A stretch of 64,000 nt of DNA, taken from NCBI GenBank assembly GCA_963662545.2, contig CAXXLL010000003.1, forward strand, positions 2,016,001-2,080,000, read 5' to 3'. Below are positions 1 through 64,000 of this stretch, in pieces (position 1 is the first letter of the stretch; every line of letters starts with the position of its first letter). The DNA is from Gammaproteobacteria bacterium. Its GTDB lineage: Bacteria > Pseudomonadota > Gammaproteobacteria > Ga0077536. A program made the position numbers and the translations under genes. Below the pieces are notes generated by a model. That model ran no database searches, was not told the DNA's origin, and was given only the letters and a program-made list of their open reading frames with translations.

Positions 1-669
1 TATCAATGGCGCGTCTCGGAAATCGCCGCTGCCGATGCCGATGTCGTCCAACTCGGTACCAAGCGCGGCAAGGCCATTCATACCGTGCGAACGGATCAAA
101 TGCGTCTGCTGTACGCCGTTAAAACGGGCATTGAGGAAGCAGCCGAACTCAAAGTGATCCTCATCATCGTCGACGGCGATCTGCCGAACGCGTTCGCCGG
201 GAAGGGGCAGCGCAGCGAAAACGTTGTTGGTATCAGTTTTGGGATGCTCGAAATCCTGGGTAGGGATCCGCACGCCGCGGCGGCGCTGATAGGCCACGAG
301 ATAGCGCACCTCAAACTCGAACACGGGGAAAGCCAGCAAGCCAAGACCGCCACAGCCGGTATTCTGAGCGTCATCGGCGGCGTGGTCTTGAGTGGCCTCG
401 GCGTTTCCGGAGGGCAGACGATTTCCAGCCTCACCTTCGCCGCAATTCAGTCCGGCTACAGTCGGGATAACGAACGGGAGGCGGATTATCTGGGCACGAT
501 ATGGGCGGTGGAGGCGGGCTTCGAAGCAGACGGTGGGGCGCGCCTGCACGAAGCGATGAACCGGATACCGGGCGCATCTTCGACCTCATTTTTTTCGACC
601 CATCCGTCGGGGCCCGAACGCGTCGCAACTTTGCGCGCACTGGCGGCGCGCTTGTCGCGCCTGCCGTGA
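1..669 (+). CDS. M48-family Zn metallopeptidase (5' partial)
   Basis: HEIAH (HExxH), EREADY and STHP motifs; frame is open back to base 1. Confidence 0.85.
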   Translation, partial: YQWRVSEIAAADADVVQLGTKRGKAIHTVRTDQMRLLYAVKTGIEEAAELKVILIIVDGDLPNAFAGKGQRSENVVGISFGMLEILGRDPHAAAALIGHEIAHLKLEHGESQQAKTATAGILSVIGGVVLSGLGVSGGQTISSLTFAAIQSGYSRDNEREADYLGTIWAVEAGFEADGGARLHEAMNRIPGASSTSFFSTHPSGPERVATLRALAARLSRLP

Positions 670-687
670 TTCGTTGGAAGAGCGCGC

Positions 688-1863
688 TTAATCTTTAACG
701 GTAAACTCAAAAGGCCATTGATGCAGCGACTCGCCACCGCCCGTCGTGACGCGGTTCAAGTCGCCGACGAAAATGCCCGCCGTGATATCCGGCGAGCACG
801 GGCTGGGCTCAATCATAATGAGTTGGTTCTCCTCGAATGGCACATCGAGCTCCGCGGTCCACACCTTCGATCCGGGCAGGTCGGCGAAGGGCGGGATGAT
901 GCGCTGGCCCCAGCCGTGGATCGTCGGGCATTGCACTGAATAGCCCAGGTCGAGAAATTTCTGCGATACTTTGAGCACGTCGCGCGCGGTGTTGCCCGGT
1001 ACCAGGACTTCCTGTACCCCGTAGTAAACCTCTTGCGCCCGATCGAAAAAATCGCGGTAGCGCTGCGGGGGTTTACCCAGCGCGAGCGGCCTCGCGATCT
1101 GTCCCGCATATCCGTGATAAGCGCCGCTGATCTCGGTCATGATGATGTCGCCTTTGTGCACGGTCCGCCCGGACGGCAGGCCGAAAGGATACGGGCAGCT
1201 CGGGTTCTCCATCGGGGTCGACCCGATCCAGGAAAAATAGAACACGCCGTTGGGTTGCGAAAGATAGGCCTGGTGTATCGCAGCATAGATCTGGCTGTCG
1301 GTCTTGCCCGGCTCGGCAGCCTCGATATAGGCCGCAACGCCGAGATCACTGTACGCCGCGCCTTTGCGAAACCACTCGAGTTCCTCCTCACTCGGAATTT
1401 TCATCAAGGCGTGCATGGCGAAAGTAAAATTCTCCAAGGAATCTTCGCCGAATGCCGCCGCAAACTCCTCGTAATGACCGTGGGGAATGGAACTCGTGAT
1501 GACATCCTCGCCCACGAGGCCGATTTTTCCCTCGTCGCCTCCATTTTCTCTGATGCAGGCGATCGGGCCATCGGGTCCGAGCGACCAGCGCACGTCGTCC
1601 ACGTTCGAGATCGCACGTCCACCCGGGATAAACGAATAGATCAACATGAACAGCGTCGGCTCACCCTTGAGCGGAAACACGAGATAGGCCGGTAGATAGG
1701 AGATCAGGTTGCTGAGGTAATGGAGGTTTTTCTGGTTGCCGACGCTGTAACTGCCCGCATAGATCACCAGGCATGAAACACCCTGCCGTTCCATCTCCGC
1801 CCTGATCGCGCGGTGACGCCGGTCATATTCCTCCTCGGAGAACCTAGGATAATGGGGCCGCAT
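688..1863 (-). CDS. M24-family (Xaa-Pro aminopeptidase/creatinase-like) hydrolase
   Basis: Creatinase-like N-terminus (FSEEEYDRRHRAIR), KIPSEEEL, GDII, IHGWG, MIEP; metal ligands are atypical. Confidence 0.8.
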   Translation of the reverse strand: MRPHYPRFSEEEYDRRHRAIRAEMERQGVSCLVIYAGSYSVGNQKNLHYLSNLISYLPAYLVFPLKGEPTLFMLIYSFIPGGRAISNVDDVRWSLGPDGPIACIRENGGDEGKIGLVGEDVITSSIPHGHYEEFAAAFGEDSLENFTFAMHALMKIPSEEELEWFRKGAAYSDLGVAAYIEAAEPGKTDSQIYAAIHQAYLSQPNGVFYFSWIGSTPMENPSCPYPFGLPSGRTVHKGDIIMTEISGAYHGYAGQIARPLALGKPPQRYRDFFDRAQEVYYGVQEVLVPGNTARDVLKVSQKFLDLGYSVQCPTIHGWGQRIIPPFADLPGSKVWTAELDVPFEENQLIMIEPSPCSPDITAGIFVGDLNRVTTGGGESLHQWPFEFTVKD

Positions 1864-2237
1864 CGCGGCCTGTATGCGTTCAAGACCGGCTTCGGGATCC
1901 GGCCTCCGTTAGCGCCGGTTCGGCCCGCGCGTGACGTACCATTGTGACATCAACGCTTCAGTCCAATAAGGGGCACCCACGATTCAATTCGCGATAAGCG
2001 CTTGAAATCGACGGTTCTGCGGAGTCACGGATAGTGGGCGCAGTGCTTTGCAATCAAGTACCTTAGCCGTAGAAACTTGTACTCGATCTATCAGAATCAA
2101 ACTCTGGGTTAAACCCGACCTGGCGCATACCTGTTTCACATACTCACTGGACTTGGCTGTTGAGCTTTCAACTCCGAGGTCTGCTTCGGGGAAGAGAGCG
2201 ATCATGCCTTGCTGCAACGCAATAGGCCGCTTCCGGC

Positions 2238-2398
2238 CGAGGCTGTGTAAAAAGTCCGAAATTCCGGCGCGCCGCGAAAAATTTCCCCACTCTTAGTGCA
2301 CTAAGCAGACGAATAAGGGACCGTCCTGCCAGGATTGATCGAATTTGATCGCGGTCTTCCCACTTTTCAAAATTGAAAATAGTTTTTACACAGCCTCG
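2238..2398. mobile_element. 161-bp MITE with IS1182/IS5-like terminal inverted repeats
   Basis: CGAGGCTGTGTAAAAA ... TTTTTACACAGCCTCG perfect 16-bp TIRs, no transposase inside. Confidence 0.7.
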
Positions 2399-2670
2399 AC
2401 CCTGTGACCCATAACGTCGGTGCAAACATAGCTGTGGATGCGGTAGCCGGGGATGGCCGCTTACGAGGGCATTGCAGACGTAATCTAGAGCTGTGCTGCC
2501 GCGATCAGGCCGCTGTCGACCCCATGAAGCGGACATCCGCACCGCGACTTGATACAGCCTCTCAATTCGGCTAAAAAGGCTAGTTATTCTTCTATACTCG
2601 TGGACATCTTTTCAGGTGTGGCGCTATCCTCGATAGTGCTTTGTTGTCAATCGAATATGAGGAATTCAAC

Positions 2671-3840
2671 ATGGCTGCGAACTTAAAAGACAACACGTCG
2701 AAAATCAGCTATGACCCCGCAGAGCTCGGGTATAGCGTGGTGAACGACGCACCCGAGGTGAACAAAACTCATAAATCCGGTGAGGTCTACTTCTCGGAAG
2801 AGATCATGCAACGGGAGATCGAAGAGATCTTCATGAAGGAGTGGTTACTTGTTGGTCGCGCGGAAGAAGTTGAAAACCCAGGCGACTATTTCACGCATCG
2901 CGTTGCCAACGAGCCCGTGGTCGTCGTCAAAGAACAGAACGGCAATATTCAAACGTTTGCGAACGTATGTCGGCATCGAGGTGTTCAGGTCGCGTGGAAT
3001 TCGGGCAATACAAAATACTTTTCCTGCCCCTATCATGGTTGGACATACGATACGAGCGGCAAGCTGGTCAATGCGAAGTTCATGGAGAAAGCTAAAAACT
3101 TCAAGAAGGAGAATTGCAGGCTGCCACGCATCAGAACGGAGCTATGGGAAGGTTTTATTTTCATCAATTTCGATGCGGAGGCGAGGCCTCTGATGGAAAA
3201 TCTCGAAAAATGGGATTTTCCGAGAATCTACGAACCCTACCAGATGGGGCGATTGAAACTTGCCAACAAATTTCAGATGGAGCTTTCCTGTAACTGGAAG
3301 TTTCTGAATGAAAACCTCACCGACATTTATCATATTGCGGTACTGCACACCGACACGTTCGGTCCACATCAACCGCTCGAAGGATACCGTTATCAGGTTT
3401 TCGACGGCGGGTATCACGGCAGGTTCGTGGGCGGCACTTTAGTCCCAGATGGCAAATCCCTGTTTGGTCCAATTCCCTGGCTGCCCGAGGAATTGCATAG
3501 CGGCGGCTTCTCCAGCCACATCCCGCCGCATGTGTCCTGGTTCCCGAGATTCGATTACGTCTCGGTGAACACGAACTGGCCGCTAACGGTCGATACGAGC
3601 CTGTCCATTACCTATCAGTTGTTCCCCCCGGAGCATTTCGATCAGCCCGATTTCCGGGAGAAGGCGCAGCAGTATGAAGATTTCTACAAAGCATTCATGA
3701 ATGAAGATACGGATATGATCAAAGCGTTGCAGATGGGGATAAAATCGCGCTATTACGAACCCGGCCCGGTATCTCCGTTCGAAGCTGGCGGCGTCATGAG
3801 CACGATAAAACACAGTGTGGACGATCTGGGACATGGCTGA
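2671..3840 (+). CDS. Rieske non-heme iron oxygenase alpha subunit
   Basis: CRHRG...CPYHGW Rieske motif; NWK..EN..D.YH....H and NEDTD mononuclear Fe ligands; ATG at 2671 follows GAGG. Confidence 0.92.
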   Translation: MAANLKDNTSKISYDPAELGYSVVNDAPEVNKTHKSGEVYFSEEIMQREIEEIFMKEWLLVGRAEEVENPGDYFTHRVANEPVVVVKEQNGNIQTFANVCRHRGVQVAWNSGNTKYFSCPYHGWTYDTSGKLVNAKFMEKAKNFKKENCRLPRIRTELWEGFIFINFDAEARPLMENLEKWDFPRIYEPYQMGRLKLANKFQMELSCNWKFLNENLTDIYHIAVLHTDTFGPHQPLEGYRYQVFDGGYHGRFVGGTLVPDGKSLFGPIPWLPEELHSGGFSSHIPPHVSWFPRFDYVSVNTNWPLTVDTSLSITYQLFPPEHFDQPDFREKAQQYEDFYKAFMNEDTDMIKALQMGIKSRYYEPGPVSPFEAGGVMSTIKHSVDDLGHG

Positions 3841-3879
3841 AACCAAGTATTGCCGGGCAAGCGGTAACGGAGCTAGGCG

Positions 3880-4926
3880 ATGAGTAATGGTGGCGATGTA
3901 GGTCCTGATCTCGCCCGCGCAGCGTTGCTGTTAGTGCGCGACATGATGTGCATCGTCGAAGGCGAGCACGTGCTGATCACGGCGGACATCAACACCGAGA
4001 AACGCGCCGTCGACGCCTTGGTCAATGCGTCCTACAGCTTAGGCACAAGAGTCGCCAGTATGACGCTGGCGCCGCCCTTGCCGTTTCAAGGCGGCCTCGC
4101 GAATCCCTATATGCCGGATCCCGTCACAGCAGCCGCGCAGAATTGTGATGCCTGGATCGATCTATGCATGCCCTACATCGCCGGCGCCGCGGTCTACGAC
4201 ACGGCGATGAAAAATGGCCGCACCCGCTATTTTTTAGCGGCCGACATCGGCGCGGGGGGCATCATCCGCATTTTCAGCAAGGCCGATCTGGACCAGGTGT
4301 TCGTGGTCTCCGACTTATTCAATGCACTGCTCGCTGAATCGGCCGGCAAACAATGCCGCTTCACCACGCCCTTGGGCACCGATGTCAGCTTCCAACTCGC
4401 CGATCCCGAGGGTCTGGCCATCGAGCGCGCGACCAAGCCGGGCGGCTACTTCGTCCCGGGCACCGTCATGGTGATCCCCGAGCTCGATACGGTAAAGGGC
4501 ACGGTGATCTGCGAGTCGACGTTCCATGAGTACTACACTGCGCTGGAAGAACCCTACCGGTTCGAAGTGGACGGCAAGATTCAATCGGTCAGCGGCGGCG
4601 GTACCGAATTGAAAGCCATCGACCGTTCACTCAAACGTGCGGGTAACGGTGAATATGGCAATATCGTCCACTTTACCTGCGGCTATCATCCGGCCGCCCG
4701 GTTTACCGGCAAGTCATTCATCGAAGATCAGCGGGTCATCGGCTGCAATGCGGTCGGCCTGGGCCTGCCGCAGTGGGTGGAAGGCGGCGGCGAAAATCAC
4801 CCGGATTGCGTCATGAAGGAGCAGTCGTTTTGGATCGGCGACGAACAGATCATCGACCGTGGTGTGATCGTGGCGCCGCCCGATCTGGCCGAGGCCACCC
4901 AGAAACTACAGCCCGTTTACGGCTAG
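3880..4926 (+). CDS. M29/leucyl-aminopeptidase-fold protein, NicX (2,5-dihydroxypyridine dioxygenase)-like
   Basis: Size of 348 aa, C-terminal VHFTCG..P.A and NHPD (His...HxD triad pattern), maleate isomerase in the same operon. Confidence 0.6.
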   Translation: MSNGGDVGPDLARAALLLVRDMMCIVEGEHVLITADINTEKRAVDALVNASYSLGTRVASMTLAPPLPFQGGLANPYMPDPVTAAAQNCDAWIDLCMPYIAGAAVYDTAMKNGRTRYFLAADIGAGGIIRIFSKADLDQVFVVSDLFNALLAESAGKQCRFTTPLGTDVSFQLADPEGLAIERATKPGGYFVPGTVMVIPELDTVKGTVICESTFHEYYTALEEPYRFEVDGKIQSVSGGGTELKAIDRSLKRAGNGEYGNIVHFTCGYHPAARFTGKSFIEDQRVIGCNAVGLGLPQWVEGGGENHPDCVMKEQSFWIGDEQIIDRGVIVAPPDLAEATQKLQPVYG

Positions 4927-4983
4927 CGCCAATCGTGTGCGTCCAAAGGATGCGGACGTACTCGCAGATTGCGGAGCACGTGA

Positions 4984-5988
4984 ATGAACGATGATTCCTA
5001 TCAAACCTTTCATGCCGGCGACGTCACCTTGGAGTCGGGCGCGACCTTATCTGATGCCCGGATTGCCTATCGATCATTCGGCACGCTCAATGCGGCCAAA
5101 GACAATGCGATCATTATGCCGACGCATTACGGCGGCACGCATGAACACAGTCTTTATCTAACCGGGGAAGGGCGTGCGCTCGATCCTGACAAGTATTTCA
5201 TCGTCATCGTTAATCTCATCGGCAATGGGGTCTCCTCCTCGCCGAGTCATGGCCTAGGCGCGGACTTTCCGCTCGTGACGATCGCCGACAATGTCCGGCT
5301 GCAACACCGCTTGCTGACTGAAGAATACGGTGTCACCAAGCTGGCATTGGCAGTGGGGTTCTCCATGGGGGCCGTGCAGGCCTACCACTGGGCGGCCTTG
5401 TTTCCGGATTTTGTCGAGCGTGCCGGGGCGATCTGCGGTTCTGCGAGGATATCGCGCCACAACGTCGTGTTTCTCGAAGGAATGCGCGGTATTTTGACTG
5501 CCGATCCGGCATGGCAGGGCGGCCGCTACGAATCGCAGCCGCTAGTGGGCATAAGGGCGATGGCGCGCGCCTGGGCGGCGTGGCCGCCGTCGGCGCATTT
5601 TTATCGGCACGCGCTGTACGAAAAGCTCGGATACACTTCCCTTGACGATTTTCTCGACCGCTATTGGGAAGCCACCTTCTGTAGCATCGATGCGAATAAT
5701 TTGCTGGCGCAAATCGCAACCTGGCAGTCGGCGGATATCAGCAATAACGAGAGCCATCAAGGTGATTTCGAGCGGGCCCTGGCTTCGATCAAGGCCAAAA
5801 TCTTCGTCATGCCGTGCGTCAACGATGCGTATTTTCCACCGGAAGACAGCGAGATCGAAGTCAGCCACATGACGAACGCGGAATATCGACCCATTCACTC
5901 GCAGTGGGGACACTGGGCCGGCTCCGGGCGCAATCCCGAGGACACCGCGTTCATCGACGACCAAATCACAGAACTACTAGCACAATAG
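4984..5988 (+). CDS. Alpha/beta hydrolase, homoserine O-acetyltransferase (MetX)-like fold
   Basis: GTLNAAKDNA, GNGVSSSPS, GFSMG nucleophile elbow, D and GH catalytic residues. Confidence 0.85.
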   Translation: MNDDSYQTFHAGDVTLESGATLSDARIAYRSFGTLNAAKDNAIIMPTHYGGTHEHSLYLTGEGRALDPDKYFIVIVNLIGNGVSSSPSHGLGADFPLVTIADNVRLQHRLLTEEYGVTKLALAVGFSMGAVQAYHWAALFPDFVERAGAICGSARISRHNVVFLEGMRGILTADPAWQGGRYESQPLVGIRAMARAWAAWPPSAHFYRHALYEKLGYTSLDDFLDRYWEATFCSIDANNLLAQIATWQSADISNNESHQGDFERALASIKAKIFVMPCVNDAYFPPEDSEIEVSHMTNAEYRPIHSQWGHWAGSGRNPEDTAFIDDQITELLAQ

Positions 5989-5997
5989 ATCAAGCTT

Positions 5998-7299
5998 ATG
6001 GATCTCACTATATTGACGGCGACGGAGGCTGCGGCGCTGATCGCGAAAAAGGAGGTGAGCTCGGTCGAACTGACACGCGCATGCCTCGACCGCATCGAAC
6101 TGCGTAATCCCGATGTGTGCGCTTTCTGTCATCTAGATCCGGAATTCTCGCTGGCCGAGGCTGCCAAAGCAGACGGTGAACCGCCGCGATCACCATTGCA
6201 TGGGGTGCCGTTCGCGGTCAAGGACGTCATCGACACCAAGGATTTTCCGACCGAACTCGGCACGCCGATCCACGCGGGGCGCAGGCCGACCGAGGACGCG
6301 AATTGCGTCAGCCTGATGCGCGACGCCGGCGCTGTGCTGTTGGGTAAGGTGGTTTCGACCGAGTACGCGCTTTACAAGCCGAACGAGACGCGCCATCCGA
6401 TGAACCTCGAACACACCCCCGGCGGTTCTTCGAGCGGCACCGGGGCCGCGGTCTGCGATCGCATGGTGCCGATCGCCTTCGGAAACCAGACAGCGGGATC
6501 GCTGATACGTCCGGCGGCGTTTTGCGGTGTCTACGGTTTGAAACCGACCCACGGGACGACCGACGGCACCGGCATCCTGCCGCTGCAGCTCTATTTCGAC
6601 ACGCTCGGCTACATGGCGCGCTCGATCGCCGATCTCCAGGCGTTCTACGGTGTGGTGTCGACACAGAATCAGACGATGTAGTGGCCGCAGGGCAAACGGC
6701 CGCGGATCGGCCTGTGCAGGACCTGGCAATGGGAATTCGCTGAACCCGAATCCCGTGACATCCTCGAGGCGGCTGCCGAGCAGTTCGGGACGCTCGGCGC
6801 CGACGTCGAGACCTTCGAATTACCCGCGGCGTACGCCGACCTCGTCGCAGTTCATCGCCGTATCCTCTACAAGGGCATTGCGAAATCACTCGATGCCGAC
6901 TACCAGACAGCCCGCGATCAAATGAGCGAGAAAGTCCTGGAGATCATCGAGGAAGGGCGGGCCACGACCGAGGAACAGTATGTCGAGGCCCATGCGCACG
7001 CCGATCAATGCCGTGATTCGGTGAACGAATGCTTCGGCGAGTTCGATGCGGTGATCGCGCCGAGTGCGCCGGGGGAGGCCCCGCCTGGCATGGCGACCGG
7101 TGATCCGATCTTCCAGGTGAGCTGGACCCTGCTCGGGGTGCCGTGCCTGAACCTGCCCGTTGGTTTCGGTCCGCATGCTCTGCCGCTCGGTGTTCAGTTG
7201 ATCGGCCGCCGTCACGACGATGCGCGGGTGCTGGCGCTCGGCCAACGCCTCATGCGGGAATTTCAGCCGCTCGAAGCCCGGCAGGTGGCCAATGTCTAA
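5998..7299 (+). pseudogene. Amidase-signature family amidase with an in-frame TAG at 6679-6681
   Basis: VKD, PGGSSSG, GNQTAGS; the same frame continues without stops after TAG to WTLLGVPCLNLP...LPLGVQLIG. Confidence 0.85.
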
Positions 7300-7606
7300 T
7301 ATCACGCCGTTCGGCCGGGACGAACTGGAGCCCGGCGACATCCGGCAGGTGGAGATCGAAGGCCGCGACGCAATCGCCATCTACAACCTGGACGTCGAGT
7401 ATTTCGCGACGGATGACACCTGCACTCACGGTGCCGCATCGCTGTCGGAGGGCGAAATCGACGGCGAGGAGGTGATCTGCCCGTTTCACTTGGGCTCGTT
7501 TAATATCCGCTCCGGCGAGGCTGTCGTCGAGCCCTATGTCAAAGCGGTGCGAACCTACCCGGTGCGGATCGAGGACGGCATGCTCTACGTCGAGATCGAC
7601 CCATGA
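7292..7606 (+). CDS. Rieske-type [2Fe-2S] ferredoxin
   Basis: CTH...SLSEG...CPFH; overlaps the amidase stop. Confidence 0.9.
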   Translation: MSNITPFGRDELEPGDIRQVEIEGRDAIAIYNLDVEYFATDDTCTHGAASLSEGEIDGEEVICPFHLGSFNIRSGEAVVEPYVKAVRTYPVRIEDGMLYVEIDP

Positions 7607-8364
7607 GCGACCGACGGGTCTTCCGCATCGGGCAAATCGTTCCCAGTTCCAATACGACGATGGAAACGGAGGTGCCGGCGATGCTGCAGCGTGCCGCCGT
7701 GCCGGCGTCGGTGGGGTTCAGTTTTCATTCGAGCCGCGCGCCGATGAAAACAGTGGCTAAAGACGAACTTAGCGCGATGAACGGACACATGGTCCGCTGC
7801 GCGCGCGAACTGACCGATGCGCGCATGGACGTGATCGCCTCCGCCTGTCTAGTGGCCATTATGTGTCACGGACCGGGCTACCATCGCGAGACCGAGCGTT
7901 CGCTCCGCGCCGTGTGCCGCGAAGACGCGCCCGAGACGGCGATAGTGACCAGCGCAGGTGCGCTCATCGACGCCTTGAAGGCGCTCGGCGCGAACAAGAT
8001 TGCCGTCATCACGCCGTACATGAAAAGTTTGACGGAACTCGTAACCTGCTATATCGAGAGCGAAGGCATTGAAGTACTCGACGCCATCTCGCTCGAGATC
8101 CCGAATAACCTCGACGTCGGCGCGCGCGACCCCCTGGCCCTGGTGGCAACGGTCAAGCAACTCTCGACCGCAAACGCCGACGCAGTGGTGTTATCGGCCT
8201 GTGTGCAGATGCCGTCCCTGGCCGCGCTCGACATCGTGCAGCAAACGCTCGACGTCCCGGTCTTATCGACCGCCGCAGCCACGGTATTCGAGATCCTGCG
8301 TGCGTTGAAACTGCCGACCGAAGTGCCGGCGGCCGGCGATTTACTGAGCGGCCGCTATGGCTGA
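7603..8364 (+). CDS. maiA: Maleate cis-trans isomerase (Asp/Glu racemase family)
   Basis: RIGQIVPSSNTTMETE, ACLVAIM, LSACVQMPS with two catalytic Cys. Confidence 0.85.
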   Translation: MSDRRVFRIGQIVPSSNTTMETEVPAMLQRAAVPASVGFSFHSSRAPMKTVAKDELSAMNGHMVRCARELTDARMDVIASACLVAIMCHGPGYHRETERSLRAVCREDAPETAIVTSAGALIDALKALGANKIAVITPYMKSLTELVTCYIESEGIEVLDAISLEIPNNLDVGARDPLALVATVKQLSTANADAVVLSACVQMPSLAALDIVQQTLDVPVLSTAAATVFEILRALKLPTEVPAAGDLLSGRYG

Positions 8365-8417
8365 AACCCTTTACTCGGCGGTCGATTCCGTGACTGCTCA
8401 TTGAAACCGTTCGAGGT

Positions 8418-8446
8418 GGCACGTGCCTCGATCCCAGGCATGTGCC
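8418..8446. terminator. Hairpin downstream of the catabolic operon
   Basis: GGCACGTGCCT-cgatccc-AGGCATGTGCC stem, but no U-tract. Confidence 0.35.
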
Positions 8447-8590
8447 GGGTAAGGGCTTGCTGGCCGACGACGCCTCGTTTAATCCGGTCGAAGATTTCCG
8501 TTAGCACGGAGCATTGCATTGGAAAATCAAATGGAATAAGGAATCCAGACAGAGGCAACATCTTTCTTGGTGAATGAGAGGAGCGCGAAT

Positions 8591-9031
8591 ATGACTATTT
8601 CACGCAAAGCACTGTGTGTTCTCTATGGACTGATAGGGATCGTGGCTCTGGTTGGCACCTGGGGCAACATATTGGAGTATCTACACGCCGGTTTTGTCGG
8701 CGCGACGATCCACTTTTGGAAAGAAACCCTCGTCAATCCTGCAAGTCGATTCATTACCGTGGATATTCTGTTTCTCGGTCTTACCGTGATCGTCTGGGCC
8801 GTACTGGAGGCACGTCGGCTTGAAATGCTCGGCGTATGGCTTTATGTGGTGTTCGGGTTACTCACCGCGATCAGCTTCACGATTCCCTTATTCATGATCC
8901 ATCGTGAACTGATATTGGCAGATCGCGATGCTTCACAAACTGTGGGAACGCTCGGCGTTGCCGACATGCTCGGCCTCTCAGTGTTAGGACTGGCGTTCAC
9001 AGCTTACTTGGTGCTTACACTAACCCTTTGA
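8591..9031 (+). CDS. Small multi-TM membrane protein (DUF2834-like)
   Basis: About four hydrophobic segments; NPASRFITVDI, EARRL, ISFTIPLF. Confidence 0.65.
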   Translation: MTISRKALCVLYGLIGIVALVGTWGNILEYLHAGFVGATIHFWKETLVNPASRFITVDILFLGLTVIVWAVLEARRLEMLGVWLYVVFGLLTAISFTIPLFMIHRELILADRDASQTVGTLGVADMLGLSVLGLAFTAYLVLTLTL

Positions 9032-9469
9032 GGCCCCGGCCAGAATCGTGCCCAGCACGCTGCCTCGCTGAACATCATGGCGAAAACGGGATTACGAGAA
9101 CTAATGGGAGCGCGGGTTCTACGGGGCGGGTTTGTAGATCCAAGGGGGTTTGACCGGCGCGTGTCAAGGCCTTGATTTGACTGACCACAGCATTTTGGCC
9201 GAAACCGGTACCACCGATACGGGCATTTGGGCTAAGGGTTGCGCGAAAAGACGGGGTATGTATTGAACGGAAACCGCCGTATGCGGGACATACCTCGGGA
9301 CTGAAATCGGGCCTTTACCCGCGGTCTTGGATGACAGTGCTAGATGGGCTATCTTCTGCGCCGCTAGCAGAGGCTCAACGCCGCAATTGGAGGGGTCCAA
9401 GACAGAGAACTCGCGGACGGGTCAGTTAAATAATTTATACCTATATCCGATTAGAAAGGCAGGGAATAT

Positions 9470-9576
9470 ATGCATATTAGAAAATACGATTTCGACTACA
9501 GCCGGCGCCACTTCATGGAGAAAGTGGCCAAAGGGACGGGCAGTGCCGGCGTTCTGTCAGCCTTATGGCCGCTAAT
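9470..9576 (+). pseudogene. 5' remnant of a Tat-exported protein truncated by IS3
   Basis: MHIRKYDFDYSRRHFMEKVAKGTGSAGVLSALWPLI contains a twin-Arg motif and ends at the IS terminus. Confidence 0.55.
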
Positions 9577-9607
9577 TGGTTCGGCCCCAGAATTTCGGAC
9601 CAGTTGA

Positions 9608-10471
9608 TTAGGTCTTCACTGCCTGCCTTTCAAAGTCTACCGGACTGGAATAGTCCAGGTAGCCATGACGCCGACATCGGTTGTAGAAACGCTCGATGTA
9701 GTCGAACACATCAGCCTTGGCGTCCTCTCGAGAAGCGTAAGTGCGTCGGCGAATGCGCTCGCGCTTGAGTAGCGCGAAAAAGCTTTCGACCGGTGCATTG
9801 TCGTAACAACTACCACGACCACTCATACTGCATTCGATCCCGTAACGCGCCAGTAGCGCTCGGAAGTCATCGCTGGTGTATTGCGGTCCACGGTCGGAAT
9901 GATGGAGCAACGGGGCGCTCGGCTGACGTTGCCCCAGCGCCATCTTCATCGCGTCCACCACCCGGTGTCGGCCGGTCCGCCGGTCCATCGACCAGCCCAC
10001 AATGCGTCGCGAATAGAGGTCCATCACTACCGCCAGGTACAGCCATCCCTGGCGTGTCGAGAGGTAGGTAATATCCGACGCCCAGCGCGCGTTGACCCGG
10101 CTGGCCTTGAAGTCCTGGTTGAGCAAGTTCGCTGCAACCGGGTAGCTCGGCGGGCGCTCAGCAAGCCGGCGAAATCGGCGCTTCGGACAACCTTTGAGTC
10201 CGGCATCGTGTATCAAGCGGGCCACTTTGTGCCGTCCGCAAGGCTCACCGAGCTCGGCCAGTTCGCGTTGCACCTTGCGTGCGCCGTAGACACCGCCACT
10301 CTCCAGGTGCAGGCCTCGGATCAGGGGTAACAGACGCCGGTCCCGGCGCTGTCTCGCACTCTCGCCACGACCGCACCAGTCGTAGTAACCGCTACGCGAG
10401 ACACGCAACAACCCGCACATCATCCTGACCGAGTGCTGGCGCCGCCGCCGGTGGATACAGCCGTATCTCAC
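9608..10471 (-). CDS. IS3 OrfB DDE transposase
   Basis: WASDITY, DLYSRRIVGW, HSDRGPQY, DNAPVESFF. Confidence 0.95.
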   Translation of the reverse strand: MRYGCIHRRRRQHSVRMMCGLLRVSRSGYYDWCGRGESARQRRDRRLLPLIRGLHLESGGVYGARKVQRELAELGEPCGRHKVARLIHDAGLKGCPKRRFRRLAERPPSYPVAANLLNQDFKASRVNARWASDITYLSTRQGWLYLAVVMDLYSRRIVGWSMDRRTGRHRVVDAMKMALGQRQPSAPLLHHSDRGPQYTSDDFRALLARYGIECSMSGRGSCYDNAPVESFFALLKRERIRRRTYASREDAKADVFDYIERFYNRCRRHGYLDYSSPVDFERQAVKT

Positions 10472-10689
10472 TTCGACTCCCTGGCAAAGTACCTCGCCGC
10501 TTCTTTTAAAAAATCACGCTCCTCTGTGACCTTGCTCAGTTCGCGCTTGAGTCGCGTCATCTCCTCGTCGCGGCTCTTGCCGTGGCCTGGGAACGCAGCC
10601 TTCTCCCCGTGCTCACTTACCAAATCCTGCCACCGCCGAAGCTGTCGCGTACTGATCCCAAGCTCCTCGCACACCAGAGCACCCGTCAC
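10468..10689 (-). pseudogene. IS3 OrfA, 5'-truncated
   Basis: ELGIS..QLRRW HTH, AFPGHG, EERDFLKEAARYFA. Confidence 0.8.
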
Positions 10690-10690
10690 C

Positions 10691-10981
10691 CGGAATCGGG
10701 TGCCGGAGTTGACTTAATTGACTAGAACGAGAATCGGATGTCGGAATTGACTTAATTGACTAAGTAAGCGGAATCGAAGCGGAATCGGGTGCCGGAGTTG
10801 ACTTAATTGACTAGAACGAGAATCGGATGTCGGAATTGACTTAATTGACTAAGTGCGCCGGGCCGCTGTCGGGACCGTGAAAACGCGCGGCACCGTGTAA
10901 AACGTGGTTTGCCCCCTAGGATACTAGGATAGGCGGCGCCAATACGGCGGTAAGTTAGTCAAATAAGTCAACTCCGGCACC
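10691..10981. repeat. REP-like array: two identical 75-bp units (10691-10765, 10780-10854) holding four CGGA(G/A)TTGACTTAATTGACTA cores, plus an inverted core at 10956-10981
   Basis: Direct sequence comparison. Confidence 0.9.
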
Positions 10982-11157
10982 GTTTATTCCACCGCGGTGC
11001 GGACGTTCGCGGCATAAGCGGTTTTCCTCTGCCGAAGCGTTGAATTAAGGTCACCGCGCCGAGGTGCACGTTCTGCGCCTGCGCGGCAATTGGCGCGTGT
11101 AAGATCAGATTGAAACCGGAGCGCGGATCTGTAAGAACGAGTCCGAGTTTCTACACC

Positions 11158-12070
11158 TTAGCAGTCTTCCCAATACGGGCACCCACTCCATAGTTCAGCC
11201 AGGAAATCGATGAATGCCCGAATTCGCCGCGGTAAATTACGCGTGTTCGGGTAGATTGCGTAGACCGACAGATCGATCCACTTGTAACGAGTCAGCACCG
11301 GTTCCAGCAGACCTGCCTTTACCGCCTCGTAGCAGATGAACTTTGGCTGGAGGATCACCCCGCGGCCCGCTATTGCTGCATCGCGCAGAAAATCGCCGTT
11401 GTTTGCCTGCAGGATCGCCGGCACGCGGACGCTGCCGGAGCGGCCGTTCGCGGTGTGATAGCGCCAGGTGGTCGATGTGCGATTGGAATAGTGCATGCCG
11501 TGATGCGCGGCAAGGTCGTCGGGCGTCTTCGGTTTCCCGTGGCTCTTCCAGTAGTCAGGGCTCGCCGAGACCAGGCCCGTAATGGGCGCCAGGCGCCGGG
11601 CGCCGGGCAATCATGCGCGAGTCACTGAGCGTTGCAATGCGGACCGCGAGGTCGATGCCTTCTTCGATGATGTCGATCTGTCGGTCGTTGAATTCGATGT
11701 CGAATTGAATATCGGGGTGATTCTCGAGGAACGCATTGATGGCCGGACCTAAGTGCTGGGTGCCGAATACCGTCGGCGCGGCCAGGCGGATCCGGCCCGT
11801 CAGCGCGGCTTCGGCTGACGCTACGTTCGCCTCCACCTCGTTCAACTCCGCCAGCAGGCGGGTGCATTCGCCGTAAAAGCGCTGCCCCGCATCGGTCAGC
11901 GTCATGCGTCGCGTGGTGCGGTTGATGAGCTGGACACCGAGGCGAACTTCGAGGTCTGACAAGCGCCGGCTGACGGCCGACTTCGCGACGTGGCTTTGAT
12001 CGGCCGCGCGGGTGATGCTGCCCGCATCGATGACGCGCACGAAATTCCGCATTTCTTCGAATCGGTCCAT
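11158..12070 (-). pseudogene. LysR-family regulator frameshifted by a 7-bp tandem duplication (CGCCGGG, 11594-11607)
   Basis: HTH in one frame and effector-domain C-terminus in another; removing one copy restores IARRLAPI. Confidence 0.85.
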
Positions 12071-12179
12071 TGTTCTCTATAACAGAACAATAATTTGATT
12101 ATTTGATTATTTATCAATGAATCGTTTTTGTCGATACTTGCCTGCAACTTGAACGGAAACTCTTTCAGAGGAAATGAAA

Positions 12180-12287
12180 ATGGCAAACCGAATCATCAAT
12201 ACACCCGTAATGAACATTGGCTTGAAGGTGCTCGGCCTGGTCGTAGCGATCCAGTTAGTGGTGGCGACCACACCGGGGCTCGTCTGA
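12180..12287 (+). CDS. Putative 35-aa hydrophobic small protein
   Basis: GAGG RBS; MANRIINTPVMNIGLKVLGLVVAIQLVVATTPGLV; divergent from LysR. Confidence 0.45.
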   Translation: MANRIINTPVMNIGLKVLGLVVAIQLVVATTPGLV

Positions 12288-12308
12288 GTAGTCGGCCTCT
12301 TGCCCTAA

Positions 12309-12469
12309 CAGGTTGTTGAAAAACGATGTCCCTATCGTTTTTCAACTCGCAAGACGAAAACGCGGTTTCCGTCTTGCTCCATCAATCAAGCACATAGCGT
12401 GCTCGATTGATGCCGGCACATCCCTGTGCCGGGCACAGGCTGTCGAAAAACGAGTTTTTCAACAGCCTG
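12309..12469. mobile_element. 161-bp MITE with CTAA target-site duplication
   Basis: CAGGTTGTTGAAAAA ... TTTTTCAACAGCCTG TIRs; CTAA at 12305-12308 and 12470-12473; internal hairpins. Confidence 0.8.
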
Positions 12470-12471
12470 CT

Positions 12472-12508
12472 AAAGGACTGACCCCGTGAGAATGAGGTCA
12501 GTCCTTTC
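12472..12508. terminator. Hairpin, possible intrinsic terminator or REP
   Basis: AAAGGACTGACC...GGTCAGTCCTTT 12-bp inverted repeat. Confidence 0.5.
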
Positions 12509-13049
12509 AACGATACTCCGAGCAGTCCGTCCTCGACCCTAAATCACTGCCCCGCCACGATGGGGTCGAGTCTTTCATTGATATAGCGTTAATGATCCGT
12601 ATCAATTTTTGACTCCTTACCTTTTCGCGTCCATCGCGATCGGGTGCTATGTTCGACTCCGGCATCTATTCTTTCAGCGTCGGGCCTGAAATATGCGGCC
12701 CGGTAAATACCGTCGGTCGTACATGCAGCTAGCCCGCCTACCAGCGAATACTACGACCTCACTACCCACAAAGCCGTTTCGTCTTCCCGTATCGCCAAAC
12801 ACCGCGCTATTTGCTCCTGTCCGTCACGTTGTTTCTAAACAACGCGCGGCGTTTACAATACAGTCTGTGAATCATACGAATTTGCTAATACTGCGTAACA
12901 AATCATATAGTTTTTTGAAAAACTCGTGGCTGATATCGTCAGATCTAAATCTGTCGATAAGATGACACGGCCACCACGCCGATAGTATCGATGGACAGGT
13001 AAGCCATCGCTTAGACTAAACACCCGATGATTATTGAAACGGGAGCTTC

Positions 13050-14510
13050 ATGCTAAACAATCCCATCACACTTCCGATGTGGCAAATCACAATACCGGTG
13101 ATTCTGTCGGTATTTTTCATGTTGGAAAAGCTCCTCATTCCCAGTGTGCGATGGATGATCCGGCGCAAGGTGAATCGCGTGCTCACCGAGATCAGCGAGC
13201 ATCTCCAAATCGAGATAAGACCTTTCCAATTGACAAAACGCAAAGTTCTAATCGACCGCCTGATATTTGACTCGAAGGTCATCGAAGGAATGGAGGCGCA
13301 TGTAAAGCTGAACAAGATGCCACGCGAAGTCGCCCAGCAGGAGGTCCTTCAATATGCACGTGAAATCGTCCCGGCCTTTAACGCCTATGTCTATTATCGT
13401 TGGATCTATCGAATGTGTCGGTACGCGTGCCGTCAGCTGTACCGTATCCGTGTCGGGGTTGCCGATGAAAATGAAATTCGATCGATCGATCGAAACGCGA
13501 CAGTTGTATTTGTAATTAACCATCGCAGCAATATCGACTACATGTTGGTCGCGTATCTCGCATCCAAGCAGACAACGCTGTCTTATGCCGCCGGTGAATG
13601 GGCTAAGGTATTTCTACTGCAGTCATTGATACGAGCAATGGGTGCTTTCTTCGTACGGCGCGACTCGCGAAATCCCCTCTATCGGCGCGTTCTTGAGAGA
13701 TACGTTCATATGGCTACGAGAGAAGGCGTCTGCCAAGCGGTGTTTCCAGAAGGCGGTCTTACGAAGACGGGTGCGCTCGCACCACCCAAACTTGGATTTA
13801 TCGATTACATGCTGCGTGGATTTGACGTTGAGAAGGATCGCGACATCGTTTTCGTGCCGGTTGGTATTAACTACGATAAGGTGCTTGAAGATAATATCCA
13901 GATTAACGCTGCGAAAGGTATTCCAATAAGTCGCTCACTTTGGAAATGGGGGAAGGTCATCTTTCGATTTGTCGTGGCGAATTTTTCTATTCCCCAAGCT
14001 CAACGACACGATTTATTCGGCTACGCAAGTGTAAATTTCGGCCGCGTCATTTCGGTGAAAATGTTCGCGCAGGAGCAAGGGATCAACTTCATAAGCTTGG
14101 ACAAGGACACGAGGTTTAGATATACCGCGATCCTAGGTGAAAAGTTGATGAATGGTATCGGCTACGTCACTCCAATTTTGCCGGTGCCGCTTATCGCGCA
14201 AGCGTTCAAGAAAACCGCAGAAAACTCGCTGTCTGAATTGGAAGTCATTTCAAAAGTCCATGATCTAATAGATGCATTGATCAGCTACGGCGCACCGATA
14301 AACAATGCCGAGAAGCCAGCGAAAAAGACCCTCCAAAAGGCGCTCGCTTTAATGACTCACTATTCAATGCTTGAACTCAGAGATGATCGCTACCATGCGG
14401 TTGATACTTCATCGGAACTACTCTCTTACTATGCGAACTCAATCGCTCATTGGTTTGAACAAATCGAGCATATAGATCCGAGACCGCAAAGTATCGGAGA
14501 AGCAGCGTAA
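13050..14510 (+). CDS. Glycerol-3-phosphate acyltransferase-like (PlsB/PlsC superfamily)
   Basis: NHRSNID (HxxxxD), GAFFVRR, FPEGG, VPVGINYD. Confidence 0.85.
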   Translation: MLNNPITLPMWQITIPVILSVFFMLEKLLIPSVRWMIRRKVNRVLTEISEHLQIEIRPFQLTKRKVLIDRLIFDSKVIEGMEAHVKLNKMPREVAQQEVLQYAREIVPAFNAYVYYRWIYRMCRYACRQLYRIRVGVADENEIRSIDRNATVVFVINHRSNIDYMLVAYLASKQTTLSYAAGEWAKVFLLQSLIRAMGAFFVRRDSRNPLYRRVLERYVHMATREGVCQAVFPEGGLTKTGALAPPKLGFIDYMLRGFDVEKDRDIVFVPVGINYDKVLEDNIQINAAKGIPISRSLWKWGKVIFRFVVANFSIPQAQRHDLFGYASVNFGRVISVKMFAQEQGINFISLDKDTRFRYTAILGEKLMNGIGYVTPILPVPLIAQAFKKTAENSLSELEVISKVHDLIDALISYGAPINNAEKPAKKTLQKALALMTHYSMLELRDDRYHAVDTSSELLSYYANSIAHWFEQIEHIDPRPQSIGEAA

Positions 14511-14621
14511 TCGTATTACCCGTCGTCATTCTCCCTAGAACCTATCTCGAAATTATTCGGGTTCTGATTATACCCGGCGTGAATGTGAGGCTTTAGGGCG
14601 CTTGGTGTTCTGATCAGTTTC

Positions 14622-15518
14622 TCAAGGCGCCAGGCGCGAGCGCAATGTTTCCTTCATCCAGTCCACCAATGTACGCAGCCTGGGCGACATCAAACGCGCG
14701 TCAGGATAGACGAGGTTGACCGGAAGCGCCGGCGTTTCGAATGCTTCGAGCACGAGCTTAAGCCCGCCGTGGTCAAGAAGCGGTTCAACCTGATAGTGAA
14801 GAAACGATCCGAATCCGAGGCCGGCGGCGCAGGCGTCGACGGCCGCCGCTGCCTGATTGCAAACGAAACGGCTCCTCACCGAAACCCCGAAGCGATGGCC
14901 TTTTGCTTCGAAGAACCAATTCGAACCCGCCGTGAGCCCCCGGAATACGACACAAGAGTGCCCTTCGAGTTCGTCCGGATGCTGCGGGACGCCGACTTCC
15001 TCCAGATAATCTGAACTTGCTACGACCACGCGGCGCATTCGACCGACGGGGATCGCGATCATTGACGAATCCCCCAAGGTCCCTATACGAACGCCGAGAT
15101 CGAGGCCCTCCTCGACGAGATTGACCACCCGATCAAGCAACAGTAGCTCCAGACGAACGTGAACGTAGCGGCTCACGAAATCCGCAAGGGCCGGCATCAC
15201 GTGCCGCTGACCGAACAACACGGGCGCGGTCATTCGAATTTCGCCGCGCGGTTCCCCGCCGTCCGCGGCGATGGCCCGCTCGGCTTCGTCAATATCGGCG
15301 AGGATGCGGCGGCAACGGTCGAGATAGACGCGTCCTTCTTCGGTCAAGGTCATGCGTCGCGTGGTGCGGGTGAGTAGGCGGGTTCCGAGTTCCCCTTCGA
15401 GTGTTGCGAGCGTGCGCACGATCGTCGGGGGCGCTCGATCGAGGGAGGTGGCCGCTGCCGTCAGGCTACCGTGCTCGACGATCTCGACGAACACCTTCAT
15501 GGCGGCGAGCTTGTCCAT
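14622..15518 (-). CDS. LysR-family regulator (CrgA-like)
   Basis: N-terminal HTH, RTTRRMTLTEEG, NLVEEGLDLGVRIG. Confidence 0.95.
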   Translation of the reverse strand: MDKLAAMKVFVEIVEHGSLTAAATSLDRAPPTIVRTLATLEGELGTRLLTRTTRRMTLTEEGRVYLDRCRRILADIDEAERAIAADGGEPRGEIRMTAPVLFGQRHVMPALADFVSRYVHVRLELLLLDRVVNLVEEGLDLGVRIGTLGDSSMIAIPVGRMRRVVVASSDYLEEVGVPQHPDELEGHSCVVFRGLTAGSNWFFEAKGHRFGVSVRSRFVCNQAAAAVDACAAGLGFGSFLHYQVEPLLDHGGLKLVLEAFETPALPVNLVYPDARLMSPRLRTLVDWMKETLRSRLAP

Positions 15519-15665
15519 GATGTCCTATTATTCAGTAAAGCTGATAAAAGATGTTAAATAGATGCTATTTATTCATTTAATTGTCCAGTGTAAGTTCGTT
15601 TTTGAGGTCGTCAGGTGGCTCTCCACGAGCGGTATTACTCTAGATGGACGACCCGGAGGCAAATC

Positions 15666-17363
15666 ATGACTGATGCAAACCAGGGTCGGAACGCAGACAC
15701 CCAAATCGCTAACGACGAATCACCGTTTCACGAAGGCGAGAGACAGGTCCAGCAACGCATGGGGGTTCGCGACGACATCGAGCCGTGGGCCCGCAAGGTC
15801 GTGCGATCGGTCTTATCGGAGCAGCATCGAAATTTTTATGCCGGCTTGCCGTTTCTGGTCGCTGCGGCGCGGGACGCGCGCGGACAGCCGTGGGCGACTT
15901 TACTGGTCGGGGCGCCCGGCTTCGCGCATTCACCGGAGCCCGGTCGTCTCGCCATCGAGGCACAGACCGTCGCCGGTGATGCCTTGAATCACGCACTGGT
16001 CGACGGCACCGAACTCGGCATTCTCGGGATTGAGCTATCGACCCGGCGGCGCAATCGCGTTAACGGGCGCGTACGCCTGAGCGACGGACGACGGTTGGAT
16101 CTCGCCGTCGAGCAGGCGTTCGGCAATTGCCCGCAATACATTCATCCCCGCGAGTGGACCTTCGTCGACGCCCCGCGGCACGCAGCGCCGCACCCGCGTC
16201 GCGCGACCTTGAGTGCGGACAACGTCACCTGGATCGAGGATGCCGACACGATGTTCATCGCATCCGGGCATAGCGGCGAGGGTGAATCCCCATCGTTCGG
16301 CATGGATGCATCCCATCGCGGGGGCGAACCGGGTTTCGTACGCGTCCTCAGCGACACGACCCTCGTATTTCCAGATTACGCGGGCAACAACCACTACAAC
16401 ACCATTGGCAATCTGACGATGGATCCAAGAGTGGGTCTGCTGTTCGTTGATTTTCAAACCGGCGGCATGCTGCAGCTTACCGGTCGCGCGACGATCGAAT
16501 GGGATTCGGCGCGTATCGCAGAATTTCCCGGCGCGCAGCGGTTGGTGGCAATTGCGATCGAAGAAGTAATCGAACTTCCAGCTGCAATACTGCTGCGCTG
16601 GACTGCTGACAGTGGCGCAGTGCGAACGCTGCGGCTAGTCGAGAAAACCGAGGAAAGCGAGGAAATCACTTCTTTTACGTTCGAAGCGCGTGACGGCGGC
16701 GTCCTCGCAGACTTCGAACCGGGGCAGCACCTCCCGATTGAACTTCGGCTGGCCGGAAGAGCGACGCCGGAGCGTCGCACCTATTCTCTGTCGAATGGCC
16801 CGAGTCGCGGGCGCTATCGCATCTCGGTCAAACGCGAATCCCATGGCCTGGTATCGCGCGCGCTGCATGATGGTCTGGAAGTCGGGGATTTTATCGATGC
16901 GCAGCTGCCGGCCGGCGATTTCGTTCTAGAAAATACCGGACGACGCGTCGTGCTCGTCAGCGCCGGGGTCGGTGTCACACCGATGTTGAGCATGTTTCAT
17001 GCGCTTCTTGAAGCCCGCGATCCGCGGCCCGTTTCGTTTTTCCACGCTGCGCGCGACCGCCGGCACCATGTGTTTGCCGACGAGGTACGGTCCTTGGCCA
17101 ATCAGGGTCAGGACGTCTCCGTGCACGTTTCCTTTAGCCGCCCGGGCCCGGATGATCGACAAGGGCTTGATTACGACACGGCAGGCCGCCTGGATGCCGA
17201 GCGCGTGTCGGCAGAACTGCCGAGTCTCGATGCTGAGTATTATCTCTGTGGTCCAGTCGCCTTCATGGCCGCCATGCAGGATGGTCTCGAAGCGCTGGGT
17301 GTAGCCGGCGAGCGCATTCACAGCGAAACATTCGGCCCGGCGACGACCGTCGCGCGGGCATGA
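15666..17363 (+). CDS. Pyridoxamine-5'-phosphate-oxidase-like domains fused to an FAD/NAD(P)H (FNR-type) oxidoreductase
   Basis: SPFHEGE, RRRNRVNG, GNCPQYI, DASHRGGEPGF; RTYSLS, GVGVTP, YLCGP; ATG after GGAGG. Confidence 0.85.
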   Translation: MTDANQGRNADTQIANDESPFHEGERQVQQRMGVRDDIEPWARKVVRSVLSEQHRNFYAGLPFLVAAARDARGQPWATLLVGAPGFAHSPEPGRLAIEAQTVAGDALNHALVDGTELGILGIELSTRRRNRVNGRVRLSDGRRLDLAVEQAFGNCPQYIHPREWTFVDAPRHAAPHPRRATLSADNVTWIEDADTMFIASGHSGEGESPSFGMDASHRGGEPGFVRVLSDTTLVFPDYAGNNHYNTIGNLTMDPRVGLLFVDFQTGGMLQLTGRATIEWDSARIAEFPGAQRLVAIAIEEVIELPAAILLRWTADSGAVRTLRLVEKTEESEEITSFTFEARDGGVLADFEPGQHLPIELRLAGRATPERRTYSLSNGPSRGRYRISVKRESHGLVSRALHDGLEVGDFIDAQLPAGDFVLENTGRRVVLVSAGVGVTPMLSMFHALLEARDPRPVSFFHAARDRRHHVFADEVRSLANQGQDVSVHVSFSRPGPDDRQGLDYDTAGRLDAERVSAELPSLDAEYYLCGPVAFMAAMQDGLEALGVAGERIHSETFGPATTVARA

Positions 17364-17576
17364 TTAGGAAAGGGTGTGGAAATCTTTTGCTCCTAATCTT
17401 AAGACCAAGGCGTAGGATAAGATGCCAGATCTGTTTTTCGAAATACGGGACACTCTTATTCATCAACTGGTCGCCATGGTCTTTGCCGAGTTGCTGAACT
17501 AAGGGTCTGTATCTGAGCTCAATTGAAAAGTGAGGTAGCGACACGCGGCGATATGAGTGCGAGCACTGACGGCTGG

Positions 17577-18198
17577 ATGGAAAGTTCGGACGTACTGTCG
17601 TTGTTTCCCACGCTCGTCTGGAAGATCTTACTCGCGGCCGAGGTCCGCCAGGATATCGATACCTCGGTCCGCGAAGTGCTCGAGCTTGTGCGCCGCGGAT
17701 CAACTGCGCTAGAGCACGGTGAGGCCTGGCAGTCCGAACGAAATCTGCACGAGTTGCCGGGGCTCGCAGGCCTGGTTGCATGTATCGATCGCGCGAGCCG
17801 CAGCGCGATGCGCTCCCTGAGAATCAACTACGACGCTTTTGAGATCACCGGATGCTGGGCGAATATCAGCGCGCCCGGCGCATCGCACGGCATGCACAGC
17901 CACCCGAACAATTTTCTGAGCGGCGTCTACTATCTGCAAACGCGCGCGGGTGCGGATACCGTCAACTTTCACGATCCAAGATCTCAGTCCGGCATCATCA
18001 GGCCCCCGGGTGACGGAATTGACACGGGAAAACACCGATCAGGTAGTCGTGAGCGTGAACGACGGTACGTTGCTTATCTTTCCATCCTATCTGCAACACT
18101 CCGTCGAACCGAACGGGAGCGAAGAACCCCGGATAAGCGTGAGCTTCAATATTATGTTTTCGGCTTTCGCGGAAAATCTAAGTAAGCCCTTGTGGTAG
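17577..18198 (+). pseudogene. 2OG-Fe(II) oxygenase (TIGR02466-like) with +1 frameshift near 18008
   Basis: WANI, HSHPNNFLSGVYY, DPR in one frame; IFPSYLQHSV and RISVSFN in another. Confidence 0.8.
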
Positions 18199-18223
18199 CC
18201 GCGAAACGATCGCCGTCGAATCC

Positions 18224-19822
18224 TTGGATCTGTCGTTGATGGCAGGTTCCGGCGCCAATGCGGCGATCGAAACCGCTTTGCGCTATCACGAAGCCACCAA
18301 GCACAGCGAAGCAAGCCTTCGCGGCGACGCGTTTAGCCTGGATTGGGCAAACCAGCCGCGACCGTTCAAGATCTATCGAGACCTCGAGTCGGTAACCCTG
18401 CCCGCGGATGCGCTATCTCCAGAGTCGGACGCGCCGCCGGCGCTGGAGACGCTGGCCGTGACGGCGGACGATATTCGGGCAGAAGGCACGCGCGAGTGCG
18501 TGCCAAACCTCGGGATCCTCGCACGAGTACTGCATCTAAGCGCGGGCATCACCAAGCGCAAGTCGACTGCGGGCGGTGATATGTATTTTCGCGCGTATCC
18601 GAATACGGGTGGCCTTTATCACATCGATGTCTATCTGGTTGCCGGGGATCTGCCGGATCTGCCGGCCGGGGTCTATCATTTCGGGCCGCACGACTTTTCC
18701 CTGCACCGCTTGCGTGCCGGCGATTATCGTGCGGTGCTGCTCGAAGCATCGGGCGACCACGCGCGTCTAGCATGCGCGCCGGTGATCGCGATCAGCGTCT
18801 CGACTTATTGGCGAAACGCCTGGAAGTACCGAACGCGTACCTATCGTCATTGCTTCTGGGATGCAGGAACGCTTCACGCGAACCTGATCGCGGTCGCCGG
18901 CGTCGAGGGGTTGTCGCCGATGACCGTGCTCGGCTTCGCCGATTCGACTGTTGCGCGGCTACTCGCGCTGGATCCCAAGCGCGAAGCGGCGCTAACCCTT
19001 ACAGCGCTAGGACACAGTACGTCCGCGGCACCCGCTGCGCCGCCGTTGTCCGAGCTTGCGCTCGAGACCCTGCCGCAATCAGGTTCCGAAATAGACTATC
19101 CGATGATCGGCGAGATGCACGTCGCTTCCTCGTTGTCGAGCGGGGCCGAGGCCGCCGCCTGGCGCGGCGGTATGCCGGCGCCGGAAGCCGACGCCGGCCA
19201 GGGTGAAGTGCATGCGCTCGAACCGACGCCGGCGGGCGACCTGCCCGCTCTTTCATTCGCCGAGCTCGTTCGAAAACGCGGCTCGACCCGTGTTTTCGAT
19301 CGCGCCCGCGCGGTCTCCTTCGAGGCATTGTCCACGGTCCTCGATCGCGCGACGCGGCCCATCCCGGCCGATATGCTCGAGCCGCCGGGGACGACGCTGC
19401 TCGAGCTGTACCTCATCGTGAATGCGGTAGACGGCATGCAGCCCGGCAGTTACTACTACCGGCGCCGCGAGGCTGCGCTCGAATTGCTGCAGGAAGGAAA
19501 CTTTCGCGACGCCGCGGGCCGGCTCGATCTCGGCCAGGACCTGGCGGCCGATGCGGCGGTAAATGTTTACACGCTGTGCGCGTTGCCCGCAATACTCGAA
19601 CGCTTCGGCAATCGGGGTTACCGGGCGGCACAGCTGGAGGGGGGGATCATCGGGGGCCGCCTGTACCTCGGCGCCTACGCACAGGGCTTCGGCGCCACCG
19701 GATTGACGTTCTTCGACGACGAAGTGATCGAGTTTTTTTCGCCGCACGCAAGCGGCAAAAGCGTTATGTTCCTGGTCGCGCTGGGCTATCCCGATCGTGT
19801 CGCACTCGGGCTCGGTCGCTGA
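18224..19822 (+). CDS. SagB/ThcOx-like tandem nitroreductase-fold dehydrogenase
   Basis: YHEATKH, LDWANQP, two nitroreductase-like domains, GATGLTFFDD; start codon uncertain. Confidence 0.85.
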   Translation: MDLSLMAGSGANAAIETALRYHEATKHSEASLRGDAFSLDWANQPRPFKIYRDLESVTLPADALSPESDAPPALETLAVTADDIRAEGTRECVPNLGILARVLHLSAGITKRKSTAGGDMYFRAYPNTGGLYHIDVYLVAGDLPDLPAGVYHFGPHDFSLHRLRAGDYRAVLLEASGDHARLACAPVIAISVSTYWRNAWKYRTRTYRHCFWDAGTLHANLIAVAGVEGLSPMTVLGFADSTVARLLALDPKREAALTLTALGHSTSAAPAAPPLSELALETLPQSGSEIDYPMIGEMHVASSLSSGAEAAAWRGGMPAPEADAGQGEVHALEPTPAGDLPALSFAELVRKRGSTRVFDRARAVSFEALSTVLDRATRPIPADMLEPPGTTLLELYLIVNAVDGMQPGSYYYRRREAALELLQEGNFRDAAGRLDLGQDLAADAAVNVYTLCALPAILERFGNRGYRAAQLEGGIIGGRLYLGAYAQGFGATGLTFFDDEVIEFFSPHASGKSVMFLVALGYPDRVALGLGR

Positions 19823-19864
19823 GGCCTAAGGGTAATTAGGAGTCGCTTTGCCGGCGACCACAAT

Positions 19865-21217
19865 TTATCTTCGCCGCCGTGTCGCGCTCAAGCGCGTGCC
19901 GTCGTGCGGCCCGATGGCGATGCCACGCCGCGCGGGTTTCGAGACCGCGCCGGCGGGCCGTTCCATTTTCAGTACGGAGAACAGAGTCGCCAGCACGACT
20001 TTCATTTCATAGAGTGCGAGGGCCTGGCCCAGACAGGCGCGGTTGCCGCCGCCGAAGGGGTTCCATTCGTGCGGCGCAAACTTGCGCTCGAGAAAGCGCT
20101 CGGGTCGGAACAGGCGCGGTTCGGGGTAGAGATCTTCGCGCATGTGCAGTACATGAATCGACGGGCACAATACGATGCCCGCGGGGAAAGTGAAGCCGCC
20201 GGTTGAAAAGCTGTCCTTTAGAACGCGCACCACGAAGGGAATGATGCTGCGGATCCGCAGGCTTTCGCGGATCGCGGCATCCAGGTATTCGAGCGAGGCC
20301 ATGTGCTCGGGTTTTGGCAGGTCTTTTCCGCAGACGTCTTCGAGCTCACTTTCAATGCGTTCGACGACATCGGCGCGCGGCAGGATCTGTTCGAACGCCC
20401 AGGAGAGCGACAGAGCGGTCGTGTCATGGCCGGCGGCGAGCACGGTCACGATGGCGTCGCGGAGTTCCAGATCGGTCATCGAGCTGCCGTCGTCGTAGCG
20501 CATGCCGAAGAGATCGGTCAACAGGCATGCCGGGCGTTGGTCCGGCGGCACCGCACGCTGTTGCGCGATCACTTTGTATAACAAGGAGTCGAACTTGCGC
20601 CGCATACGGTAGAACGGGAGCACCCGCGAATCCTGGTACTTGTCCAGCGGAAACAGGTTCCACATGAACAGCGCCAGCGGATGACGCACGTGGGCGAGCA
20701 AGCGCGCCATGGTTGTCTCCAGTTGTTCGAACTCCTCGAGCGGCTCCCTGCCGAGTGCCGCGCGCAGGATGACGCGCAGGGTCACGGTCTGCATCGCCTT
20801 GTCGGCGCGGACAATACCGGCATCGGCCCACTTGTCGGCGACAGCTAGCGCCTCAAGACGCATGGCATCGAAAAAAGTGCGCATGCGCTCGCCCTTGAGC
20901 GGCGGCAGCATGACCTTGCGCTGGCGCACGTGGGCTTCGTCGTCGAGGACGAGGACGGAGCTTGCGCCTACTACCGACGACAAAAGGGCATTGCCCTCGC
21001 CCGCGTGAAGTACGGCGGGGTCGCCGCGGAAGACCGCCCGGATATCATCCGGCCGCGTGAGCTGCACGAGCGTGCCGAAACCCGCGAGCCGGATGGTAAA
21101 AGTCTCGCCGTACTTCGCGCAGTCTTCCAGGTATTCGACAGGGGTGAAGGAATAACGCAAAAGCTGACGGAACGGGCTTTCGGGCGGGCCCGGCGGTAGG
21201 GTAATGGGAGTAGTCAT
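19865..21217 (-). CDS. Cytochrome P450
   Basis: AGHDTT, ESLR (ExxR), PERF, FGGGNRACLG heme ligand. Confidence 0.96.
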   Translation of the reverse strand: MTTPITLPPGPPESPFRQLLRYSFTPVEYLEDCAKYGETFTIRLAGFGTLVQLTRPDDIRAVFRGDPAVLHAGEGNALLSSVVGASSVLVLDDEAHVRQRKVMLPPLKGERMRTFFDAMRLEALAVADKWADAGIVRADKAMQTVTLRVILRAALGREPLEEFEQLETTMARLLAHVRHPLALFMWNLFPLDKYQDSRVLPFYRMRRKFDSLLYKVIAQQRAVPPDQRPACLLTDLFGMRYDDGSSMTDLELRDAIVTVLAAGHDTTALSLSWAFEQILPRADVVERIESELEDVCGKDLPKPEHMASLEYLDAAIRESLRIRSIIPFVVRVLKDSFSTGGFTFPAGIVLCPSIHVLHMREDLYPEPRLFRPERFLERKFAPHEWNPFGGGNRACLGQALALYEMKVVLATLFSVLKMERPAGAVSKPARRGIAIGPHDGTRLSATRRRR

Positions 21218-21382
21218 AGAATTAACTTGGACCCATCGCCAACGCCGGTCAAGGCAAAGTCTCGCCGTACTCGGTTAGAACAATCTTTTCCGCCCGTTCG
21301 GCGACGCCACTCGGCCGGCACGGATGCGTATACTTTCGACACCATCACTGCCGATGGAACCCGATGAGGCGCAGGTTTTCAT

Positions 21383-22342
21383 ATGCACATCACGATTGTC
21401 GGCGCGGGTGCGCTCGGCACCATCCTTGGCGCGCATCTCGGTGCGGCCGGTCATGACGTCACGATCGTGGCGCGCGGGCAACGCGGAAAGGACGTAAGGG
21501 AAAACGGTTTACGCGTTCGCGGCCTGATGGAGCTGGATTACCGTTGCCGCGTAGCCGAGCCCAATGCCACCGCCGCGACCGATCTGCTGATCTATGCGGT
21601 CAAGACCTACCACATGGCCGAAGCAACGGCCGCGCTGTCAACCGTGTCGCCAAAGGCCGTGTTCTCCGTCGCCAACGGGGTCATGAAAAACGAACAACTA
21701 GCGGCCGTCCATGGGGGTGATGTCGTACTTGGCTGCATGGCTAACTTGAGCGGCGAGCTGCTCGAATCGGGCGTGGTCGTGTTCACGCGCAACGTGCGCC
21801 TGTCCATTGGCAGCTTGGACCGTGGGGCGGAGCCAAGCGCGAACGCCATCGCCCGCATGATCGACGACGCCGGTATCCATACCGAGGCAGCGCCGAATAT
21901 CGAAACGGTCGAGTGGTCCAAGTTCGTCGGCTGGGTGGCGCTCTTCTCACTGTCACTGATGGCGCGGACAAACACGGGTGTCACCCTCGAGAATCCGCGC
22001 TTCGCGACGCTTGGCGTCCGGCTGATCCGTGAGATGGCCCGCATTGCGGCGGCGAGGAATATCGAGCTTGTCGATCAGTCGCCGGTTCCTGTCGCCGCGA
22101 TCGCGTCCGGGCTGGAGGCCGCGGCGATCGAACGACTGCGACAGATCGGTCGGGATCTCACGTTATCCGCCCCAGGCCACCGCATGTCTTCACTGCAGGA
22201 TCTCGAAGCGGGTCGCACTCTCGAAGTCGAAGAAACCCTGGGCTACGCGGTCGCGGAAGGGCGGCGCCTCGAGATCGCCGCGCCGGTGCTCGAGCTGTGC
22301 TACGAATTCGCTGCCGGGTTGAATAGCCTGCCGCGTTATTAA
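21383..22342 (+). CDS. Ketopantoate reductase (PanE/ApbA) family
   Basis: GAGALG, AVK, WSK, SSLQDL..GR.LE. Confidence 0.85.
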   Translation: MHITIVGAGALGTILGAHLGAAGHDVTIVARGQRGKDVRENGLRVRGLMELDYRCRVAEPNATAATDLLIYAVKTYHMAEATAALSTVSPKAVFSVANGVMKNEQLAAVHGGDVVLGCMANLSGELLESGVVVFTRNVRLSIGSLDRGAEPSANAIARMIDDAGIHTEAAPNIETVEWSKFVGWVALFSLSLMARTNTGVTLENPRFATLGVRLIREMARIAAARNIELVDQSPVPVAAIASGLEAAAIERLRQIGRDLTLSAPGHRMSSLQDLEAGRTLEVEETLGYAVAEGRRLEIAAPVLELCYEFAAGLNSLPRY

Positions 22343-22443
22343 CGTGGTCGTTAAGCGTTTCTTACATGATCGCATTGACAGTGCCACAATGCGGTCAAGC
22401 GGAAGCACATTCGCCGGTTCATACGGTCGAGGAGAACTGAACC

Positions 22444-24237
22444 ATGCCCAGCTACCAGGCCCCCGTCGCCGATACCGAATTCATTTTGAACGAGGTGATC
22501 CGCCTTTCGGATTACGCTCACCTACCCGGTTTTGACGAGGCGACGCCCGACCTGGTCTCGGCGATTCTCACCGAGGGCGCGAAGTTCGTGGAAGAAGTGC
22601 TGCAACCCTTGAACCAGATTGGCGACGAAGTCGGCTGCACGCGCAACGACGATGGTAGCGTGACCACACCCGCGGGCTTCAAGCAAGCCTACGACCAATT
22701 TTGCGAGGGCGGCTGGCAGAGTTTGTCGCTCGATACTGAATTCGGCGGCCAGGGTCTGCCGCATGTGATCGGCAACGCGTTCGAGGAATACCTGATTTCG
22801 GCGAATATGGCCTTTGCCATGTATGGGGGGCTGACCTTGGGGGCGATGGGCGCGATCAAAGCCGTGGGGTCACCAGAGCAAAAGAGCACCTACCTGCCCA
22901 AGATGGCGACCGGCAAGTGGTCCGGCACCATGAACCTGACCGAGTCGCATTGCGGGACCGATCTGGGCCTGCTGCGCACACGCGCCGAACCGCAAGCGGA
23001 CGGCAGCTTTCTTATCACGGGGACCAAGATATTCATCTCTGCAGGCGAGCACGACTTGAGCGAGAACATCATCCACCTGGTGCTCGCGAAGATGTCCGAC
23101 TCGCCGGATACCATGCGGGGGATTTCGCTGTTTATCGTACCTAAGTTTCTCATCAACGAAGACGGCAGCGTCGGTGATCGCAATGCCGTTACCTGTGGTT
23201 CGATCGAAGAGAAGATGGGGATCCACGGCAATTCGACCTGCGTGCTGAATTACGACGGCGCGGTAGGCTATCTCATCGGCGAAAAAGAAAAGGGCATGCG
23301 TGCGATGTTCATCATGATGAACTCAGCGCGCCTGGGCGTTGGGCTGCAGGGTTTGTCCATCTCGGAGGTGGCGACCCAGAACGCGGCCATTTACGCGCGC
23401 GATCGCATTCAGGGTCGCGCCTTGACGGGACCCAAGAATAGCGACGACAAGGCCGATCCCATCATCGTGCATCCAGACGTGCGGCGCATGCTGATGAACG
23501 CCCGGGCGTTTAACGAAGGCGCTCGGGCGTTGGCGTTGTGGGGCGCACTGTTGGTCGATTTGGCGCATAAGGCCGAGACTGTCGAAGCGCGTCAGGAAGC
23601 CGACGACGTAGTCGGCCTCCTGACGCCCGTGATCAAGGGCTACTTCACGGACAAGGGCTACGAAAACGCGACCAACGCCCAGCAATGCTTCGGCGGCCAC
23701 GGGTATATCCGCGAGTGGGGGATGGAGCAGTTCGTGCGCGACGCGCGCATCGCGATGATCTACGAAGGCACAAACGGTATTCAGGCGCTCGACCTGGTCG
23801 GCCGCAAGCTCGCGCGCAACGGAGGCCGCGCGCTGCGTACGTACACCAAGCACCTCGGCGATTTCATCAATGAGCATCAGGACGACGAGGTACTCGGCCC
23901 GATGGTTGCCGGACTCAAGCTTGCGCTAGAAGACCTGCAGGGCGCGACGACCTGGTTCATGAAGAACGCCATGACGAAGCCCGATAACGCCGGAGCCGGC
24001 TCCGTGCCCTATTTGCATCTGATGGGCCTGGTCGCGTTCGGTCACATGTGGTGTTGGATGGCTAAGGCGGCCGTTGCGGGACTGGCCAGCGGCGAAGACG
24101 ACAGTACGTTCTACGAAAACAAACTCACGACCGCGCGCTATTTCTTTTCGCACATGCTGCCCGAGACTTCGGTGCACCGGGCGCGCGTGGAAGCGGGTGC
24201 GGACAACATCAGGTCGCTGGCCGCGGAGGCGTTTTAG
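22444..24237 (+). CDS. Acyl-CoA dehydrogenase (DmdC-like long form)
   Basis: [46 protein letters not shown]. Confidence 0.95.
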
Positions 24238-24272
24238 ACCTCGAATATGGGATGATGCAGGAGCTAAATCCT

Positions 24273-24310
24273 ATTTCAAAATTATTCGCGTACGTGAATA
24301 ATTTTGAGAT
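24273..24310. promoter_or_regulatory. AT-rich palindrome with 18-bp arms (operator or hairpin)
   Basis: ATTTCAAAATTATTCGCG-ta-CGTGAATAATTTTGAGAT, two mismatches. Confidence 0.5.
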
Positions 24311-24343
24311 GGGTTCTAACTAAATCATAAGGAGAGCGGGAAC

Positions 24344-26032
24344 ATGGCAACCGTCGATGGCGGCGTTTTGATAGGCCGGATTCTAAAAGAGCAAAACATC
24401 AAGTACCTGTTTTCCGTGAATGGAGGACACATCTTTCCGATCCTCGCGAATATCCGCGAGAACGACGTGAAGCTCATCCACATGCGCCACGAGCAGTCGA
24501 CGGCCTATGCCGCGGATGCGTATGCGCGCGTAACGGGAACGCCCGGCGTGTGTGCGGTCACCGCGGGCTGCGGACTCACCAATGCCGTCACGGGCCTGTG
24601 TTGTGCGGGCTTGACGAACAGCTCGGTGGTCTGTCTTTCCGGCCAGCATCCAACCACCGAGGACTTAATCGGTTCATTTCAGGAGGCCTATGGATCCGAG
24701 GTCTTGGGATCGTTCGCGAAATTCACGAAGCGGGTGCTCGACTGGTCGACCATCGAGGTCGATCTACGCCAGGCTTTCCGTGAAGCGAAAAATCCTCCGC
24801 AGGGGGTCTCGCTGCTCGAGATCCCGACCAACATTCTTTATCAGTCCGGGGAAGAGGAAAAACAGCGGCCGGGGGCGAAGATTTACGAGCCGGACGCACT
24901 GCGTTCACAGGGTGATCCGCGCAGCATCGAGCGGGCTGTCGAGCTCTTGTTCAAGGCAGAGCGTCCGCTGATCGCGGGCGGCGACGGCATCTTCTGGTCT
25001 GACGCGGCGGCCGAACTCAAGGAACTCGCGGAACTCACCCACACCCCGGTCTATTGCCGGCGCGCAGGGCAGGGCGCCTTGGATGAAGCGCATGCGCTCG
25101 CCGTCCGAGGTGCTTGGAAGAAGCCCTTTACGGGACAGGCCGACCTCGTGCTCGCCATTGGTTTCCGCTTCTGGAGCGGCGAGAAATTCGGGCAGCCGCC
25201 CACCTGGACAGACAAGGCGACTTACATCCAGGTTGACACCGATCCGCATCGGGTCGGCTGGCATGTTCCGGCTGAGATCGGCATCGTCGGCGATCCCAAA
25301 CTCGTGCTGCGCCAGTTCATCGACAAGATCAAGGAGATGAAGCTCGACTTTGATTCGAAGGGCGAGAGCCCGTGGATGAAGCAGATGGCGGAAGTGCGCC
25401 AGAATTACGAAAAGATGATCGCCGAGCGAGCACAGAAAACCCACGACGAAGTTCCCATCCATCCGGATCGGCTGACCAAGGATCTCATTTCGGTGATCGA
25501 CGACGACGCCACCCTGGTCGTCGACAGCTTTACCTTGAGCGGTTACACCAGCCAGTGGTTCACCGCCCACCGCATGGGTCAGATCGTCGACGCCGGGCCG
25601 CTCGCACCCGTCGGGCATGGTGTCGGCATGGGCATCGGCGTGCAGTTGGCGCGCCCGGGCAAGCAGGTCGTGGTGGTTTCGGGTGACGGCGGCCTCGGCA
25701 TCGGGGGCATGGATCTCGAGACCGCGGCCAAGTATGAGCTGCCGATGGTGACGCTGTTGTGGAACAACAGCTCCTGGGGCCCGGGTTTCGAAGCCATGCC
25801 GCTCTTAAAAGGGCGCACGGATCCTTTCGATATGATTTCCGACATTCGCTACGACAAGGTGTTCGAGCCCATGGGTCTATATACGGAACACGTGGAGACG
25901 CCGGATCAGATCATACCCGCGCTGGAGCGGGCGTTTGCGTCAGGCAAAACCTCACTGATCAACGTCGTCGGCGACAAGCGCTACGGTCATCCGTCGCTCG
26001 GCGGCAACCTGCTGGGCTCGACGCAGTTGTAA
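24344..26032 (+). CDS. Thiamine-diphosphate-dependent enzyme (ALS/2-hydroxyacyl-CoA lyase-like)
   Basis: RHEQ..AYAADAYAR, GDG(x24)NN motif. Confidence 0.92.
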   Translation: MATVDGGVLIGRILKEQNIKYLFSVNGGHIFPILANIRENDVKLIHMRHEQSTAYAADAYARVTGTPGVCAVTAGCGLTNAVTGLCCAGLTNSSVVCLSGQHPTTEDLIGSFQEAYGSEVLGSFAKFTKRVLDWSTIEVDLRQAFREAKNPPQGVSLLEIPTNILYQSGEEEKQRPGAKIYEPDALRSQGDPRSIERAVELLFKAERPLIAGGDGIFWSDAAAELKELAELTHTPVYCRRAGQGALDEAHALAVRGAWKKPFTGQADLVLAIGFRFWSGEKFGQPPTWTDKATYIQVDTDPHRVGWHVPAEIGIVGDPKLVLRQFIDKIKEMKLDFDSKGESPWMKQMAEVRQNYEKMIAERAQKTHDEVPIHPDRLTKDLISVIDDDATLVVDSFTLSGYTSQWFTAHRMGQIVDAGPLAPVGHGVGMGIGVQLARPGKQVVVVSGDGGLGIGGMDLETAAKYELPMVTLLWNNSSWGPGFEAMPLLKGRTDPFDMISDIRYDKVFEPMGLYTEHVETPDQIIPALERAFASGKTSLINVVGDKRYGHPSLGGNLLGSTQL

Positions 26033-26437
26033 GCGTCAGCGGCGCAGAAGGAACGCGATAATCAGAAAGTGATCTGAATCTCGCCGCGCACGGCGAAAGG
26101 CGCCCCCGGTGTCAAGCGCAGCGCGTCCGATTGGCTGCCCTGGATGAAGGATTCGTCGGTGAGATTCTCGAACCGCATCTGAAATTCGAGATGCCGAGAG
26201 TACTCCCATTGGACGAAGGCATCGGCGCGCACGTAGTCGTCGAGGCGGAGGGCGAGTTCGTCGGGGTTGAGACTCGCCTGCCGTCCGCCAACATAGTTGA
26301 CCGCCAGGCCAAGCTTGAGGTCTTGTGGACGCCGCAACGATGCAGTGTACGTCGTCAGCAGGCCGCCTTGATGACGCGGGGCATTCAGCGCGCGCGTGCC
26401 ATCCGGGATGAAGGGGTCGTTAGTGATCTCGGTGTCG
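26011..26437. repeat. 427-bp direct repeat, copy 1 (copy 2 at 32553-32979)
   Basis: Last codons of the ThDP gene, the intergenic spacer and the 3' end of the TonB receptor are duplicated. Confidence 0.92.
26062..26437 (-). pseudogene. 3' fragment of the TonB-dependent receptor
   Basis: Near-identical to the C-terminus of 32604-34766. Confidence 0.9.
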
Positions 26438-26474
26438 TTTAGAATTCAATCGTTATGGTCATAGTTTTACACCG

Positions 26475-28070
26475 ATGAAAGATCTCGACACCATTGTCGT
26501 TGGCGCCGGCTTTACCGGCCTTTATGCACTCTACCGACTGCGCGAAAACGGTCTCGAGGTTCGCGCGTTCGAAGCGGGAGAGGGCGTTGGTGGCACCTGG
26601 TACTGGAACCGCTATCCCGGCGCGCGTACCGACTCGCCCAGCTACATGTACCAGTTCTGGTTTTCTGACGACCTGTTACGGGAGTGGGACTGGAGCGAAC
26701 GGTTCCCGGCACAAGAAGAAACCGAACGGTATCTCAACTTCGTCGCCGACAAGTTCGATCTGCGAAAAGACATTCAGTTTAATACGCGAGTCGTTGCGGC
26801 GGCCTTCGATGAGACGGCCGGCCGCTGGACTATCACCACCGCAGACGGTGAGCAGTGCTCGGCGAAATTTTTGGTGATGGGTACCGGGGTGTTGACCAAG
26901 ATTGCCTTGCCGGAGATACCCGGGCGCGATGATTTCGGAGGCGTTTCGTACCACACGGCAGCCTGGCCGAAAGCGCCGGTCGACTTCAGCGGCAAACGCG
27001 TAGGTGTATTCGGCACGGGTGCAACGGGGATTCAGGTGATCCAGACGATCGCAAGTGAGGTTGGTCACCTCACCGTATTTCAGCGAACGCCGACCTACAC
27101 CATACCGATTCGCAACCCAAAATATGATGACGCCGAGCGCGAAAAGCTGCGCGCCCGCTACCCTGAACTCAAACAGCGCGTGCACGAGACGTTTGCGGGC
27201 TTCGATTTCACGTTTGATCCGCGGAGTATTTTCGAGGTCTCAGAGAAAGAACGGCGGAAGGTGATGGAGGCGTTGTGGGAGGACGGTTCCTTGAGCTTTT
27301 GGGTCGGGTCTTTCGCCGATGTTCTGACGGATCAGGCCGCCAATGACATCTTCTCCGAATTCGTGCGGGAAAAGATCCGCGCCCGCATTAACGATCCGGA
27401 AGTGGCTCGTAGGCTGCTCCCGACGGGATACAGCTTTGGTACCCGCCGCGTGCCCCTGGAGAATCATTACTACGAAGCCTTCAATCGTGCCAATGTGACA
27501 TTGGTGGACTTGCGTGAGACAGCCATCGAAAAAATCACTCCGCATGGCGTAACAACGACCGCCGGCGAACATGAGCTCGACATCCTGGTCTACGCGACCG
27601 GCTTCGACGCCGCCACCGGTGCGCTGACGCAAATAGACATCTTTGGGCGCGACGGCAAGATCCTTCGGGACGTGTGGGCCGAAGACATCCGCAGTTTCAT
27701 GGGCCTGCAGGTTCATGGTTACCCGAATATGTTCATGGTCAATGGACCTTTGTCACCGGCCGCGGCTTTCTGCAACGTTCCGACCTGCATTCAGCAACAA
27801 GTCGACTGGATTTCGGACTGCATTGCGTACGTCCGGCAGCAAAAGCATCAATCGATCGAGCCCAGCGCCGAGGCGGAAGCACAATGGGTCGAACACAGCG
27901 ATGAACTGGCCAATCAAACGCTCTTTCCCACGACCAATTCGTGGTACATGGGCGCCAATATCGAGGGTAAAAACCGCCGGCTGCTGGCGTACGTCGGCGG
28001 CGTTAATGTGTACCGCGGGCTTTGCGACGAAGTCAAAGCCAATAAATACGAGGCGTTCGAACTCGTTTAA
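26475..28070 (+). CDS. Type I Baeyer-Villiger monooxygenase
   Basis: GAGFTG, GGTWYWNRYPG, FGGVSYHTAAWP fingerprint, GTGATG, ATG. Confidence 0.96.
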   Translation: MKDLDTIVVGAGFTGLYALYRLRENGLEVRAFEAGEGVGGTWYWNRYPGARTDSPSYMYQFWFSDDLLREWDWSERFPAQEETERYLNFVADKFDLRKDIQFNTRVVAAAFDETAGRWTITTADGEQCSAKFLVMGTGVLTKIALPEIPGRDDFGGVSYHTAAWPKAPVDFSGKRVGVFGTGATGIQVIQTIASEVGHLTVFQRTPTYTIPIRNPKYDDAEREKLRARYPELKQRVHETFAGFDFTFDPRSIFEVSEKERRKVMEALWEDGSLSFWVGSFADVLTDQAANDIFSEFVREKIRARINDPEVARRLLPTGYSFGTRRVPLENHYYEAFNRANVTLVDLRETAIEKITPHGVTTTAGEHELDILVYATGFDAATGALTQIDIFGRDGKILRDVWAEDIRSFMGLQVHGYPNMFMVNGPLSPAAAFCNVPTCIQQQVDWISDCIAYVRQQKHQSIEPSAEAEAQWVEHSDELANQTLFPTTNSWYMGANIEGKNRRLLAYVGGVNVYRGLCDEVKANKYEAFELV

Positions 28071-28159
28071 TTGAAAAACTAGAAGGTTTGCCTGCCAGGG
28101 TGCGTGGGCCCCAGGCAACCATCCCTTTTGAACGTCTTCGGCTCGCAGCGCGCCCGAGA

Positions 28160-28344
28160 CTAGCGCGCCCGCCGACGCTCGTGTGTGGGTACGAGCCGAT
28201 CAACGATCCCAACGGCCGCATCGGCCTTGGCTGCGAAAGAATCGTCGACCAATCGCCCGCCGCGTTTTTGGATCTCGCCGTCGATGATCACGGTGTCGAC
28301 ATCCTCGGCAGTTGCGGGCAGCACGATCGACGTCACCGGATCGA
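28160..28344 (-). pseudogene. C-terminal fragment of a metal-dependent amidohydrolase, cut at an oriIS-like end
   Basis: DPVTSIV......DVDTVIIDG...KRGGRL typical amidohydrolase C-terminus. Confidence 0.65.
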
Positions 28345-28501
28345 AGGTATAAGCCGAATAAACGCCCTTTTCCGCAAATCCGTCGAGTACCGCCAGGTCA
28401 TCCAACAGTCGTCAACCTGCGCTTCGAGGCGGTGTTGGCCGGAATTGCGCCTCGGAGTCAGCAGGAATCCCGCATTTCAGGGCGATTTTCGAGGTGTTCC
28501 G
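28345..28501 (-). repeat. IS91/ISCR oriIS-like end, copy 1 (157 bp)
   Basis: Near-identical to 30274-30430; minus strand ends GGCGTTTATTCGGCTTATACC, resembling ISCR oriIS termini. Confidence 0.75.
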
Positions 28502-28616
28502 GCGTCGATATAGCCCATGTCCCCTTTATCGAAACCTGCCTCCGTCCGGCTCTTGATCTAGACCGCTTGTACATTGATTTTAATCCGCTCACGCAGCGAT
28601 TATTCTTTAACTCAAC

Positions 28617-29681
28617 TTAATTGGTTAATGGTTGAGAATTGTCTTTCTGAACAACTCCCACCTCTCCTCTCCAGCCACTTGTTCTTAGCCATGTTTCAAA
28701 CGTGCTGAGATCTGGATGGAGGTCGCGCAGCATGTTTATATCGCGAGAAAGACCAAAACGTTCAATGAAACTGAACATATTCGATAGCGCCGGGGTCTCA
28801 GGTTGATTTATCGCTTTGTATTCTGACAGTGTGTAGGGCTCAAATACCGCGTCTATGCCGGTTACACTTTGGAAGATCTTGCCAATCTCTTGAATGGGTA
28901 GAGAATCTGAAATAATCCGCAATGTCCGCCCTCTCCACTGCTGTTCGTGGTTGAGAATTTGTGCTGCAAACCACCCAATATCGTTGAGGGTCACCATCGG
29001 CCATAGAGCCGAGCCGATAGGTACCCTAAGTAATAGGCGTGGCTTATCTCGTACGACTTCAAGGCGAACCGCTGCTCTATCCCCGCCACCTCGAAACATT
29101 CGGCCAGCTTTAAAATTTTCCATATAAGGCGCCGTCACAAATATCGTTACATGCTCGGCATACCATCTAACCGACTGCCTCTGCTCATTTATAAATTGCT
29201 CTACGCGCGCTTTAGCGTCGAAGTGAGGAGCCGGGAATAATCCACCGGAAGGGCTATCCGTAGCATCCAGTGAGCTGAAGACGAAATGTTCAACACCTTC
29301 TTGACGCGCGAGTTCCAATATCAGCTTTCCCTGTTGTACGTCGGTGTCCTCAGCCATTCGATAAAGCGGCCAAGGATCCGTGCCCAGCTTGCCGTGATGT
29401 GCCCAAACATCTTGAAGGCATGACCAAAAGTTTGTATTGCAAAAGATCGAATGCGCACCACCAATAGCAGCTCTGAGGCTTGCTTCGTTGTCAACATTGC
29501 CCTTTTCGAGCTTCACCTTGCCGCGCCCCAACTTTTGCAATTTGCGACACTCGCTACCTGATGGGTTGCGCGTAAAAATACGTATTTGCTTAAACGTATT
29601 TTTTGATTTCAGCAGGTTCTTGATTACGTGCTGGCCCATTGCTCCCGAGCCGCCGATAACAAGCAGTGTTCGCTCAATCAA
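28617..29681 (-). CDS. NmrA-family NAD(P)-binding protein
   Basis: IGGSGAMG, HFVFSSL, PHFDAKARVE, YMENF; more AT-rich than flanks. Confidence 0.88.
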   Translation of the reverse strand: MIERTLLVIGGSGAMGQHVIKNLLKSKNTFKQIRIFTRNPSGSECRKLQKLGRGKVKLEKGNVDNEASLRAAIGGAHSIFCNTNFWSCLQDVWAHHGKLGTDPWPLYRMAEDTDVQQGKLILELARQEGVEHFVFSSLDATDSPSGGLFPAPHFDAKARVEQFINEQRQSVRWYAEHVTIFVTAPYMENFKAGRMFRGGGDRAAVRLEVVRDKPRLLLRVPIGSALWPMVTLNDIGWFAAQILNHEQQWRGRTLRIISDSLPIQEIGKIFQSVTGIDAVFEPYTLSEYKAINQPETPALSNMFSFIERFGLSRDINMLRDLHPDLSTFETWLRTSGWRGEVGVVQKDNSQPLTN

Positions 29682-29759
29682 GAATTGCTTCCTTTGTGAA
29701 TTCCAACAGTTGCGATTGGGTTTATTGCCAAGATAGCGGTGAACGATCGCTATCTCTCA

Positions 29760-30140
29760 CTACCTATCCGTCACAATCTTACGATATGTGCGTTTCGACA
29801 CAATTTCATTCGTGTCATTGAACGTAAAAATGTCGATTGCATGCACATCGAGTTTCTTGGCGGCGCATTGAACGTGAATTTCGTGGATGATGCTGTCATC
29901 GCACGAATACGCTCGGATCGTTTTGTATGAAATGCCTGGATTGGATCGGAAGGTATCGTTTATCGCATTGCGTACTGCGACAATACCTTCATATTTAGCT
30001 CCGGCCGGAGCGGGACCAACGGCGAATTCCCATATTGGGTGTTTCGCCATCAGAGCAAGCGCAGCCTCTGTGTCGTTATCGTCGAATGCCTGCACGAATT
30101 TCGAAGCCAGCATTTCCCTTCTAGCTTTTTTGGATTTCAT
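29760..30140 (-). CDS. SnoaL/NTF2-like protein
   Basis: FVQAF...D....LALM, G..AVR, DIFTF...I..K.TYRK. Confidence 0.75.
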   Translation of the reverse strand: MKSKKARREMLASKFVQAFDDNDTEAALALMAKHPIWEFAVGPAPAGAKYEGIVAVRNAINDTFRSNPGISYKTIRAYSCDDSIIHEIHVQCAAKKLDVHAIDIFTFNDTNEIVSKRTYRKIVTDR

Positions 30141-30682
30141 ATATCTCGCTCTCCACCCTCGCTCTCCACTCGAAACCGAAACTAATTCTCAGACTTGCAC
30201 GCTCCGGATTTAATTTTCAAGCTCGGACAATAATCCCAGTTGCCGGAGTTGACTGGCTGAAATGAACCTCGCTAGGTATAAGCCGAATAAACGCCCTTTT
30301 CTGCAAATCCGTCGAGTATCGCCAGGTCATCCAACAATCGTCAACCTGCGCTGCGAGGCGGTGTTGGCCGGAATTGCGCCTCGGAGTCAGCAGGAATCCC
30401 GCATTTCAGGGCGATTTTCGAGATGTTCCGACCGTTGGCACGATAGCGACCGTGCCGCGTCGCTGGGTATCGCAGCCTCGGAGTAGCATGTGGGGATGCC
30501 CGTGTATCAGGCGAACAAGCTGGCCTGGGGCGGCGCCCGACACGGGGGAAAATGCCGGGCGGCGCCGGCAGCGTCTTTACGGTCGAGGTGGGTGAGGATC
30601 TTCTCGATGACCACCGGATCCTCGATGCAGGCGATGATCTTGACGCGGCCGCCGCAAGTCCTACAGGTCTCGATGTCGATGT

Positions 30683-30729
30683 GGCCTACAGGGATGTAGG
30701 TCAGGGGCGTGAGCAGGACGCGGAAGCTT
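30683..30729. repeat. 47-bp mini-insertion (family C) in transposase codon FN|ID
   Basis: GGCCTACA-GGGA-TGTAGGTC hairpin; removal restores RVFNIDIETC. Confidence 0.8.
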
Positions 30730-30761
30730 TGAATACCCGCTTCAAGCGCTGCGCCCAGGTC

Positions 30762-30812
30762 GCCGCTCTTGCGCATCCCTGCGCCCGCGGCATTAGTGCA
30801 TCCCTGCACGTC
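30762..30812. repeat. 51-bp mini-insertion (family A) in AM|TW
   Basis: GCGCA-TCCC-TGCGC and GTGCA-TCCC-TGCAC hairpins; removal restores AAMTWAQR. Confidence 0.88.
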
Positions 30813-30941
30813 ATGGCTGCCCGGCGTTCGGCGGGCGTTGTGTCTTCAGGCACATCCGACGCGCCGGCCTTGCTGCCCTTGCCGCGCTTGGCCGGCGTCA
30901 CCTGCGCACGATGCGCGCTGTTGGGGGCGAACACGCCGTGA

Positions 30942-31013
30942 CAAATTTATCTGGAATAAATTTGGACAACCGAAGGTTGCCCGAAGGGTGAGGAACAGGG
31001 ATGTTCCTCATCC
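30942..31013. repeat. 72-bp mini-insertion (family B) in RF|HG
   Basis: Four hairpins; removal restores NLTRFHGVF. Confidence 0.88.
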
Positions 31014-31369
31014 AATCGCGTCAGGTTGACCCTGGGCTTGGGCACCAGGGCGACCAGGCGGGCGATAAAATCCAACGGCTCGAAGATGACGTGCGTGGTG
31101 CCATCTCGGTACGGCGTCTTGAGTTGGTAACGCACGTTGCCGTTGGTCGTGAGCGACAGCCGCTTTTCCGACACCGCCGGCCTTGCAATATAGCGGCACA
31201 AACGTTCCAGCTTCTTGCGTTCATCGGCCCTGGCCGCGACCCCCGCATGCAGCGAGAAGCCAGCCACCGTGCCCACCGAGTTAGCGAACGGCTCATTGCA
31301 ACTCGGCAGGGTCTGCAGCGTGAACACCTTGCGCCCTTGGCTAGCGGCCCCACCGCGATGCGGTACGTG

Positions 31370-31421
31370 GCCGCTCCAGCGCATCCCTGCGCTCCGCGGC
31401 ATTCGTGCTTCCCTGCACATC
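31370..31421. repeat. 52-bp mini-insertion (family A) in SI|TYR
   Basis: Removal restores GHSITYRIAVGP. Confidence 0.85.
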
Positions 31422-31523
31422 ATCGAGTGGCCAAAGAGCTCATCCAGCGGCCCCGCTTCCCTGGCCTCCCCGGACAGATAGCGGTTCTCGGTATCACGTT
31501 CCAGCAGCCCTTGACGCTCCAGA

Positions 31524-31595
31524 CAAATTCGCCAGGAGCGAATTTGGACGCACGCCGTGCGCCCGCAGGGGGCGCGCCAAGGATGGCGCGCATCC
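31524..31595. repeat. 72-bp mini-insertion (family B) in RF|LE
   Basis: Four hairpins covarying with 30942-31013; removal restores RVGRFLERQG. Confidence 0.88.
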
Positions 31596-31730
31596 AAACG
31601 CCCGACGCGGTGCGCGATGGTGTGCGTCAATTGGGTGAGTTCGGTACTCGTCGGCGCCTTCAACCAGCGAAACCGCGTGCTCGATCCATTGGCGGCATCG
31701 ACATAGACACCATCCAAAAAAATCATGTGG

Positions 31731-31781
31731 GCCGCTGCTGCGCATCCCTGCGCCCGCGGCATTAGTGCATCCATGCACGTC
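31731..31781. repeat. 51-bp mini-insertion (family A) inside the HUH motif
   Basis: Removal restores LNLHFHMIFLDG. Confidence 0.88.
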
Positions 31782-32035
31782 AAGTGAAGATTTAGATTGA
31801 GCGCACTCCCAAATCGTTGGATCAGCGTGACCGCGCCAGTGCGAGCCGCGGTGCAGGAAAAGCCCGCCTTTTTGATCAAGTGCGTGGCAATGCAGCGGTA
31901 AACGATGCCGAGCACCTGGCCCATGATCGCCGGACGGCTGGCAAACAAAAAACGTAATGGATACGGAAAACTCAATACCCATTGGCGCACCGGCTGCGCG
32001 GGAAAGACCTCGTCCACCAGCAGCGCCGCACTCTC

Positions 32036-32082
32036 GGCAATTGCTCCTGCATTCCTCTACCTACTGCATCCCTGCAGTCGTC
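32036..32082. repeat. 47-bp mini-insertion (family C) in MAE|SAA
   Basis: ACTGCA-TCCC-TGCAGT hairpin; removal restores RRMAESAALL. Confidence 0.8.
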
Positions 32083-32128
32083 AGCCATGCGCCGGGCGCC
32101 ACAACTGCCGCAAAAACCGCGCCGTTTG

Positions 32129-32180
32129 TGACGTGAAGGGATTCACTAATGCCGCGGGCGCAGGGATGCGCAGGAGCGAC
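32129..32180. repeat. 52-bp mini-insertion (family A, inverted) in the Zn-finger Cys codon
   Basis: Removal restores VAFSCKRRGFCGSC. Confidence 0.85.
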
Positions 32181-32495
32181 CAACTGAACGCCACGCAGTG
32201 CTCGGCATGACAGCTCGCGCACCGAACGCGCAGAAAACCATGCTCGAGGCGTCCGCATTTGCGGTAGGCCTCGAACTCGCGCGCAACGTATCCCGGTAAT
32301 TCCCGGCCCTGTTCGGCCATCAGCGCTGAGAAGACTGGATAGTGTTGGTCGATTATCTGATAGAGGAGGGTCTGCTCGGGGCGGTGGCGCTCGTAGTACT
32401 CCGCCTCGCCCGAAACCGAGCCCGCGTCCGTGCCCGCAGGAATTCCTGCCATTTATCGCATCCTTGCGATATCGTCTCCTCATACAGCTTACCAC

Positions 32496-32552
32496 TATGG
32501 CCCGACACGCGGCGATCGCATCCGGCTAGCCGATACCGAGCGGTGGATTGAA
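32496..32552 (+). pseudogene. 57-bp fragment resembling the urease alpha subunit N-terminus
   Basis: YGPTRGDRIRLADTERWIE matches the UreC pattern (Y/F)GPTxGD(R/K)(I/V)RLADTxLWIE. Confidence 0.6.
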
Positions 32553-32979
32553 GCTGGGCTCGACGCAGTTGTAAGCGTCAACCGCGCCAGTGGGACGCGG
32601 GGATCAAAAAGTGATCTGAATCTCGCCGCGCACGGCGAAAGGCGCCCCCGGTGTCAGCCGCAGCGCGTCCGACTGACTGCCCTGGATGAAGGATTCGTCG
32701 GCGAGATTCTCGAACCGCATCTGAAATTCGAGATGCTGAGAGTACTCCCATTGGACGAAGGCATCGGCGCGCACGTAGTCGTCGAGGCGGAGGGCGAGTT
32801 CGTCGGGGTTGAGACTCGCCTGCCGTCCGCCAACATAGTTGACCGCCAGGCCAAGCTTGAGGTCTTGTGGACGCCGCAACGATGCAGTGTACGTCGTCAG
32901 CAGGCCGCCTTGATGACGCGGGGCATTCAGCGCGCGCGTGCCATCCGGGATGAAGGGGTCGTTAGTGATCTCGGTGTCG
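32553..32979. repeat. 427-bp direct repeat, copy 2
   Basis: Matches 26011-26437. Confidence 0.92.
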
Positions 32980-34766
32980 AGGAAATTGTAACGGGCACGC
33001 AGCGCCATCGATGACGGCAGGTTCATGTTGAGTTCGACGTCCAGGCCCAGGTTTCTCTGCTCGCCGGTCTGTATTTCGAACCCCGGATTGCCCGGCGCGT
33101 CGACGGTGACATCCGTCTGTCGGATGCCGAACACGGCGGTGTCGAATGAAAACCTGCGATCGGACGATTCCCATCGAATCCCCGCTTCAATTGCCTTACC
33201 CAGCGTCGGTGACAGCTCTTTGCCGTCCGGTTTGAGACCTTCGTTGGGATCGATGGACTCGCTGTAGCTTGCATACCAGGTGAGGCCGCGGTCGGCGATG
33301 TGGACCAAGCTCACCCGCGGACTGAAGCGTCCCGTGGCGTTATCGAAACGCGAAAGGACGGTGCGATCAGAACCCGATTGATCGATGTAGTCGAAGCGGC
33401 CGCCGAACAGCAGCCGCCAGCGGTCGTTGATCGTCCAAAGATCCTGAACATACGCAGATATCTGCCGCCGCTGCTCGGCCGACTGGCGTTCCGGCGTCAG
33501 CAGGGGAAATGGTTGCCCATAGACGGGATTGAGTGGATCGATGGCAAAAGGCGCTAGGTCGGAATCGGAGCTGAGAAGCGTCACGTCCTCGTTTAAAGCT
33601 GTTCCCTCGATACCCAGTAGAAGGTCATGACGCCTGTTCCAGATCGTCAGTGGTCCGGCGGCTTCAATCTGAATGACCCAGGCGTCGTTTTCCTCGTTAC
33701 GATTTTGCGCTTCGCGCAGGATCTTGCGTCCATCGAATCCGGAAGGTTCAACCGCAGTACCATCGACCCGGGTGCTTTGCGCCTGCATGTCGATGCCGAT
33801 TTCCCAGGCAGGATCGAGACGAATGCTGGTCGACAATTGCACGGTCAAGCCTTCGATTTCGGCGGGTCCGGAAGCAGGTTCACCCAGAAAGCGATCGCTC
33901 GGCAGTCGTGGCAGGCCGTCGAGAGCGATGACGCCGGTATCCAGGAGGCGTTCGTCGCGCACGAACTCGACCGAGGCAAATACGTCGATCCCCAAAGTGG
34001 GCTGCCATGCCAGTGACGGCGCCACGAACCACCGGTCGTTCTTGACGAAATCCCGAAATGTATCGCCCTGTTCGCGGGATGCGACCAGCCGGTACTGCCA
34101 GTCATCGCTGTGGGCGATCGGTCCGGTGGCGTCGACGGTGAGCACCATCGCGTCGAAATATCCGAACTCGGCGGAAGCTTCGAGCAGGGGTTCCGATTTC
34201 GGCCGCTTCGTCACGTAGTTTATCGAGCCGCCGGGTTCCCCCGGACCCTGCAGCGCGGCGTTCGGGCCTTTGAGAATCTCGACTCGTTCGATGTTGACGA
34301 GCGTCCGGGACGTGAGCTGACCGAGTGAATCATTGAGGCCGTTGCGATAAAATGTCGAGTCGCTGAATCCGCGCAGCATGACTTCGTTGAAAGAACCGCC
34401 GTCGGACGCGATGCTGATAGCAGAAGTCGCGATATCGAGCAGGTCGGAAAGCTGCAGATAGCCGCTTTGATCAATCAGATTTTCGTCCAGCGCTTCGACG
34501 CTGATCGGGACCTCGCGGGAGGGCACGGGCAGTTTCGTGGAGTGCAGGCGTTCGCTGTTTTCGGCCGTAGATTCTTCGATTATTTCAATCGTCGGTAGTG
34601 AAGTGGGTTCGGGTTCCGCTGCTAACGGAATAGTCGCGTTAATCGGCGAAAAGAATAGTATCGCGCACCAAATGCGCAGGCGTTCCATGCCACCCAATGC
34701 CGGTCGCTGAACGCCACCGCCGCCGTGCCCCGCCGAAAGTGCCTCTTTGGAGATCAATACGAACAT
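32604..34766 (-). CDS. TonB-dependent siderophore-type receptor (start may be 34688)
   Basis: NIERVEILKGP...GEPGGSINYVTKRP plug motif; beta-barrel ending in Phe. Confidence 0.93.
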   Translation of the reverse strand: MFVLISKEALSAGHGGGGVQRPALGGMERLRIWCAILFFSPINATIPLAAEPEPTSLPTIEIIEESTAENSERLHSTKLPVPSREVPISVEALDENLIDQSGYLQLSDLLDIATSAISIASDGGSFNEVMLRGFSDSTFYRNGLNDSLGQLTSRTLVNIERVEILKGPNAALQGPGEPGGSINYVTKRPKSEPLLEASAEFGYFDAMVLTVDATGPIAHSDDWQYRLVASREQGDTFRDFVKNDRWFVAPSLAWQPTLGIDVFASVEFVRDERLLDTGVIALDGLPRLPSDRFLGEPASGPAEIEGLTVQLSTSIRLDPAWEIGIDMQAQSTRVDGTAVEPSGFDGRKILREAQNRNEENDAWVIQIEAAGPLTIWNRRHDLLLGIEGTALNEDVTLLSSDSDLAPFAIDPLNPVYGQPFPLLTPERQSAEQRRQISAYVQDLWTINDRWRLLFGGRFDYIDQSGSDRTVLSRFDNATGRFSPRVSLVHIADRGLTWYASYSESIDPNEGLKPDGKELSPTLGKAIEAGIRWESSDRRFSFDTAVFGIRQTDVTVDAPGNPGFEIQTGEQRNLGLDVELNMNLPSSMALRARYNFLDTEITNDPFIPDGTRALNAPRHQGGLLTTYTASLRRPQDLKLGLAVNYVGGRQASLNPDELALRLDDYVRADAFVQWEYSQHLEFQMRFENLADESFIQGSQSDALRLTPGAPFAVRGEIQITF

Positions 34767-34787
34767 AGTTCCGACGCTAGGATTGTT

Positions 34788-34815
34788 TTAACCTGTAATT
34801 TACCGAAAATTAACT
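34788..34815 (+). promoter_or_regulatory. Three TTAACC-like boxes at 11-bp spacing (putative OmpR-family binding site)
   Basis: TTAACC-n5-TTTACC-n5-TTAACT between the divergent receptor and regulator genes. Confidence 0.6.
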
Positions 34816-34898
34816 TTACAGCGTATTTTGCGAGCGTAGAGTATTCCAAAATGAGAATACCTGATCTAACGAGTTTGAATGAAGCTTGCCGGTGATAC

Positions 34899-35588
34899 AT
34901 GATGAACATATTACTTGTCGAAGACGACTTCGATGTTGCCCGTAACATCTGCGAGTATTTCGAAGCGCAAGGACATGACGTCGAATGGGCGCCCGACGGT
35001 TTGATCGGTCTCGAGTGCGCGACACGCCAGCACCGTGATGTCATGATTCTCGACATCGCCTTGCCGCGCTTGTCCGGCACGGACTTGTGCCGCCGGTTGC
35101 GGCAGCTCGGGCTTACGAGCGTGCCGATTCTCATGCTCACCGCGCGAAGTGATCTTTCCGATAAGCTCGAAGCCTTTAAGTTCGGAGCGGACGACTACGT
35201 GGTCAAGCCGTTTGCGCTGGAGGAGCTCGAGAGCCGAATTCTCGCGCTCGTGCGTCGAACGGCCGGAACGGAGGCCGGTCCGCTGTTGCGAGTGGCCGAC
35301 CTCGAATTCGATACCGCCACGCATACGGTTAAGCGCGGCGACATCGACGTTTCGGTCACGGCCACCGGGCGCAAGATACTCGAAGCACTAATGCGTAACA
35401 CGCATCGCGTTGTTTCCCGCCAGGAAATCGAGCACGTCGTGTGGGGAGACGACCCGCCGCGAACCGATTCGCTCAAGATACATATTCATTTGCTGCGCGA
35501 GGCAATCGACAAGCCGTTCGATTTCAATTTACTGATCGCCGTCCGCGGTGCCGGATACAGGATCTGTGCCAATAATGAAAATGCTTAA
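34899..35588 (+). CDS. OmpR/PhoB-family response regulator, ColR-like
   Basis: LLVEDD, ILDI.LP, MLTAR, GADDYVVKPF, WGDDPP..DSL..HIH.LR..IDKPF. Confidence 0.93.
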   Translation: MMNILLVEDDFDVARNICEYFEAQGHDVEWAPDGLIGLECATRQHRDVMILDIALPRLSGTDLCRRLRQLGLTSVPILMLTARSDLSDKLEAFKFGADDYVVKPFALEELESRILALVRRTAGTEAGPLLRVADLEFDTATHTVKRGDIDVSVTATGRKILEALMRNTHRVVSRQEIEHVVWGDDPPRTDSLKIHIHLLREAIDKPFDFNLLIAVRGAGYRICANNENA

Positions 35589-36846
35589 ACGACTTCATCA
35601 CCGGCTCGTTGTGGCGTCCATCGCGATGGTCATGGCAGTCTGCACCATCTTTTCTTTAGGGCTTTACTTCGCTTTCGATATAGCCGAAGACCTATTGTTC
35701 GATACCCATCTTGCGGCGGATGTCGCGAGCTTCATATCCATCTACGAGAAGGATCCCTCGGCGATCGATTTACCCAGGGAAAATTTTCTCGTTTATGCCG
35801 CGCGCATCGGTGATACCGCGCATCTGCCTGATCACATCAGCGCCCTCGGACCTGACGAAGACGATCTTGTGTTTGGCGGTCGCGAATATCACGTCCAGGT
35901 GGAAGACCGGGGAAACATGAGGTTCTACTTCTTGTTTGACGAAAGCGCGTTCGAATCCTTCGAGGAAGTATTGCTATTTTCAATCGTTGTGATCGTGATC
36001 GGTGTGATCGTAAGTGCAGCATGGTTGAGCATCGGTTTGGCGAACCGCATCATTCAGCCGTTGACCGATCTTTCCCGCCAAGTGGCGCGCCTCGATGATT
36101 CGAACGCGTCGATTCAACTGGATGCGGACGCGCCGCCGGACGACGAAATCGCCGTGCTGGCGACCGCAATCAACGGCTACCATCAACGCATCAGCGAATT
36201 GCTGAATCGAGAACGGGAATTTTCGTCCGACGTCAGCCACGAATTGCGTACGCCGCTAATGGGAATCCAGGGAGCGGCGGAGCTGATTCATAAGCGCAGT
36301 GAGGGCGATGACGACATGCGCGAACTCGCTGCCCGCGTGCGCCGCGGTTGTCTGCAGATGACGACACTGACAGAGGCTCTGCTGTATCTCGCGCGCGATC
36401 CCGCGAGCTTCAAGGATATGATCGAGCCGGTCAGCGTTGAACGCGTCGTCGATAAGCAGATATCCGCCGTTCGGGACGTGGCCGAGAGCAAGGGCGTCTC
36501 TGTGCATGTCGAACACGCCGGGACCGCGGCCACCGTAGAGACGATCCCCGCCGTCATCGATATCGTCATCGGCAATATCCTGAAGAACGCCGTTAAATAC
36601 ACCGATCAGAAGATCATCAACGTATTCGTCACCGCCGACGAGGTCGTCATCCAGGATTACGGGCCCGGTATCGACAAGACCGTGCAGGGCACGCTGTTCG
36701 ACCGATTCAATCGCGGCGAGAATCGCAACCCCGATGGTACCGGCATTGGTCTGGCTCTCGTGCGGCGGTTTTGCGATCAATACGGCTGGGCCATAGATTT
36801 TCGATCGGAAGAGACCAAAGGTACGCGAGTAGCGGTCGCGTTCTGA
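35575..36846 (+). CDS. Sensor histidine kinase, ColS-like
   Basis: Two TM segments, HAMP, SHELRTPL, NAVKYT, DYGPG, GTGIGL; ExxE (FESFEE) before TM2. Confidence 0.93.
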   Translation: MKMLKRLHHRLVVASIAMVMAVCTIFSLGLYFAFDIAEDLLFDTHLAADVASFISIYEKDPSAIDLPRENFLVYAARIGDTAHLPDHISALGPDEDDLVFGGREYHVQVEDRGNMRFYFLFDESAFESFEEVLLFSIVVIVIGVIVSAAWLSIGLANRIIQPLTDLSRQVARLDDSNASIQLDADAPPDDEIAVLATAINGYHQRISELLNREREFSSDVSHELRTPLMGIQGAAELIHKRSEGDDDMRELAARVRRGCLQMTTLTEALLYLARDPASFKDMIEPVSVERVVDKQISAVRDVAESKGVSVHVEHAGTAATVETIPAVIDIVIGNILKNAVKYTDQKIINVFVTADEVVIQDYGPGIDKTVQGTLFDRFNRGENRNPDGTGIGLALVRRFCDQYGWAIDFRSEETKGTRVAVAF

Positions 36847-36895
36847 CGTAGCCTGACGCGAGGCGGAATCCTTTCTCTGTGCTTGCCGCTACCCG
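36800..36895. repeat. Direct repeat, copy 1 (72 bp with one mismatch, about 95 bp total); copy 2 at 44947-45042
   Basis: 3' end of the kinase gene and its downstream sequence are duplicated. Confidence 0.9.
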
Positions 36896-36947
36896 CTAAT
36901 TCCGAGGGGAAGCCGCGTGGAGTTGAAGGACGCACCGTGCCGAAGCC

Positions 36948-38048
36948 TTATCCGCTCGAATTCAACGCGAAATCGAGTGTGTCCAGCACATCGCGCGGAT
37001 CGACTGCATAGCTCGTCCTGACCGGCTTCCCAGTGGCGTGTGGCACGCGCTCTCTTACATAGTAGTAATTCATGCCGGCAGCTTGTGACAGGCGATAGGG
37101 TCCATCATCGAAGTAAGTGTTGGAGAACAGTTCTATCAGGATGCTACCCGGCTTGCAGAACGCTATATTTGCTAATCCGCTGCCGTGCGCGCCTACGACG
37201 ATGTCCGCATCGGCAAACGCAGCGAGCTGGTCTTCCACACTGAGTTGTCCCGGCATGATCTTTTCGAATCCGAGCGACGCGAGCTCGGCCAAAACGACTT
37301 CCTCATTGAGCACGTGGCGCCGGGCGGCATCGTTTCTAGAGACATACAGGCGTTTCCCAAATTCCGACTTCTTTTGCACCAATTTCGGGAACAATTCGTC
37401 GCGCAGAAACCCGAGTACCCACCGCGGCGGGAGGTATCCGCAACTCAGTTGATGGCAGGGAGCTGCGATGTCATTGCTGTAGATCATCGGGGTCTCCCCC
37501 GCATCGATCACGCGATCTTGAATATCAAGTGCGCGCAGCGTTTCCATCTGAAATGCACGTCCATTCGACGCGTAGATCAATCTGTTTTCTACGTAGCCCG
37601 ATTCACGTGCGATGAAATATCTAGGCAGAATGTCAATCATCCAGTGAAAATACATCGCGGAGGTGGAAGCCGTCAGATTTAAGATCGGCTCATCGATCCG
37701 CTCTCCGGAGACGCAGCCTCGGTGCTGCGTGATGATCTTCTCCATGATCCAGGATTCCTTGAGCCGCGTACGTTGCTTGTGTGAAAGGTTCCAGAGCCTT
37801 ATTCCGTCCTCGTCAAAGACATCCCCGAGCACCGAGCAAGATCCCCCTTTCACCAAGCCCATACCTCGATGAATGTCGTAACGTAGAGGTCTCGGTTTCC
37901 ACGCGGCGAACCTCCCCGCCGTCGCGGGGACTGCGATCCACCGGTCCCCTTCTCCGATACCGTCGACCAACACCAAGTCTGCTCGCCGCGCAGGGCTCCG
38001 GAACCAGGACCGTGTCGAATCAATAAGAGGCATGTCCGTCTCGCGCAT
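36948..38048 (-). CDS. Glycosyltransferase family 61-like protein
   Basis: YFHWMIDILPR, LYVSR..A.RR, VVGAHGSGLAN..F, LIELF. Confidence 0.85.
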   Translation of the reverse strand: MRETDMPLIDSTRSWFRSPARRADLVLVDGIGEGDRWIAVPATAGRFAAWKPRPLRYDIHRGMGLVKGGSCSVLGDVFDEDGIRLWNLSHKQRTRLKESWIMEKIITQHRGCVSGERIDEPILNLTASTSAMYFHWMIDILPRYFIARESGYVENRLIYASNGRAFQMETLRALDIQDRVIDAGETPMIYSNDIAAPCHQLSCGYLPPRWVLGFLRDELFPKLVQKKSEFGKRLYVSRNDAARRHVLNEEVVLAELASLGFEKIMPGQLSVEDQLAAFADADIVVGAHGSGLANIAFCKPGSILIELFSNTYFDDGPYRLSQAAGMNYYYVRERVPHATGKPVRTSYAVDPRDVLDTLDFALNSSG

Positions 38049-38069
38049 CGAACCTGATTTTGCGATGCC

Positions 38070-39527
38070 TCACACGCCACCCGCGTTTACGCTCAGTGGT
38101 GAGCGGGGGCGATTTTCGGCGGCGCTCGGCTCGGTAGCTGACCCGGTAATCTGAAAGATGTGTGGGGACATGGACACGGCGCGGACATTGCCGAACCGAT
38201 TGAGCTGCACATGGAATTTCGAGATACGATCATTAATCTCGTCGGTCGAAATACGCGGAAATCGATGTGCATGATGGGCGGCACTGTGGCGGCTGTTTGA
38301 GCGCTGCATATTGATCTGCTGCGCGAGCGTACGCGCATTCAACCCGATCCACCCGCGGAGGTAGCTGGCTACGCCCGATCGCGGTGGCTGGTGATCGAGA
38401 TAGCCGAGATGCTCCAGGACGTCGACCACTCGATCCGAGGCCAGGGCGCCGGTAGTGGGCGCCAGGTGTCGCGACAAAATCCGCTGGCGGGTGCCTTGCT
38501 CGAGCGACTGCGCACGGCCGCGGATCACGTCGTCGAGTTTCTCGCGGACCTCGCAGCAGGCAAAGGCGCGATGGCTCAACGAATTTGGAAGATCGTAGTC
38601 GTAGGCGGCGGACCGCACTGGCTGGTAAGTGATCAAAGGGGTCTTGAGCATGGCGGCCTCGACAGCCGTCGTACAACCGTTGTGGACGAGGACTTCACAT
38701 GCCATTAGCCATGGGACTACGTTGCCGTCGTGGATCACGCGAACGTTTTGCTGATCGGCGACCACGTCACGCCAAACGTCGCGATCCTCCGATGGGTGAG
38801 GCCGCAGCACGATCGTTTTGTCTGGGAACCATCGGCCGAGCTGGGGAACAAGCTCGCGGAACGCCTCGTAAATCGCCTTTTGATGGTTTGCCATCCCTTC
38901 AGCAAACTCCGGACTTAAACCGAATCCCGTACGACTTACTTTGGTGGAACGGCCAAACCCGGTTCGTTGGATCAGGTTGAGCCCCGGCACGAACGCGTTG
39001 ACGAACGAGAAGTTCGTGTTGACGAGGATGAACTTTCCGTGTTTACGTTGCAGCGCCTCCACTTCTTCCTGAAAATATCCGCGCAGCTCCTGTCGGAGTA
39101 AATCAATGCGAGGGTTCCCGGTCACGTAGATGGGCGCGCCGTTATAGCCCGGGTATTGCGAAAACAGGTTCGCGTCATCCTGACCCCACGTAAAAAGCTG
39201 GCTCACTGTGCCGAACGCGTCCGTGGAATAACGCCATGCGTAGTATTCAGGTGATAAGAAACGGACAAGCCCCTCTTCGTCCCATGCAACGATGTCGTGG
39301 CCGAGGCGACGCGTGAGCATTAGCGTTAGGCGGCTCACCGAACGCATGCTCTTCGCGATGACGACGCCCCTCGATAAAAACGGCAACGCAAGATGGATAA
39401 AGAATCGGGACCCGAGCACGACTGAGAAGCCGCGCTCAGCGGCTACGCAGGAGAGCAAGAGTTTCGCGTCGAGTTCGCGTACCTGATTCTCGACCGGGAT
39501 GATCAAAGTGGAGCCTTGGAGCCGCAT
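38070..39527 (-). CDS. Surface carbohydrate biosynthesis protein
   Basis: PVE...RELDAKLLL, DEEGL, TGNPRIDLL, RPHPSE, HNGCTTAVEA. Confidence 0.8.
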   Translation of the reverse strand: MRLQGSTLIIPVENQVRELDAKLLLSCVAAERGFSVVLGSRFFIHLALPFLSRGVVIAKSMRSVSRLTLMLTRRLGHDIVAWDEEGLVRFLSPEYYAWRYSTDAFGTVSQLFTWGQDDANLFSQYPGYNGAPIYVTGNPRIDLLRQELRGYFQEEVEALQRKHGKFILVNTNFSFVNAFVPGLNLIQRTGFGRSTKVSRTGFGLSPEFAEGMANHQKAIYEAFRELVPQLGRWFPDKTIVLRPHPSEDRDVWRDVVADQQNVRVIHDGNVVPWLMACEVLVHNGCTTAVEAAMLKTPLITYQPVRSAAYDYDLPNSLSHRAFACCEVREKLDDVIRGRAQSLEQGTRQRILSRHLAPTTGALASDRVVDVLEHLGYLDHQPPRSGVASYLRGWIGLNARTLAQQINMQRSNSRHSAAHHAHRFPRISTDEINDRISKFHVQLNRFGNVRAVSMSPHIFQITGSATEPSAAENRPRSPLSVNAGGV

Positions 39528-39672
39528 TGATCAGGATCCCAACATCGTCGTTAACCGCGTCCGCGCCGGCGGTGACTCTTCGATGCATCGCCTATTGTCG
39601 AAACGTGACGGCGAACATTCAGCCTGGTAGGTCGTTCCTGCCAAAATCGATAGAAGCGAATCGGCGGCAAAC

Positions 39673-39954
39673 CTAGTCATCGTCTTCCTCTATCCCCAGT
39701 ACCTCGCCTGATGGCGATACGTGAATTTCATAGTCGATGCCCCCGGCTGCGCCTTCCAGTTCATAGATGACGGCGTCATCCTCAACAATTCGTTCGGCTT
39801 CAATGATGACGATGCGCTCCACCGCTCCGCTCGCAGCAGCCATCACGTGCGCGGGAACTTCCGACAACGGTATGTCTTTCTCGATACACGCTGCTGTCGC
39901 CGGCAGGCATAGCGCCGCTGTAAGTAAGTAAATTGAAATAATCATTACCCTCAT
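39673..39954 (-). CDS. Small secreted PepSY-like protein
   Basis: Signal peptide; VP..V, YELEG, YEIHV...GEVL. Confidence 0.7.
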   Translation of the reverse strand: MRVMIISIYLLTAALCLPATAACIEKDIPLSEVPAHVMAAASGAVERIVIIEAERIVEDDAVIYELEGAAGGIDYEIHVSPSGEVLGIEEDDD

Positions 39955-40472
39955 CTACGGCCTCCTCTATGCTGTCGATTGGGAATACCAATTAAATAAC
40001 CGGCATCCGGGTGCATTCGTTTCACGTGTTGGACATGCCAAAGTGTTTTCGCGCTCGTTCGATCAGACCGGACGGGTGAGCGTTTTGAGTACATGTGCCA
40101 TGCGGCAGTCTGCAAGGCGATTTGGTGCCATGCGGATTCGCGATCAAGACTAGACTCACGGCCGTTAAACATGCGTTAAAGAAGCGTAAGATGAGCGTTT
40201 CGACGCGATGTACTTGCGGTGGCGGGCAACAGTGCGTTTGTTACGCGCGATTCGAGAGAAAACAGTTGCGTCGAAAGTTAAGAAACTAACCCGCAATTAA
40301 CCAACTACATACGCTGCCACGGATACGCTGCTGTAAACGTGGAGCTCACCGCGCCACTAGAGGACAGGGTTGACGGGTTTCCAGTGCAGTATTTGAGCCG
40401 ATGGGGACGCACGGGTCTTCTCGCCTCACTTGCGGTAAATGGCTGGCTGCGGGGAGCAGACCCAAAGCGTCG

Positions 40473-41366
40473 ATGAAACTCGGCCTAATCCATCGGAATG
40501 AAACCGTGTACGACTTACGCGTGCCCATGCTCGAATCCCATCTGACGGATATGATCGGCCTCGCGCGCGGACTTCGAGGCCACTTAACGGACAGCGACGT
40601 GCGCTTCCTCGCACTGGCAGCAGCAAGCTTGCCGCCATCTCTCGGCCACGTACTGGAGATCGGTAGCTTTATGGGGAAATCAACAACGGTTCTCGCGAAA
40701 TCCGTCAGCTTGGCGGGCGGCGACCAGGTGATCGCGGTCGATCCCCAGACGCTGCCCGCTGTGACTGATCCGGCGGGTACCGACACTGCCTCACTCCGGC
40801 AAGCGTTCCGTCATACACTCGAGGCAAACGGGCTGGAACACGTCGTCGATTTTTATCGACTTCGCTCTGACGAATTTGCGCGCAATTGGAACCGGCCAAT
40901 ACGCCTACTTTGGATCGACGGGGATCACACTTATACCGGCGTGGCCGCGGATTTTGACAACTTTTCGCATTACCTAGGGCCAGGTGCAGTCGTCGCGTTT
41001 CACGACGTTACGAATCCTTTCGAGGGCCCGCTACGCGTGTTCTCCGAGCGCGTTCTCAGCTCGTCGTCATTTGGCGCGTGCGGAATCTGCGGGTCGATCG
41101 GTTGGGCCCAGTTCACGGGCGGTTCCGCGGAGAACCTACGTCTTACGATACGGAAAGCATGGCTGCACCGAACGCTGCGCCTCCTCGTCCCTCTAGTCTC
41201 AGGTGGTGGTTCAAAGGCGAAGATCAAACGGCGTGTTTTCCGAATGCTGCGATCGCTCGTACCACGCGCGGATGTTGACCCGGAGAAATGGGTCGCCGAA
41301 ATCGAAACGAATATTCCGCGTAAGCGTGAGTCCTCAACCGGATGCGGCCCTCAGCGTCGGCGGTAA
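40473..41366 (+). CDS. Class I SAM-dependent methyltransferase (Methyltransf_24-like); start uncertain
   Basis: LEIGSFMGKST, LWIDGDHTY, FHD. Confidence 0.85.
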   Translation: MKLGLIHRNETVYDLRVPMLESHLTDMIGLARGLRGHLTDSDVRFLALAAASLPPSLGHVLEIGSFMGKSTTVLAKSVSLAGGDQVIAVDPQTLPAVTDPAGTDTASLRQAFRHTLEANGLEHVVDFYRLRSDEFARNWNRPIRLLWIDGDHTYTGVAADFDNFSHYLGPGAVVAFHDVTNPFEGPLRVFSERVLSSSSFGACGICGSIGWAQFTGGSAENLRLTIRKAWLHRTLRLLVPLVSGGGSKAKIKRRVFRMLRSLVPRADVDPEKWVAEIETNIPRKRESSTGCGPQRRR

Positions 41367-42005
41367 CGGACGCCCTGAGCGTCGCCTTCCTGCCGCGCTC
41401 GACCGTCGATGATCGGGTCCGCTGCGTTCGCGAGACCGATTAAGAACCTGCCGTTGCTAGCACCGTTCTGCCTGGATCCAGATCAAACCGTCGCGCCGAC
41501 CCAGTAAGCTGTCTTCTCGCGAAATATAGGGGCTATTCTTTCTATACCCACAGAAGCTGGCGTTGCTTCTTAACGGCGTTGTATCGAATCCTTAACCCGA
41601 GTCCGACGACCATGGTGCCGTGACAGGAGCATTAATTGCAGGCGAACGGATGAAAGCGAAAACAATCGCCCTTGGCGATGGCGGCGTTTCCTATTTACTT
41701 GATAATAAGATCGATCTTTTTGTCGATGTGAAATATCGAATCGCAGACTGACCCCATAGTCCGCGCGTCGCGGAACTCGGAGGCGACCTCTTCTGCGATG
41801 ATCGGTATACCTTAAGGCACCTGATTCTGGCCACGGACATACAGCTCCCTTTTTTATCTGCCGCCCTAATCGCAAACTCGTCAGCGTCTGAGCCCGCGCT
41901 CTACGTCGAAATCGGCCTTACCCAAGCTTAACAATTTCAAATCAAATCTTTAACGGAGGCTCAGGATAATGCAGTCCTGGTTTAAGCAATCATCGGGAGA
42001 GACGC

Positions 42006-42668
42006 GTGACAACCAAAAGCGTTCTGTTGGCCATAGGGGCATCGCTCTTAATAGGAGACGCCGCTTTTGGCGAAGGATGGTATACCGCAGTGTATGGGGG
42101 CTATAACTTTTCCGAAGCAGAGGTAGAGGACCCTAGCACGTCGCCGCCTACCGAGCTTGAGGGCGACGATAACTTTCAACTTGGTGCCGCACTCGGCTAC
42201 AGATTTCCAGAAAATGAGGGTGGCAATTGGCGAGCGGAGTTCGACTTCCGCTACTTCTCGGGCGAGCTAGAAAACGAAAGGAACACGACGCTGTTGGCAT
42301 CTTCACGAGATAGTGAAATTGACACATATACGTTCATCGCGCGCGGACTGTACGATTTCAAGATTCCGTCGAAAACCAAATGGCGCCCCTACGTCGGACT
42401 TGGTTTAGGCTTCGTGTCTGCTGATGTCGACACAGTGGTATTCGCCTCGGGGGCCCGTCTCGGGGGCGACGATACGGTATTCGCCGGAGAAGTATCCGGC
42501 GGTATGTCTTATACGCTTAACGAGAAGGTGGAATTATTCGCCGACGTGCGCTACCTGATCGCGGAGGAGCTCGAAATCGATCGCAGTGGGACACCAATAA
42601 CACTCAGAGATGTTGAAGGAGAAATCGACTCATTGAGTGTGAACATCGGCATTCGGTATGGATTTTAG
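42006..42668 (+). CDS. Outer-membrane eight-stranded beta-barrel protein
   Basis: Signal peptide, GYRF, PYVGLGLG, C-terminal GIRYGF. Confidence 0.88.
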   Translation: MTTKSVLLAIGASLLIGDAAFGEGWYTAVYGGYNFSEAEVEDPSTSPPTELEGDDNFQLGAALGYRFPENEGGNWRAEFDFRYFSGELENERNTTLLASSRDSEIDTYTFIARGLYDFKIPSKTKWRPYVGLGLGFVSADVDTVVFASGARLGGDDTVFAGEVSGGMSYTLNEKVELFADVRYLIAEELEIDRSGTPITLRDVEGEIDSLSVNIGIRYGF

Positions 42669-42752
42669 TGACGCCCTGGAACACCATCGCGCGCCTGGTC
42701 CCGTAGGTCACGTACCTTGTCTGAACGTCGCACCGGTATTTTGAGCTCGCTT

Positions 42753-43592
42753 CTATTTTCGTTTCTTTCGCTCACTTTCTGGTGAGCGCTTCTCGCCCAA
42801 AAACTCATGAAAACAGTTTGGCAGATGTCCAATATCAAGCGCTTGATATCCCTGTTGGCTTAAATCATAGGCCAGCACAGTTGCTGTTGGACCAAGAGCA
42901 ATTAGAAACAGTTTATCCTTGTCGAACTGCAAACAGTCGTCTAACAAAGCGTCATATTTAGAAAATGCATGGCGCGCTAGACCATACACATAGGAAAACG
43001 ATTCCAAGTCATGAAATAACCGCAGATCCAATTCGAAAGCACTACCCTTACCCGTGACCAATACCGCATCTCGACCAGCCCACAGGCGTTTGATATTTTC
43101 AACCCCGCCCTCCTGAAACATTGGAAGCCGAGACATAAGAGCGTTGCCATATACGCGATCTGCCGAAGTGTACTTCAGCAAATGTTTACTAACTTGGGCG
43201 AAACAGCCATCCATATACTCAAAGTTTTTAAAGCTTTTGATGTGTTCAAAGTCGGGCGCATCATAGTTGTGGAAGGCAATCAGGCAGCTTTCTGAATCGG
43301 AACGCAGTATTTCAAGCAACCTCTTTTGCAGTCGCTCAGATTTTTTCTGAAAGTCAATGCTGTTGCCAGACATGCACTCATATTCGCCGTCTCCGAATCG
43401 AGCGATAGAAGTGCCGTGTTTGCAAATAAAGTCTATTGTTTCAGATGTTGACATCACGCCAGACAAGAGATGTTCTACTTGTCGTAAAGTTGTTTTACAT
43501 TCATCCAAATCATCAAATTCGCCGCGCAAAATACGGCGGACGTTTTTGTTCGGGTGAAAATTTGAGACTATATAGCGTTGAAATTTGATCAC
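42753..43592 (-). CDS. GT-D fold (DUF1792-like) glycosyltransferase
   Basis: SIARFGDGE, ALGPTATVLAYDL, ALDIGH; AT-rich. Confidence 0.85.
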   Translation of the reverse strand: MIKFQRYIVSNFHPNKNVRRILRGEFDDLDECKTTLRQVEHLLSGVMSTSETIDFICKHGTSIARFGDGEYECMSGNSIDFQKKSERLQKRLLEILRSDSESCLIAFHNYDAPDFEHIKSFKNFEYMDGCFAQVSKHLLKYTSADRVYGNALMSRLPMFQEGGVENIKRLWAGRDAVLVTGKGSAFELDLRLFHDLESFSYVYGLARHAFSKYDALLDDCLQFDKDKLFLIALGPTATVLAYDLSQQGYQALDIGHLPNCFHEFLGEKRSPESERKKRK

Positions 43593-43656
43593 AGACTTCC
43601 CTTTCGAAAAAAGATCGCGTGCACAGTTCGCTTACTTGTAACGACTCCAGATCGCC

Positions 43657-44466
43657 CTATCGCAATCTACTGTCAGGTCGCGTTCGTAACGTTGACGATC
43701 GCTCCTTAGGGACAAAAAAGAAATCGCCGCTTTCCTTCGGATCGGCTGGACCGAATGCTTGCAAGTTCGATCTAAATTTGTAAACGTCATAGTCAAGAAG
43801 GGCAAGAAAGGCGTGGAGCTCCTCAGGGGTATTTCCGGCCCGGGCGAGCCTGCGCCGGTTGACTTCCATCATCAGCGCAGGCCGAAAGTGCGATAGGGTC
43901 CGCCTCGAGCCGCGGATCATGCGTAATTCAAATCCCTCGATGTCAGCCTTTATGAAATCGAGACGAGTTAGTGCCTCGCTTTCGACCAAATCGTCGACCG
44001 TGGTCAGAGAAATTGGGTGATGGAGGGTCCGCCGGCATTCATGCAGACTCGGATCGCGCTTGATGTGACCAAGTCCGAAACCAATGCTACCGCTCTGCTT
44101 GATTGGTACGTGCAGCGTTGCCCGGCCAGGCGCATCACTCAGTCCAACTGGTAAGATGGTGATGTTTGACAGCCGATTAAAGCGAATGGCAGGTCGTAAT
44201 ATAGAGAGGGCATAAGTGCCTGGCTCGACCGTATAGACTTTCCCGTCGGGCGCCATGCGGGCAAAAAGCTTGGCGAACTGCCCAGCATGCCCGCCGACAT
44301 CCAGAACCACTCCATCGGTAGGGATGAACTGCCGAAAACAGGCGGTGAGTTCACGATGATGCTGTTTAACGCAGGCTTTGAACAGGTGAACGAGCCAGGT
44401 CAGCCTCGCACGCCAGGGCAGGCGCGCTGATCTCGAATCGCCGATCTCCAACTCCAGCGACTGCAC
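43657..44466 (-). CDS. FkbM-family methyltransferase
   Basis: DVGGHAG, VEPG, IKADIEGFE. Confidence 0.9.
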   Translation of the reverse strand: MQSLELEIGDSRSARLPWRARLTWLVHLFKACVKQHHRELTACFRQFIPTDGVVLDVGGHAGQFAKLFARMAPDGKVYTVEPGTYALSILRPAIRFNRLSNITILPVGLSDAPGRATLHVPIKQSGSIGFGLGHIKRDPSLHECRRTLHHPISLTTVDDLVESEALTRLDFIKADIEGFELRMIRGSRRTLSHFRPALMMEVNRRRLARAGNTPEELHAFLALLDYDVYKFRSNLQAFGPADPKESGDFFFVPKERSSTLRTRPDSRLR

Positions 44467-44715
44467 GATCTTAATGTGGCGATTCGCGAAACGTGGTTGC
44501 CCGGTGTGCGCTCATCGGTACGTCTGCCCAAGGATAGTGCGATAGCGCTATCGGACTCGATTCGGTGTAAAACTGACGTTAAATTTGGGAAAAGTTCGAG
44601 TAACGAGGGCGCTTCGTTGATCAAGTGAAGTGACTGCAGTCATCAATCTTTAGCAACCGATCAGCGTTGCTATAATAAAATCCCATTAATCCCTGGGCAC
44701 CGACGGCAAATAGCC

Positions 44716-44946
44716 ATGCTGCAGGTCAAGACAAGTGCAGAAACCACGCCGAAGATCTATAACTGGTTACTGGCGTTGGCGACTGCGCTACTGATGCTCT
44801 GCGTCGCCGAATTAACACTGCAGCGGCTGTCTCCGGACACTTACCACATTTGGCCACCTGGATTCGAGAACCAGTTCGAGCCCGTGCCCGGGGTCGAAGG
44901 GGTCTCGGTGTTCACGATTAACGACATGGGTGTTCGTGGCAGAAAC
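44716..44946 (+). pseudogene. N-terminal fragment of a membrane-anchored protein, truncated at the direct repeat
   Basis: TM segment ending AELTLQ, then IN..G.RG (pattern seen before SGNH domains); fuses into repeat copy 2. Confidence 0.5.
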
Positions 44947-45042
44947 TTCGATCGGAAGAGACCAAAGGTACGCGAGTAGCGGTCGCGTTCTGACCTAGCC
45001 TGACGCGAGGCGGAATCCGTTCTCTCTGCGGCCGCCACCTGC
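44947..45042. repeat. Direct repeat, copy 2
   Basis: Matches 36800-36895. Confidence 0.9.
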
Positions 45043-45133
45043 AAGCCCTCTAACACGCCATAGACCTCTGTTTTGAGAGGCTGGACCCACGTCTACCGGG
45101 TAGGCTGATTGGCCATCCCATCGAGCCCCGGCG

Positions 45134-45194
45134 CTAGCCCGCCTATCTCACCCGCGATCGCCGCGGTGGAAGCTTGGTGAGATAGGCGGGCTAG
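45134..45194. repeat. Perfect 19-bp inverted repeat
   Basis: CTAGCCCGCCTATCTCACC-n23-GGTGAGATAGGCGGGCTAG. Confidence 0.85.
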
Positions 45195-45199
45195 ATGCG

Positions 45200-45248
45200 T
45201 TTACCCGAAATTAACCAACCGTTACCGCTCGAATAACCCAGCTTGACC
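45200..45248 (+). promoter_or_regulatory. Five TTAACC-like boxes at 10-12 bp spacing
   Basis: TTTACC, TTAACC, GTTACC, ATAACC, TTGACC upstream of the mlaC-like gene. Confidence 0.6.
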
Positions 45249-45279
45249 AATGCTGCAATAGGAACAAAGGCAAGAATCG

Positions 45280-45921
45280 ATGCCGCAATTTGGTAACGAA
45301 CCGCTCCCCCTGATCAGGTTTCAGGGCGCAATGTTTCAGCTTCGAACGCTATTCTTGCTGTCGGTCATCGCCACGGCGCAGAATGCCGCCGCGCTGTCCG
45401 TGCAACCGCACGAAGTAGTCAAGCACGTGATCCAGCGCGTAATGTCCAAAGTCAACGGTCTCGACAGCTCGGCCGACGAGGATGGCCGCATCACGCTCCA
45501 AGCATTCGAAACCGAGATCAGCCCACACTTGGATTTCCACACCATTACGCGCTGGCTGGCGGGTGAACGCTGGTTGTCTTTTGCGGACGACGAAAGGGAC
45601 GAATTAACGGCGATCGTGCGTGGGCACATCGTCCAGGTCTATGCGGCGCTACTGGCGCGAGGACCGACGGTGGAAATCGAGGTCGAGCCGTCATCGCTCG
45701 TACGCACCCGGTCGGCGAAAGTGGGCGCCTTGATGGCGACCCGGGCAGGAAAGGTGTTCCGGGTCGAGTTCCGCCTGATTCGCAGCGAGGAGTCCTGGAA
45801 ACTTTATGATCTCGCCGTCGACGGCTTGAGCTTTGCGCGTTCGCTGCGCGCCGAACTCGCACCCGTGATCGACGCCGGCGGCGTCGATGGCCTCAAGACC
45901 TATCTCGATACCCATCGATAG
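45280..45921 (+). CDS. MlaC/Ttg2D-family periplasmic phospholipid-binding protein (start may be 45331)
   Basis: Signal peptide, P.LDF..I...LAG..W, WKLYDL.VDGLS. Confidence 0.8.
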   Translation: MPQFGNEPLPLIRFQGAMFQLRTLFLLSVIATAQNAAALSVQPHEVVKHVIQRVMSKVNGLDSSADEDGRITLQAFETEISPHLDFHTITRWLAGERWLSFADDERDELTAIVRGHIVQVYAALLARGPTVEIEVEPSSLVRTRSAKVGALMATRAGKVFRVEFRLIRSEESWKLYDLAVDGLSFARSLRAELAPVIDAGGVDGLKTYLDTHR

Positions 45922-45960
45922 AGAAAAAGGTCGGAGCTAATTAACTCCGACCTCTTTTCT
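45922..45960. terminator. Bidirectional terminator-like or REP hairpin
   Basis: AAAAAGGTCGGAGcTAA-TTAACTCCGACCTcTTTT. Confidence 0.6.
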
Positions 45961-45993
45961 CGTTCGGCGACGGCCACCACCGCGATCACTTCC

Positions 45994-46092
45994 AAAAAAA
46001 AAGCCCTGCACGGGCAGGGCAAGGCGGGGGATGTTAAGTGCTAGGCGGACGCCTGGCGGGAACATTGTGAATAGACCCGCCGGCACGTCGCG
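45994..46092 (-). ncRNA. Candidate small regulatory RNA
   Basis: Orphan intrinsic terminator GCCCTGC-ccgt-GCAGGGC-T9 with a 5' hairpin and C-rich linker; no upstream CDS; 5' end is a guess. Confidence 0.4.
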
Positions 46093-46423
46093 ATCAGTAA
46101 TCTATTTACAGGCTTTTGCATTCTGATTATTCCTTTTCAATTGGATATGCCTGTGCGGTGCCCACCGTGGACATTACGGTTTCTTGCGTTTGATTTGTCT
46201 TAACTCGCGGTTAAATCATGGTTAACTTCGTCGATCCCTGCGGCGCCCAATACGGTCTCGCACCCTGGAACGGTGAGCGCCAGGACGTCTTGCGCGTGGG
46301 AAGCTTGCGCCACGAGTGTCACTCCCCTATGTTGCGGTAGCGCCATGGAGTCCGTGCAGTGCCTCGTCCGCTTTGCACTGGCGGTGGTGCGCACCGAGTG
46401 ATGGACATACGGAGGGGCAAGAC

Positions 46424-47239
46424 ATGGGGTTTGTACGATCGAAAGAAGAAATAGCGACGATCCAGGAATCACTGCACAAGCCGCGTTTCGTCAATGCCGA
46501 AATGCTGACGGTTGATTTTCTCACCCATCAAGCAACCGTTGACCACCTGCTGCCTCCGGGCCTGGAATCGACCGGTAATCCGCGGGTCACGGCCATGGTC
46601 GGGCGCTGGCAGAGCAACTGCGTCGGCGATTTCGACGGTGGCGCGCTTTATATCGAGGCGAAGCACGGAGACATCGTCGGCGATTATGTACTCGCGATGT
46701 ACATGGACCGTGACCAGCCCATCATTTACGGCCGCGAGCTTTTCGGCGAACCGAAGAAGCAGGCCACGACGCGCCTGTTCCGGCGCGGGGATCGGTTGAA
46801 TGGCTCAGTCGATCGGTACGGCACGCGTTTGATCGATCTCGAAGTTGAACTCAAGGTTGACCACGGCCCGACCGAGGGCGAAGGCGTCAATTTCAATTAC
46901 AAGGCGATTCCTGCCACCAACGGCATCGGCCTCGAATGGGACGTAGCGCTCACGGTAGCGCGTTTCGAGACCATCGTGCGCGTCAACGCAGAGGGCGCGG
47001 GCGCCATTCAACTGGGCAGGACGGTTCACGATCCGCTGGCCGATGTGGAAATCGTCGAAGTGCTACGGGGCGCCTTCATCGAAGCCGACCTCATCGCGAG
47101 CGCCGAGACGCTCGAATACATCAGTGCGGAGGAATTTCTGCCTTATGCGCTGGGCCGCACCGATGATTGGAGTGCATTGAACACCGAAGTCCGTCGCGAG
47201 ATCCCGGCGGGCCGTCGCGAGGTGACCGAGGGGGCCTGA
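46424..47239 (+). CDS. Acetoacetate decarboxylase-like family protein
   Basis: GRELFGEPKK Schiff-base Lys motif; ATG after GGAGG. Confidence 0.85.
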   Translation: MGFVRSKEEIATIQESLHKPRFVNAEMLTVDFLTHQATVDHLLPPGLESTGNPRVTAMVGRWQSNCVGDFDGGALYIEAKHGDIVGDYVLAMYMDRDQPIIYGRELFGEPKKQATTRLFRRGDRLNGSVDRYGTRLIDLEVELKVDHGPTEGEGVNFNYKAIPATNGIGLEWDVALTVARFETIVRVNAEGAGAIQLGRTVHDPLADVEIVEVLRGAFIEADLIASAETLEYISAEEFLPYALGRTDDWSALNTEVRREIPAGRREVTEGA

Positions 47240-47247
47240 GCCGGCGC

Positions 47248-48255
47248 CTACGAGGCTTCGAGCACCTCCAGGCATCCGGTCTCGTCGAGCAGGCCGGTAA
47301 TGCGACCGCGCTCGCTCGCGTTCAAGCGAGCGAACTGTGCGCGCAGAAAATCGAGACATTTCGATTGATACCGGCCGGCCGGCTGTGTGTAGGACTGTCC
47401 GGCGAGTTCCACGCGGAAGCTCTCGTCCCTCTCCGCGACGGCGTTCGCATTGGCTTCGAGAAATGGCAGGTAAAATCGCCCTGCCATCGCGATGAATTCT
47501 ACGACCACTGCCGAGGCGCCCGTTTCGCTCCAATCCCCATCGATTCCCGAGCCATCGTCGAGGCGCCGCACCCAATGCTCGGTGCGCGGAGCGGTGCGGC
47601 GCATGACGGCCATCGAGGTGGGGTCGGCCGCAAGAGTCGTGAGTTGGCCGTAGAGTCCGAAATCCGCCAGCGAAGGCCGTGTACCGAACAGGAAGCGATC
47701 CGTTGCGGCCATCGATTCGAGCGCAGCCAGGGTCTCGTGGTAGAAGGTTTCAAACAGCTCGGCGTTCTCCGGGATGCAGCCAAACAGGGGCATGCGATTC
47801 GTCTGCCGTTCGAGAAATTTTGCGGTGAGTTCTTCCAGGCGCTCGCGTGACAGACCCGGGTGAGCGTCGTCCATGACCCAGGCAGGTGCGAAACTTCGAT
47901 TTTCCGGTTTGCTGAATCGATTGTGAAATAGACATTTCGAAAGCCATTCGTCGGCCATGTCCTCAATTAATAAGCTCAGAAAGGCGGCCGCGGGATCGGT
48001 CGGCACGATCGAGCGGCCGTTCGGGTGAAGGCGCTCCAGATCTAAGATGATAGGCGTCGTGTCGGTCCGGTAAGTCCCGTCGGGGAACTGGACGACCGGC
48101 ATCAAGAGCGGACGTACATGCAGTGTTTCCCCAAAATACTGCGGCATACGGCTCAACCAGACGTGGGGTAGCCGACGGAAACGCATGACGGCCCGTACTT
48201 TGACGGTATAAGGCGACGACTCGACGCCGATGATGCGGTAGGTTTCTTTCATCAA
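47248..48255 (-). CDS. Glutathione S-transferase family protein
   Basis: SPYTVKVR, DTTPII, ED.ADEW, FLFGTRPSLADFGLYGQL. Confidence 0.85.
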   Translation of the reverse strand: MMKETYRIIGVESSPYTVKVRAVMRFRRLPHVWLSRMPQYFGETLHVRPLLMPVVQFPDGTYRTDTTPIILDLERLHPNGRSIVPTDPAAAFLSLLIEDMADEWLSKCLFHNRFSKPENRSFAPAWVMDDAHPGLSRERLEELTAKFLERQTNRMPLFGCIPENAELFETFYHETLAALESMAATDRFLFGTRPSLADFGLYGQLTTLAADPTSMAVMRRTAPRTEHWVRRLDDGSGIDGDWSETGASAVVVEFIAMAGRFYLPFLEANANAVAERDESFRVELAGQSYTQPAGRYQSKCLDFLRAQFARLNASERGRITGLLDETGCLEVLEAS

Positions 48256-48447
48256 GTGCTCCGAATGGCTGGTTCGAATTACGGGTCGGATTTACGTTGG
48301 CCCGGCGGTCGCGGCAGTTGCGGATCGTTCCGACAGGGTAGCAACGCTCCAAGAAAAGTGCTCCGATATAACGGGGCGGCGAGGAGCGCTTGATCCATGG
48401 GCCGGGGCTTATGGTCGCCACCCGCTAATTCATACAAGGTGCTTTGC

Positions 48448-50499
48448 ATGCGTTTCACGATCCTGACGGCGGCATTGTTCGTCGCAATGTTTCATGCGAC
48501 CGATGGTGACGCCGTACAGGGAGTCATCGAAGGCCGGGTCCTCAACGAACAGGAACGCGCGGAAGCGGGCGTGTGGGTGATCGCCGAAACTGCGGATCTG
48601 CCGACCGAATTTCGGAAGATTGTCGTCACCGATAAAAACGGCCGTTTCGTTCTGCCCGAGCTACCCGCAGCGCACTACGAGGTCTGGGTGCGTGGTTACG
48701 GTCTGTTAGATTCCGACCGTCACGGTGCGCGGCCCGGGGACACCCTGGATCTAAAGGTTGCGGCCGCGACGGATCCGGCGGCCGCCGCGGTGATTTATCC
48801 GGCCAATTACTGGCTGGCCCTGCTCGAGATCCCAAACAGTAGGCGCTTCGGCGAAGCGAGTGCACCCTACCGCTCGCAGGCGGCGTGGCGCAGCCAGTTC
48901 AAGCTCAATTGCATGCTGTGCCACCAACTCGGCTCGGCCGCGACTCGCCTGCCGAACGCCAGCGCCTTCGACCATGGTCTCAAGAAAGCCGCGGCCATGA
49001 ATTTCTTTGCCGATCGGCTCGGGCGAGAGCAACTGCTCGGCGTTCTCGCCGATTGGGGTGATCGGATCGCACGGGGGGAAACACCCTCTGCGCCGCCGCG
49101 GCCCACGGGCATCGAACGTCACTTCGTCATCACCCAGTGGGGCTGGGGGGACCGATACACCTATGCGCACGACGAGATCGCCACCGATAAGCGCAATCCC
49201 TTCCTCTATCCAAACGGGCCGATCTATGGGGCGGATATCGGCAACGATCACCTGCTTATGTTGGACCCGGTGTCGCATACCGCATCGCGCATCACCGTCC
49301 CGACGCGGGACGGATTCGACACCCCGTGGTGTGACCAGACCTACAAGGCCTCGAACGACGACGAAGTCGTGCCCTTCGGCGTCGGTTTGCTCGGATGCCC
49401 GTGGCCGGGCGGCGCATCAGCGCACCTCGGTCAATACCAGAACGCGGCCAACCCGCACAACCCGATGATGGACGGGCAGGGCCGGGTATGGATGACGACC
49501 CAGATCCGCCGGCAATGGGCGGAGGATCTACCGGAATTCTGCAAACATTCATCGATCATCACCGACAATCTGCATCACCGGCAACTCGGTTACTACGATA
49601 CCAATACGAGGAGGTTTGTACTCGTCGACACTTGTTTCGGCACGCATCATCTACAGTTCGATCCCAACGGTATGTTGTGGGTCAGCGGTGACGATTACGT
49701 CATCGGCTGGCTCGATACGGCGATCTTCGATGCTTCTGATCCGGCCTCGCTCGAACGGGCGCAGGGTTTCTCCCAGGTCCGTGTCGACAGCAACGGCGAC
49801 GGCACGGCGGATCAGCCGCTGGTCGGATTTCACTACGGCATCATTCCCAGTCCCATCGATGGGGCGGTGTGGACCGCGGTGCCGCCCGGGATCAGCAGTC
49901 CCTCAGGTGAGCCGGGCCGCATTCACCGTTTCGACCGAAAAGCGGATCGTCACGAAGCCTATTCCCCGCCGACGCCCGGGTATGGTCCGCGCGGCGTCGA
50001 CCTCGACAGCAAGGGTGTCGTCTGGACGGCTCTCGCCGGCAGCGGCCATCTCGCCCGGTTCGATCGCAGTCGATGCCGGCAACACTGGGGAACCGGTGCA
50101 CAATGCCCAGAAGGCTGGACGCTATGGGAAACCCCCGGACTGCAGTTCAAGGGCGTGCGCGCGATGGCCAACGATGGCGGCACGGACATGCACTATTACC
50201 TCTGGGTCGATCAATTCGATACGCTCGGCATGGGTCGGGACGCCGTCGTCATCAACGGCACTGGTTCCGACTCCTTGGTAGTGTTCGATCCGAAGACGAA
50301 GAAGTTTACGGTGATCCGCGTACCGTATCCGCTCAATACCTATACCCGCGGACTCGATGGACGTATCGACGATCCGGACGCCGGCTGGAAAGGGCGCGGC
50401 TTATGGTTCACCAACGGACTCGACCCGATCATCCATTCGGAGATCCCGAAATCCTACGTCGGTAAGGTTCAACTCAGGCCCCATCCCCTGGCCCACTGA
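48448..50499 (+). CDS. Secreted protein with carboxypeptidase-regulatory-like domain, CxxCH and Vgb-like beta-propeller
   Basis: Signal peptide, GVWVIAET, WVRGYGL, CMLCH, repeated D..G.(V/L)W blades. Confidence 0.8.
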   Translation: MRFTILTAALFVAMFHATDGDAVQGVIEGRVLNEQERAEAGVWVIAETADLPTEFRKIVVTDKNGRFVLPELPAAHYEVWVRGYGLLDSDRHGARPGDTLDLKVAAATDPAAAAVIYPANYWLALLEIPNSRRFGEASAPYRSQAAWRSQFKLNCMLCHQLGSAATRLPNASAFDHGLKKAAAMNFFADRLGREQLLGVLADWGDRIARGETPSAPPRPTGIERHFVITQWGWGDRYTYAHDEIATDKRNPFLYPNGPIYGADIGNDHLLMLDPVSHTASRITVPTRDGFDTPWCDQTYKASNDDEVVPFGVGLLGCPWPGGASAHLGQYQNAANPHNPMMDGQGRVWMTTQIRRQWAEDLPEFCKHSSIITDNLHHRQLGYYDTNTRRFVLVDTCFGTHHLQFDPNGMLWVSGDDYVIGWLDTAIFDASDPASLERAQGFSQVRVDSNGDGTADQPLVGFHYGIIPSPIDGAVWTAVPPGISSPSGEPGRIHRFDRKADRHEAYSPPTPGYGPRGVDLDSKGVVWTALAGSGHLARFDRSRCRQHWGTGAQCPEGWTLWETPGLQFKGVRAMANDGGTDMHYYLWVDQFDTLGMGRDAVVINGTGSDSLVVFDPKTKKFTVIRVPYPLNTYTRGLDGRIDDPDAGWKGRGLWFTNGLDPIIHSEIPKSYVGKVQLRPHPLAH

Positions 50500-50530
50500 T
50501 TGCTCAACGTATAGTGGGCGGACCGCAGTT

Positions 50531-52300
50531 TCAGGCGAGCCCGGCGCGGCGCAGCCCTTCGCCGTAATGCTCGCGATCTTCTTCTTGCGCGAAAGGAATG
50601 CGGCACAGATGTTCGGTGAGGTCGAAGTTGGGGTAGGTAGTGCGGTATCTGGCTGCCGCTGCGCGAGCTTCTTCGTCGCGGCCGAGGTAGGTAAAGGTCG
50701 CGGCGATCCAGCGCTGGTAGAAAGGCATCGCGTGCGGGTTCTCGAGCCGCTCATAAATAAGCGCGGCGTCGTCGTAGCGCCGGGCGTTGAAGTAGGCAAC
50801 GATGTACTGCATACGGTGCCATTGTCCGAGATTGGCGTTCAGTTCGAACGCGTGGTCAAGTAATTCGATCGCTTTTTCCGATTGCCCATTCAGGGATAGC
50901 GCCTGGCTTAGAAAAGCGTAGCCATCCGGGTCGTTGGGATTGAGATCGATGGCCTTTTCGAACGATTCGATCGCCTTGGCCAGTGCTTTCCCGAAGAAAT
51001 GCACCTGGCCGAGCGCCAGACGGTTGGAGTGCGACGCGGGATCGACTTGTACGCCTCTCTGCGCGATTTCTAGCGCGCGGTCCAATTCAAGGTGCTGCTC
51101 GTCCGACCAGTACTCGTTGTAAGCCATCATGTACGTCCACGCGAGGCTGGCGTAAGCGCGCCCATAAGACGCATCGAGCTCGATCGCCTGTTCATAGAGC
51201 TTGCGCGCGGCGAGGTTGTCGTCGCAATTCATGTGATAGAACAGCTCCCGGCCGCGCAATACCAGGTCATAAGCCTTGGGATCCTCCGTATGGGTATCTG
51301 TCCCCACGCGGCGCCGTTCGGTGTCGACGAGCTGTCCCACCAAGGTTGCGACGATCTTGCTCGTCAATTCGTCCTGCACGGCGAACACATCTTCCAACCG
51401 CCGATCGAAGCGCTCAGCCCAGATATGATGCCCGCCCTCCGCTTCGATGAGCTGGGCGGTGACGCGAACGCGATCGCCGGCCTTGCGGACGCTGCCTTCG
51501 AGAATATATCGCACGCCGAGTTCGATGCCGATCTGCTGCGCATTGACCGCATTGTCTTTATAGGTAAACGATGAATTGCGGGCGGTGACGACAAGCTCTT
51601 TAAAACGGGACAACGCGGTGATGATGTCTTCGCTGATGCCGTCCGCGAAATAGCTCTCCTCCGCATCGTCACTCATATTCGTGAAGGGGAGCACGGCAAT
51701 CGACGGTCGCGCGTGCGTTTTTGATGCTGCCGTCCTCGGTGCCGCGCTTTTCGATTCGCTTTCAGGCTCAGCCTCTGACCGCGGACCGATTCGGTAGACT
51801 CGCACCGGTTTGGCGATGTTCTTGACTTCGTGCTCGCCGACAAAATTAATCGTAGCCTTGATCTTTCCATCGACGAAATCGTGCGCCGTTCCGGATAGCG
51901 CGATGCCGCCGGGGTCTGCGAGACTTTCGAGCCGCGCTGCGATATTGACGCCGTCACCATAAATCGTGCCGTCGTCCTGTTCGATTACATCGCCGAGATT
52001 GATGCCGATTCGAAAACGCATGCGCCGTTCATGCAGCAGCATCACATTGCGCTCCTCGAGTTCGGTTTGGATCTCGAGAGCCCCATCCACCGCTTCAACG
52101 ACGCTCTCGAACACGGCGAGGACACTGTCACCTGCCGTGTCGACGACGCGGCCGGCGTGGTCTGCAACGGAATGCGAGAAGACGTCGCGATAGGCATTGA
52201 GTGTCTTGACGGTGGCTTTTTCATCGGTTCCCATGAGACGGGAGTAGCCCGCTACGTCTGCGCTCAAGATCGCTCTAAGTCGTCGTTTGGATTCAGCCAT
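50531..52300 (-). CDS. Class III adenylate/guanylate cyclase with TolB-like and TPR domains
   Basis: ADVAGYSRLM, AGDS, GDGVNIAARLE, SIAVLPF.N, TPR repeats. Confidence 0.93.
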   Translation of the reverse strand: MAESKRRLRAILSADVAGYSRLMGTDEKATVKTLNAYRDVFSHSVADHAGRVVDTAGDSVLAVFESVVEAVDGALEIQTELEERNVMLLHERRMRFRIGINLGDVIEQDDGTIYGDGVNIAARLESLADPGGIALSGTAHDFVDGKIKATINFVGEHEVKNIAKPVRVYRIGPRSEAEPESESKSAAPRTAASKTHARPSIAVLPFTNMSDDAEESYFADGISEDIITALSRFKELVVTARNSSFTYKDNAVNAQQIGIELGVRYILEGSVRKAGDRVRVTAQLIEAEGGHHIWAERFDRRLEDVFAVQDELTSKIVATLVGQLVDTERRRVGTDTHTEDPKAYDLVLRGRELFYHMNCDDNLAARKLYEQAIELDASYGRAYASLAWTYMMAYNEYWSDEQHLELDRALEIAQRGVQVDPASHSNRLALGQVHFFGKALAKAIESFEKAIDLNPNDPDGYAFLSQALSLNGQSEKAIELLDHAFELNANLGQWHRMQYIVAYFNARRYDDAALIYERLENPHAMPFYQRWIAATFTYLGRDEEARAAAARYRTTYPNFDLTEHLCRIPFAQEEDREHYGEGLRRAGLA

Positions 52301-52555
52301 TAAGGATTGATTCTCAATTCAGCGGCGTTCGAATTCGATGCGCCGCCGGTTAAAACAGATGTCGCCGAAAAGACTCGATATATCCCTTCGCCCGTCCAGG
52401 TCCATTCTCGTGGAGGTTTTCTAATTATAGGAGGTTCGCCGCAAAGGGTGGCGGGAGAGTATGCCAACGGTCCGGTAAGCTCCTTAGAGTCGTCCCTGGA
52501 GACAGAGTTCAACGAGCCGCTTATGACTCGGTTTCTTGAAGGCGATTCATCTAAT

Positions 52556-54820
52556 TCAGTCGAGCAATGCCTTGTCGCTGGCGAAACGGTCCAGCACGTT
52601 CTTGGTCATGCGCGAGACATTGTTCCGGTAGTTATTGTGTGACAACGATCCGGGCCAGGCCATCGAGCTGGTCGAGAAGACGCCGCCACCGTTCGACGTC
52701 GGATAGAACACGATGTCGGCGCGTACGAGCTCGCTTTCGTGACCGCCGAGACCCGGATAGTTGATCAACAATTCCTCGCAGACGACGAGATAGATATCGG
52801 TGTGGCCTTCGGACGAGGCGAGCAGGTAGGCGCCCGGCGGCGTGCCGAGCAGGCGATCCGCTCGATCGAGTTCAAGTCCCGCGGCGCCGCCGCCGATCAG
52901 ACCGAAATCGCCGATGCGCTCGTCGGTGCCAATCCCCGCCATGATCCATTTGACTTCGCGCTTGCGAGCATCCGGTTTCTGGGCGTAATAGGACGATATG
53001 TCGAAGCCCTGCGCGGTGAACCCGGTGCCGGCGATGGCCTGCGGTGCGCGGCCATTGCGCCGCCACAAGCCGCCGTATTCGCCGGTGAACGAGTGGTAGT
53101 ACTCGCCCGTGCGGGCCTCCCAGGCGCGGATGCCGCCCTCCCCGCGGCGTACTTCCATGACGCCGGGCAGTTCGCCGTGATAGGCGATGCGCCAGTACCA
53201 GCCGTTCGCGCCGAGGTACATCAGGCGCCCGCCGCGTTGCTGATAGGTGTCCATTGCGTCCCACATTTCCTTGGAATGGTATTCCGGGTGTGACCCGGTC
53301 AAGACGACCTTGTAAGGCTCGATGGCGGCAACGCCTTGTTGATGAAGCTCCTCGTCGGTGATCACGTCGTAGTCGTACTTCAAGGCTTCCAGCCAATCGA
53401 TGGTGTGGGTGTCGGCGTTGAACTGCCACAGACTTGAATATTCCCCGCCGATCCATGACCGGTACTTGGGGCGCATGTTCAGGATGGGGCGGAGCCGGGA
53501 GGAATAGCACACGCCCGAGCCGTCGCTGTGCGTGTCGTAGCAGCTCCCCCCGTATTCGCGATGGACGCTGCGGTATTCGTCCTGCTGGTTGTGCTCCACC
53601 AGCCGGCCGCCGAGCAATTGTCCGATCGAAGCGTCGTTGACCATCTGCTCGTTGGCATACGCGAGGTAGCTCGCGGTCGGGAGCAGAAAGCAGATTTTGG
53701 CCGTGGCCTTGCCGCGAGGCGGCAGTACCGCGAACGGTACGTAATCTTCTTCCTCGACGGACTTGCCGCAGCTCAGGCGCGCGGCATAGAGCCCGCTCTT
53801 GAGATTGTTCGGTATGGTTAACGAGAAATCGACCTCCCAGCCGGCGTCGTAGATGTCGTCGTCATGAAAGTGAATCGCGCCGTAGTGCTCGGGCGCGTGG
53901 CGCCAGCACATCTCCGCGCCCGACCAATTCCATCCGGTCATGCCCCGGACGGGAAGTTGAGCGGTGCGGCCATGCAGACGATTCGGTGACATATCCGTGA
54001 CGGTGGTGCCCGTAATGCCGATCGAAAAGTCCCAAGCAGCGACGACGTCGGTGATCAGTTCCGCGTTGATCGGAAGGTTCTTCATGGTCTGCATTTCGAC
54101 CCGGTCGAGCGCCCGCCGTACGATGCGCGGACTGTCAATCTTGCCGTTGAAGTGGTGGGTACAAACCGTGCGCCCCTTATCGCGGCGTTTGAACTGGGCG
54201 CCGATGGTCACGGGATCGGGGTGGCCCGGGATCCTGGCAAACTTCGATTTGTGCCTTTTTAGCGCCGCGTCGTTCGTTAGCTCGTGGGTGTGGAGGGGCT
54301 CCTGCACGAGCGTGATGTTCCTGCTCTTGGCATCGAAACTCGCGGCGATGAAATACCACTCGTGCGCGAGCAGCGGCTTTCCGGTCGTCACGCTTTGCAC
54401 CTTGCGTTTACCCGCGCCGATCGTGAGTTCCACGCCGCTGTTGTCCGCTGCGATCGAGAGACACGCGCCGGTCTGCGAGCGCTCGGACCAATTCGCGATG
54501 ATGGCCTGGCGTCCTTTTTCCGGCGTCGTCGGCCAGATGAAGGCCTGCAGGGTGAAACTTTCCAGATTCTGAAAAGCTTCCGATGCATCGATTTCGACGA
54601 ACGAACCGCCATGGATGATCTGCCTGCGACCTTTGTACTTGCCGGTGACGCCGGTCTTGACCACCTTTTCCTTGTAGCCCGGGCCATCGGGATTCATGTC
54701 GCCGCAGATGAGCTTGACGATGTCGGCCTTGAACGCGGGCGCTTCACAGTTGACCATGAATTTGATCGTCTCGCTCGGAGCCGCGCTGATGCGGTCTGCG
54801 TATGCGGTTATCTTCATCAT
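52556..54820 (-). CDS. dmfA2: N,N-dimethylformamidase large subunit-like
   Basis: 754 aa; YGAIHFHDDD, YLAYAN, YD.HSDG, SHPEY, YLGANG.YW. Confidence 0.85.
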   Translation of the reverse strand: MMKITAYADRISAAPSETIKFMVNCEAPAFKADIVKLICGDMNPDGPGYKEKVVKTGVTGKYKGRRQIIHGGSFVEIDASEAFQNLESFTLQAFIWPTTPEKGRQAIIANWSERSQTGACLSIAADNSGVELTIGAGKRKVQSVTTGKPLLAHEWYFIAASFDAKSRNITLVQEPLHTHELTNDAALKRHKSKFARIPGHPDPVTIGAQFKRRDKGRTVCTHHFNGKIDSPRIVRRALDRVEMQTMKNLPINAELITDVVAAWDFSIGITGTTVTDMSPNRLHGRTAQLPVRGMTGWNWSGAEMCWRHAPEHYGAIHFHDDDIYDAGWEVDFSLTIPNNLKSGLYAARLSCGKSVEEEDYVPFAVLPPRGKATAKICFLLPTASYLAYANEQMVNDASIGQLLGGRLVEHNQQDEYRSVHREYGGSCYDTHSDGSGVCYSSRLRPILNMRPKYRSWIGGEYSSLWQFNADTHTIDWLEALKYDYDVITDEELHQQGVAAIEPYKVVLTGSHPEYHSKEMWDAMDTYQQRGGRLMYLGANGWYWRIAYHGELPGVMEVRRGEGGIRAWEARTGEYYHSFTGEYGGLWRRNGRAPQAIAGTGFTAQGFDISSYYAQKPDARKREVKWIMAGIGTDERIGDFGLIGGGAAGLELDRADRLLGTPPGAYLLASSEGHTDIYLVVCEELLINYPGLGGHESELVRADIVFYPTSNGGGVFSTSSMAWPGSLSHNNYRNNVSRMTKNVLDRFASDKALLD

Positions 54821-54878
54821 CGGATTGTTCCTTCTTATCGAAGATTCGCGATCCTATTGATCGCGTCGGGGACTTTTA

Positions 54879-55205
54879 TTAATCGCGTAAGGTTTCGCCG
54901 GTGAGTGCTTTCCACCGTTGCTTGAAGACATACCATTCCGCATCGGCGCGCTTCCTAAAGCGCCTGTTGAGCATCTTCAACGGTTTGCCGCGGACACCGC
55001 TCGCTTTCGCAAGCTGCCATTCGCGGTTCGGCTTCACCACGACCACGCAGAACTTGTCCTCCATCGGTGCCCCGCGCATGCGATTCAACAGAATTTGCAA
55101 ATCGGGGCTGTGATGTCCGATCGGGTTTCTTTTGAATTCTTCGATCAACTGCCGATCGTCAGGCGGGGGGCGTTCGATCGGTGTGGCGTGACTGGTGTTC
55201 GCCAT
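54879..55205 (-). CDS. N,N-dimethylformamidase small subunit-like
   Basis: EFK.NPIG.HSP.LQ.LL, AEW.VF..RW; adjacent to the large subunit. Confidence 0.7.
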   Translation of the reverse strand: MANTSHATPIERPPPDDRQLIEEFKRNPIGHHSPDLQILLNRMRGAPMEDKFCVVVVKPNREWQLAKASGVRGKPLKMLNRRFRKRADAEWYVFKQRWKALTGETLRD

Positions 55206-55397
55206 GGTCTTTATCCTTCCCTCGGTAAGGATTGGAAATCATCTCGAATGTGAGGCTTGCTTGCAATCCGCTCGGGGGGTCGCCCTCATCATGAATCGGG
55301 TGATACATTGAGGGAGGAAGCCGCGGAAGAAGCCCGCGTGCGGGCGAAATACGGCAAATGCTAGTGCGCTTATACATTGCGATAGGAGAGTTAAACC

Positions 55398-56432
55398 TTG
55401 CGAAACTTGAATGATTTTGATGCCTTGGTAACGGCTGCTAATGCAGACCTGGACGATCCCGGACGCAACCGCGCGATGTTTGGGAAGGCCGGCGAACGCC
55501 CCCGATTCGAGGTCTATCACGCGGGCCTGTCAATCTGTTCGCAGAAAGTTCGTGCGGTACTCGCTGAAAAAAACACGCCATACAGGTCCCACGAGATGGT
55601 GATCCTGGCCAGTGGCGGCATCTACTAGGATGATTTCAAACCCGCGGAAAACTACCGGCCCAGTTTCGTGAAGCTCAGGCTTGCGGGCGGTGCGCATCTC
55701 AAATCGAAACTCGCAGCAGCGCACACGGGTCGCTCTTCAGTCGAGACCGAGGGCTTCGATCCCTGCGTTGTTCCGGTCCTCGCGGACCGCGAGACTAACG
55801 AGATCTTCGTGGACTCCAAGGTCATCTGCGAGCATATCGATCGGGTAGTCCCAACTTCTGATCCCTTGATTCCGGACGATCCGGCGCTTGCAGATCGGGT
55901 CGAGCAGCAGGTTCGCGTCGTCGACCAGACGCCGCATCCGGGCGTCTTGTATGGTTTTCACCCAGATGATGATCGCCGCCCGGACTTCATTAAGGCCGTC
56001 ATGGCCGACGTCTACGACAACAAGTGTCATGCGCTCAATCAACTCATCGAGCAGAATCGCGAGGATGCCGATCTGGTTCGGGCGTACGAAAGCAAAATCG
56101 CCAAGGAACAGGCGGGGAAAGCGCGCGCCCGCGACGCCGACGCGCAGCACGCCGTTCGTGCGGAATTCATCGCGCTTATCGAGGAACTGGATGAGACGCT
56201 GGGCGTGTCGGACGGAGATTGGATCTTGGGCGATCGGTATACACTCGCCGACCTCATGTGGGGCATCAGCCTTTACCGCATGCAGTGGCTGGGCCTAGGT
56301 CACCTCTGGGACGAACGTCCACGGGTGGGTAGGTATGCGAGCCGCGCCTACAAGCGCCCTTCAGTGAGGGATGCCGTGATCAATTGGCCGTCGCCGATGC
56401 CGCCGTCACCGCATACTATGGACGTTCATTGA
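55398..56432 (+). pseudogene. GST-family protein with an in-frame TAG at 55626-55628
   Basis: SICSQKVR before the stop; same frame continues DDFKPAENY...VVPVL...DSKVI...YTLADL. Confidence 0.82.
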
Positions 56433-56463
56433 TCTAGATTCGCTGCCTTGCGGGCGATTAAGT

Positions 56464-57267
56464 TTATTTCCTGAACCGGTAAACGAACCGGTCGGTCCGC
56501 CGTCTGATCTTGTCGTCGAACACGCTCAGCGTGTGATCGTCGTCGGGATTCACCAATGCCTGGCTTTCGGCCTCGAACGCGAATCCCCGGGCCTCGATAC
56601 CCCGGCGTGCGAACAGCTTGCCGATCCGGTGCAGGTCCTGGGCGCGTTTCGCGCCCGTTCCCTCGACTGCCGCGTGATCGATGACGACGAGTTTGCCACC
56701 GGGCTTGAGCGCCGCGTGAAGCTGCGCGAGAAAGTAATCGCGTCCCGGTTGCGGCCAGAAGGCGGCGTGGAAATAGAGGTCGTGGTAGACGAGTCCAAGG
56801 AATATGACATCGAACCGCTCCTGCCCCAATCGGAGGTCGTTCATTTCCGACAACAGTATTTCGACGTTGGACAAGCGATTGTCAGCGAAACGTTGGTCCG
56901 CAAGTTCTCCCGAGAAATTGCGAAAAGCCGCGTTCGTATGCGCGACGACCTTGCCCGACGGGCCGACCACTCGGGAGAAGAGTTCACTCCAATAGCCGCC
57001 CCCTGCGAATAAATCGAGTACCTGCATCCCGGGCTTGAGGCCGGTGAACGGCAGTATCTCGGCGGGTTTACTGGTCTGATCGCGTTTGCGATCCCGCTCC
57101 CAGCGGGTGTCGTATTCGATCGCGTCGGTGATGTATTTCGGTGACTCCGCTGCGCAGGCGTTCGAGGTCGGAGTGGTGAGTACGATTAGGCACAGCAGGG
57201 TAGGCAGTCGACATCGAAATTCTCGTCCCATGATCGCCTGTTCTCCCATCGTCGGAATCCTAACCAC
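56464..57267 (-). CDS. Secreted predicted SAM-dependent methyltransferase
   Basis: KP.EIL.F.G.KPG..VLD..AGGGY, YHD, LKPGG....IDH, HRI, TDRFV. Confidence 0.85.
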   Translation of the reverse strand: MVRIPTMGEQAIMGREFRCRLPTLLCLIVLTTPTSNACAAESPKYITDAIEYDTRWERDRKRDQTSKPAEILPFTGLKPGMQVLDLFAGGGYWSELFSRVVGPSGKVVAHTNAAFRNFSGELADQRFADNRLSNVEILLSEMNDLRLGQERFDVIFLGLVYHDLYFHAAFWPQPGRDYFLAQLHAALKPGGKLVVIDHAAVEGTGAKRAQDLHRIGKLFARRGIEARGFAFEAESQALVNPDDDHTLSVFDDKIRRRTDRFVYRFRK

Positions 57268-57375
57268 TTGGCTATTTCATCACCTGGCTCGACAACGGCC
57301 AGCCCCTACCCGCAATGCGCATCATGGATCGACTTTTGGAGGAAGAGTAAAAACACGCTTCGCGGCTAACGCCAT

Positions 57376-58899
57376 TCAAGCGGCAAGTTCCGGGGTGTTC
57401 TCGGGCGCACGGCGGTAATGCGTCGCCTGCTCGAAACCGTAGGCGAGGCGGAACAGCTTCGGTTCGGCGTACTGATGGCTGATGATTTCGAGCCCGACCG
57501 GCAGGCCTTGATCCGTAAAACCCGCCGGCACGCTGATCGCGGGCATCCAGGTCTGCGAGGCGATGAGTGTGTTGGTCGGGAAGGCGAGAGTCGGCCACAT
57601 GCCTTCGTCGCAATCGCGTATCAATGGCGGCACCACCTGGACGCTGGGGTAGATCAGGGCATCGAGCTCGCTGCCCGACAGAACGTTCTGCGTCGTCCGC
57701 GCGAATTCCTCGCGCGCTGCCAGACGTTGATAATACATCGGGTCGTATTCCGGCCGGTCCGGACCGAAGCCGCATTGTTCGAGCAGGTCACACGCCGGAT
57801 CGTAGCGGCGGCTTTCGATCAGTTGGTTCAGGCTACGGACGGGTGCGTCGGGCCGCGCACCAAGGAATGAGTTGATGTCGAACTTGGTCCGGTTGACATA
57901 GAGCAGGGTCGCGCCGATGTGGTGCGCGAGATCCGGGATCTCTACTTCGAGTATCGTCGCGCCCGCCTTCTCAATCGCCGTGACGGCTTTGCGGATGACC
58001 TCATTCACCGGAGCGGCGTATTCGTTGTCTTCGGATCCGAGGGCGTTCGTCACTAGCCCCAGCCTCGCGCCGTTCAAGCCGTCGGCCGCGAGGTGCGCAG
58101 TGTAGGTTTCAGGTGCCCGCGCCACGTGGTAGGCAGCGGTAAGCGAATCCGCCGGATCATAGCCGACGAGCGTATTGAAGACCGTTGCGGCATCGCTCAC
58201 GGTGCGGCTCATCGGGCCGATGGTGTCCTGGAAGAAAATCAGGCAGGCGACGCCGTCGCGGCTGATCAATCCCGGCGTGCTGCGCACTCCGACGAGATTG
58301 TTGAACGACGAGGGCACGCGGATCGATCCCCCACAATCGGTGCCGAGGGATATCGTCGCGAGGTTTGCCGCGGTCGCCGCGCCGCTGCCGGAGCTCGAAG
58401 CGCCCGGATCGCGAGCTAGGGCGTAGGGATTCAAGGTATGGCCGCTCATCGAGGAATAGCCGAACCAGCTCGTCGCGAAATCCGGCAGCGTCGTCTTCGC
58501 GAGGATGATGGCGCCCGCTTCGCGGAGCTTGCGCACCACCGTGGCGTCGGATTTCGGCCGGTATCGGGCGAAGGCGATGTTGCCGAATGTCGTTGGCGCA
58601 TCGTTCGTCTCTATGCAGTCCTTGACCAGTACGGGTATGCCATGCAGCGGCCCGGTGAATTCACCGGCGCGCGCAAACGCATCGTCCAGTTCCGCCGCAC
58701 GTTCCCGCGCGTTTTCATTGATGTTCACGATGCAGTTTATCTTCGGGCCTGCCTGATCGTAGGCATCGATGCGGCGCAGGTAACATTCGACCAGATCCGC
58801 CGCGTTCAGCGTGCCGCCCCTCATGGCTTCGTGGATCTCTCCGATCGTGGTTTCTTCGACGCGAAATTGTGTTGCGATGGCGGGCTGTTGCTCGGGCAT
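57376..58899 (-). CDS. Amidase-signature family amidase
   Basis: VKD, PGASSSGS, GTDCGGSIRVP. Confidence 0.93.
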   Translation of the reverse strand: MPEQQPAIATQFRVEETTIGEIHEAMRGGTLNAADLVECYLRRIDAYDQAGPKINCIVNINENARERAAELDDAFARAGEFTGPLHGIPVLVKDCIETNDAPTTFGNIAFARYRPKSDATVVRKLREAGAIILAKTTLPDFATSWFGYSSMSGHTLNPYALARDPGASSSGSGAATAANLATISLGTDCGGSIRVPSSFNNLVGVRSTPGLISRDGVACLIFFQDTIGPMSRTVSDAATVFNTLVGYDPADSLTAAYHVARAPETYTAHLAADGLNGARLGLVTNALGSEDNEYAAPVNEVIRKAVTAIEKAGATILEVEIPDLAHHIGATLLYVNRTKFDINSFLGARPDAPVRSLNQLIESRRYDPACDLLEQCGFGPDRPEYDPMYYQRLAAREEFARTTQNVLSGSELDALIYPSVQVVPPLIRDCDEGMWPTLAFPTNTLIASQTWMPAISVPAGFTDQGLPVGLEIISHQYAEPKLFRLAYGFEQATHYRRAPENTPELAA

Positions 58900-59148
58900 G
58901 AGAGAACTTCGCTTTTCTGATGCTAATTCAACGGGACGTAGATGGAATTATCGCACCGTTCAAGTCCGCGAATCTCATTACCGGTCGTGATTTCTCAGTT
59001 TCCTGCTGATCAGGCCCAGGCGGGCGGATCTCTAGGTGTGCACGATAGACACCCACGAGCAGCCTAGCTATCTTTAACAGCCTGTTTATCGACCCGATGG
59101 TTTCATGGACCGCCGGCGCGGCGGTTGTCATCGAAAGGGGAGCGTAGC

Positions 59149-60567
59149 ATGGAAAATCTCATGAGGCTGAGTGCCGTCGAACAAGCGCGTCTCATACGTA
59201 AGGGCGAAGTGTCCGCAGATGAGATGGTCGAGGCGGCGATCACCCAGATCGAAAAATTGAATCCGGACTTGAACGCCGTGGTCCTGCCGATGTACGACAT
59301 GGCCCGTGCCGCGGTGGGTGAGCTCACCGGCGCGGAGCCGCTGTCGGGTGTACCCGTGCTTTTGAAGGACGTGCTGGCAGAGTACGAAGGCGCACCGATG
59401 ACCGAGGGTTCGCGCTTTTTGCGCGGCTATGTCTCGGCGCGCGACAGCGAACTCGTCTCACGCTACCGAAGCGGCGGACTGGTCGTAGTGGGCAGGACAA
59501 ACGCGCCCGAGTTCGCCTCGAAACCGACCACTGAACCCGAACTCTACGGAGCGACACTCAACCCCTGGGACAAGAGCCGTTCACCCGGCGGGTCTTCGGG
59601 CGGCGCCGGCGCCGCCGTGGCCGCAGGTATGGTTGCCGTCGCGCATGCCAACGACGGCGGCGGCTCGACCCGCATTCCCGCGGGCAACTGTGGATTGGTC
59701 GGTCTCAAGCCGACGCGCGGCCGGAATCCGCTGGGACCTGACTATGGTGACGTCGGCGCCGCCGGTCTCCTGTGTGAACACGTCGTCACCCGCACCGTGA
59801 TGGATACCGCCGTGGTGCTCGACATCACGGCCGGCGCCGATGTCGGCGCGCCATTCTTCCCGCCGCCACCGGCCCGACCGTTCGCCGAGGAAGTCGGCGC
59901 CGATCCGGGCCGGCTCAAGATCGCATTCAGCACACAAGCGATCGTCCCGACCGAGGTCCATCCCGACTGCCAGCAGGCGGCGCGCGAAGCGGCCGCGCTG
60001 TGCGAAGACCTGGGGCACCACGTTGAAGAGGCCAGGCCCGAGGTCTCGGGTGAGCACTTCACACAGTTCTTCACCACCATCTGGTGCGCGATGGTCGCGT
60101 GGATGATCCGCGATTGGTCGCGGCGCACCGGGGTGACGCCGAGCCCGGAATATTTCGAGCTGCATACCTGGAAGATGTTCGAGGTGGATGAGAAGCGGCG
60201 GCCGTCGGATCTTCTGCTCGCGATCCACGACATGCACCTATTCGCGCGCGAAGTCGCGCCCTTCTTCGAGACCTACGACGTGTGGCTGACGCCGACGATG
60301 ATCGAGCCCCCCGTACCGATAGGGTACTTCGATTTCAATCCGGAGGTCCCGCGCCAATCGACCGAGCGCATGGAGAACATCCCGCGGTTTACGGCACCGG
60401 CGAACGCGACGGGCCAGCCGGCGATATCGCTGCCGCTTTACTGGAACAAGGACAATCTGCCGATCGGCGTGCACCTGATGGGCCGCTATGCGGACGAGGC
60501 AACCCTGTTCCGCCTCTCGGCACAGCTCGAAGCCGCCCGGCCCTGGGTCCATCGCTGGCCGGAATAA
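59149..60567 (+). CDS. Amidase-signature family amidase (NylA-like)
   Basis: [28 protein letters not shown]. Confidence 0.93.
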
Positions 60568-60677
60568 CGAGAAAAGGATTTTCTCTTAGCGTATTTACGA
60601 CCATCGTAGCGATCCAGATTGAAACGCCGGCTCTCAGCGCCTAGGAGGTACTTGTCAGTACCTTCGGTAGCGTTGAT

Positions 60678-61355
60678 CTACTCGACCTTACGGGTACGCA
60701 GACTGGTTTTTATAACCCAAATGATCATGCCCACCGAAATCGCGATCCAGATACCGCCCCACATCACCGTCGCGCCGCCGAATTCTTCGGCCAGCATACG
60801 CGCGTCGGAGCGCAGGTGAGCGCGATCAATGGTATCGCTCCAGATATCTAAAGGCGCGTAACTCATGCTCGTCAGGCCAATTATGCGTAACACGAAGTCG
60901 TTGACGGCTTCGCTCCCCCAGCGCGAAAGCGCGATCAGTCCTGCGCCGGTGGCAAGGGTGAACCCCAGGCCGTACAGGTTCCGCATGAACCAGGCCGCGA
61001 TCACGAGTATCAAGATGCCCAACAAAGCACTGATCAAGCGATCTTTATCGGTATAAACGGTGACCAGGAAGATCAAAGCTCCCCACAGCAGCGAACCGAG
61101 ATAACCGGCACTTAAGGTCAAAAAACGTATGTCACCCGCCGCGCGTACGTGCCCACCCTGACTCTGATTGATCTCCATCTCGATGACGACACCGCCAGTG
61201 GCGACGGCGGTGAGTGCGTGTGAGGCCTCGTGAAAGAAGACCACTAAGGTTTTAAGGGGAGCCAGAAAGGGCGTGGGCCAGAGCGCGAACACGAGGATCA
61301 GGAGCGCCAACAGGTAAACCACCCGAGGAGACCCGCTGCGAGTCGGGCCGGTCAC
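60678..61355 (-). CDS. M50B-like intramembrane metallopeptidase
   Basis: FHEASH, AGYLG, SDA; multiple TM segments. Confidence 0.85.
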   Translation of the reverse strand: MTGPTRSGSPRVVYLLALLILVFALWPTPFLAPLKTLVVFFHEASHALTAVATGGVVIEMEINQSQGGHVRAAGDIRFLTLSAGYLGSLLWGALIFLVTVYTDKDRLISALLGILILVIAAWFMRNLYGLGFTLATGAGLIALSRWGSEAVNDFVLRIIGLTSMSYAPLDIWSDTIDRAHLRSDARMLAEEFGGATVMWGGIWIAISVGMIIWVIKTSLRTRKVE

Positions 61356-61714
61356 GAAGATTTCTTGAGGGAGTCGCCGCGATATAAGGTCTGGACTTCT
61401 ATGCGGTCCGGATTGAAATGTGCCTGTAGGATGGGAATAGCGCGCTCCGGCTCCGCCTTACCGCACATAAAGATATCGAATGCGGCGAATCCTTGCTCGG
61501 GCCACGTATGAACGCTGATATGAGACTCCGTCAAGCAAACGACGCCGGTGATCCCGAGCGGCGTAAAACGATGGAAGTATTCATGGAGTAGCGTAGCACC
61601 CGTTTGTTCAATTATTTCTTCGATGGCGTTGCGAACCGAACGTTCGCAGTCGAGATTCGATGCACCGTGAAGATCGACGATGACATGGGATCCCGTTCCC
61701 GGTTTCATCAACAA
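61352..61714 (-). CDS. speD: S-adenosylmethionine decarboxylase proenzyme
   Basis: GITG...L.ESHISVHTWPE, DIFMCG. Confidence 0.92.
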   Translation of the reverse strand: MLMKPGTGSHVIVDLHGASNLDCERSVRNAIEEIIEQTGATLLHEYFHRFTPLGITGVVCLTESHISVHTWPEQGFAAFDIFMCGKAEPERAIPILQAHFNPDRIEVQTLYRGDSLKKSS

Positions 61715-61767
61715 ACCGCCGCGCGGGTCGAACGGAAAATTCGCGTTAAATCGAACCGTCGCACGCT

Positions 61768-62004
61768 TTAATCCACGTCGGGAATCGTGAAATGCTGGAT
61801 ATCGATCGCTCTTAGGAGTTGCAACATGAAAGAAGCCTTAAATGCACCCCGGTTGATCTTCGTTGAGAGGGACGATGGCGTCTCCTCTATACCCAATCGC
61901 CGGAGCCGTCGCGAGAGTTCGGGATAATTTACCCCCTTCAGTGACAGCGCCGATTTTACTATGCGCGTTGCCATCTGTTCCCACCCTTGATCGGTATCGC
62001 CCAT
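61768..62004 (-). CDS. Small HTH-like protein (DUF6471-like)
   Basis: K..L...GV.Y.EL..RL..LG..ET......KINRG.F. Confidence 0.7.
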   Translation of the reverse strand: MGDTDQGWEQMATRIVKSALSLKGVNYPELSRRLRRLGIEETPSSLSTKINRGAFKASFMLQLLRAIDIQHFTIPDVD

Positions 62005-62277
62005 AATCCTTTTCTCTGATCGATTTTCGAACCTTGTTCCGCCCCGCAAACGTGCTATAGGCGTGGCCCAACTTGCTAAGATTTAATACTTGGGGCCCTA
62101 CGGCGCTCCTTTTATGGCATGGTGCTTTGCACTAATTTAGACGAAAAGGCCCGAGAAGTAACTAAAAACGTTAAAAATATACTAAAAAGCACGTTTATGA
62201 ATGAATTATTTTGAAAACGAGATTATTCAGCCTATAATTCGTGCGGCAACGGATGAACGGTGTCCACGGGGAGCCCG

Positions 62278-63981
62278 ATGATTTCACCTCAACGGCGACT
62301 GGATCTAGCGGTTTTAGTCATCTTGGCGATCGGCGCCGGGTGCGGTCTGGTCTACGAATTTCTTTTATCCCACTACGCGGGACGGGTGCTCGGCGCGGTC
62401 GAGGTCGCCATCTTTGGCATCATTACCGTGATGATGGTTTTCATGGGGGTGGGCTCGTTTCTGGCCCGTAAAATCGCTAACCCATACGTCGGTTTCGCCT
62501 GGCTCGAAGTCCTTCTCGCGCTGCTGGGCAGCACCAGCGTGCTGCTCATTGGCGGCCTGTTCGCACTTTCCGAGCTGTTTCCAAAAATATTGATGGAAAC
62601 CTTTTCCATCACCGAGGATCTGAGGCCCACCGGTGGCGTGATCGAGACGGTGCGAACCATTGTTACCCTTTCCCCTTACGTTTTCGGGGCCATTCTCGGC
62701 ACGATGATCGGCATGGAGATCCCCTTGATCGGAGAGATCCGGGTCAGGATATTCGACAACACGCTCAAGAATAACGTGGGCGCCATTTACGGTATCGACT
62801 ATATCGGGGCCGGAGTAGGCGCGACCTTATGGTTGGTATTCATGCTGGCGATGGACGTCTCACTTGCGGGCGCGGTGACCGCGTCGATCAATCTATTGTT
62901 AGGCATTGCGTTCTGCATACTCTTCCGAGGCGAGATTAAACGGCCGGCGGCATTATTGGCGGCCTATGCCCTAACCGGAATCGTCATCATGCAGGTGTAT
63001 GACAAAGGCGCGGACTGGTCGGCCTCGATCGAGGATTTACTTTATCGAGACCAGGTTCTATTCCGTGTCAATACCGATCATCAAAGGCTGGTCGTCACTG
63101 AGAGAACGATGGATCCCGCGAAGCCGACCGTGCTGAGTTTTTATATAAATGGACGGATTCAGTTCGCCAGCAATGACGAACACATTTATCATGCGATGTT
63201 GACCTACCCAGCCTTGGCGGCATCTGCGCGTCAGGAGAAAATTTTGATCATTGGCGGAGGCGACGGACTCGCATTGCGGGATGTTTTGCGCTGGGATCCC
63301 AAAACCGTGACGCTACTCGACTTGGACGAAGATCTGGTGCGTTTGTTTCGGGACGAGGTGTCGGGCTCGGTGGACAATGCCCGTCTAATTGAGGCCAACG
63401 ACCGAGCATTCAGCGATCCGCGTGTTGAAACACGCTTTGGCGACGCGTTCTTGACCGTGAACGGATTACTCAGGAACGAAGAAGTATTCGACGCCATCAT
63501 CGTCGACCTCCCGGATCCCTCGCACCCTGATTTGAACAAATTGTACAGCGCCCGATTTTACGCGAAGCTGAACGCGTTGTTGGCCGGAGACGGAGCGATG
63601 GCGGTGCAATCGACCAGCCCCTATCACGCGAAGAAAACTTTTATCAGTATAGGCAAGACCGTTCGGCATTCGGGCTTTTATCACGTCGAGCAGTATCACG
63701 CCAATGTCCCGTCATTTGGTGAGTGGGGTTGGACCATCGCCGTTAAGAACGGTAATTCCGCTCGCGATCGCATCACCGAAATGAAGTCCCCACCAGTGGA
63801 TGATGAGTGGATTACGAAGGGCCTGATGCTCGCCGCGTTCGAGTTTGAAAAAGGTTTTTACGACGACCAGGAAGCCATTGAGGTCAATCGCCTCGGAACC
63901 ATGGTGGTCTATCGGTATCACCATAACGATTGGCGCCGTGATATGGGTATCTATCAATTACCAGAAGGAGAAGACCATTGA
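62278..63981 (+). CDS. speE: Membrane-bound polyamine aminopropyltransferase (spermidine synthase-like)
   Basis: About seven TM segments; GMEIPL, DYIGA, QF...DE..YH, GGGDGL, VDLPDP, PSFGEWG. Confidence 0.88.
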   Translation: MISPQRRLDLAVLVILAIGAGCGLVYEFLLSHYAGRVLGAVEVAIFGIITVMMVFMGVGSFLARKIANPYVGFAWLEVLLALLGSTSVLLIGGLFALSELFPKILMETFSITEDLRPTGGVIETVRTIVTLSPYVFGAILGTMIGMEIPLIGEIRVRIFDNTLKNNVGAIYGIDYIGAGVGATLWLVFMLAMDVSLAGAVTASINLLLGIAFCILFRGEIKRPAALLAAYALTGIVIMQVYDKGADWSASIEDLLYRDQVLFRVNTDHQRLVVTERTMDPAKPTVLSFYINGRIQFASNDEHIYHAMLTYPALAASARQEKILIIGGGDGLALRDVLRWDPKTVTLLDLDEDLVRLFRDEVSGSVDNARLIEANDRAFSDPRVETRFGDAFLTVNGLLRNEEVFDAIIVDLPDPSHPDLNKLYSARFYAKLNALLAGDGAMAVQSTSPYHAKKTFISIGKTVRHSGFYHVEQYHANVPSFGEWGWTIAVKNGNSARDRITEMKSPPVDDEWITKGLMLAAFEFEKGFYDDQEAIEVNRLGTMVVYRYHHNDWRRDMGIYQLPEGEDH

Positions 63982-64000
63982 ATGACAAGCTTAATGAAAT

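Follow-up and report, generated by a model that had tools for sequence, protein, structure and literature searches.

Hairpin-structured mini-elements at recurrent positions in the transposase genes of an ISVsa3/ISCR2-like clade

The 64-kb stretch of DNA analysed here (the window) contains the remnant of an IS91/ISCR-family element of an ISVsa3/ISCR2-like clade at positions 30276..32552 on the minus strand, as delimited by homology to other copies. On the 3′ side of its gene, the homology of eight other copies ends at 30274-30285, and all element copies compared start with a GTATAAGCC-like sequence at this gene-downstream end, in each case beside unrelated flanks. The end at about 30276 is presumed to be the ori end. 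The upstream limit of the remnant lies at 32552 or before, and the DNA from 32553 onward is a duplicated host segment. The transposase gene, with Zn_Tnp_IS91 and Y2_Tnp domains, occupies 30507..32452 (minus strand; Pfam and MAFFT), and its sole lesions are eight inserts and a 2-nt indel. A native hairpin, ATCGCA-AGGA-TGCGAT, was read by eye at 32455..32470 (minus strand) around what is probably the ribosome-binding site. It is conserved among clade copies and resembles the CA-GGGA-TG hairpin of the inserts described below.

Inserts were called by MAFFT alignment of window positions 30480-32480 (minus strand) against an intact paralog of 516 codons from the same genome (G000:C3:2499002-2500549, L001). 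Eight blocks of 47-72 nt, 444 nt in total, and a 2-nt block at 31342-31343 were present in the window only, and three more 3-nt indels separated the two genes. Once the insert columns were left out, the window gene retained 507 codons, none of them a stop and one ambiguous. It shared 372 of 507 residues with the paralog, and the differences at codon positions 1, 2 and 3 were 18.8, 15.4 and 45.8%. The eight insertions, the 444-bp total, the 2-bp insertion and the otherwise near-intact gene reported by a sequence-only reading of this locus were thereby confirmed; five of the eight coordinates were exact and three were 3-6 nt off, owing to ambiguity of the junction alignment. That reading's assignment to IS91/ISCR was also borne out. 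Pfam searches with the pieces of the open reading frame gave Y2_Tnp (PF04986, E 4.9e-25) and Zn_Tnp_IS91 (PF14319, E 2.7e-06), and the closest named relatives of the intact paralog were ISVsa3 transposases, with 74% identity to ISVsa3-type copies in the best segment. The paralog scored 695.9 bits against the NCBIfam model of ISCR clade Ia (NF052416), below the cut-off of 925, and by this model would be a relative of that clade and not a member.

From low to high coordinates, the first insert is A1 (30683..30729, plus strand, paralog codon ~456), which is 47 nt long and forms the hairpin CCTACA-GGGA-TGTAGG. It is followed by a 51-nt B insert with two TCCC-loop hairpins and a CGTC end (30762..30812, alignment block 30768-30818, plus strand, codon ~445) and by a 72-nt C insert with four hairpins and an in-frame TAA (30942..31013, plus strand, codon ~402, RF↓HG, the arrow marking the insertion). 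The 2-nt indel (31342..31343) is 27 nt from a 52-nt B insert (31370..31421, plus strand, codon ~284); together they add 54 nt, and the frame on both sides is in register. The second 72-nt C insert (31524..31595, alignment block 31527-31598, plus strand, codon ~250) belongs to a second subfamily, with compensatory changes in all four stems. Another 51-nt B insert (31731..31781, plus strand, codon ~206) lies within the HUH motif, which reads NLNVHFHM in the intact paralog and is split in the window (HL-17 aa-HM). The 47-nt insert A2 (32036..32082, alignment block 32039-32085, plus strand, codon ~122) holds an in-frame stop at 32081-32083. The last, a 52-nt B insert in the zinc-finger region (32129..32180, minus strand, codon ~105), is oriented opposite to the other seven. 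The interruption of conserved motifs, the occurrence of both orientations and the lack of visible target duplications at the insert junctions in the alignment with the paralog all agree with the sequence-only reading. In its present form the window copy is dead: it has stops at 32081-83 and 30947-49, and A1 shifts the frame.

The inserts were shown to be mobile mini-elements of a REP/BIME-like kind, non-coding and hairpin-structured, which fall into the four families A1, A2, B and C. Three families had been proposed, with the two 47-nt inserts as one, but nhmmer searches seeded with each of these recovered separate sets of 7 and 20 copies. All four families have the CA-GGGA-TG hairpin in common, with stems of 5-9 bp around this shared core, and their copy numbers range from 7 to 57. 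As single-stranded DNA all eight inserts folded better than shuffled sequences (z −2.1 to −7.6). The C fold comprised 26 pairs in four helices; 91.3% of cells were paired, and in 15 pairs both partners had changed. Its covariation score of 0.461 compared with 0.177 for shuffles (0 of 500 reached it) and at most 0.156 when slid. Hairpins are present at both ends of the elements, and terminal inverted repeats and target duplications are absent. The B end was CACGTC in three of the four window copies and CACATC in one, and the two hairpins of B are direct repeats, not inverted. A2 ends in GTCGTC, A1 has GTAG within its stem, and C, which ends in ATTTG, was seen by eye to have neither a GTAG nor a CGTC tag. 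C and A1 have the GGGA loop on one strand, B and A2 on the other. A scan of 30300-32700 against Rfam 15 (E up to 10) gave four weak matches, none at the gathering score (best 24.9 vs 112 bits). Neither the ISCR ori-side end (GTATAAGCCGAATAAACGCCC...) nor the stretch ahead of the start resembled the element ends, the sole likeness being in the ribosome-site hairpin, and an origin of the elements from ISCR ends was rejected.

No further copies of the four families were found elsewhere in the window, as had been claimed, but genome-wide the families are less confined: copies of C and A2 are also present at about 30 non-homologous sites in the spacers between housekeeping genes. A related hairpin at 12413-12432 is part of a repeat of about 180 nt that is complete at nine loci. 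When nhmmer was combined with the model R1, 51 of 96 copies in the genome were in or beside fragments of one transposase clade, compared with 49 of 89 by nhmmer only; R1 was made from copies in this genome, and the related genomes cannot count as independent samples. The clade fragments total 20,026 nt, or 0.36% of the genome. Copy density was thus about 2.5 per kb in 20 kb of clade DNA, as against 45 copies in the other 5.56 Mb, where copies were intergenic, in arrays and within a DDE-type transposase gene. All seven A1 copies in the genome lay in clade copies, six of them mapped to codon ~456. The classical GTAG REP of the same genome, which is RAYT-flanked, served as control, and 4 of its 148 copies were in or beside clade fragments, about the expectation for non-coding DNA.

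These densities bear on neutral accumulation, in which dead transposase copies are simply tolerant DNA and an element that entered once was multiplied by copying of the insertion sequence. Insert-bearing copies are indeed broken, some recent duplicates have all inserts in common (e.g. C3:2759k/2772k and 2694k/2702k/2710k), and the classical REP is found in clade fragments too. However, the excess in clade DNA, the youth of the inserts relative to the split of the host copies, the scatter of occupied copies on the host-gene tree and the presence of different families at one bond all speak against it. This explanation was already disfavoured and we consider it very improbable.

Inserts recurred at at least 12 sites, at codons ~105, 122, 206, 250, 261, 284, 286, 383, 402, 445, 456, 461 and 475. 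As the local alignment was noisy outside homologous parts, insert rows were used only where independently confirmed. Codon 105 is occupied by both B and A2, and in the HUH motif two other clade copies carry a C element at the identical bond that holds B in the window. C was found in both orientations at codon 383 and near 460-461, and codon 402 holds three C subfamilies, with 10 copies in this genome. The six B copies at codon 445 all have the same CTT triplet. Individual sites mostly hold their own element variant, across genomes too, and distinct site-by-family events fell into about 13 in one orientation relative to the gene and 5 in the other. In other genomes, all five C matches of G004 were in or between clade fragments, B was present at codon 105 in G020 and L075 in the same orientation as in the window, and Nitrococcus mobilis has a copy at codon ~461; element copies were also found in G006, G011, G017 and G020. 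In a plasmid collection, 4565 records matched the host-gene part only, and the ISVsa3 alignments began exactly at an insert boundary; widespread ISVsa3 copies in other bacteria are without inserts.

In 17 pairwise comparisons the inserts were 89-100% identical and their 60-nt flanks 64-93%. On average, pairs of inserts were 88-99% identical and pairs of flank bins 40-88%; taken overall, inserts were 88-100% alike and flanks 55-85%. The 20 nt adjoining the inserts were 70-88% alike, as against 40-76% further out. In several independent pairs the first flank differences appeared 3-7 nt from the insert ends, and then at every third base. On a host-gene tree of 25 segments, seven of them occupied at codon 402, the occupied copies were scattered and well-supported branches forced at least four gains or losses. 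Comparison of these sequences indicates that insertion was repeated and independent, without target duplication, at about a dozen fixed positions in the transposase genes of one ISVsa3/ISCR2-like clade. Enrichment, site recurrence, inserts more alike than their flanks and at least four independent changes also uphold the earlier view that the pattern reflects targeting and not random decay.

An alternative account of the same pattern is copy-to-copy homing, in which a few primary insertions were copied into the corresponding position of further clade copies, either by gene conversion or through single-stranded rolling-circle intermediates annealing to paralogs, flank mismatches being repaired back while the loop was kept. 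It would account for only this clade being affected, and it agrees with the mostly single variant per site (the B copies at codon 445, and A1 in clade copies only), with the location of the sites in the best-conserved motifs and with the greater likeness of the 20 nt next to the inserts. However, the paralogs are just 70-80% alike, and with flank differences 3-7 nt away the conversion tracts would need to stop exactly at the inserts. Different families or subfamilies at an identical bond require repeated de novo insertion, and the intergenic loci of C and A2 are not homologous. We consider homing distinctly unlikely.

We also considered that the inserts might be removable intervening sequences, precisely cut out as DNA or RNA, which would still allow the transposase to be made and would gate its expression. 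Over 507 codons there is no lesion besides the inserts and one 2-nt indel, and divergence is mainly at third positions; the inserts of 51, 72, 72 and 51 nt are each divisible by three, and the frame is regained by 52+47 and by 52+2. Seamless excision is known for IS200/IS605-type elements. Contigs from a public run tiled the region with no differences and spanned the junctions between inserts and gene, so mis-assembly, which the sequence-only reading had named as a possible refutation, is unlikely. Contigs at 88% likeness or more contained joints from which precisely A1, C, A2 or B (47, 72, 47 and 52 nt) is missing, but at this threshold such joints may stem from paralogs or other strains and therefore only show that empty alleles exist. 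RNA cover was limited to a single run (X20, 4 of 30 bins), in which a 205-nt metatranscriptome contig (32091-32295, no differences) retained the B insert, DNA carry-over being possible. Translational bypass of the gene 60/byp type was rejected after inspection by eye of the C insert at codon 402, where no matching take-off and landing codons were seen. The inserts are young (0-6% divergence), so a burst of insertions accounts for the lack of other decay. The elements also occur in both orientations and between genes, match no Rfam family at threshold and are absent from every fully intact copy seen. Precise removal, of which there are only weak hints, appears improbable.

The reading we prefer, to which we give an even chance, is that an HUH-type enzyme of the host moves the elements in single-stranded form and that they are hyperparasites of rolling-circle transposons. 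A RAYT or IS200/Y1-like enzyme would mobilise them, and they would enter single-stranded DNA beside a short motif. Of the 50 C copies listed, nearly all had the flanks (G/C)A↓...↓A(A/G), and the C motif may be GA↓AA when read on the element strand, which corresponds to TT↓TC in the Phe-His codons of the gene. The frequent hits in ISCR elements would follow from their exposure as single strands during rolling-circle transposition, and diverged copies would offer the same target because coding motifs are conserved. Six of the 20 relatives without a match to the clade protein carry C elements, so the elements would not depend on the ISCR enzyme; this was counted in favour of the hyperparasite reading, together with the fold, enrichment, recurrence, insert youth, tree and other-genome results above, the HUH-like anatomy of the elements and the presence of RAYT genes, one above the NCBIfam cut-off and four just below. 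The five Y1/RAYT-like genes of the genome lie at C3:129420-129905, C3:2366037-2366702, C2:805230-805964, C2:1232580-1233509 and C2:1485471-1486001.

Several observations were counted against it. The one clear RAYT (C3:129420-129905) is flanked by a different REP (GTAG). No perfect hairpin of at least 6 bp with a GGGA loop was found within 900 nt of seven Y1_Tnp matches, and no CA-GGGA-TG hairpins flanked the five Y1 loci, the motif scan giving two chance matches in or beside coding sequence. The cognate enzyme of A1, A2, B and C was not found among the five Y1/RAYT loci examined. The four B sites shared no flank motif or tetranucleotide, and 60-nt folds of 11 empty sites on both strands revealed no common hairpin context. 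Orientation was biased and not uniform, the position of the GGGA loop on opposite strands in C/A1 and B/A2 would not be expected from a single transferred-strand target, and site-specific variants fit copy-to-copy spread equally. Among the mechanisms suggested earlier, hyperparasitism of single-stranded intermediates remains the best fit, although no cognate RAYT turned up among the loci examined.

A more specific version is tentative and rather unlikely: the elements may form a guild of protein-less hairpin elements specialised on ISCR/IS91 transposons, which recognise a dozen conserved positions of the transposase gene, probably when the transposon is single-stranded, enter without a scar and inactivate the enzyme for good or in a reversible way. 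The converse idea, that a host defence writes hairpin cassettes into the transposase genes of rolling-circle elements, fits the outcome alone, with catalytic and zinc-binding motifs interrupted and ISVsa3 copies in other bacteria insert-free. No candidate machinery was seen, and the elements also lie between housekeeping genes, in arrays and in a DDE-type transposase gene, as selfish repeats do; we regard such a defence as extremely improbable.

Di Nocera et al. (2013; PMC3733652) describe GTAG/CGTC-tagged REPs as short stem-loop units, single or composite and mostly between genes, and CGTC REPs as lacking a dedicated transposase. Some REPs lie inside genes, often those of DNA replication or repair, and recB of two Xanthomonas species has different REPs at about the same site. 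IS91 was not found in the text of that paper. Here B mostly ends in CGTC, A1 has GTAG within its stem, C has neither tag, and the search for a cognate transposase gave none; unlike the REPs described there, the present elements have few copies (7-57), more than half of these in one transposase clade, stems of 5-9 bp around a common core, and a dozen sites recurring across genera. The mainly extragenic location of REPs thus fails here, where 51 of 96 copies are in or beside the clade and the rest are intergenic. With IS200/IS605-derived miniature elements (PATEs) and REPINs (Y1 HUH, RAYT) the elements share hairpins near both ends, the lack of inverted terminal repeats and of duplication, and a genome with RAYT-type genes; a short flank motif is seen for C and none was common to the four B sites. 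They differ in that no Y1 gene carries these ends, the B hairpins are direct whereas those of a REPIN are inverted, and the choice of target seems much more restricted than a tetranucleotide would make it. Rickettsia palindromic elements (RPE) are palindromic coding-region inserts of similar size, also in multiples of three (51 and 72 here), and database gene calls P0002, P0007 and P0015 read through such inserts. Unlike with RPE, the host frame is not kept open, with two stops, a frameshift at the last 47-nt insert and a split HUH motif, which makes a tolerated peptide insert unlikely. Like the present elements, homing introns and inteins occupy the most conserved motifs, at the same position in diverged homologues and patchily on the host tree, but the elements here measure 47-72 nt, lack an endonuclease and match no ribozyme, and there is no sign of their removal from RNA or protein.

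Full-text searching of the literature brought up no paper on REP-like elements that target IS91/ISCR genes, which is not proof of absence. To our knowledge, REP-like repeats are usually seen as intergenic, and their movement has never been watched. The four families described here show dated, repeated and position-specific insertion, and since occupied and empty alleles exist side by side, their mobility and target choice are directly testable. Their repeated landing in transposase genes is an unusual example of mobile elements that prey on others of their kind. The single-stranded rolling-circle mechanism of the ISCR/IS91 group is poorly understood. If single-strandedness explains the targeting, the elements would naturally report at what time such transposons become exposed and which strand is involved, and they would be a case of small parasites limiting a larger one. 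If the guild reading is true, the transposon family to which ISCR2/ISVsa3 belongs would be subject to hyperparasitism or natural containment.

An IS91/ISCR-family transposase gene (Pfam Y2_Tnp and Zn_Tnp_IS91) lies in pieces on the minus strand of the window at 30507-32452. One intact copy is present in the same genome, G000 (in which the window is C3:2016001-2080000), a paralog of 516 codons on contig C3 (C3:2499002-2500549), to which the window gene was aligned at 78% identity. The alignment showed eight window-only blocks of 52, 47, 51, 72, 52, 72, 51 and 47 nt, as well as one of 2 nt at 31342-31343. Five of the eight are identical to the inserts delimited in the sequence-only reading, and the other three are off by 3-6 nt because the junctions are ambiguous. 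Once the insert columns were left out, the window gene had 507 codons and no stops; 372 of the 507 residues were the same as those of the paralog, and codon positions one, two and three differed in 18.8%, 15.4% and 45.8% of cases. The open frame and the mainly third-position differences indicate that the host gene was functional while it diverged. Its damage comprises the inserts and a small indel and nothing besides, and in its present form the gene is dead. In-frame stops lie within inserts of the families A2 (32081-83) and C (30947-49) described below, and the last 47-nt insert shifts the frame. Contigs from a public run tile the region with 0 differences and span the gene/insert junctions; an assembly artefact, the possibility raised earlier, is therefore an unlikely source of the inserts.

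The inserts had been taken as three families. We distinguish four, with nhmmer searches from A1 and from A2 returning separate copy sets. A1 occupies 30683-30729 and A2 32036-32082; B is found at 30762-30812, 31370-31421 and 31731-31781, with a reversed copy at 32129-32180, and C at 30942-31013 and 31524-31595. All four families have in common a core CA-GGGA-TG hairpin with a variable stem, and all inserts were more stable than shuffles when folded as single-stranded DNA (z -2.1 to -7.6). C consists of four hairpins in a row. Among 18 copies of C, 91.3% of cells were paired and both-sided changes occurred in 15 of 26 pairs; the covariation score was 0.461 against 0.177 for shuffles (reached by 0 of 500) and at most 0.156 for slid partners. 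The two window copies of C differ in all four stems, yet every stem is kept. B ends in CGTC and the A1 stem contains GTAG, which are the tags of the two REP super-families in Di Nocera et al. 2013 (PMC3733652). No insert matched Rfam. No target duplication was seen at the insert junctions, in line with the sequence-only reading.

Further hairpins were seen elsewhere. In the ISVsa3/ISCR2-like group of transposase genes to which the window gene belongs (hereafter the clade), a small hairpin, TCGCA-AGGA-TGCGA, is conserved at window 32455-32470 and in 8 other copies, with the ribosome-binding site in its loop; it and the B hairpin GCGCA-GGGA-TGCGC are alike at 10 of 12 bases. A repeat of ~180 nt with inverted ends (TTAGCAGGCTGTTGAAAAAC...), present around window 12413-12432 and at 9 other loci, contains a CA-GGGA-TG-type hairpin, CCGG(C/T)ACAGGGATGT(G/A)CCGG, which may be a nested mini-insert. 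At C3:857706-858197, adjoining a DDE_Tnp_1 transposase gene, the hairpin CCGACCATCCCTGGTCGG occurs four times at an exact 158-nt spacing.

G000 contains 57 copies of C (covariance model R1, built from G000 copies), 12 of B, 7 of A1 and 20 of A2 (nhmmer). Clade fragments number ~40 and span 20,026 nt, or 0.36% of 5.58 Mb, and clade coding sequence lay within 150 nt of 51 of the 96 element copies (C 25/57, B 11/12, A2 9/20, A1 6/7); nhmmer matches alone gave 49 of 89. Classical GTAG REPs (GTAGGAGCCCGCTTGCGGGCGAATC type), unlike A1, A2, B and C, flank on both sides the one clear RAYT of G000 (C3:129420-129905; 143 bits, cut-off 80). These REPs served as a control (at most 5 mismatches in 25; 148 copies). 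Only 4 of the 148 lay in or beside clade fragments, about the expectation for non-coding DNA, which indicates that the excess of the four families is specific. Two pairs of this REP type, at C2:666428-666486 and C3:2214465-2214542, are inside clade fragments or next to them. The remaining copies of the four families are at ~30 loci, almost all between housekeeping genes (70 ORFs scanned): some lie 3' of polA or 5' of dnaG, and others adjoin tmk and holB, or proS and pgi. A Mu-like DDE transposase gene is interrupted by two A2 copies. Since these other copies sit mostly between housekeeping genes, the elements are REP/BIME-like repeats of this organism that are strongly overrepresented in one gene family.

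The intergenic C and A2 clusters adjoining polA, tmk/holB and dnaG (C3:1649387-1649603, C2:2168226-2168344, C3:879808-879853) recall the reported preference of intragenic REPs for genes of replication and repair, a post hoc likeness in 3 of ~30 loci. A shorter C subfamily of ~66 nt, which has one hairpin fewer, is arranged head to tail in arrays of 2-3 units (C2:1819548-1819747, C2:2395160-2395293, C2:2528574-2528707) and is often fused with A2 as a composite intergenic repeat. In the A2 copy at C2:1377765-1377858, model positions 1-23 and 22-46 are parted by 46 nt, which suggests a mini-element inserted into another.

Each flank was mapped onto the paralog, whose codon numbers are used here. 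Insertions were located at codons ~105, 122, 206, 250, 261, 284, 286, 383, 402, 445, 456, 461 and 475, and at one further position 3' of the stop codon; occupancy among the copies covering each site ranged from 1/10 up to 10/18. At codon 105 the window gene has B, and the copy at C2:1181582 has A2. In the HUH-motif Phe codon, the bond that follows the second base is taken by B in the window and by C in two further copies. C lies both ways round at codon 383 and in either orientation near codons 460-461, and three C subfamilies occupy codon 402.

In 17 pairwise comparisons inserts were 89-100% identical against 64-93% for the adjoining 60 nt, and mean pairwise identity was 88-99% for inserts against 40-88% for flank bins. 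The first flank differences appear 3-7 nt from the insert ends, spaced every third base. The greater likeness of the inserts and the third-base differences indicate that the host copies had already diverged, as coding genes, when the inserts entered. Copy-to-copy spread by homology is the main rival, and the single variant per site agrees with it; conversion tracts would, however, need to end exactly at the inserts, where tract ends are sharp, and different families share one bond. A maximum-likelihood tree of the 306 nt that precede codon 402 (25 copies, 7 occupied) required no fewer than 4 gains or losses; well-supported branches force them, and every bootstrap tree shows them. The insertions thus appear to be independent hits and not inheritance. 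The earlier proposal of targeting instead of random decay is supported by the clade excess over the control REP, the recurrent codons, the insert/flank contrast and these changes.

The same positions were occupied in other genomes. G004 belongs to a different genus, and all 5 of its C matches fell within or between clade fragments (codons ~402 and ~383). C was found at ~383-399 in the genomes G006, G011 and G017, with an additional C at ~321 in G011 and B at ~366 in G017. G020, of another family of the class, has B at codon 105 and a partial A2 close to the position of the window's A2. Nitrococcus mobilis Nb-231 has C at ~461, with the same hairpin as the G000 copy at that site. One locus (L075) carries B at 105, the rest of the copy (codons 107-513, 407 aligned residues) being 92% identical to the paralog. 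Gene calls P0002, P0007 and P0015 from public protein sets translate through the same inserts. The inserts were absent from 70 ISVsa3-type loci of many species and from the plasmid collection, whose alignments begin precisely at the boundary of an insert. C was found in 10 of 10 relatives with the clade, partly by construction and among related genomes that are not independent, and in 6 of 20 without a clade protein match.

The possibility that the inserts are removable and gate transposase expression, put forward in the sequence-only reading, has only hints: frame-neutral lengths, a frame regained by 52+2 and by 52+47, and a host gene without further decay. A B insert is, however, retained in a 205-nt metatranscriptome contig. 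Another candidate raised there, hyperparasites of single strands, fits best. In their anatomy the inserts match HUH/Y1-moved single-strand elements, with a hairpin at either end, neither inverted terminal repeats nor duplication, and a CGTC-type end. None of the Y1 loci of G000 examined had these hairpins in its flanks. The ISCR enzyme is an unlikely mover, as the element ends are unlike the ISCR end and C occurs in the six relatives without a clade protein match. Nearly all C copies have (G/C)A as the left flank and A(A/G) as the right flank, in the gene TT|TC within Phe-His codons. So short a target cannot account for the excess in one gene family, and exposure may therefore matter. The rolling-circle movement of IS91/ISCR elements makes single strands available. 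Window 28345-28501 is a second ISCR ori-side end (97% to 30274-30430), and window 26011-26437 (427 nt) is 96% identical to 32553-32979, the 3' part of a TonB-dependent receptor gene just past the element's other end; the two copies bracket a monooxygenase gene, which looks like rolling-circle capture of neighbouring DNA.

HUH/Y1-type movement as a single strand would place the hairpin elements, and single strands exposed by rolling-circle IS91/ISCR elements would be favoured targets; against exposure, these hairpins are missing from the Y1 loci examined, orientation is biased but mixed, and the GGGA loop is on opposite strands in different families. Nested mini-elements are already known. Intragenic REPs are known as well, among them copies in genes for DNA handling and copies at similar sites of two species (PMC3733652). 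The full-text searches made returned no report of REP-like families at fixed IS91/ISCR transposase positions. As far as that literature was searched, what is apparently new is that several REP-like families have entered a dozen fixed positions of an IS91/ISCR transposase gene, repeatedly and across genera.

Follow-up and report, generated by a model that had tools for sequence, protein, structure and literature searches.

A putative free-standing form of the tRNA-linked repeat core, inserted in an IS91 transposase pseudogene and multiplied in a gammaproteobacterial genome

Two 72-nt copies of a dispersed four-hairpin element, here called family B, interrupt an IS91-family transposase pseudogene in the 64,000-nt stretch of DNA that we analysed (the window; C3:2016001-2080000 in a gammaproteobacterial genome of 5.58 Mb and 58% G+C). 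Judged by its sequence and predicted fold, family B appears to be a free-standing copy of the structured core of the tRNA-linked repeats (TLRs; Rfam RtT, RrA/RrB/RrF). Our analysis supported homology with the TLR core, conservation of structure, discrete insertion, a T-loop-like target, and expansion in this genome. The explanation that we favor on balance for the whole, with some reserve, is that the TLR core is a non-autonomous mini-insertion, which spread here via a folded single strand. According to a study of RrB RNA (PMC8144298), TLRs have been known in E. coli since 1978 with no origin or clear function, rrB is one of the 22 TLRs of that species, RrB is a processed RNA, and its conservation was reported, within the scope of the survey, in Enterobacteriales only.

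Alignment with an uninterrupted IS91 paralogue (C3:2499002-2500549, a 516-aa open frame) revealed the extent of the insertions in the pseudogene. All eight inserts are absent from the intact paralogue and stand out in the pairwise DNA alignment as eight discrete extra stretches of the window copy (Table 1). B1 brings a TAA stop into the transposase frame, and B2 amounts to 24 codons that are read through; an in-frame coding role of the inserts was ruled out by the B1 stop codon and the two 47-nt families. The single contig from an RNA run, covering 32091-32295, retains the family A insert, with no sign of RNA-level removal there; neither B1 nor B2 was covered by this run. A few bases 5' of its start codon, the IS91 gene carries its own CA-AGGA-TG capped hairpin (window 32455-32470, minus strand), in whose loop the likely ribosome-binding GGA falls; the hairpin recurs at the paralogue at C2:725400, and the intact copy has a related sequence at the corresponding place. 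This arrangement looks like CsrA-type or self-sequestering control of transposase translation. Two 157-nt direct repeats, 97% identical (window 28345-28501 and 30274-30430), bracket a 1.9-kb segment of lower G+C content (about 50%) that adjoins the IS91 copy and contains an NmrA-like gene; this segment may be cargo of IS91-type one-ended transposition.

Table 1. The IS91-family pseudogene of the window and its eight mini-insertions (window coordinates)
Feature	Position	Strand	Evidence and remarks
IS91-family (Y2_Tnp) transposase pseudogene with eight mini-insertions	30513..32452	-	Pfam PF04986, E 4.9e-25; tblastn; DNA alignment
Fourth-family mini-insertion, 47 nt	30683..30729	+	CCTA-CAGGGATG-TAGG hairpin and a second AGGA loop; frame shifted; contig skips 47 nt
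Family A copy, 51 nt, two GGGA-capped hairpins, GGA strand in gene sense	30765..30815	-	Paralogue alignment
Family B copy 1 (B1), 72 nt, four hairpins	30942..31013	+	Paralogue alignment; empty form in contigs; model R1 77.8 bits (seed row)
Family A copy, ~52 nt, gene sense	~31370..31421	-	Paralogue alignment; contig skips 52 nt
Family B copy 2 (B2), 72 nt, B1 architecture	31524..31595	+	Paralogue alignment; empty form in contigs; model R1 74.9 bits (seed row)
Family A copy, 51 nt, gene sense	31731..31781	-	IS91 position shared with B-like inserts of two paralogues
Family C copy, 47 nt	32037..32083	-	CTGCA-GGGA-TGCAG hairpin and a second AGGA loop; paralogue alignment
Family A copy, inverted, ~52 nt, compensated GTGAA/TTCAC stem	32129..32180	+	Paralogue alignment; contigs skip 52 nt

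The original prediction held that these mini-insertions conserve secondary structure rather than sequence, and the comparison of the two window copies agreed with it. The four stems on which it was based are present in both 72-nt copies, on the plus strand and where they had been placed. In an ungapped comparison, 46 of the 72 bases are identical between B1 and B2; of the 26 base pairs, 15 are the same in both copies and 10 differ in both partners yet remain Watson-Crick, none has changed on one side while remaining paired, and one terminal pair is broken in B2. Unpaired positions are identical in 15 of 20 cases. Folding z-scores against dinucleotide shuffles were -4.2 and -3.1 on the plus strand and -5.0 and -4.5 on the minus strand. 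In B1, loops 1 and 4 contain GGA and loops 2 and 3 are GAA triloops, and the window copies share CNGGA in loop 1 and A-R-GGA-U in loop 4, giving at least two GGA loops per molecule. The statement on GNA loops needs one correction: the middle loop of B2 is GCC and not GNA, and sister copies have GCA or GAA there. The predicted change of the family A stem from GTGCA/TGCAC to GTGAA/TTCAC proved real and was located in the inverted copy.

Insertion at GA^AA, also proposed beforehand, was borne out by two kinds of evidence, namely the alignment with the uninterrupted paralogue and metagenome contigs that skip exactly these stretches. Comparison of filled and empty forms indicated a net gain of 72 nt at GA^AA, with no target duplication or flanking direct repeat. 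Empty forms read GTGG|AATCG, CCAGG|AAACG, CATGTGG|AAGTGG, and AACG|AATTT, and filled forms read ...GA[element]AA..., corresponding to a T-loop-like target S-G-A^A-W-Y that is read as GA^AA here. The T-loop itself, GGTTCGA^ATCC, is the target at loci L104, L013, L051, L055, and L120, and the E. coli 5S 3' end and four sites of the source genome all resemble it. Contigs of other runs skip 30941-31013 and 31523-31595, which amounts to 73 nt with a single G at each B site, and contigs also skip the 47-nt insert and family A inserts; such contigs may represent paralogues instead of alleles. The base 5' of the insert was A in filled and G in empty forms in all four comparisons. In IS91, where this position falls in a TTC/TTT Phe codon, the difference could reflect target choice; in a nested case, the G is required for the outer stem, and simple insertion does not explain the change. 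At one IS91 position, two paralogues carry B-like inserts where the window copy has a family A insert; the orientations are opposite and the junction bases differ, the junctions of the two families reading TG^A for A and GA^AA for B.

The conservation of structure extended to a family-wide alignment. An nhmmer search of the source genome yielded about 50 four-hairpin relatives, and a pattern scan of species genomes with 21 fixed bases, for which about 2 chance matches are expected in 596 Gb at equal base frequencies, yielded at least 120 loci in many Proteobacteria and other groups. The matches listed include Serratia, Yersinia, Salmonella, Brenneria, Methylomonas, Methylophaga, Microbulbifer, Pseudoalteromonas, Shewanella, and Ectothiorhodospira, as well as metagenome-assembled genomes (MAGs) labelled Zetaproteobacteria, Desulfuromonadales, and Flavobacteriales. 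In the uncurated alignment A1, which comprises 126 rows (123 scan sequences, to which we added both window copies and E. coli rrB), 85.9% of cells were paired compared with 69.4% after shuffling, 621 cells were doubly changed compared with 211 in shuffles, and the covariation score was 0.439 compared with 0.143, a value that none of the 500 shuffles reached and that exceeded slid controls (at most 0.098). Pairs with change on both sides numbered 15, an uninformative measure that 284 of the 500 shuffles reached. The model-fitted alignment A2 (136 rows, including about 30 neighbouring copies outside the pattern selection), which leans to its own structure, had double changes in 22 of 25 pairs and a score of 0.498 compared with 0.144. 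The covariation in these larger alignments surpassed every one of the 500 shuffles and every slid control, which places the structural conservation far outside chance. Covariation in the 126 aligned copies was strong in stems 1, 2, and 4. The pattern fixed stem 3 in full, the 3' side of the outer four pairs in stem 1, and the bases that close the loop in stem 4; because such columns carry no information, it is inner stem 1, together with stems 2 and 4, that provides the covariation evidence. Features that the pattern did not impose were also conserved: the 15 commonest strings of loop 1, covering 103 of the 126 rows, contain GGA, and GNA triloops cap stem 2 in 53 of 123 copies, with a closing C-G pair in 50. 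In 54-60 rows of A1, the base of stem 4 shows tandem G.A/A.G mismatches, and counts of G.T versus A.C mismatches (35 versus 24) give no strand signal for folding. Taken together, the aligned sequences suggest a core that is old and widespread and whose stems evolve by compensatory change.

A covariance model built from the 126 copies (R1) connected the window copies with E. coli. The window copies and E. coli rrB are seed rows and score by construction; in E. coli K-12, the model matched rrA, rrB, rrF, and one weaker sequence at 27 bits, with rrA and rrF, neither of them a seed row, scoring 71.4 bits. Weak matches at 12 bits (E about 0.1) lie in the window at 32052-32131 and 12404-12461, both on the minus strand, the former overlapping the family C insert.

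The assignment to the TLRs is based on the architecture of their core of about 72 nt, which comprises four hairpins: stem 1 with GGA in its loop, stem 2 often with a GNA triloop, stem 3 as a short CCC/GGG with a GNA triloop, and stem 4 capped by A-N-GGA-Y. In E. coli K-12, the four-hairpin core lying between the rrnB terminators T1 and T2 is rrB, and it is followed by an 18-nt copy of the 5S 3' end. By eye, hairpin order and linkers are alike in the window copies and rrB, and one alignment (A1) and one model (R1) hold both together with RtT-positive copies. The likeness covers the four-hairpin core, which the RtT consensus also contains, linkers of the form ACAAA...TTTGRAC...GCCCGNAGGG... (rrB; RtT consensus), GGA loops, and an insertion site that corresponds to the T-loop or, in 5S, to GGA^AC. 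Unlike TLRs, the window copies lie inside a protein-coding gene, have no adjoining gene for tRNA or rRNA (about 143 kb separate them from the nearest tRNA), and lack the 18-19-nt copy of an RNA-gene 3' end that is present in L104, L013, L120, and E. coli rrB; they end in ...ATCC, after which IS91 sequence follows. The core also occurs here in many orders, in contrast to the published survey, which was confined to Enterobacteriales (PMC8144298). At the Rfam cut-off of 45 bits for RtT (RF00391), two of the seven sources scanned passed, both of them tRNA-linked copies, L104 with 59.3 and L013 with 45.9 bits. Window 28000-35000 produced chance-level Rfam matches only at E<=10, with no RtT among them, and the best RtT match in the whole source genome scored 14.9 bits, below the cut-off, leaving the window copies unmatched; the RtT model likewise misses E. 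coli rrB at E<=1. The original prediction had named, as a refutation, an exact match to an already described REP/tRNA-linked repeat family with a known mechanism; half of this applies, as the element does match a described tRNA-linked repeat family, but one with no known mechanism.

Many copies from the scan sit in a partial tRNA or tmRNA 3' end, exactly in the T-loop GGTTCGA^ATCC...CCA, and T-loop copies at L104, L013, L051, L055, L091, and L120 lie downstream of an intact tRNA and terminator. In-silico excision followed by aragorn (17856 trials on copies with enough upstream flank) recovered a tRNA at two loci only, L089 and L027, indicating that most tRNA-like flanks are partial copies and not whole genes. 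The MAG contig L089 contains tandem tRNA-Ser-like units, each with one or two elements in the T-loop, and aragorn calls tRNA-Ser(GGA) for one unit after in-silico excision. In another taxon, at about 200-280 of L091, a family C-like sequence lies between the tmRNA-gene terminator and the tmRNA-linked element, and by this resemblance family C may also belong to the tRNA-linked repeat world. Searches of the literature on TLRs, RtT/tyrT, and ERIC inserts yielded no free-standing or intragenic copies and none outside enterics, although Rudd 1999, Sharp 1997, Cromie et al. 1997, and Wilson & Sharp 2006 may bear on this point. A mobilome preprint (10.1101/2024.07.17.603846) describes raised coverage of the tyrT/rttR region and no circles, a result that does not bear on mobility.

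The source genome is unusually rich in the element. At E<=0.01, R1 gave at least 63 matches (among the 150 of 2229 candidates that were scored), and under stricter filters at least 62 copies remained compared with 0-28 in 40 relatives, the highest number among the 41 genomes; a match was present in 24 of the 41, that is, in 23 of the 40 relatives and the source genome itself. IS91 genes harbor 23 of the 63 matches, which occupy at least six distinct positions; 19 are antisense to the gene and 4 are sense. Eight copies lie within 300 nt of a tRNA gene, three downstream and five upstream, and seven of the eight are co-oriented with it; the three downstream copies are co-oriented with tRNA-Pro and tRNA-Gln. 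The remaining copies are found in other small repeats, some in tandem. Between IS91 copies, the B1 insert is 95-97% identical, compared with 73-84% in the alignments around it, and one IS91 site holds three variants (B1, B2-like, and a third). Three IS91 copies with identical inserts (C3:2694821, 2702359, and 2710022) are also present, and many IS91-borne copies could have spread by IS91 duplication instead of new insertions. Nested or chained B-like elements were observed at C2:2168223-2168358 and C3:1649384-1649663, where hairpin 1 of the outer element encloses an inner copy of 72 nt, the intact outer form being present at C3:2354156. Family F, a shorter relative that starts with CGAAAAATTCG and lacks stem 2 (C2:1819544-1819750, C2:2528570-2528710, C2:2395156-2395296), forms tandem units of ~66 nt and also occurs in a larger palindromic repeat together with family C.

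The interpretation of the GGA loops as CsrA-type motifs, put forward in the original prediction, gained support from the homologue: RrB RNA binds CsrA and Hfq in vitro, and binding to CsrA is GGA-dependent, as a mutant with three GGA changed to UUU does not bind (PMC8144298). An RNA role of the B elements is therefore plausible by homology with RrB. A single csrA gene is present in the source genome. In some variants GNRA loops replace GGA, and GGA loops are missing from copies beside tRNA-Ser and tRNA-Gln, which means that binding to CsrA cannot be a property of all copies. One degenerate B-like element that lacks GGA loops (C3:2532589-2532678, minus strand; L008 of the source genome) has csrA 128 nt upstream of it and a tRNA-Ser gene 88 nt downstream, the three sharing a strand. 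The elements resemble the CsrB/RsmZ sponge RNAs and TwoAYGGAY (Rfam clan CL00106) in having two A-N-GGA-Y hairpin loops per unit, and the spacing of the two GGA loops would let a CsrA dimer bridge them; they differ in that B copies are dispersed, in genes, and in both orientations, and the window has no Rfam match to TwoAYGGAY, for which a sub-threshold match beside one Serratia copy was the only one. The argument that mixed orientation favors action at the DNA level turned out to be weak: orientation within IS91 genes is mixed, seven of the eight near-tRNA copies are co-oriented with the tRNA gene, GNRA-loop variants exist, the E. coli homologue is a processed RNA, and the mismatch counts carry no strand signal.

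The CA-(G/A)GGA-TG capped stem attributed to families A, B, and C was found in all three and additionally in the fourth, 47-nt family of the window (30683-30729). Genome-wide, 114 CA-NGGA-TG hairpins with three or more further base pairs fall into at least six repeat families, and plain 8-mers of the cap showed no over-representation. Further families built around one such hairpin occur, for instance, at C2:2460957, C3:2028426, C2:1218350, and C3:1299333-1299488; one is ~100 nt long and begins with TTAGCAGGCTGTTGAAAAAC, and another, partly tandem, has a GAGAAAGCCA...TGGCTTTCTC hairpin. Families A and C each had a match in 1 of the 40 relatives by exact pattern, a search that would miss variants with changed stems. 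The genome encodes seven Y1_Tnp (PF01797) matches, five of them full-length proteins, and many IS91 (Y2) copies, and the IS91 Y2 enzyme is a candidate for the mobilising enzyme. Flank scans revealed no B-like elements around the seven Y1_Tnp matches; repeats flank only one of them, at L005 of the source genome, and are ordinary GTAGGAGC-type REPs. At that locus (C3:128018-131332), a RAYT-like Y1 gene has classical GTAGGAGCCCGCTTGCGGGCGA-type REPs on both sides and represents a separate repeat system. Family B resembles REP/BIME-RAYT and IS200/IS605-derived palindromes as small non-autonomous hairpin elements whose stems covary between subfamilies, which do not duplicate their target, and whose target is short and sequence-specific. 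In contrast to these systems, no cognate Y1 gene is flanked by B elements, the element consists not of one imperfect palindrome but of four dissimilar hairpins whose loops are conserved, and the true REPs of this genome (GTAGGAGC type) are another family.

At eight enteric loci (L015, L021, L053, L067, L083, L084, L098, and L100), the element is embedded in a dispersed repeat of a different kind. Matches to the L098 flank were present in each of the 5426 E. coli genomes searched, with a median of 6 places per genome, and the E. coli annotation carries no label for this flank repeat, which we take to be ERIC/IRU with its known ~70-bp insert. Rickettsia palindromic elements and ~70-bp ERIC inserts are similar to the present inserts in being short, structured, and located in genes or other repeats, with a length divisible by three (72 and 51 nt here); they differ in that the stop codon of B1 and the frame-shifting 47-nt families argue against a general in-frame tolerance.

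These observations can be read in several ways besides the favored one. A minority possibility, though a serious one, is that the element is first of all a functional RNA module, in which selection keeps the hairpins as transcripts bind CsrA (and Hfq), and the copies inside genes either arise as by-products or supply IS91 transcripts with additional CsrA sites. The dependence of RrB-CsrA binding on GGA (PMC8144298) would fit such a module, as would loops 1 and 4 that both display GGA about 45 nt apart, two GGA loops each in families A, C, and the 47-nt family, the CA-AGGA-TG hairpin just 5' of the IS91 start, the RNA-like appearance of GNRA-loop variants and tandem G.A pairs, and the shared orientation of seven of the eight copies near tRNA genes. 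It is harder to reconcile with a GGA strand that is antisense in 19 of the 23 IS91-borne copies, with wobble pairs that give no strand signal and variants that lack GGA, and it leaves precise insertion at T-loop-like sites unexplained. We regard as rather improbable the idea, contained in the original prediction, that a single HUH-type ssDNA enzyme recognises the CA-NGGA-TG hairpin and moves all the families that share it (A, B, and C in that prediction, to which the 47-nt family is added here). The spread of this hairpin over at least six families (114 with three or more further pairs), family A and B-like inserts at one IS91 position, the lack of target duplication, frequent C-G closed GNA triloops, and the presence of both Y1_Tnp matches and many IS91 (Y2) copies point in its direction; yet no Y1 gene is flanked by these elements, the junctions of families A and B differ, and families A and C each occur in 1 of the 40 relatives by exact patterns, compared with 23 of 40 for B. 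To our knowledge, E. coli K-12 has TLRs without an obvious matching enzyme, which also counts against this model. Overall, our data offered the single-enzyme idea neither support nor counter-evidence, and the only hint was the shared position of B-like and family A inserts in IS91.

Spread mediated by RNA, with the element entering exposed loops of abundant RNAs (the tRNA T-loop, 5S, and tmRNA) and 5'-truncated DNA copies becoming fixed downstream, seems unlikely to us; the occurrence of IS91 inserts in both orientations speaks against it. It would explain why TLRs end exactly at the mature 3' end, as at L104, L013, L091, and L120, which end at ...CCA and repeat the downstream spacer, and it accords with targets that mimic the T-loop and with a left arm that forms a snap-back hairpin with the T-stem strand (GAACC...GGTTC), a feature also of the RtT consensus. 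There is very little to recommend the view that the inserts lack independent mobility and are old parts of IS91 lineages, copied only with IS91. Identical inserts in identical IS91 triplets and pairs would suit it, but it is contradicted by the presence of the family at tRNAs, in other repeats, and nested in itself, and by its occurrence in unrelated taxa; moreover, the insert is far more similar than its flanks, and different variants occupy one site.

Returning to the mini-insertion reading, the 72-nt unit would enter T-loop-like sites without duplicating the target, and in this way would have multiplied to at least 62 copies. Insertion would use a folded single strand, most likely ssDNA handled by some enzyme, and the folds would persist because copies that do not fold fail to propagate. 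Transcription of the GGA strand would yield, through its two GGA loops, a CsrA-type two-site ligand, as in E. coli RrB. A broader proposal, which we put forward tentatively, is that the TLR core might be the mobile element itself, targeting T-loop-like hairpin loops (its own GGA loop, tRNA, tmRNA, 5S 3' ends, and the centres of other palindromic repeats), so that TLRs and the ~70-bp ERIC inserts would be footprints of one widespread, enzyme-orphan mini-transposon, possibly with an RNA or snap-back single-strand intermediate. If true, bacteria would possess a form of mobility that has not been described before. In the present genome, the core appears to act alone, as a discrete 72-nt unit that enters T-loop-like sites, can be nested in another copy of its own kind, and has built up copies within IS91 genes. 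Our results extend the family well beyond Enterobacteriales and provide, in R1, a covariance model with strong covariation for the free-standing form, which is missing from current Rfam. They also offer a concrete model for the origin of the repeats beside tRNA, tmRNA, and 5S genes, and a natural system in which insertion chemistry and the link to CsrA could be tested.
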